DNA of 20,000 bases from an uncultured virus (IMG/VR IMGVR_UViG_2822819870_000002) (lineage: Duplodnaviria > Heunggongvirae > Uroviricota > Caudoviricetes), in the IMG/VR virus record IMGVR_UViG_2822819870_000002, positions 57,657 to 77,656 of that record; one strand, written 5' to 3'. Shown here one piece after another: positions 1 to 20,000 of this stretch. The notes beneath the pieces are model-generated. The model saw only the letters and a program-made list of their open reading frames with translations, was not told the DNA's origin and did no database searches. The number at the start of each line of letters is the position of its first letter. The first letter of the stretch is position 1. The position numbers were made by a program, and so were the translations under genes.

Positions 1-710
1 TCGCATATTGAAAAGGATTAGTACACCTATAAGTGAAACGTTCTTATGCGAGAATGTCACGGTAATGTATACCGCATAGTAGGGCGGGCAAGGCGGTAAG
101 AACCCGTGTTAAGACGAAGAGACCAATGAATGTATAACAATGACATATTCCAGTGTGGCGGGTGTGGGATAACTCGCATTCGTCATGCTGTTCTTATTAT
201 GTTTAGTGGTCAGCTCAGAGACCGCTATGTCCTCTGGGTTGATAGTGAACATAAACGTTCTTATTCTTTGTTAATACCGTTTCTTGAAAATGGAATGGGG
301 GTGGTTGCTCATGATTGAGTGAGCAATACTTGCTATTCTTGTTGTATACGTAACTTGTAATATCTTATATAGTAATTACTCACGATTTTTACTATTAGGA
401 TAAAACAGGGTGTAAAGGAACTTGTCACTCCTTTACTCTAGATAATAAGACGGATAATTCCCCTGTCCGCGTAAATCCCCATACTAATCTTGTTATCTAG
501 AGTAAGGCAGTGGAAAAACGTAGTACTGTCTTGATATAAATTAAAAAACCTTTATAAGAGAGTTACCCCATAGCTCTCGAGTCCACGGACTTAAAACGAG
601 AAGATTCTTAGTCTTCTCCCAGTCACCGAACGTAAAGCGCGTAGATAATAAGAGCTGAAAAATTACATGATGCGGTGGCTTGGAGAAGGTTGAGAGTACT
701 CAGCCTTGAA
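1..710 (+). ncRNA. Candidate large structured non-coding RNA or leader (probably 5'-truncated by the window edge)
   Basis: About a dozen consecutive hand-checked hairpins, e.g. 151-190 (18 bp, 7 G-U pairs), 197-254, 304-327, 431-507 (20 bp plus inner 451-469), 504-532, 558-578, 611-690 and 686-707. Non-Watson-Crick pairs are mostly G-U on the + strand. No credible ORF with an RBS. Confidence 0.6.
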
Positions 711-790
711 CTAATAGTGAATTTTTCATTTATTTTCCCACATCCTATTTAGGTTTTCTATTTCAAATATACAATTCGTTTATTCAAATA

Positions 791-817
791 AAAGGATATT
801 TATGACTCTTATCGAAT
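791..817 (+). promoter_or_regulatory. sigma-H-like promoter
   Basis: AAAGGATAT (791-799), 11 nt spacer, ATCGAAT (811-817); matches the Bacillus sigma-H consensus RNAGGAWWW-N11/12-RNNGAAT, upstream of RBS GGAGGGG. Confidence 0.6.
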
Positions 818-842
818 AAATTAATTTGGAGGGGATTAGGAG

Positions 843-1211
843 ATGGATAAATATATTTTTGATGAATTATTAAAGTGGGAAAAAAAATTAATAGAAAAGT
901 ATAACGCGATTGTAAAAGTGGAAAGAGAAAGAGAACTTGAATCCTTTACTCTGATGAAGAAAATTGAAATTCTAAAAAAAGTGAGTGAAAAGTTTGAAGG
1001 GGAAAGGAAAAAACTTTTCGTAAGAGCAGAAATCAATCCGCTTCAAGACAGAGAGAAACAATTAGACCAAGAAATTAAAAGCACAAAAGGGATTTATTAT
1101 GAGAATAAGGAAGAAATCGAAATTACCCTTGAATACTTAAGAAAAGAAATCGATAATGATGATGAGAGTCAGCAAATTATTACGGATGATAAAGAGGTAT
1201 TTTTAAAATGA
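843..1211 (+). CDS. Hypothetical charged, coiled-coil-like protein (122 aa), moron-like
   Basis: ORF with strong RBS (GGAGGGG/AGGAG), its own promoter and downstream terminator; very E/K-rich. Confidence 0.8.
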   Translation: MDKYIFDELLKWEKKLIEKYNAIVKVERERELESFTLMKKIEILKKVSEKFEGERKKLFVRAEINPLQDREKQLDQEIKSTKGIYYENKEEIEITLEYLRKEIDNDDESQQIITDDKEVFLK

Positions 1212-1217
1212 AACTAG

Positions 1218-1248
1218 AAAAGCATCCCAAACGGGTGCTTTTTTCTTT
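1218..1248 (+). terminator. Rho-independent terminator
   Basis: AAAAGCATCC-CAAAC-GGGTGCTTTT followed by a T-tract, 6 nt after the stop codon. Confidence 0.85.
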
Positions 1249-1378
1249 GTTATATAGAAATTACATATTAAACATATATTTATACGCGTTGTTACTACAC
1301 GCTAAGGAATAGTAATAAAAAGATGATGCCGATAAAACTATATAAAAACCAAAAGAATCCTAAGATGGGGAATGTTTT

Positions 1379-1579
1379 ATGAAAATTAAGCATGGTAAAC
1401 CTCCTTGGGTATATAAAGGATTATAATACATCGCGAGTCTATTTAGAATACTAACCATGAATTGGATGGAATTAGAAATGGCTAAACCAATAGAAATTAT
1501 ACATTAAAAGTATTTAATGAGTCATCTAGGCATAAAGATAAGCGATCATCATACAATGAAATGGAAGGGTCTTTTCTAA
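1379..1579 (+). pseudogene. Possible decayed small gene (two internal TAA stops)
   Basis: ATG after GGGGAA; frame reads MKIKHGKPPWVYKGL*YIAS...IIH*KYL...KGLF*, followed by a terminator at 1613. No recognisable homology. Confidence 0.2.
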
Positions 1580-1612
1580 CGTGTTAGTTACCTCAAAGTA
1601 TATGTATCTTTT

Positions 1613-1640
1613 GGCGCCTGGGCGAGGGTGCTTTTTTTAT
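1613..1640 (+). terminator. Rho-independent terminator
   Basis: GGCGCCT-GGGCGA-GGGTGCT stem with G-U pairs, followed by a T-tract. Confidence 0.7.
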
Positions 1641-1641
1641 T

Positions 1642-1670
1642 GCACATTATGATAAGGACAAGCATATTAT
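1642..1670 (+). promoter_or_regulatory. sigma-K-like (mother-cell sporulation) promoter
   Basis: GCACA (1642-1646), 16 nt spacer, CATATTAT (1663-1670); matches the sigma-K consensus mACm-N16-CATAnnnT. Confidence 0.55.
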
Positions 1671-1674
1671 GTAG

Positions 1675-1761
1675 TAGGACGAGTTCTTAGTGTCCTATTC
1701 AATGCTCAGGATAAAGCCCAATTCACATTGAGAGCACCCTCGATATTGGTGCTCTCTTTTT
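1675..1761 (+). ncRNA. Candidate ~90-nt small RNA
   Basis: Lies between the sigma-K-like promoter and a perfect terminator; 5' hairpin TAGGACG/TGTCCTA (1675-1697) and CAATG/CATTG stem; no ORF with an RBS. Confidence 0.5.
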
Positions 1762-1764
1762 ATT
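1730..1764 (+). terminator. Rho-independent terminator
   Basis: Perfect 9-bp stem GAGAGCACC (1730-1738) / GGTGCTCTC (1748-1756) followed by TTTTTATT. Confidence 0.85.
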
Positions 1765-1790
1765 GAAAATTATATATAAATACATATAAT
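1763..1790 (+). promoter_or_regulatory. sigma-A-like promoter
   Basis: TTGAAA (1763-1768), 16 nt spacer, TATAAT (1785-1790). Confidence 0.6.
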
Positions 1791-1833
1791 ATGATTGATG
1801 GATTAATATTTCAATCTGAGGGGTACAAATTCG

Positions 1834-2019
1834 ATGCGACGTAAAAAGGGTTTGTTGAAACAATGGAAGGTGGATTTGCAAGCTGTTCAAGAAGAAAAGA
1901 GGATGAAGAAGAAGGCTAGAAAAAAGAAATATAGCATTCCTGGTAATGTAGCGGGATTCATGAATGGAAAGAATACTTATCGTAAAGAGAATGGGGTATG
2001 GAAGCAAAGAAATAAATGA
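1834..2019 (+). CDS. Small highly basic hypothetical protein (61 aa)
   Basis: RBS GAGGGG at 1818-1823, upstream promoter, downstream hairpin; K/R-rich. Confidence 0.7.
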   Translation: MRRKKGLLKQWKVDLQAVQEEKRMKKKARKKKYSIPGNVAGFMNGKNTYRKENGVWKQRNK

Positions 2020-2062
2020 CGTGATGGTAAATAAGGTTCATTCGATTTATAGTAATTATCGT

Positions 2063-2100
2063 AGGCGCTACCTTGATTTTGGTGGCGTCTTGTTTGTTGT
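2063..2100 (+). terminator. Probable Rho-independent terminator
   Basis: 10-bp stem AGGCGCTACC/GGTGGCGTCT (2 G-U pairs) followed by TGTTTGTTGT. Confidence 0.6.
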
Positions 2101-2126
2101 TAAGGAAAGATAAGGGGTGAGGGTTG

Positions 2127-2243
2127 ATGTTGATATATGTAGAGTTTATTTTGTGTCCAATCTTCGAAAAGGTCGTTCCACTAATAAAATCGCAGGTATT
2201 GAATCGTAAGCCGATGCTTATTAGAGCTAGGACTACTTGTTAG
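2127..2243 (+). CDS. Possible small ORF (38 aa) or gene remnant
   Basis: AAGGGGTGA RBS-like motif, then ATG; MLIYVEFILCPIFEKVVPLIKSQVLNRKPMLIRARTTC*. A second RBS-like GGGGTGA at 2243-2249 precedes an ATA-starting 25-codon remnant. Confidence 0.3.
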   Translation: MLIYVEFILCPIFEKVVPLIKSQVLNRKPMLIRARTTC

Positions 2244-2373
2244 GGGTGAGAGGATAAAGAATAAAATTGAAGGTTTCATCGATGAAGTTATTTATTACAT
2301 CCTACTTATGATTGAAGGATTTAGGCGCTAACCCTAACAAAACAAACGAACACAACGAACGAAAAGTAAGCAT

Positions 2374-2465
2374 AAAATAAAAGCCTTGTCGTTCGCTATA
2401 ACCTACTAGGTAGAAAGCGAATAACAAGACAATATACAGGTTGTGAGAGGTAATTCTCATTCACG
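2374..2465 (-). ncRNA. Candidate ~92-nt minus-strand small RNA
   Basis: Minus-strand extended -10 TGA-TATAAT (2472-2480) with TATACA -35 (2495-2500, 17 nt spacer). 15-bp terminal hairpin 2383-2397/2416-2430 with two G-U pairs on the minus strand and a U-tail (A-tract 2374-2382). No ORF. Confidence 0.5.
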
Positions 2466-2536
2466 ATTGAAATTATATCATGAAATTTAAATGTTGTATA
2501 AGGAATGTTAAAATTTCTAAGCGAAAATATAGATAG

Positions 2537-2700
2537 TTAAACGTCCTGATTAGGTCTACTCTTTCGGTACTTATTTTGTTCACATTTCAGACATAATTAA
2601 AACCCTTATTATATAACTCTCTTAACGTCCTGTTTACATGTACGGAAAAACAATGGTATTATTGGCTTATAGTTAATTTCCGGACACTTATACGGACGAA
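2537..2700. promoter_or_regulatory. Putative res-like site of the serine recombinase, overlapping its promoter
   Basis: Repeated half-sites AACGTCCTG (2540-2548, 2624-2632) and opposed CGGTAC (2565), CAGACA (2588), TACGGA (2641), CGGACA (2681), CGGACG (2693). Promoter TTTACA (2633-2638), 18 nt, TGG-TATTAT (2654-2662) lies within. Confidence 0.6.
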
Positions 2701-2713
2701 GGAGAGATATGAG

Positions 2714-3298
2714 ATGATTCTTGGGTATGCTCGCGTATCTACACAGGAACAAAACTTAGCAAGACAACTCAAACAGTTAAATGATTATGGATGTGATTAT
2801 ATATTTGAGGAGAAAACGAGTGGGGCGACAACCGATAGATCAGAATTACTACGCATGTTGGATAATTTGTGTGAAAGTGATATAGTCGTCGTTACAGATT
2901 TAACTCGAATTAGTAGGAGTACTCAAGATTTATTCAAGCTTATAGAAACAATTAAAGGAAAAGGTGCATCGATTAAATCGATAAAAGATACTTGGTTAGA
3001 TACAACAAGTGAAAATCCATACAGCACTTTCCTACTTACTGTCATGGCTGGTGTTAATCAGTTAGAGCGTGACCTGATTCGAATGCGACAAAGAGAGGGG
3101 ATTGAACTAGCCAAAGAACGTGGTGTTTATAAAGGGCGCCCTAAGAAATATGACGATGATAATCCTAATATGGAACATGCTTTAGATTTGCTTGCGAATC
3201 GAGAGACGAATAAGTTTACAGTAAAAAAGATATGTGAAGTTACTGGTGTAAGTCGTACAGTTCTTTATGAGAGAGCGAAAGAACAAGGTTTGTTATAA
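2714..3298 (+). CDS. Small serine recombinase (resolvase/invertase family, 194 aa)
   Basis: GYARVST catalytic Ser motif, DxVVVTDLTRISRS, RQREGI..AK..G.YKGRP and a C-terminal HTH (VKKICEVTGVSRTVLY); RBS GAAGGAGA. Confidence 0.95.
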   Translation: MILGYARVSTQEQNLARQLKQLNDYGCDYIFEEKTSGATTDRSELLRMLDNLCESDIVVVTDLTRISRSTQDLFKLIETIKGKGASIKSIKDTWLDTTSENPYSTFLLTVMAGVNQLERDLIRMRQREGIELAKERGVYKGRPKKYDDDNPNMEHALDLLANRETNKFTVKKICEVTGVSRTVLYERAKEQGLL

Positions 3299-3371
3299 AA
3301 AAGTATGAAACCTTTCTAAATTAGCCTCTTTTATTTTGTATAATGAATCTAATTAGAAAGGGGATGTAGAG

Positions 3372-3686
3372 ATGAAGAAGTTGGATCGTTTTACTAAACC
3401 GTATTTCGAAACAAGAGGAGATAAAGAAAATGGAGTATATGAAGTAATAAGATATAAAAATGATGAATTTATTCTATTTAAAGAAAAATTCGATTCATTA
3501 AAAAAAGCTAGGATGTTTATTTATCGATATGCTTTTAATAATCCAGAATGGCTAAATGTAAACGGTGATATAAGCGAGTTCAACTTCAAAGATGGTAGAG
3601 ATGAGCAAGACAATAAGTGGCATGATAATGTAAGCGAAAAAGTTTATAAAAAGAAATATAAAGACTTTAAAGATTGGAAGAAATGA
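3372..3686 (+). CDS. Hypothetical protein (104 aa), moron-like
   Basis: RBS GAAAGGGG, TATAAT at 3339-3344, terminator overlapping the stop codon. Confidence 0.8.
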   Translation: MKKLDRFTKPYFETRGDKENGVYEVIRYKNDEFILFKEKFDSLKKARMFIYRYAFNNPEWLNVNGDISEFNFKDGRDEQDNKWHDNVSEKVYKKKYKDFKDWKK

Positions 3687-3748
3687 AAGTAGCGAATCCG
3701 CTGCTTTTTTATTTTGCATAGAAAAAGGAACCCTGAAGGATCCCTTTT
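3686..3748. terminator. Back-to-back double terminator, repeat copy 1
   Basis: + strand AAAGTAGCG-AATC-CGCTGCTTT plus T-tract; - strand GGGATCC-TTCA-GGGTTCC plus T5. Lies between convergent genes. Confidence 0.85.
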
Positions 3749-3751
3749 ACA

Positions 3752-3973
3752 TTACGCAGTCTTATAATTTTTATTTTTAATCCTATTCTTAGTATCCATA
3801 AATGTGGCGAATGTCGCTATAGTGCCACCTAAATAATAGACTTGGAATTTGTGGTCAAAAGCTAATCCTGTAATGAAATTGTAGCCGTATATAAAACATG
3901 TAATACCGAATAACCATAACATGAACTTTAAATCTTTTAAGCTCAATCTATAATTCTTAATTTTTTTCCACAT
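3752..3973 (-). CDS. Small two-helix membrane protein (73 aa)
   Basis: Start adjusted to ATG 3973 (RBS AGGAG on the minus strand, 3983-3987); two hydrophobic segments and a basic C-tail KNKNYKTA. Confidence 0.75.
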   Translation of the reverse strand: MWKKIKNYRLSLKDLKFMLWLFGITCFIYGYNFITGLAFDHKFQVYYLGGTIATFATFMDTKNRIKNKNYKTA

Positions 3974-3991
3974 ATGTATCAACTCCTATTG

Positions 3992-4189
3992 TTATGAGGT
4001 TCTATAGTTTTTCTTGATGATATTTCGCATGTCTACGATAAAGAATAGAAGGAAGATAACGGATGCGATGCCATTAATCCAGTAGTATGTGCGCCCTGTT
4101 GTGAATCCGTTATAGAAGGAATAGGCATTCCAAATTACAAGAAGTACTGAACAGACAGTAGAGATCAATAATGAACTAAAATTTCTCAT
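3992..4189 (-). CDS. Small two-helix membrane protein (65 aa), probable paralog of the neighbouring gene
   Basis: Start adjusted to ATG 4189 (RBS GAGGTG, 4196-4201 minus); two hydrophobic segments and C-tail IIKKNYRTS. Confidence 0.75.
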   Translation of the reverse strand: MRNFSSLLISTVCSVLLVIWNAYSFYNGFTTGRTYYWINGIASVIFLLFFIVDMRNIIKKNYRTS

Positions 4190-4296
4190 GATTTTCACCT
4201 CGATTCAAAATGTTAGAACTTATTTATAATTTTATATATTTATAGATAGATTTAAAATGATTGGATGTAATAAGATAATTTAAAGCAATTACTGTT

Positions 4297-4320
4297 AGGT
4301 GGGGGAATATGGCTAGGTAG
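4297..4320 (+). other. RBS plus 3-codon minigene (Met-Ala-Arg-stop), probable gene remnant
   Basis: AGGTGGGGG (4297-4305), then ATG GCT AGG TAG (4309-4320); the stop overlaps the repeat terminator. Confidence 0.35.
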
Positions 4321-4378
4321 CTAATCTGCTGCTTTTTTATTTTGTATAGAAAAAAGGAATCCCGAAAGATCCCTTTTT
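4317..4378. repeat. Back-to-back double terminator, repeat copy 2 (direct repeat of 3689-3748)
   Basis: GTAGCTAATCTGCTGCTTTTTTATTTTGTATAGAAAAAAGGAATCCCGAAAGATCCCTTTT versus GTAGCGAATCCGCTGCTTTTTTATTTTGCATAGAAAAAGGAACCCTGAAGGATCCCTTTT. Confidence 0.85.
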
Positions 4379-4531
4379 CTAATTCCGATATATCGTAATC
4401 GCACATAAGTAAAGACGTTAAATATTATATAACAATAAAACAATACAAACAATAAGTATTTTAAGATTTACCATAAGGGGTAGTTATAACGAGTTTCTTC
4501 CTATTATATAGAAGGTGGTGGGTGATATGAA

Positions 4532-5329
4532 GTGAAACAAAAACACAAGTTAGCTCAAGAAGATTACATGCAAGGTATGAAGTATAAGGAACTGGCTGAG
4601 AAATATGAGGTTAGTATTAACACAATTAAATCCTGGAGAAAAAGGCATGGCTGGAATCGAAAAGGGGTGCACCTAAAAGACGAAAAAGGATGCACCCAAA
4701 CCAAGAAAACAGGTGCACCCATTGGGAATAAGAATGCAGTGGGTAATCCGGGAAACAAGAATCCTAAGTATGGGAACAAGAATGCAGTAGGGCATGGCCC
4801 GCCAAAAGGGAACCATAACGCTATGACGCATGGATTGTTTAGGAAGATAATCCCGAGTGACGATCCGCATGCAATGGAATTGCTAGATGAAATACAAAAT
4901 CATACTGAATTAGATATGCTATTCCACTCTATTCAACTGCAATACTTCAATATCCTTAATTCACAACGTATTATGCATGTTCGCAGTCAAAACGATATGT
5001 CAAAAGAGATGATTAGCGAATCACTGAATGGAGACGCGTACACAGTGCAGTTTGCATGGGATAAACAAGCTAATTTACTTACAGCTTATTCACGCGCTAT
5101 GACAGCGTTATCCTCTATGATTGAGAGGTTCAATAAGTTAGCAAATGCTGATGATGAGAGACGATTGAAGTTAGAGCAGATGAAAGTTAACATTGAAAAA
5201 ACGAAAGCTGACACTGCTCGTATTAAGGGAGAAGATGGCGAAGAGTATGAAGACGATGGTTTCAAAGAGGCGCTAAAAGGAAAGGTAGAGGAAGTGTGGG
5301 ATGACCATGACGACGATTCCGAAGCGTAA
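4532..5329 (+). CDS. terS: Terminase small subunit (YqaS/XtmA-like)
   Basis: N-terminal HTH (KYKELAEKYEVSINTIKSWRKRHGW), GAPxGNKNA repeats, acidic C-terminus; directly upstream of terL; GTG start with RBS. Confidence 0.9.
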   Translation: MKQKHKLAQEDYMQGMKYKELAEKYEVSINTIKSWRKRHGWNRKGVHLKDEKGCTQTKKTGAPIGNKNAVGNPGNKNPKYGNKNAVGHGPPKGNHNAMTHGLFRKIIPSDDPHAMELLDEIQNHTELDMLFHSIQLQYFNILNSQRIMHVRSQNDMSKEMISESLNGDAYTVQFAWDKQANLLTAYSRAMTALSSMIERFNKLANADDERRLKLEQMKVNIEKTKADTARIKGEDGEEYEDDGFKEALKGKVEEVWDDHDDDSEA

Positions 5330-6605
5330 AAAGAAACCTGCCCCCTTTAAATTTAAACCATTCTCCAAGAAGCAGTTGAAAGTATTAACCTGGTGGAAGC
5401 CTAACAGTCCCGTTAAAGATTATGACGGGATTATTTGCGATGGTTCTATTCGTGCCGGAAAAACAGTGTCAATGGCTCTTTCCTATGTTATGTGGGCAAT
5501 GGAATCATTCGAAGGTGAGAACTTCGGTATGTGTGGTAAAACGATTGGTTCGCATCGTCGTAACGTTATAACGCCGCTTAAAAAAATGCTCAAGTCTCGT
5601 GGTTATAAGGTTAAAGATCATAGAAGTGAAAATATGCTCTCAATTACTAAGGATGGAGTTACTAATTTCTTTTACATCTTTGGTGGTAAGGATGAAAGTT
5701 CTCAGGACTTAATTCAAGGAATTACCCTTGCTGGATGCTTCTTTGATGAGGTAGCGCTGATGGTTCGGAGTTTCGTAGATCAGGCGACAGGTCGTTGTTC
5801 AGTAGAGGGCTCAAAAATATGGTTCAACTGCAATCCGGCAGGTCCATATCACTGGTTTAAGTTGGAATGGCTCGACAAGCGCAAGGAAAAGAATTTACTG
5901 CATGTTCGCTTTACTATGGATGATAACTTATCCCTTTCTAAGAAGACAAAACAACGTTATTACAAGTTATATAGCGGTGTCTTCTTCAAACGATATATTT
6001 TAGGATTGTGGGCAGCTGCTTCAGGTCTTGTATTTGATATGTTTAAGGAAGAAGTGCACAAAGTTGATCTAGTAGATCGTAATTACGTTGAGTATTATGT
6101 TTCTTGCGACTACGGTACGCAGAACGCTATGGCGTACGGATTATGGGGGAAATGTATTGAAGAAGGCGACAAAGAAGTGTGGTACAAAATCAAGGAGTAC
6201 CATTATAGTGGCCGTGATGCAGAGAAGCAGAAAACAGATCAGGAATACTACGAAGACTATGAGGAATTCGTTGGTGATTTGCCAATTAAAGGAACAGTAG
6301 TTGATCCCTCGGCTGCTTCGTTTATCGCTGTATTGATGCGTAATAAGAGGAAAGTATATAAGGCTCGTAACAATGTGAAAGAGGGAATTGGAAACGTTGG
6401 TATAGCGCTTAATACAGGCAGAGCATACTTTAACGATTGCTGCGTTGAGACGTTTAAGGAGTTTGCCTCTTATATATGGGATGAAAAAGCGATCCAACGC
6501 GGTGAGGATAAACCACTTAAAGAGAATGATCATCACATGGACGAAACGAGATACTTCATTAACACGATTATATTCGGATTACGTAAAAAGAAGAAAAAGA
6601 AATGA
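5301..6605 (+). CDS. terL: Terminase large subunit, PBSX family (XtmB/YqaT-like)
   Basis: Walker A DGSIRAGKT, Walker B CFFDE, CNP motif, nuclease acidic motifs (SCDYG, DPSAASF, DHHMDETRY). Confidence 0.95.
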   Translation: MTMTTIPKRKKKPAPFKFKPFSKKQLKVLTWWKPNSPVKDYDGIICDGSIRAGKTVSMALSYVMWAMESFEGENFGMCGKTIGSHRRNVITPLKKMLKSRGYKVKDHRSENMLSITKDGVTNFFYIFGGKDESSQDLIQGITLAGCFFDEVALMVRSFVDQATGRCSVEGSKIWFNCNPAGPYHWFKLEWLDKRKEKNLLHVRFTMDDNLSLSKKTKQRYYKLYSGVFFKRYILGLWAAASGLVFDMFKEEVHKVDLVDRNYVEYYVSCDYGTQNAMAYGLWGKCIEEGDKEVWYKIKEYHYSGRDAEKQKTDQEYYEDYEEFVGDLPIKGTVVDPSAASFIAVLMRNKRKVYKARNNVKEGIGNVGIALNTGRAYFNDCCVETFKEFASYIWDEKAIQRGEDKPLKENDHHMDETRYFINTIIFGLRKKKKKK

Positions 6606-6619
6606 GGTGGAGCAACTTA

Positions 6620-8158
6620 ATGACAAAGAAAAGGAAAGTTAGTGCAAAGGTAATTAAGGCAGCAGGGACAAGTACTCAAGTATTATCTCGCCAACAAGAG
6701 TACGAGAATGAGAAGAACGCAGTTAATGATATTATCGAACCGCCTTATAGAATTGAAGATTTGCAGCAGATTAGGGAAAATAGTACGATTCTAGGGCAGT
6801 GTATTGATGCGTATAAGCGTAATATTGCTGGATTTGGTCATGAGATGAAGTATAAGCAAGGGGATATTAAAGAAACGACAGAGATGAAAATGGAATGGTC
6901 CTTTGTGAATGATGAGGTAATTCCTTTATTTAGTTTCGACAAACCGTTTAAAGAAGTTCTTGAGACAAGTATCGACGATAGAGAAACCACAGGCAATGGA
7001 TATATTGAAGTGATTCGTAATTTAGATGGGAAACCTGCTGAATTAGTAAATATGTTGTCGCAGTACATGAGGGTCACACGTAAGGATGATAAACCTCAAG
7101 AGGTTACTTATACCATTAACGGAAATGAAGTTAAAAGAAAAAAACTATTTCGTCGCTATGTGCAGCGAGTAGGAAATACTGACACGTACTTTAAAGAATT
7201 CGGGGATCCACGATTCTTGAATAAAGAAACTGGCCAATTTGGTACTTCTACATTTGGCGAAAAAAACGCCACTGAAGTAATACACCTGAAGATAGGGAAT
7301 GGCCCTTATGGTATCCCGCGTTGGGTATCGCATGTTGTTCATATGGTAGGAGCTAGGAAGGCAGAGGAATTAAATTTACGCTATTTCAAACAAGGGCGTC
7401 ATATTCCGATGGCTATCTTGCTGAAGAATGGGATTTTATCAGAAGAAAGTGAAGCGGCTCTAACTGATTATGTTTCGAATGTTGAAGGTGAAGATAATCA
7501 ACATAAATATCTGCTACTGCAAGTGGAAAGTGCTGAAGAGGGTATTGTAGGTGATACTTCAACGTCAGTGGATATCGAGCTTAAATCACTAGCAGATATC
7601 CTGCAAAATGATGCTCTATTCCTTGAATACGATGAGAAATCACGTCAAAAAGTACAATCAGCATTCCGTTTACCAGACGTATATGTAGGTTATATTCGCG
7701 ACTTTAACAGAACAACTGCTGAATCTGTACGAGAGATTACAGAGGAGCAGGTATTTGAACCGGAACGAAGCGCTTTAGAATTTATTATTAACAATGTACT
7801 GCTACTTCCATATGGATTAAAACACGTATACGTAAACCTACGAAAATCAGAGATTAGTAACACGGAGGATATGGTTAAAACCATTGAAGTACTTGCTGAT
7901 AAGGGTGGTTTAACATTCCAGGATATACGCAATATTGCTAGTAATATGCTAAATAAAGAGCTCTCAGATTATGATATTCCTGAAGCGGATCAACCAGTTG
8001 CTTTAGTTTTAGAAAGACATCGTAAGGTAAGTGGTTGGGAGGAAGGGTTAAGTGAGAAGCTACAAAAATCAGCTGGTGGTAATGCTAAGGAAGAACTCGT
8101 AAATGTAATGAAAGATGTACGAGACTTATTGGAGTCGATGCAAGATGCAGAAGATTGA
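6620..8158 (+). CDS. Portal protein (XkdE/YqbA-like)
   Basis: Follows terL; start adjusted to ATG 6620 (RBS GAGGTGG, 6604-6610); GNGYIEVIRN, YGIPRW and AFRLPD portal motifs. Confidence 0.9.
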   Translation: MTKKRKVSAKVIKAAGTSTQVLSRQQEYENEKNAVNDIIEPPYRIEDLQQIRENSTILGQCIDAYKRNIAGFGHEMKYKQGDIKETTEMKMEWSFVNDEVIPLFSFDKPFKEVLETSIDDRETTGNGYIEVIRNLDGKPAELVNMLSQYMRVTRKDDKPQEVTYTINGNEVKRKKLFRRYVQRVGNTDTYFKEFGDPRFLNKETGQFGTSTFGEKNATEVIHLKIGNGPYGIPRWVSHVVHMVGARKAEELNLRYFKQGRHIPMAILLKNGILSEESEAALTDYVSNVEGEDNQHKYLLLQVESAEEGIVGDTSTSVDIELKSLADILQNDALFLEYDEKSRQKVQSAFRLPDVYVGYIRDFNRTTAESVREITEEQVFEPERSALEFIINNVLLLPYGLKHVYVNLRKSEISNTEDMVKTIEVLADKGGLTFQDIRNIASNMLNKELSDYDIPEADQPVALVLERHRKVSGWEEGLSEKLQKSAGGNAKEELVNVMKDVRDLLESMQDAED

Positions 8159-9071
8159 TAAACTGCTAGATTCATTAAATGAGTGGATAGAGAAAGCTGA
8201 TACTGGTGATTTTACAGACTCATTGCCTGATGATCTGGAAGTATTGGACATGTTACCGGGATACGTTGAGGACTTCGAAAAGGAAGTTGCCAAGCTACTT
8301 CGGAAGCAGAAGAAGTACATTGTTGATGGAATTAAGAACTATACGAAAAAGGATGCTATCGAAAAGGGTATCACGATAAAGGATGTTATTAACTTTGTTA
8401 CTGGCAGTCTATTTGGAGCTGATACATTCGCTAAAAGTTTGAGTAAAGTAGCGAGGAAGTTCCTTAATTACACGATGAAGGATATGACGAAAGCTTTCAT
8501 GGATGCAATTGATCCTGATATTCAGTTTAATGTCTTCTCAAAACGCACTACAAAGTGGATTAATAGTTGGTCTGATGAATTAGGTAAGTTAATGCAGATT
8601 AACTCGCAAAAAGCGGTAGAGCGTATTTTAAACGAGGGATTAGAGAAAGGGAAAGGTATTCGTGAAATAGCAAGAGAGCTTGCGAAGCTACCGGAATTCG
8701 ACCGTAAAAGAGCAAAGACAACAGCGCAGACAGAGGTCCTCGCAGCATGTTCTGCTTCTCAATTTGAAGCATATCGCCAATCCCCTGCTGTAATAGGTAA
8801 GAAGTGGCGTCATAGCGGTACAAGGAACAATCAGCCTCGTGATAATCATGTGGCGTATGACGGTACAACGGTTCTGGTAGAGGAAGAATTTGAGCTCCCT
8901 GGTTCTGGAGAACGGTGTATGTTTCCTCGTGATAGTTCGTTAAGTGGGCGTGAAAGAATTAACTGTAAATGTATTATGTCCCCTGCCGTAGATAACAATA
9001 TATTAGGCCTATCTGAAGAAGAGAAACAGAAGATTAGGGAAGAAACTTTGAAGGAGTTGAACAAGAAATGA
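8145..9071 (+). CDS. Minor head morphogenesis protein (Mu gpF / SPP1 gp7-like, YqbB-like)
   Basis: RAKTTAQTE, KKWRH, PRDNH..YDG and ERINCKC motifs; start probably ATG 8145 (GGAG 8131-8134). Confidence 0.85.
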   Translation: MQKIDKLLDSLNEWIEKADTGDFTDSLPDDLEVLDMLPGYVEDFEKEVAKLLRKQKKYIVDGIKNYTKKDAIEKGITIKDVINFVTGSLFGADTFAKSLSKVARKFLNYTMKDMTKAFMDAIDPDIQFNVFSKRTTKWINSWSDELGKLMQINSQKAVERILNEGLEKGKGIREIARELAKLPEFDRKRAKTTAQTEVLAACSASQFEAYRQSPAVIGKKWRHSGTRNNQPRDNHVAYDGTTVLVEEEFELPGSGERCMFPRDSSLSGRERINCKCIMSPAVDNNILGLSEEEKQKIREETLKELNKK

Positions 9072-9117
9072 AGACTTTTAAAATTAAGCTGGTTCATATT
9101 TGAAAGGGGGTGAGTAA

Positions 9118-10152
9118 ATGCCAAGAAAACTAAAAAACGTGGATGTAAGTTTTGTTTCTATTGTGGATAAAGCTGCAAACAAAAAGAAATTCTTCTTAAC
9201 GAAAAGTGAACAGGAACCAACATTTGAAAAAGAAGTCAAAATTATTAAAGGTGAAGACGAAGAGCAAAAACTTGTATATGGAATTGTATACTCTCCTGGC
9301 AGCGCGGATGATCCAAACACTCATGACGCACACGGGGATTTCATGACTGCGGAAGAAATAGAAAAATCCGCTCATAATTTTATTGCTAAGTATCGTAATA
9401 TCGACACTCAACATGATTTTAATGCAGGAGCAGGAAAAGTAGTAGAAAGTTATGTAGCTCCTGTCGATATGGAAATAAACGGTGAAATAATCACAAAAGG
9501 TACATGGGTACTGGTGACAGAAGCAACTGATGAGATATGGAAAGATATTAAAGATGGAAAAATGACAGGCTATTCCCTTGCAGGAGTTGCCGAGACAGAA
9601 GTAATTGAGGAAGAAGTAACTAAAACTGAAGAGAAACAAATGAAGTCCTTCTTCCAATTGGTGAAGGGCTTTTTTAGTGGGCAAAAACAGATTGAAGTTG
9701 TGAAAGATGCTGATGATGAAGCAACATTCCTTTCCGCAGTAGAAAAAGCTGGTATGAAAATCAGTAATGTGAACATGGCTGATATTGATGCAGCTATTGA
9801 TTCTTTAACAAATCTAAGAACACGCGTCGCACCGTCAACAGAAAATGCAGGAAGTGAGGAAGATAATATGGAGTTTAATCAAGAACAGTTAGAAAAGACA
9901 TTAGCATCCGCAGTAGAGAAAGCAGTAAATCCAATTAAAGAGGAATTAGCTTCTGTTAAAAAACATCTTAATCTCGACGAGGAAAAAACAGAAGAAGATA
10001 TTAGAGTAGAAAAAGCTGTTGAAGCTGCTACTGCTTCCCTACGTGAAGAGATTGAAACGTTGAAAAAATCTCAAGGCGTTAGCAATCAACAAGATACTGA
10101 TGTTGTTGAAAAAACTGAAGTCAAAAAATCTGTATGGAATGGCTTACTGTAA
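9118..10152 (+). CDS. XkdF-like prohead serine protease with C-terminal scaffold-like region
   Basis: VSIVDKAAN, KLVYGIVY, DAHGDF, DTQHDF, VVESY and TGYSLAG motifs; lies between minor head and capsid genes. Confidence 0.85.
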   Translation: MPRKLKNVDVSFVSIVDKAANKKKFFLTKSEQEPTFEKEVKIIKGEDEEQKLVYGIVYSPGSADDPNTHDAHGDFMTAEEIEKSAHNFIAKYRNIDTQHDFNAGAGKVVESYVAPVDMEINGEIITKGTWVLVTEATDEIWKDIKDGKMTGYSLAGVAETEVIEEEVTKTEEKQMKSFFQLVKGFFSGQKQIEVVKDADDEATFLSAVEKAGMKISNVNMADIDAAIDSLTNLRTRVAPSTENAGSEEDNMEFNQEQLEKTLASAVEKAVNPIKEELASVKKHLNLDEEKTEEDIRVEKAVEAATASLREEIETLKKSQGVSNQQDTDVVEKTEVKKSVWNGLL

Positions 10153-10173
10153 GCCTGAAGGAGGAAAAGGTAT

Positions 10174-11103
10174 ATGACACTTAATAACAAAACAATTATT
10201 GAAAAAGCAGACGTTACTCTTGCCACATTGGCTAGTGGTGGTTTAATGAATCCTGAACAAGCTGATACATTTTTACGTATGGTGCAAAACTCCCCTACTA
10301 TTTTAAAGGATTCGCGCTTTATTCAAATGGCTTCAGACACACTTAAAATTGAAAAGATTGGCTTTGGTTCCCGTATTCTTCGTCCTGGCGTTGAAGGTGT
10401 ACCTTTAAAAGACTCTGATCGCTCTGCTCCATCAACTAGTACAATTACGTTAAATGCCAAAGAAGTAATTGCTGAAGTGCATATTACTTATGATACATTG
10501 GAAAACAATATTGAGGGTGGGAATCTTCAAAACACAATCATGCAGATGATTGCAGATCGTGCTGCATTAGATATTGAAGAATTAATTTTGAATGGTGATA
10601 TAGCATCTACAGATCCTTATTTAGCTTTATTAGATGGTCTGCGTAAACAAGCAACTTCGCATGTTGTAGATGGTGCTGCAGATGCATTTACTAAAGATGT
10701 ATTTAAGAAAGCTTATAAAGCTGTTCCTGCTAAATACCTGCGTAACCCTAAAGATTGGAAGTTTTATACATCACATGGTTTAGAAATTGAATGGAAAGAT
10801 CAAGTAGCAATGCGACAAACTAACTTAGGGGATGTTTCACTTCAAGGTGGTTTAGCTTCTGCTTATGGTATTCCAGTAGAGGGGATTGCTATGTTACAGC
10901 CATATAATGATGGAGCCAATACTGTATCTGATATTTTATTAACTCTTCCTAAAAATATTGTGACAGGTATGAGCCGTAATATTCGAATTGAAGTGGATAA
11001 GGATATTCGCGCTCGTAAATTCATTATTGTTTTAACTGCGAAAGTTGATGTGAAGTTCGAAGAGGAAGATGCAGTGGCAAAAGTTATCAAAGTTAAGGAG
11101 TGA
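10174..11103 (+). CDS. Major capsid protein (XkdG-like, HK97 fold)
   Basis: [22 protein letters not shown] and DGLRKQA motifs; strong RBS AAGGAGG; expected position. Confidence 0.9.
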
Positions 11104-11109
11104 TGACTT

Positions 11110-11277
11110 TTGAATTACTATGCTAAATTAATAGTCGGGAAAACATATGATGTCCATGAACGTCTATTTTTATTGGGGCAAGAAGAGAAGGTTACAAAGA
11201 AAACGTACGATTATCTAAGTGGTAACGAACAATTTGCAGTCCGAAAAGAAGGTAGTAAATCTAAAGGAGAGGAGTGA
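11110..11277 (+). CDS. Small YqbF-like head-associated protein (55 aa; missing from the ORF track)
   Basis: TTG start after AAGGAGTGA; MNYYAKLIVGKTYDVHERLFLLGQEEKVTKKTYDYLSGNEQFAVRKEGSKSKGEE resembles the AKLIxGKTY...V.KK.Y.YL..N..F pattern of skin YqbF. Confidence 0.75.
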   Translation: MNYYAKLIVGKTYDVHERLFLLGQEEKVTKKTYDYLSGNEQFAVRKEGSKSKGEE

Positions 11278-11282
11278 TAGGT

Positions 11283-11675
11283 ATGTCGCTTATTACTGCT
11301 CAAGAATTAATAGATTATACTGTGCTGCCTGAAGTGAAAAAGCGTCCTGTTCCTCTATTGGAGCAGGATATACTTGAGGCGGAAACAGAGATTAATAATA
11401 TTCCTAACATAGCTAATTTCGCTGATATAACGAGATTCCCGGTAATTCCTAAAGAGGTAAAACTAGCTTGTAAGAAGTTGGCACAGCATTACGCTTATAA
11501 AAATGCTGATACGAAAGCTATGGAGGGCATTAAGTCTGAAAGTGTTGGTGGAGGGGATTATTCGTATACGAAGGATAGTTCAAGTATCACCAAACCGGAT
11601 GTGCTTAATTTATTAAAGGGATTTATACCTAACACAAGTAAAAAGAAAGTCATATTTAAAATGAGGTCTATTTAA
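11283..11675 (+). CDS. Head-tail connector/adaptor (YqbG/DUF3199-like)
   Basis: LEQDILEAE, VKLACKKLAQ and KSESVG..DYSY motifs; start ATG 11283 after GGAGTGA. Confidence 0.8.
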   Translation: MSLITAQELIDYTVLPEVKKRPVPLLEQDILEAETEINNIPNIANFADITRFPVIPKEVKLACKKLAQHYAYKNADTKAMEGIKSESVGGGDYSYTKDSSSITKPDVLNLLKGFIPNTSKKKVIFKMRSI

Positions 11676-12067
11676 TGTCTCTAAAAGGAATGATGGTTCA
11701 CGCATGTGATGTTTACCATTTGCAGAAGAAAGAACAGCCAGGTAAGTTTGGTCAGCCAGGAGAAACTGTATATTATTACAATGAAAATCCTGATATAGCA
11801 GAACAAATTTGTTACTTTGCAGAGAATGTAGTAAGTGCTAGACCTACTGCAATACAATCTGCACCAAATCAACTAAATGAACAGCACACACGAGTGCTAT
11901 TTATGCCTGGTACAGATATAAAACATAATGACAAGGTAATCAAGAAGAATACTGATGTCGTTTACTATATACGCAATCCTTTTCCGGTAGTGCATCCACT
12001 TACTAGCGAGGTTTCGCATATAAAGGCCACTGCAGAAAGGAAGAGTGAGCCATGGTTAGCCAAATAA
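11675..12067 (+). CDS. Head closure/joining protein (YqbH/XkdH-like)
   Basis: HACDVYHL, CYF and GTDIKHNDKV motifs; TAATG translational coupling. Confidence 0.8.
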   Translation: MSLKGMMVHACDVYHLQKKEQPGKFGQPGETVYYYNENPDIAEQICYFAENVVSARPTAIQSAPNQLNEQHTRVLFMPGTDIKHNDKVIKKNTDVVYYIRNPFPVVHPLTSEVSHIKATAERKSEPWLAK

Positions 12068-12537
12068 CGACTAGAGGATTCCGAGAATTCAGTGCTAAGT
12101 TGAATCGTATGGCGAACGGGTTAGATCAGAACGTTGCTTTATGGCTTGAAGCTAGTGGATTTCAGTTTTTAGAAGAGGTTCAAAATCAAATCATTTCACT
12201 AGCAGTTGTAGACACTAGGCTTCTTTTGAATTCATTTACAAAAGGAGATGGAGAAAACGTATGGCGCTCTTCTAATGGTGGATTGACACTTGATGTGGGT
12301 ACTTCGGTTTCTTATGCTAAGGTTGTAAATGACGGCCACCAACAAGTTAGACGATTTGTCCCTGGAAGATGGGAAGGTCATAATTTCGAATATGATCCAC
12401 ATGCACCGACTGGGATGATGTTAACTGCTAAATTTATAGAAGGTCGTCCTTACTGGGATAATGCTATCGCTATCTATGAGCGTATGTTCCAAACTGCATT
12501 TGACCGTAAATTTAGGCAATGGTTACATGGAGGTTAG
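12052..12537 (+). CDS. HK97 gp10-like neck/tail completion protein
   Basis: VDTRLLLNS, VGTSVSYAKVVNDGH and GRPYW motifs. Confidence 0.85.
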   Translation: MVSQITTRGFREFSAKLNRMANGLDQNVALWLEASGFQFLEEVQNQIISLAVVDTRLLLNSFTKGDGENVWRSSNGGLTLDVGTSVSYAKVVNDGHQQVRRFVPGRWEGHNFEYDPHAPTGMMLTAKFIEGRPYWDNAIAIYERMFQTAFDRKFRQWLHGG

Positions 12538-12540
12538 GTT

Positions 12541-12942
12541 ATGTATGCACAAATACATGGTTCTATGAAAGCCTTCATCTTTGATAATCTGCCTCAAGGT
12601 ACATTTGCTTATCATGAGCAGGTACCAGAAGAAATAAGAGTGCCTTCAGTTTACTTCCAGCACTTATCAACGAATGATTTGAAAAATACAAAGGATACAT
12701 TCACCTTACTGTACACAATGACAGTGAGGTTTTTTAATGCAACGACAGAGGAAGCTATGAGTCTATCTGATGAGATTGCAAACTTAATTAGACGTAGCGG
12801 TTACACAGTGAATCTTCGTAATAAAGACGGAAGTGAATCGACTGATACCGTCTATTTAAGAAGAGTGACTACCGCCCCAGTTGAGGTTGGTTCAGCGCAA
12901 TTAACAATGATTTTTGAATACCAACAAACTTACTTGAATTAA
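12541..12942 (+). CDS. Tail terminator/completion protein
   Basis: 133 aa, located before the major tail gene; E.VPE...PS.YF motif. Confidence 0.7.
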   Translation: MYAQIHGSMKAFIFDNLPQGTFAYHEQVPEEIRVPSVYFQHLSTNDLKNTKDTFTLLYTMTVRFFNATTEEAMSLSDEIANLIRRSGYTVNLRNKDGSESTDTVYLRRVTTAPVEVGSAQLTMIFEYQQTYLN

Positions 12943-12955
12943 GGAGTGTGAATGT

Positions 12956-13435
12956 ATGGCTGGCACAACTGAAACAACATCTACTGTGAAAAATAAAATG
13001 TATCGTGGTGACGAATATATTATCGCTGCGATGATAAAGGACCCAGCAAATCCAACAGCAAAAAAATTAGTTCGTCCGTTTGATCAAAACGAAGAATCTC
13101 ATAGTATTGAAGCAGATGAGATTGAAGCAGAGTCGAAAGATAGAACGATTAATGACTATGGTAAAGTATCTGAGACTCGTTCATTTGGTTGTACGTTATC
13201 AGAGGGAGACGTGTTCTACCCGGCTGCAAAAGCTGCTATTCGAAACAAAGAGTACATCGAGATTTATGAAATTAATAAGCGTACAAAAGAAGCTGAAATT
13301 GGCAATTACATGCTGACTTCTTTTGAGAGATCATCTTCTACTGGTGAATTTGTTTCTTATTCAGTAGAGACAAAGCTTTCTGGTACAACACGTACAGAAA
13401 CATTGACTGAAATTCCTAAAGGTGCAGGAGAATAA
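12956..13435 (+). CDS. Major tail (tube) protein, siphophage (TP901-1-like)
   Basis: Position; Q.E.S.SIEAD.I..ESKD, EIYEIN and LTSFERS...GEFVSYS...SG tube motifs; RBS AAGGAG. Confidence 0.8.
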   Translation: MAGTTETTSTVKNKMYRGDEYIIAAMIKDPANPTAKKLVRPFDQNEESHSIEADEIEAESKDRTINDYGKVSETRSFGCTLSEGDVFYPAAKAAIRNKEYIEIYEINKRTKEAEIGNYMLTSFERSSSTGEFVSYSVETKLSGTTRTETLTEIPKGAGE

Positions 13436-13501
13436 CGGGCGGTTTTTAACGCTTCTTTTTAAATTTAAAAATAACATCCAATCAAAAGGAGATTGATATA
13501 T

Positions 13502-13924
13502 ATGCGTTTTGAAATTAAAGGGAAAGAACACGAATTAAAACTTACTTATAAAACAATTGCTGAGCTAAACAAGAAATATAAAGTTGGCGCACAAGAAGTT
13601 ATTGGAGCTTGTTTACAAGGTGATTTAGATATGTTTGAAGACGCTATTTACTTTGGATTAATGCATACAGGTGAAGGAATCACTAGAGAGCAAGTTGTTA
13701 CTGAAATTGAAAAGCAATTCGAAGCAGAGAAAATCTCGCAAGAGTTCATTGATGAAATTCTTAACGAAGTAGTAGCAGATAATTTTTTCTACAAAGCGAC
13801 AACGAAGAAATTAAAAACACGAATGAAGAAACAATTGGTAGCGAAGAATCCGGAACTGAAAGAGATGGCGGACGAGATGTACGGGACGGACGAAGAACAA
13901 CCGACTTTACTAGAGAAGAACTAG
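13502..13924 (+). CDS. Tail assembly chaperone (gpG-like)
   Basis: MRFEIKGKEHELKL N-terminus typical of tail chaperones; lies between tube and tape measure genes; start ATG 13502 after AAGGAGA. Confidence 0.8.
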   Translation: MRFEIKGKEHELKLTYKTIAELNKKYKVGAQEVIGACLQGDLDMFEDAIYFGLMHTGEGITREQVVTEIEKQFEAEKISQEFIDEILNEVVADNFFYKATTKKLKTRMKKQLVAKNPELKEMADEMYGTDEEQPTLLEKN

Positions 13925-14238
13925 ACAAGGTACAGCAAGATGGATTTAGATACTTAGGTTTATTACCAAATGAGGTAATGAACCTGACTCCCCGCGAGTT
14001 TCAAAATATGATGACAGGGAGAAATGAACAATATCTAGATGAATTGCAAACCTATAGCATATTTGCTCTGATGATGCGCTCGGTTTATCACAGTAATCCA
14101 AGGAAGAGTATGAAACCAAAAGATTTATTTGATAGATCGAAAATGGTTACTGATGAACAGAAGAAAAAATCTATTGAAAACCGCGCGAAACAGGCTGAGG
14201 AAAATATGGAATTCTTACAAAGTCTCAACTTCGGTTGA
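13783..14238 (+). CDS. Tail chaperone C-terminal (gpT-like) segment, probably made as a -1 frameshift fusion
   Basis: The -1 frame relative to 13502 is open from 13783 to 14238. Motif LGLLPNEVMNLTPREF begins upstream of the ATG at 13978. Confidence 0.65.
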   Translation, partial: FFLQSDNEEIKNTNEETIGSEESGTERDGGRDVRDGRRTTDFTREELDKVQQDGFRYLGLLPNEVMNLTPREFQNMMTGRNEQYLDELQTYSIFALMMRSVYHSNPRKSMKPKDLFDRSKMVTDEQKKKSIENRAKQAEENMEFLQSLNFG

Positions 14239-14257
14239 TTGAAAGGTAGGTGAGATT

Positions 14258-17200
14258 TTGGCGACACAAGAAGAATTAGTAGTTCAGTTTAGAGCGGAAA
14301 CAGATCAGATGCGAAGAGAAATGGCGGCTATGCAAAGTCAATTAAATGATTTTGTTAGAACAACAAATCGTACATCTTGGGAGTATCGAAGAAGCATCGA
14401 GAATATGGGGGATGCGAATAGCGAATTAAGTAGGGAAATACGTGAAATAAACAGACAACAAAGAGAAGCTATGAAACCGCATATAGAACAATTAAAGCGA
14501 GTAGAACTTCAATATTTGCAAACTGCTATGAGCATGGATATTTATACTGGTTCAGCTCAAGATTTAATTGCACAAGTTAATGAGATTGGTAAAGCGCAAA
14601 AAGCTGCCAATGATGCATTAATAAACAATAATGTTGAAGCAAAAGCTGCTATTTTAGAAACAATTGCAACCATGAACAATATGACTCCTACAGCAACTAG
14701 GCTCAGAGACAATCTAAGAACAATGGGAAATCCATTATACAGCTTGTCACATGGGGCGTTAGCTGTAGGAGAGGCTATCGAAAGAATGGCGAATAGGGGT
14801 AGTGCGGCACAATTAGCATTAGAATTTGTTGGTCCGAATGCGTCAATGAAAGAATTAAACGAACAAATACGAGTAATAAATACGGGATTAATGCGAATGC
14901 AAATGGTTGCGCTCGCTGCTGCGATTTCTTCTGTCTTATTGTATGGCGCATTACACAAGGCTAACATGGAGATGAATCCAAAATATGCTGAAGCATATAC
15001 AAAAATGCTAGAAAAGCTATCTGAAGCCTTTAATCCGATGAAAGAAGCTTTCGCAGCAGTTATGATACCTGTTTATAAATTCGTAACCGCGATAGCAGAA
15101 TTGATAATTAAATTTAATGAAGCACACCCGGTTCTAGCTAAATTCATTCAGGGAACTATGATGTTAGTTCCAGCATTAACATTGATTCTTGCTCCCTTAG
15201 CAGTCGGTATTGGACTTCTAAAAGGATATAGAGCAGCCTTATTTTTAGTTTGGCAAATGGTGAAACCATTGGTTTTAGGGTTAATGGTCGTCAGCCCTGT
15301 AGCTTGGGCTGTAGCTGCTGCAATTGCTGGATTAGCAGTAGGGTTTACGTATGCATATAAAAACATAGAGCCGTTTAGAAAAGCCGTTGATAATACTGTA
15401 ACAGCGATCAAAGGCTTATTCCAGTTGGTATTCGGAAGTCAAATAAATGGCGAAAAAATGCTTAGTTCTATCGGAATGAACGATGAGGTTATACAAGGAA
15501 TCAATAAATTTGTAGGCAAAATTGAAGAAGCATTTAGAATAATGAAAGAAGCTATTGTACAGGCTTTCCATGGTGATTTTTCTGGACTGACTGAATTGTT
15601 CAAAATAATTTTTCCTTCATTACTTGCCGTAATTATTGGCGGTGTACCTGGGCTAGTCATTGGAATTGGCACTATGTTCGCAAGGATGACAGAAGCAACT
15701 GGTGTTGGTGGCGCTCAAATGGTTACTAAGTTCGGGGAAATCCTGAATAACTTAGTTTCTGGATTAACAAATTTTGTAACGACTCAATTACCTGTTTTTC
15801 TAGAACAAGGAATTAAAATAATCACTGGAATAGTGCAAGGGATCACGCAAGCACTTCCACAAATTGTAGCAGCCGTTTTGCAAATCATTACAACCTTTAT
15901 AACAGGTATCACAACGCTGTTACCGCAGATTATAACAATTGGTATTTCTTTGATACAAACACTCGTAACGGCTATTGTAACGGCTTTACCTGTCATTATA
16001 GAAGCGGCGGTTCAGATTATAAACGCGCTTGTTCAAGGTATTACACAGATGTTACCTATGATTGTACAGTCGGCAATACAAGTTATAACAATGTTCATTC
16101 AAACAATAATTCCTATGATTCCTATGTTAATAGATGCAGGGATTCAAATTTTACTATCTTTAGTTAATGGAATCATTCAAATGCTACCCCAATTAATTGA
16201 AGCGGCTATTCAGATTCTGACAACATTATTAAATACCATTGTTCAAAATCTGCCGTTAATTATAGATGCAGGGATTAAAGTCCTTAATTCATTAATTGAG
16301 GGAATCATTCAAGTGCTACCTCAATTAATTGATGCTGTGATGCAGATCATTACGAAATTCACTGAGGTTGTTATTCAAAATCTACCGCAAATTATTGAAT
16401 CAGGAATGCAAATTTTAATAAAACTGGTAGACGGGATTATTCAAATGCTCCCTCAGATTGTAGATGCGGTTATTAAAATAATTACGAAGTTTACTGAGGT
16501 TATAGTACAAAATCTACCACAAATTATAGATGCAGGTGTGCAAATATTAACTAAATTAATAGACGGGATAATTAAAGTGCTACCTCAATTGGTTTCTGCT
16601 GCAATAAGGTTAATGGCGGAATTGTTAAAAGCAATTATAGAACATTTACCACAATTGCTAGCAGCTGGCGTTGAACTAATAGGTGCTCTAATTGACGGTA
16701 TTTTGAGTTTAATTGGCGAAGTATTCAGCTCAGGTGTAGAAATTGGCAGTCAATTATTAGAGTCTTTAGGAAATGTCGATCTCTTTGAAACTGGGGTAAA
16801 TATTGTTCAAGGATTAATAGGTGGAATTGGTTCGATGATTGGCGATGCAATAGATGCTGCGAAGGATTTAGGAAGTAGCATTGTTAGTACTGTAAATAGA
16901 GTATTACAAGTTAAGTCCCCTTCTAGGGAAATGCGAGATACAGGTAATTACGTCGGTGAAGGTTTAATATGGGGTATTAACCAAATGGAGAACCCGGTTT
17001 TAAGAGCCGCAAAGAATATGGCAGTAACAGTGAGGAATGCATTTGATTCGTTATCAGAAGGGATTTTACTTGGTGATGTTTCAATGGGGGCTGTATCAGG
17101 GACAACAATTCCAATGGTTTCTGCTGGATACAAAACACCTGCAAATGCCTCAAGAATATCCGCAATTTCTAATTTTGGACAAGATGCTGTAAGTAAAAAC

Positions 17201-17356
17201 CAAAATGGAAGCAATACAAGTGAATCGGATGGACAAACAACAAATAAACAACCGGCTTATATTAATGTACAGCTTGGCAAGCAAGAATTCTCAAGATTTG
17301 TTGATGATATTACAAGTCAGCAAGAGGCTGTTAAAGAACGTAAGCAAGCGTTTTAG
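14258..17356 (+). CDS. Tail tape measure protein (1032 aa)
   Basis: TTG start with RBS; helical N-terminus, hydrophobic segments, periodic LPQII..G.QIL..LI.GII repeats and C-terminal SPSR..G..G.GL..G motif. Confidence 0.92.
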   Translation: MATQEELVVQFRAETDQMRREMAAMQSQLNDFVRTTNRTSWEYRRSIENMGDANSELSREIREINRQQREAMKPHIEQLKRVELQYLQTAMSMDIYTGSAQDLIAQVNEIGKAQKAANDALINNNVEAKAAILETIATMNNMTPTATRLRDNLRTMGNPLYSLSHGALAVGEAIERMANRGSAAQLALEFVGPNASMKELNEQIRVINTGLMRMQMVALAAAISSVLLYGALHKANMEMNPKYAEAYTKMLEKLSEAFNPMKEAFAAVMIPVYKFVTAIAELIIKFNEAHPVLAKFIQGTMMLVPALTLILAPLAVGIGLLKGYRAALFLVWQMVKPLVLGLMVVSPVAWAVAAAIAGLAVGFTYAYKNIEPFRKAVDNTVTAIKGLFQLVFGSQINGEKMLSSIGMNDEVIQGINKFVGKIEEAFRIMKEAIVQAFHGDFSGLTELFKIIFPSLLAVIIGGVPGLVIGIGTMFARMTEATGVGGAQMVTKFGEILNNLVSGLTNFVTTQLPVFLEQGIKIITGIVQGITQALPQIVAAVLQIITTFITGITTLLPQIITIGISLIQTLVTAIVTALPVIIEAAVQIINALVQGITQMLPMIVQSAIQVITMFIQTIIPMIPMLIDAGIQILLSLVNGIIQMLPQLIEAAIQILTTLLNTIVQNLPLIIDAGIKVLNSLIEGIIQVLPQLIDAVMQIITKFTEVVIQNLPQIIESGMQILIKLVDGIIQMLPQIVDAVIKIITKFTEVIVQNLPQIIDAGVQILTKLIDGIIKVLPQLVSAAIRLMAELLKAIIEHLPQLLAAGVELIGALIDGILSLIGEVFSSGVEIGSQLLESLGNVDLFETGVNIVQGLIGGIGSMIGDAIDAAKDLGSSIVSTVNRVLQVKSPSREMRDTGNYVGEGLIWGINQMENPVLRAAKNMAVTVRNAFDSLSEGILLGDVSMGAVSGTTIPMVSAGYKTPANASRISAISNFGQDAVSKNQNGSNTSESDGQTTNKQPAYINVQLGKQEFSRFVDDITSQQEAVKERKQAF

Positions 17357-17371
17357 GAAGGAGGGAGTAAA

Positions 17372-18850
17372 CTGCTTATTTTTAATGGTATCGACTTAGA
17401 AAAACAGTTTACAAATAAAAATAATGACGGTTATCTTTTGGTAGGAATACCAAAAGGTCGCGGTGTAATGAGTGATGAAATAAGCAGGATTACTACCCAA
17501 AATCGTCCTGGATCCCGCTATGTGCAAAAGAGAAACCCAGAGGTGCCCCTTGAAGTAGATATTACACTTAAAGGGGCCTCTTCTTTTGATTTAAGAAAAC
17601 GCCTAAACGAATTGAATTCTATATTAGATACAGAAGAAGAGGTACCGATTGTATTTACAGATGAACCTGAAATGACATATTACGGTATGAAAGAATCTGT
17701 GGAGGAACTACTGGAAACAGATAGACTTTACCAATGCAAGATAACTTTTATTTGTACGTCAGCATTTAAATTAGGTACACAACAATCTGTAAAAGCGAAA
17801 ATAGAAAGTAATAATTTACTTAAAGCTATAGTGAATAATGCAGGATCAAAGTTTGCTGATCCAAAATTTAAGATACAAGTAGAGAACCCTTCTACATTTA
17901 TCGATATTGTAAATGAAAATGGAAATCAGCATTTCCGTATAGGATATCCAGTTAAGGTAGATGAAACACCGATAAATCGGTACGAATTGGTTATGCACGA
18001 TAAAGCGAATTCCTTAGTGGGTTGGACAGAAGTAGGGAAAGATTTTGTGTCAGACTACGGAATCGTAGCAGGGAAAATAATCGCAGACGGCGCACGTTTT
18101 ATACCATCAGATTACGGTCAAGGTCAATATTGGCACGGACCCGCAGTGAAAAAAAGTATCACTGGAGGTCCATTACAAGATTTCACGCTTGATGCAATAG
18201 TCGAATGTCGAAACTTAAATCCTGCAACTATGGGACGTGTAGAACTTTATTTATTAGACGAAAGTAGCGTTGTAGTCGGAAAAGTAGGTATGTTTGATGC
18301 GTATAGAAATTCTAGCGAGAATTTCGGTGAAGTCATAGTAGGAAACGGTGACTACAATCATAGGATTATAGCGGAAACGGGTTATTATCGTACAACATGG
18401 AATGATTTTTATGGTCGTCTACACATTGCGCGGGTAGGGAACTATTGGCAAGGTGATATTGCTTTAATCGATGAAAAAGGAAATTATCATACGGAAAAAT
18501 TTGCCCAATGGTACGATACGGGCAATAGCTTTATGAAAAAGGTTGCGCAGATTGTTGTGCATATATGTGCATTTAACGATGCGTTTCCGCTGACTGCAGC
18601 TGTGCACGATATTAAAGTGCAAAGAGTAAATAGCAATACAGAACGTCAAATCCCCTACATTGTTCAAAAAGGAGACGTTGTAGAAATTGATTCATCGGAT
18701 GCCAGTATTCGTATTAACGGCGCGGATGCAATTAATATAAAAGACTTTCTGAGTGACTATATACGTATTGAAAAAGGGAAAAACGATTTAACTGTTTTTC
18801 CAAATAACATAGGTCAAGTAGAGGTCACGTATAGGGAGCGTTATCGATGA
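17372..18850 (+). CDS. Distal tail protein (large, 'evolved' Dit), probable CTG start
   Basis: AAGGAGG (17358-17364) lies 7 nt before an in-frame CTG, giving M-LIFNGIDL; FTDEP..YYG, ITFIC and GKNDL...YRERY Dit motifs. Confidence 0.85.
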   Translation: MLIFNGIDLEKQFTNKNNDGYLLVGIPKGRGVMSDEISRITTQNRPGSRYVQKRNPEVPLEVDITLKGASSFDLRKRLNELNSILDTEEEVPIVFTDEPEMTYYGMKESVEELLETDRLYQCKITFICTSAFKLGTQQSVKAKIESNNLLKAIVNNAGSKFADPKFKIQVENPSTFIDIVNENGNQHFRIGYPVKVDETPINRYELVMHDKANSLVGWTEVGKDFVSDYGIVAGKIIADGARFIPSDYGQGQYWHGPAVKKSITGGPLQDFTLDAIVECRNLNPATMGRVELYLLDESSVVVGKVGMFDAYRNSSENFGEVIVGNGDYNHRIIAETGYYRTTWNDFYGRLHIARVGNYWQGDIALIDEKGNYHTEKFAQWYDTGNSFMKKVAQIVVHICAFNDAFPLTAAVHDIKVQRVNSNTERQIPYIVQKGDVVEIDSSDASIRINGADAINIKDFLSDYIRIEKGKNDLTVFPNNIGQVEVTYRERYR

Positions 18851-20000
18851 ATAAAACAAATAATCTACTACACATTGTGGACTTTAAAACAGAGCAAATC
18901 ATTGGTGTTATACAAGAAAAAAACTATTGGAACGATATCCGCCAGTGGGAGCTCAAAAATAATATAGACCAATTAGAGTTCAATACAATGGACGGAACAA
19001 AAATATCGGCGTCTCTTGTACAGCAAAATATTATAGTAAAACAAACCAGAGATGGCACTTTTGTTTCGTATGTTATTACAGAAGCAGACCAAGATGCAGT
19101 AGATCGTTCTAAAAAAATTCACGCACTCGGGGAACATACAAAGCTAAAGAAAGCGGCAGTAATTAAACCACAAACGTTACAAGCTACTACAGTCAACGAA
19201 TCTATGGACTTTGCTTTACAAGGTACAGAATGGAAACGTGGGATTACGGAGTACAGTGGTGTAAGGACTATTCATATTAAGGATTTCACAAACCCGCTTG
19301 ATTTCTTAAAACAAATCGCATCTACTTTTGAACTTGAGATTCGTTTTAGAACAGAAATACTGGGTTCTTTTATTGTCGGTCGTTATGTAGATTTAATAAA
19401 AAAGATTGGCCGTGACAATGGGAAAGAATTCGTGCTAGGAAAAGATGTACAAGGCATCCGTCGTATTGAGAATAGCCAAAATGTAGTAACAGCTCTTGTA
19501 GGTGTTGGGCCATCTAAAGAAAATCCTGATACTGGGAAAGAAGAGTTTCTAACATTTGAAGATATTAATGGTGGAAAGTTGTACGTAGGTAATAATGATG
19601 CATTACAACGCTGGTCGAAAGATGGTAAGCATTTATTTGATATTTATTCACCTCAAACAGAAGATCAAGATATGACGAAGCAGCGACTCAAACAATTAAC
19701 CGAAGCAGAATTAAAGAAACGAATTGATAGTTCTACTCTATATGAAGTGGATGCTGTAGCACTTGAAAAGGTGTTTGGTTTATCTCATGAAGCGGTTCGT
19801 AAAGGAGATACGGTACGAATAAAAGATACAGAATTTAGTCCACCACTTTTCTTAGAAGCTAGATTAATAGCAGCTGATGAATGTGACACTGATCCATCGA
19901 AGGATAAATATATCTTTGGTAATTATCGTGAAATTAAAGATACACGAAGCCTGATCGATAGGTTATACGCACAAATCATGGGTAGCTTATCAAATAAAGC
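18847..20000 (+). CDS. Tail-associated protein Tal / phage minor structural protein (truncated by window end)
   Basis: ATGA overlap with the Dit stop; MNKTNNLLHIVDFKTEQIIG..., ALQGTEW, GKDVQGIRR and VVTALVGVG motifs; open to the window end. Confidence 0.85.
   Translation, partial: MNKTNNLLHIVDFKTEQIIGVIQEKNYWNDIRQWELKNNIDQLEFNTMDGTKISASLVQQNIIVKQTRDGTFVSYVITEADQDAVDRSKKIHALGEHTKLKKAAVIKPQTLQATTVNESMDFALQGTEWKRGITEYSGVRTIHIKDFTNPLDFLKQIASTFELEIRFRTEILGSFIVGRYVDLIKKIGRDNGKEFVLGKDVQGIRRIENSQNVVTALVGVGPSKENPDTGKEEFLTFEDINGGKLYVGNNDALQRWSKDGKHLFDIYSPQTEDQDMTKQRLKQLTEAELKKRIDSSTLYEVDAVALEKVFGLSHEAVRKGDTVRIKDTEFSPPLFLEARLIAADECDTDPSKDKYIFGNYREIKDTRSLIDRLYAQIMGSLSNK

Follow-up and report, generated by a model that had tools for sequence, protein, structure and literature searches.

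A probable gene for a large, highly structured non-coding RNA in temperate siphophages of the Bacillus cereus group

Gene content and extent of the locus

The window analysed here is a 20-kb stretch of a 77.6-kb virus record from IMG/VR, and positions below refer to it. Its first ~790 nt, read on the + strand, very probably form the gene for one large, highly structured non-coding RNA of B. cereus-group temperate siphophages. The structured RNA measures ~0.8 kb in the window's phage and 0.77-1.0 kb in relatives, and the record holds a single copy of the element. The 5' end of the RNA falls ~13-16 nt before the first base of the window (record G000:C1, ~57641-57644), and the element reaches its 3' limit at ~790. 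The ORF upstream of the RNA belongs to the ArpU family (TIGR01637; L001:412-795, 49.3 bits with a cut-off of 43.1). The coordinates of the features are collected in Table 1.

Table 1. Features of the RNA and of the sequence that follows it (window positions).
Feature	Position	Strand	Details
RNA body	1..702	+	Fold z, outlier among 22 windows, shared block order, no Rfam match
Hairpin 33-44:51-60	33..60	+	10 pairs, 100% paired, nearly invariant
Conserved multi-stem junction	63..111	+	63-68:106-111; 72-75:84-87; 95-97:102-104
18-bp stem	151..190	+	AUAA loop, 7 G-U; the family's most conserved block
Long variable hairpin	197..254	+	197-206:245-254 and 210-220:232-242
G-rich element GGAAUGGGGGUGG (anti-seed)	292..304	+	Exact complement of RsaE-type seed CCAUCCCC
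Hairpin 303-311:316-324	303..324	+	Both-side changes in 5/9 pairs
Hairpin around UAGUAAUUACUCACGAUUUUUACUA	369..395	+	9 pairs, 84% paired, 5 with compensatory types (57 sequences)
Small hairpin 415-422:428-435	415..435	+	92.4% paired
Long stem 436-449:489-502	436..502	+	Variable apical part; 12 pairs 100% paired
Hairpin 503-510:525-532	503..532	+	Both-side changes in 3/8 pairs
Long 3' helix 604-632:668-697	604..697	+	Encloses small hairpin; 26 pairs 98.3% paired
Local hairpin GGUUGAGAGUACUCAGCC	686..707	+	Alternative to outer pairs of the long 3' helix
Degenerate remnant UUUUCCCACAUCCUAUUU of RsaE-type seed UUUCUCCCAUCCCCUU	733..750	+	Alignment with host RsaE
Conserved motif GGATAT..N..TATCGAATA	794..818	+	Follows the RNA, precedes the 122-aa ORF
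122-aa ORF	843..1211	+	No family match
Intrinsic terminator	1216..1250	+	Nearest good terminator downstream of the RNA in the window's phage

On the downstream side, the conserved motif occurs once in the 77.6-kb record and, just past the terminator, in 36 of the 102 distinct relatives' tails. The 122-aa ORF is possibly co-transcribed with the RNA in the window's phage, and the terminator stretch behind it was found in relatives' contigs as well. In most relatives a terminator closes the RNA and the genes start 25-60 nt further on. Packaging and head genes lie on the same strand as the RNA, with the small terminase beginning at 4532. The initial annotation of this DNA had placed the element upstream of the morphogenesis operon, which is right in a loose sense only, as a terminator, a resolvase gene and two - strand ORFs intervene before the terminase.

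We rejected a protein-coding reading because the ORFs are short and unconserved and have no Pfam match. The longest ORF in 1-842 encodes 62 aa and matched nothing in Pfam, and in 57 homologues the median length of the longest + strand ORF is 50 aa. A tRNA/tmRNA search returned no tRNA genes in the window's locus (L001) or in 92 related loci (~3 kb each). At the gathering score, Rfam 15 gave no match in the 20-kb window; with E up to 10, searches of 1-1300 returned nothing relevant, the hits being far-sub-threshold look-alikes of miRNAs, leaders and terminators. These results bear out the earlier proposal of an uncharacterised large structured RNA that is not GOLLD, ROOL or put.

Folding and helix conservation

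RNAfold gave positions 1-730 of the + strand a free energy of -238 kcal/mol (z = -9.9), which none of 20 shuffles matched, and the - strand -162 kcal/mol (z = -1.0). When the sequence was scanned in 22 consecutive 730-nt segments, 1-730 reached z = -10.6, and the remaining segments ranged from +1.4 to -3.9. The stem-loops of the initial annotation are real in this sense, lying far beyond chance.

We evaluated the helices by consensus folding and pair counts on the homologues, with slid alignments as controls. In these counts, made on the alignments that had also yielded the structures, the 5' domain was 95.5 per cent paired (37.5-48.2 per cent in slid controls) and had 14 double-change pairs (2-4 when slid), a score that 0 of 500 shuffles reached. 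The middle region was 89.8 per cent paired against 27.5-47.4 per cent, with 19 double-change pairs against 3-8, and the 3' helix 94.4 per cent against 39-52 per cent, with 5 double-change pairs against 0-2. Alignment A4 had 10 double-change pairs, no better than its slid controls (6-10). Across the homologues' helices, 342 cells were G-U and 49 were A-C.

Individual blocks differ in how they are conserved. The 34-nt block holding the first hairpin of Table 1 is missing from relatives L050, L076 and L043. In the junction, 91-100 per cent of cells are paired and most are invariant, with one compensatory pair. The stem at 151-168:173-190 has the 18 pairs, seven of them G-U, that the initial annotation had counted; it is 98.5 per cent paired, 14 of the 18 pairs are invariant among 15 diverse sequences, and as a scan pattern this block led to 15 genome loci. 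In the long variable hairpin (94-95 per cent paired), 12 of the 20 pairs have changed on both sides and still pair. The hairpin at 369..395 was not recovered by the MAFFT alignment A3. Seven of the twelve fully paired positions of the long stem at 436..502 have changed on both sides, two further pairs extend it, and relative L083 carries a ~90-nt insertion in its apical part. Variants of the hairpin at 503..532 include AAGGCGU/ACGUCUU and AGGGGGA/UCCCUCU. The long 3' helix is common to Waukeshavirus phages; over three sequence variants, 21 of its pairs are 95.7 per cent paired, with 4 double-change pairs against 0-2 when slid. At 686..707 relatives differ in sequence and, as read from their tails, still form a hairpin.

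Consensus folding and pair counts thus support the stems proposed at 151-190, 197-254, 304-327, 369-395, 408-430, 431-507 and 504-532, and that at 611-690 as part of a longer helix (604-632:668-697) to which 686-707 is a local alternative. Those at 1-51, 60-74, 84-107, 128-150, 558-578, 579-592 and 598-618 can form in the window's own sequence, and the consensus has other pairings there, or invariant or variable sequence. The further statement that none of the stems ends in a clear U-tract does not hold strictly, since UUCUUAUUAU comes after stem 151-190 and was flagged as terminator-like by a consensus scan.

Compensatory changes, lack of coding and strand-specific folding are all found at this locus; in the collected homologues, helices are preserved by compensation rather than broken. 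Selection on + strand RNA, first argued from the G-U pairs of the 18-bp stem, is upheld by the one-sided folding, by the ratio of G-U to A-C cells and by these changes. The same three results speak strongly against the region being no RNA gene but a DNA site (pac/cos, origin or recombination), even though it lies upstream of packaging genes and inverted repeats are typical of DNA sites too. Nor would such a site call for the sRNA-homologous 3' module, with its terminator, that is described below. Were the region instead a degenerate protein-coding gene or an accumulation of repeats, the lack of a conserved ORF and of a Pfam match, and the single occurrence in the record, would be at odds with it. 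We consider this whole group of readings extremely improbable.

Homologues and distribution

Homologues 50-86 per cent identical to the window's copy were found in over 100 IMG/VR contigs (109 IMG/VR stretches) and at 15 species-genome loci, and they include the named phages IEBH, 250, 0105phi7-2, LY4 and PfNC7401. Block order and spacing are constant across 57 non-redundant homologues. The initial annotation had left open a large RNA or a cluster of RNAs; with this constancy, one promoter-like start and, among relatives, a single terminator, we read the element as one RNA and not a cluster.

A covariance model (R1) that detects the long 3' helix matched 44 of the 71 host-genus genomes, 30 of them at E ≤ 2e-9; weak matches (14 genomes at 33-50 bits) and echoes on the reverse strand were excluded from membership. 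Among 151 genomes sampled across the order, R1 matched three, all of the host genus, and none of the 148 others. Prophages and plasmid-prophages of the B. cereus group often carry the element. In 21 phage records, 9 of the matches had 25-76 per cent coverage and 17 had no annotated feature beneath them, and the element is unannotated in each of four phage records inspected. It thereby fills a ~1-kb 'empty' gap in the annotation of many published phage genomes. Term searches of the 0105phi7-2 genome paper (PMC10219371), the PfNC7401 curing and transcriptome paper (PMC9143728) and a paper on emetic B. cereus phages (PMC5590980) returned no mention of the region.

Four RNA libraries, each from a different study, have assembled contigs that align to relatives' copies, 45 of these contigs coming from a soil metatranscriptome; such contigs can contain DNA, and they mark presence in RNA libraries, not proof of transcription. 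In 20 RNA-labelled runs, 0.06-0.17 of the sampled words were present. The sequence upstream of the element and its variable middle are uncovered in the RNA-library contigs, which may reflect divergence of the relatives. Long contigs of X10, X14 and X17 span entire prophage regions.

Upstream regulator and putative promoter

The gene directly upstream of the RNA is a regulator gene in relatives too. Cecivirus-type phages have an ArpU-family member at this place, and in Waukeshavirus the gene encodes an Xpf-like sigma factor; the ArpU homologue of IEBH scored 46.5 bits and that of PfNC7401 42.7 bits, just under the TIGR01637 cut-off of 43.1, and the product of the TP21-T upstream gene scored 223.5 bits as a positive control sigma-like factor. 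Across 64 distinct upstream regions, -10 boxes and direct repeats stand at a fixed distance from the start of the RNA. The -10 box comes without a good -35, and the repeats are specific to the phage type: among the loci of four recurrent types (11+8+3+3) they follow the type of the ArpU C-terminus in 25 of 25 cases, an association that may be mere linkage because the repeats adjoin the ArpU gene. Repeats of the window's type form their sole cluster in the 77.6-kb record at this site.

From this arrangement, a late-regulator-dependent promoter appears somewhat more probable than not. A TTGACA at the edge of the window was tried as a -35 and rejected, as no -10 follows at 16-18 nt and a scan finds no promoter; it is also disfavoured by the pairing of this stretch in the consensus and by a hairpin insertion in the adjoining loop in L077.

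A position directly behind a late regulator gene and putative activator sites, with the record's only repeat cluster at the element and packaging and head genes on the same strand, would also befit a cis-acting leader of the late transcript. Such a leader would direct processive antitermination, like HK022 put or EAR, and read through its own and later terminators; the terminator that closes the element in most relatives, shortly before the next genes, fits this as well. Several observations make us think it quite unlikely. In the window's phage a terminator, the resolvase gene and the - strand ORFs separate RNA and terminase, and at ~800 nt the element is ten times the size of put. The conserved motif past the terminator is promoter-like, so that the late genes may have a start of their own. 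Finally, a leader has no place for a seed derived from a host sRNA.

RsaE/RoxS-like tail and internal anti-seed

A C-rich seed with at most two mismatches from UCCCAUCCCC ends the RNA in 95 of the 102 distinct relatives (62 exact, 20 with one mismatch, 13 with two), usually with a terminator, and this retention argues for a tail selected for its sequence. In a scan with the 15-nt seed pattern, 43 of the 119 loci were chance matches without the context, and only the classified rest was used. Between the long 3' helix and the start of the module lie 20-40 nt, in which a scan found no promoter-like site.

In some relatives the sequence leaves no doubt that the 3' module and the RsaE/RoxS of the host are homologous. 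The Rfam model of this sRNA (RF01820) scored 43.6-52.4 bits across its full length in 4 of the 14 relatives scanned and 32.4-34.3 bits in other phage copies, all under the gathering score of 79 bits; true RsaE scored 93.5-96.5 bits in five of five host genomes. Our search of the literature turned up no description of an RsaE-like module carried by a phage.

The window's own tail has no seed match within two mismatches and, by scan, no terminator-like site, the terminator that follows the module in relatives being absent here; RF01820 does not match the window even at E = 10. The seed is absent and the body kept in L065, L073, L123, L264 and L267 also. Since seedless copies keep the body, it must have a role independent of the tail, and in the window's copy, with neither seed nor terminator, at most the function of the body survives.

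Persistence of the body where the tail is lost is also what one would see if this were an RNA like GOLLD or ROOL that folds or assembles by itself, made during phage development, with the body as a functional scaffold, cage or ribonucleoprotein core and the RsaE-like tail as an add-on that gives a 3' end or stability. Its size, its location in phages, the density of conserved helices and the conserved G-U pairs of invariant blocks (the 18-bp stem) agree with such an RNA, and a recent report (Nature 2025, PMC12286853) describes homo-oligomers of GOLLD, ROOL and OLE. Against it stand the conservation of the seed in nearly all distinct tails, the lack of an Rfam family match and the absence of tRNA neighbours in the 92 loci, and we deem it unlikely.

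Within the body, the G-rich anti-seed is perfectly complementary over 8 bp to the seed, which host RsaE has as well. The anti-seed is conserved in homologues, its sole common variant (A for G) facing a U of the seed, and it is retained in the window's copy despite the loss of that copy's own seed. RNAalifold predicts pairing of seed and anti-seed within the molecule (88 per cent of cells, no compensatory change); in ensemble folding of 43 homologues the median probability of this pairing is ~0, and 5 of the 43 exceed P = 0.3.

An RNA that served as a decoy only, and did not itself regulate mRNAs, could sequester host RsaE by the anti-seed or RsaE-binding or processing factors by the tail. Its complementarity to the host seed, kept even in the window's seedless copy, is in line with this, and B. 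subtilis has a sponge RNA for RoxS, RosA (PMC8216469). Against it, each 0.8 kb has a single anti-seed, covariation is neither to be expected nor seen, and the good retention of the seed in relatives is left unexplained; we judge a pure decoy improbable.

Proposed function

Our preferred explanation, a late-expressed structured RNA acting on the host RsaE/RoxS circuit, has in our estimation an even chance of being correct as a whole; action through the RsaE circuit, suggested by the seed and anti-seed sequences, is by itself a tentative proposal, rather less likely than not. Transcription would start at a conserved ACAAGC, 5-6 nt past the -10 box, once a late regulator had bound the phage-type-specific direct repeats just upstream, and such activation would place the RNA in the late lytic programme. 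The RNA would then work in trans. It might offer the RsaE-type seed to the central-metabolism mRNAs that RsaE targets, at their G-rich ribosome-binding sites, it might titrate host RsaE by the anti-seed, or it might do both, with the large folded body conferring stability or a further activity.

A bolder version, which we regard as doubtful, is a chimeric 'giant sRNA' of the phage: a ~0.7-kb scaffold switched by the late regulator, with a captured RsaE/RoxS seed and anti-seed and a second activity independent of the tail. If this were true, the phage could both imitate and silence the master sRNA of host central metabolism at the time of virion production, and the second activity of the scaffold would maintain selection in copies without the tail.

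Comparison with known systems

RsaE is a free-standing sRNA of ~110 nt with its own promoter, whereas the phage module is fused to a structured RNA of ~700 nt. In most relatives this module has UUUCUCCCAUCCCCUU, often after a CCCC-loop hairpin, and then a spacer and terminator, and in L057, L064 and TP21-T the match to host B. cereus-group RsaE extends over ~80 nt, including the host-specific spacer. Compared with RsaE, the first hairpin is replaced in most phage variants and the terminator is different. The phage RNA also resembles RosA in having a G-rich stretch complementary to the C-rich RsaE/RoxS seed, a resemblance for which we claim no homology; it differs from RosA in being phage-encoded and much larger, in having a single anti-seed and in bearing the seed as well.

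The RinA/ArpU/LtrC/Alt super-family activates late promoters in Gram-positive phages, and the immediately upstream ArpU-family gene is the point of likeness here. The direct repeats before the -10 box of this phage presumably resemble those known for the Alt activator of TP901-1. Whereas terS is driven directly by the described promoters of this kind, the proposed promoter would first yield a large non-coding RNA.

If the proposed promoter is right, the element also parallels HK022 put and B. subtilis EAR as a structured RNA transcribed first, before a long operon with terminators. It is far larger than either (put is about one tenth of ~800 nt), has no sequence or family match to them and has its own terminator at the end. 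EAR has an Rfam model, and neither EAR nor any other processive antitermination family of Rfam matched the window or the 14 relatives.

Large, intricately folded RNAs of unknown function are rare in phages and bacteria, and new classes have opened new biology. GOLLD and ROOL are comparable, being likewise large, intricately folded and from Firmicutes phages and prophages. Their size is 0.6-0.8 kb, and they typically adjoin tRNA genes. Their models gave no match at E ≤ 0.1 in the 14 relatives and none in the searches of the window. The RNA described here differs from them in having no adjacent tRNA genes, a fixed place behind a late regulator gene, a tail derived from a host sRNA and, in the genomes searched, a range limited to one host genus. 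Unlike GOLLD and ROOL, it comes with a functional lead, the RsaE/RoxS-derived 3' end of relatives and the internal stretch complementary to its seed. Should that lead prove right, a phage would here have captured a host riboregulator to steer host metabolism, and the function of a large ornate RNA would become testable by ordinary phage genetics.

Folding and conserved structure

The + strand of window positions 1-730 folds at -238 kcal/mol, compared with -176 ± 6 for its dinucleotide-shuffled versions (z -9.9; 0/20 as good), and the reverse strand reaches -162 kcal/mol (z -1.0). Of 22 consecutive 730-nt stretches scored along the record, 1-730 had z -10.6 and the others ranged from +1.4 to -3.9. 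Two stretches of the head/tail gene block, 10951-11680 and 13871-14600, were moderately low (z -3.9 and -3.5), far weaker than 1-730. G+C is 0.42-0.49 in the 5' part, compared with 0.25-0.33 in the flanks. The stem of 18 pairs, seven of them G-U, that the initial annotation described at 151-190 is present exactly as stated. No ORF in the region exceeds 62 aa, the 62-aa ORF has no Pfam match, and ARAGORN returned nothing on the window's locus.

Pairs were counted on MAFFT alignments not fitted to structure, with slid partners as controls. A caveat on all of these counts is that the structures were predicted from the very alignments used and that the sequences are related. The 5' domain (15 diverse sequences) has 95.5% of cells paired (37.5-48.2% slid), 14 pairs changed on both sides (2-4 slid), and a covariation score of 0.157 (0.025-0.050 slid; reached by 0/500 shuffles). 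Most of this signal is due to hairpin 197-254, with 12 of its 20 pairs changed. The middle domain (n = 18) is 89.8% paired (27.5-47.4% slid), with 19 both-side changes (3-8) and a score of 0.304 (0.044-0.108); in its long stem, 436-447:491-502, 100% of cells pair and 7/12 pairs are compensatory. In the 26-pair helix of the 3' domain (n = 16), 98.3% of cells pair, 13 pairs are invariant and 12 change on one side only (wobble). The ten double-change pairs of this domain overall are no better than slid controls (6-10). With two further variants from other phage groups (n = 11), the helix is 95.7% paired with four double-change pairs, and the 3' structure tested whole has five (0-2 slid). Across the family, then, structure is kept and sequence is not.

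Large indels either lie within loops or take out entire hairpins. One relative (L083, ~1790-1900, - strand) has a ~90-nt insertion in the apical portion of the middle domain's long stem, with two T-arm-like GGTTC(G/A)ATTCC motifs, in which ARAGORN calls no tRNA.

Across the alignments there are 342 G-U cells versus 49 A-C cells, so the + strand is the strand under selection, which agrees with the RNA-level selection proposed initially. That the region is instead a DNA site or a decayed gene is scarcely credible. Rfam 15 gave zero matches at gathering score over the whole window, and only irrelevant sub-threshold matches at E up to 10; the element has no Rfam family. The claim of an uncharacterised large structured RNA is supported by the + strand folding score, the conserved pairing and the lack of Rfam families, and the element is very probably a gene in its own right, for a non-coding RNA that represents a new family.

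Relatives and distribution

A blastn search of 50,697 phage records returned twenty-one matching records. Nine of these, with several phages counted as both GenBank and RefSeq copies, match over 25-76% coverage at 74-86% identity (IEBH, LY4, 0105phi7-2, 250, PfNC7401, PfIS075), and twelve share a 48-nt piece only (SpaA1, BceA1, phi4J1, phiS58, BMBtp3, Waukesha92, TP21-T). No annotated feature lies beneath the match in 17/21 records. In four annotated phage genomes it occupies a ~0.9-1.1-kb unannotated gap, which follows an ArpU-like gene (directly or one gene on) and precedes small ORFs and the terminase. The four published phage records that we inspected have no annotation over the region, and a term search of papers on phages 0105phi7-2 and PfNC7401 and on an emetic B. 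cereus phage found no mention of it. 'Staphylococcus phage SpaA1' (HE614281.1 / NC_018277.1; host given as S. pasteuri) has its 3'-helix piece in common with Bacillus phages BceA1, Waukesha92 and TP21-T.

An exact 20-nt block of the 3' helix was found in 109 IMG/VR stretches, from which we selected 57 full-length copies free of redundancy; they measure 790-1026 nt, a length that counts in 25 nt of 5' flank and 110 nt of 3' flank. In the species-representative genome set, the 18-bp-stem block occurs at fifteen loci, many of them on phage-sized contigs. Thirteen are in B. cereus-group assemblies; of the other two, one is on a contig of 55 kb that carries the label Paenibacillus sp. 102, and one is on an 865-bp, coverage ~1 contig of a Chryseobacterium assembly and is probably contamination. 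R1, a covariance model built on the 3' helix, matches 44 of 71 species genomes in the host genus (30 at E <= 2e-9; some multi-copy). Among 151 genomes sampled across the order it matches three, all of the same host genus, and none of the other 148.

The window's own sequence was not found as RNA in any run searched. Small shares of its words occur in twenty RNA-labelled runs. At 80% likeness, relatives' contigs fall on the element in four of these runs (four studies), among them a soil metatranscriptome with 45 contigs on it, including one of 442 nt that begins at window base 2; being assembled contigs from RNA libraries, these show presence and not transcript ends, strand or level.

Genomic position and candidate promoter

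The window is the final 20 kb of a 77,656-bp IMG/VR virus record (G000:C1:57657-77656).

Features in and around the element. L001 is the window's own locus with upstream DNA (L001 position - 1500 = window position); other coordinates are window positions.
Feature	Coordinates	Place	Remarks
ArpU-family gene	L001 412-795	upstream of element	TIGR01637, 49.3 bits (cut-off 43.1)
DUF5512 ORF	L001 885-1364	upstream of element	lipoprotein-type N-terminus
Putative terminator	L001 ~1376-1400		hairpin + T-run, read by eye
ORF-free gap	L001 ~1400 to 2342 (window -100 to 842)		
Direct repeats and -10-like box	L001 1420-1486 (G000:C1 ~57576-57642)	just upstream of window	CGACAAAAA / CCGATAAAAAA / GGGGGAATTTT
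G-rich anti-seed	292-304	within element	GGAAUGGGGGUGG, conserved; perfect complement of CCAUCCCC
Motif GGATAT-N12-TATCGAATA	794-818	between RNA and next ORF	once in 77.6-kb record
122-aa ORF	843-1211	downstream of element	no family
Strong terminator	1216-1250	after 122-aa ORF	
Serine resolvase gene	2714-3298		resolvase/invertase PF00239, 134.9 bits
Two small - strand ORFs	3752-4198		hydrophobic products

The small terminase lies at 4532, followed by the large terminase, portal and remaining morphogenesis genes. The resolvase gene and the two - strand ORFs break the otherwise + strand layout between the RNA and the terminase. The strong terminator plus the next ~40 nt (1216-1281) also occurs in relatives' contigs, ~360 nt past their RNA copy, and is a conserved junction. 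In 36 of the 102 distinct tails of relatives, the GGATAT motif sits just 3' of the terminator that ends their own RNA copy; it may act as another conserved promoter or operator.

Conservation sets in sharply at (T/G)TACAAGC(C/T)C (L001 ~1484-1492), 9-16 nt before window base 1, and some relatives have an extra hairpin directly after ACAAGC. All 64 of 64 distinct upstream regions carry a -10-like box (TATTAT, CATTAT, CTTAAT or TTATAT) 5-6 nt before ACAAGC. Upstream of the box are 2-4 direct repeats with a period of ~11-12 nt, whose sequence differs between phage types. Among loci with an ArpU-like ORF ending directly upstream, repeat type matches ArpU C-terminal type with no exception across four recurrent types (11, 8, 3 and 3 loci). 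The repeat CGA[CT]AAAA has its sole cluster in the record at C1:57580/57591, just before the RNA. Because repeat type goes with the type of ArpU-family protein encoded next to it, the repeats are candidate ArpU binding sites. Together with the -10 box they would form an activator-dependent late promoter, though adjacency alone could give the association. The Waukeshavirus phages TP21-T and Waukesha92 have a shorter, ~530-nt version (z -4.6) directly after an Xpf-like 'positive control sigma-like factor' gene (NF005385, 223.5 bits), so the position behind a late regulator is kept across unrelated regulators. On balance, we lean towards the RNA being driven by the late regulator.

The RsaE-like tail and its internal complement

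Searched against Rfam in E-value mode, four of fourteen relatives' loci gave full-length, sub-threshold RsaE/RoxS (RF01820) matches (43.6-52.4 bits; cut-off 79), beginning 20-40 nt past the 3' helix. All five of five host genomes have one true RsaE each (93.5-96.5 bits); two of the five have extra 32-34-bit matches, one on the element's contig just past its 3' helix. Aligned with host RsaE, the tails of two relatives' loci (L057 and L064) and of TP21-T show plain homology over ~80 nt, spanning the CCCC-loop hairpin, GAACGUGA, UUUCUCCCAUCCCCUUU and the host-specific spacer UAAUAUUUUUAUAAGCCGUAAA. Other variants have the first hairpin replaced, with the single-stranded seed and terminator kept. 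Among 102 distinct tails, 62 carry the 10-nt seed UCCCAUCCCC unaltered, 20 carry it with one mismatch and 13 with two, and seven lack any match within two mismatches. Of these seven, three keep C-rich motifs related to the seed; the window and relatives L065, L073 and L123 have lost it. In phage PfNC7401 (L005 3613-3675), a DUF3800-VIII RNA motif (RF03075; 60.4 bits, gathering score 40.2) occupies the place of the large RNA's terminator hairpin in other relatives.

Window 733-750 reads UUUUCCCACAUCCUAUUU. There is no acceptable terminator in the window before 1216, and any transcript of this copy would probably continue across the 122-aa ORF. That the RNA acts in cis, as an antitermination leader, seems improbable to us.

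The common variant of the anti-seed (A for the fifth G) stands opposite U, and TP21-T has a related G-rich element, AAAGGGGUUGAU. RNAalifold pairs anti-seed with seed in 88% of cells, with no compensatory change, and single-homologue ensembles (n = 43) mostly do not (median probability ~0; >0.3 in 5/43). Three roles are thus conceivable: the anti-seed could pair within the RNA so as to close it, could hide the seed, or could stay available for binding host RsaE, which carries the same seed as the phage tails. That the whole RNA is a pure decoy is quite doubtful. The ~700-nt body must contribute something of its own, since its structure is intact in tail-less copies, including this window. That the element is an ornate, self-assembling RNA like GOLLD or ROOL is unlikely. 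The open-access literature searched on ROOL/GOLLD together with Bacillus and prophage contained nothing resembling the present RNA.

RsaE/RoxS is known to repress TCA-cycle mRNAs and those of folate and arginine metabolism, its C-rich seeds pairing with G-rich ribosome-binding sites (PMC6158497, PMC4409812). The open-access literature searched contained no paper that ties RsaE/RoxS to phage, prophage or the B. cereus group. The 3' end of the RNA was most likely captured from the host's RsaE/RoxS gene and retained for its seed, and the RNA would then interfere with the RsaE/RoxS circuit during phage development, as mimic, sponge or both. Because the tail derives from RsaE/RoxS, whose C-rich seeds repress metabolic mRNAs, such interference is the best-supported mechanism, and we propose it tentatively. 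In the L057, L064 and TP21-T tails, only the terminator differs from host RsaE.
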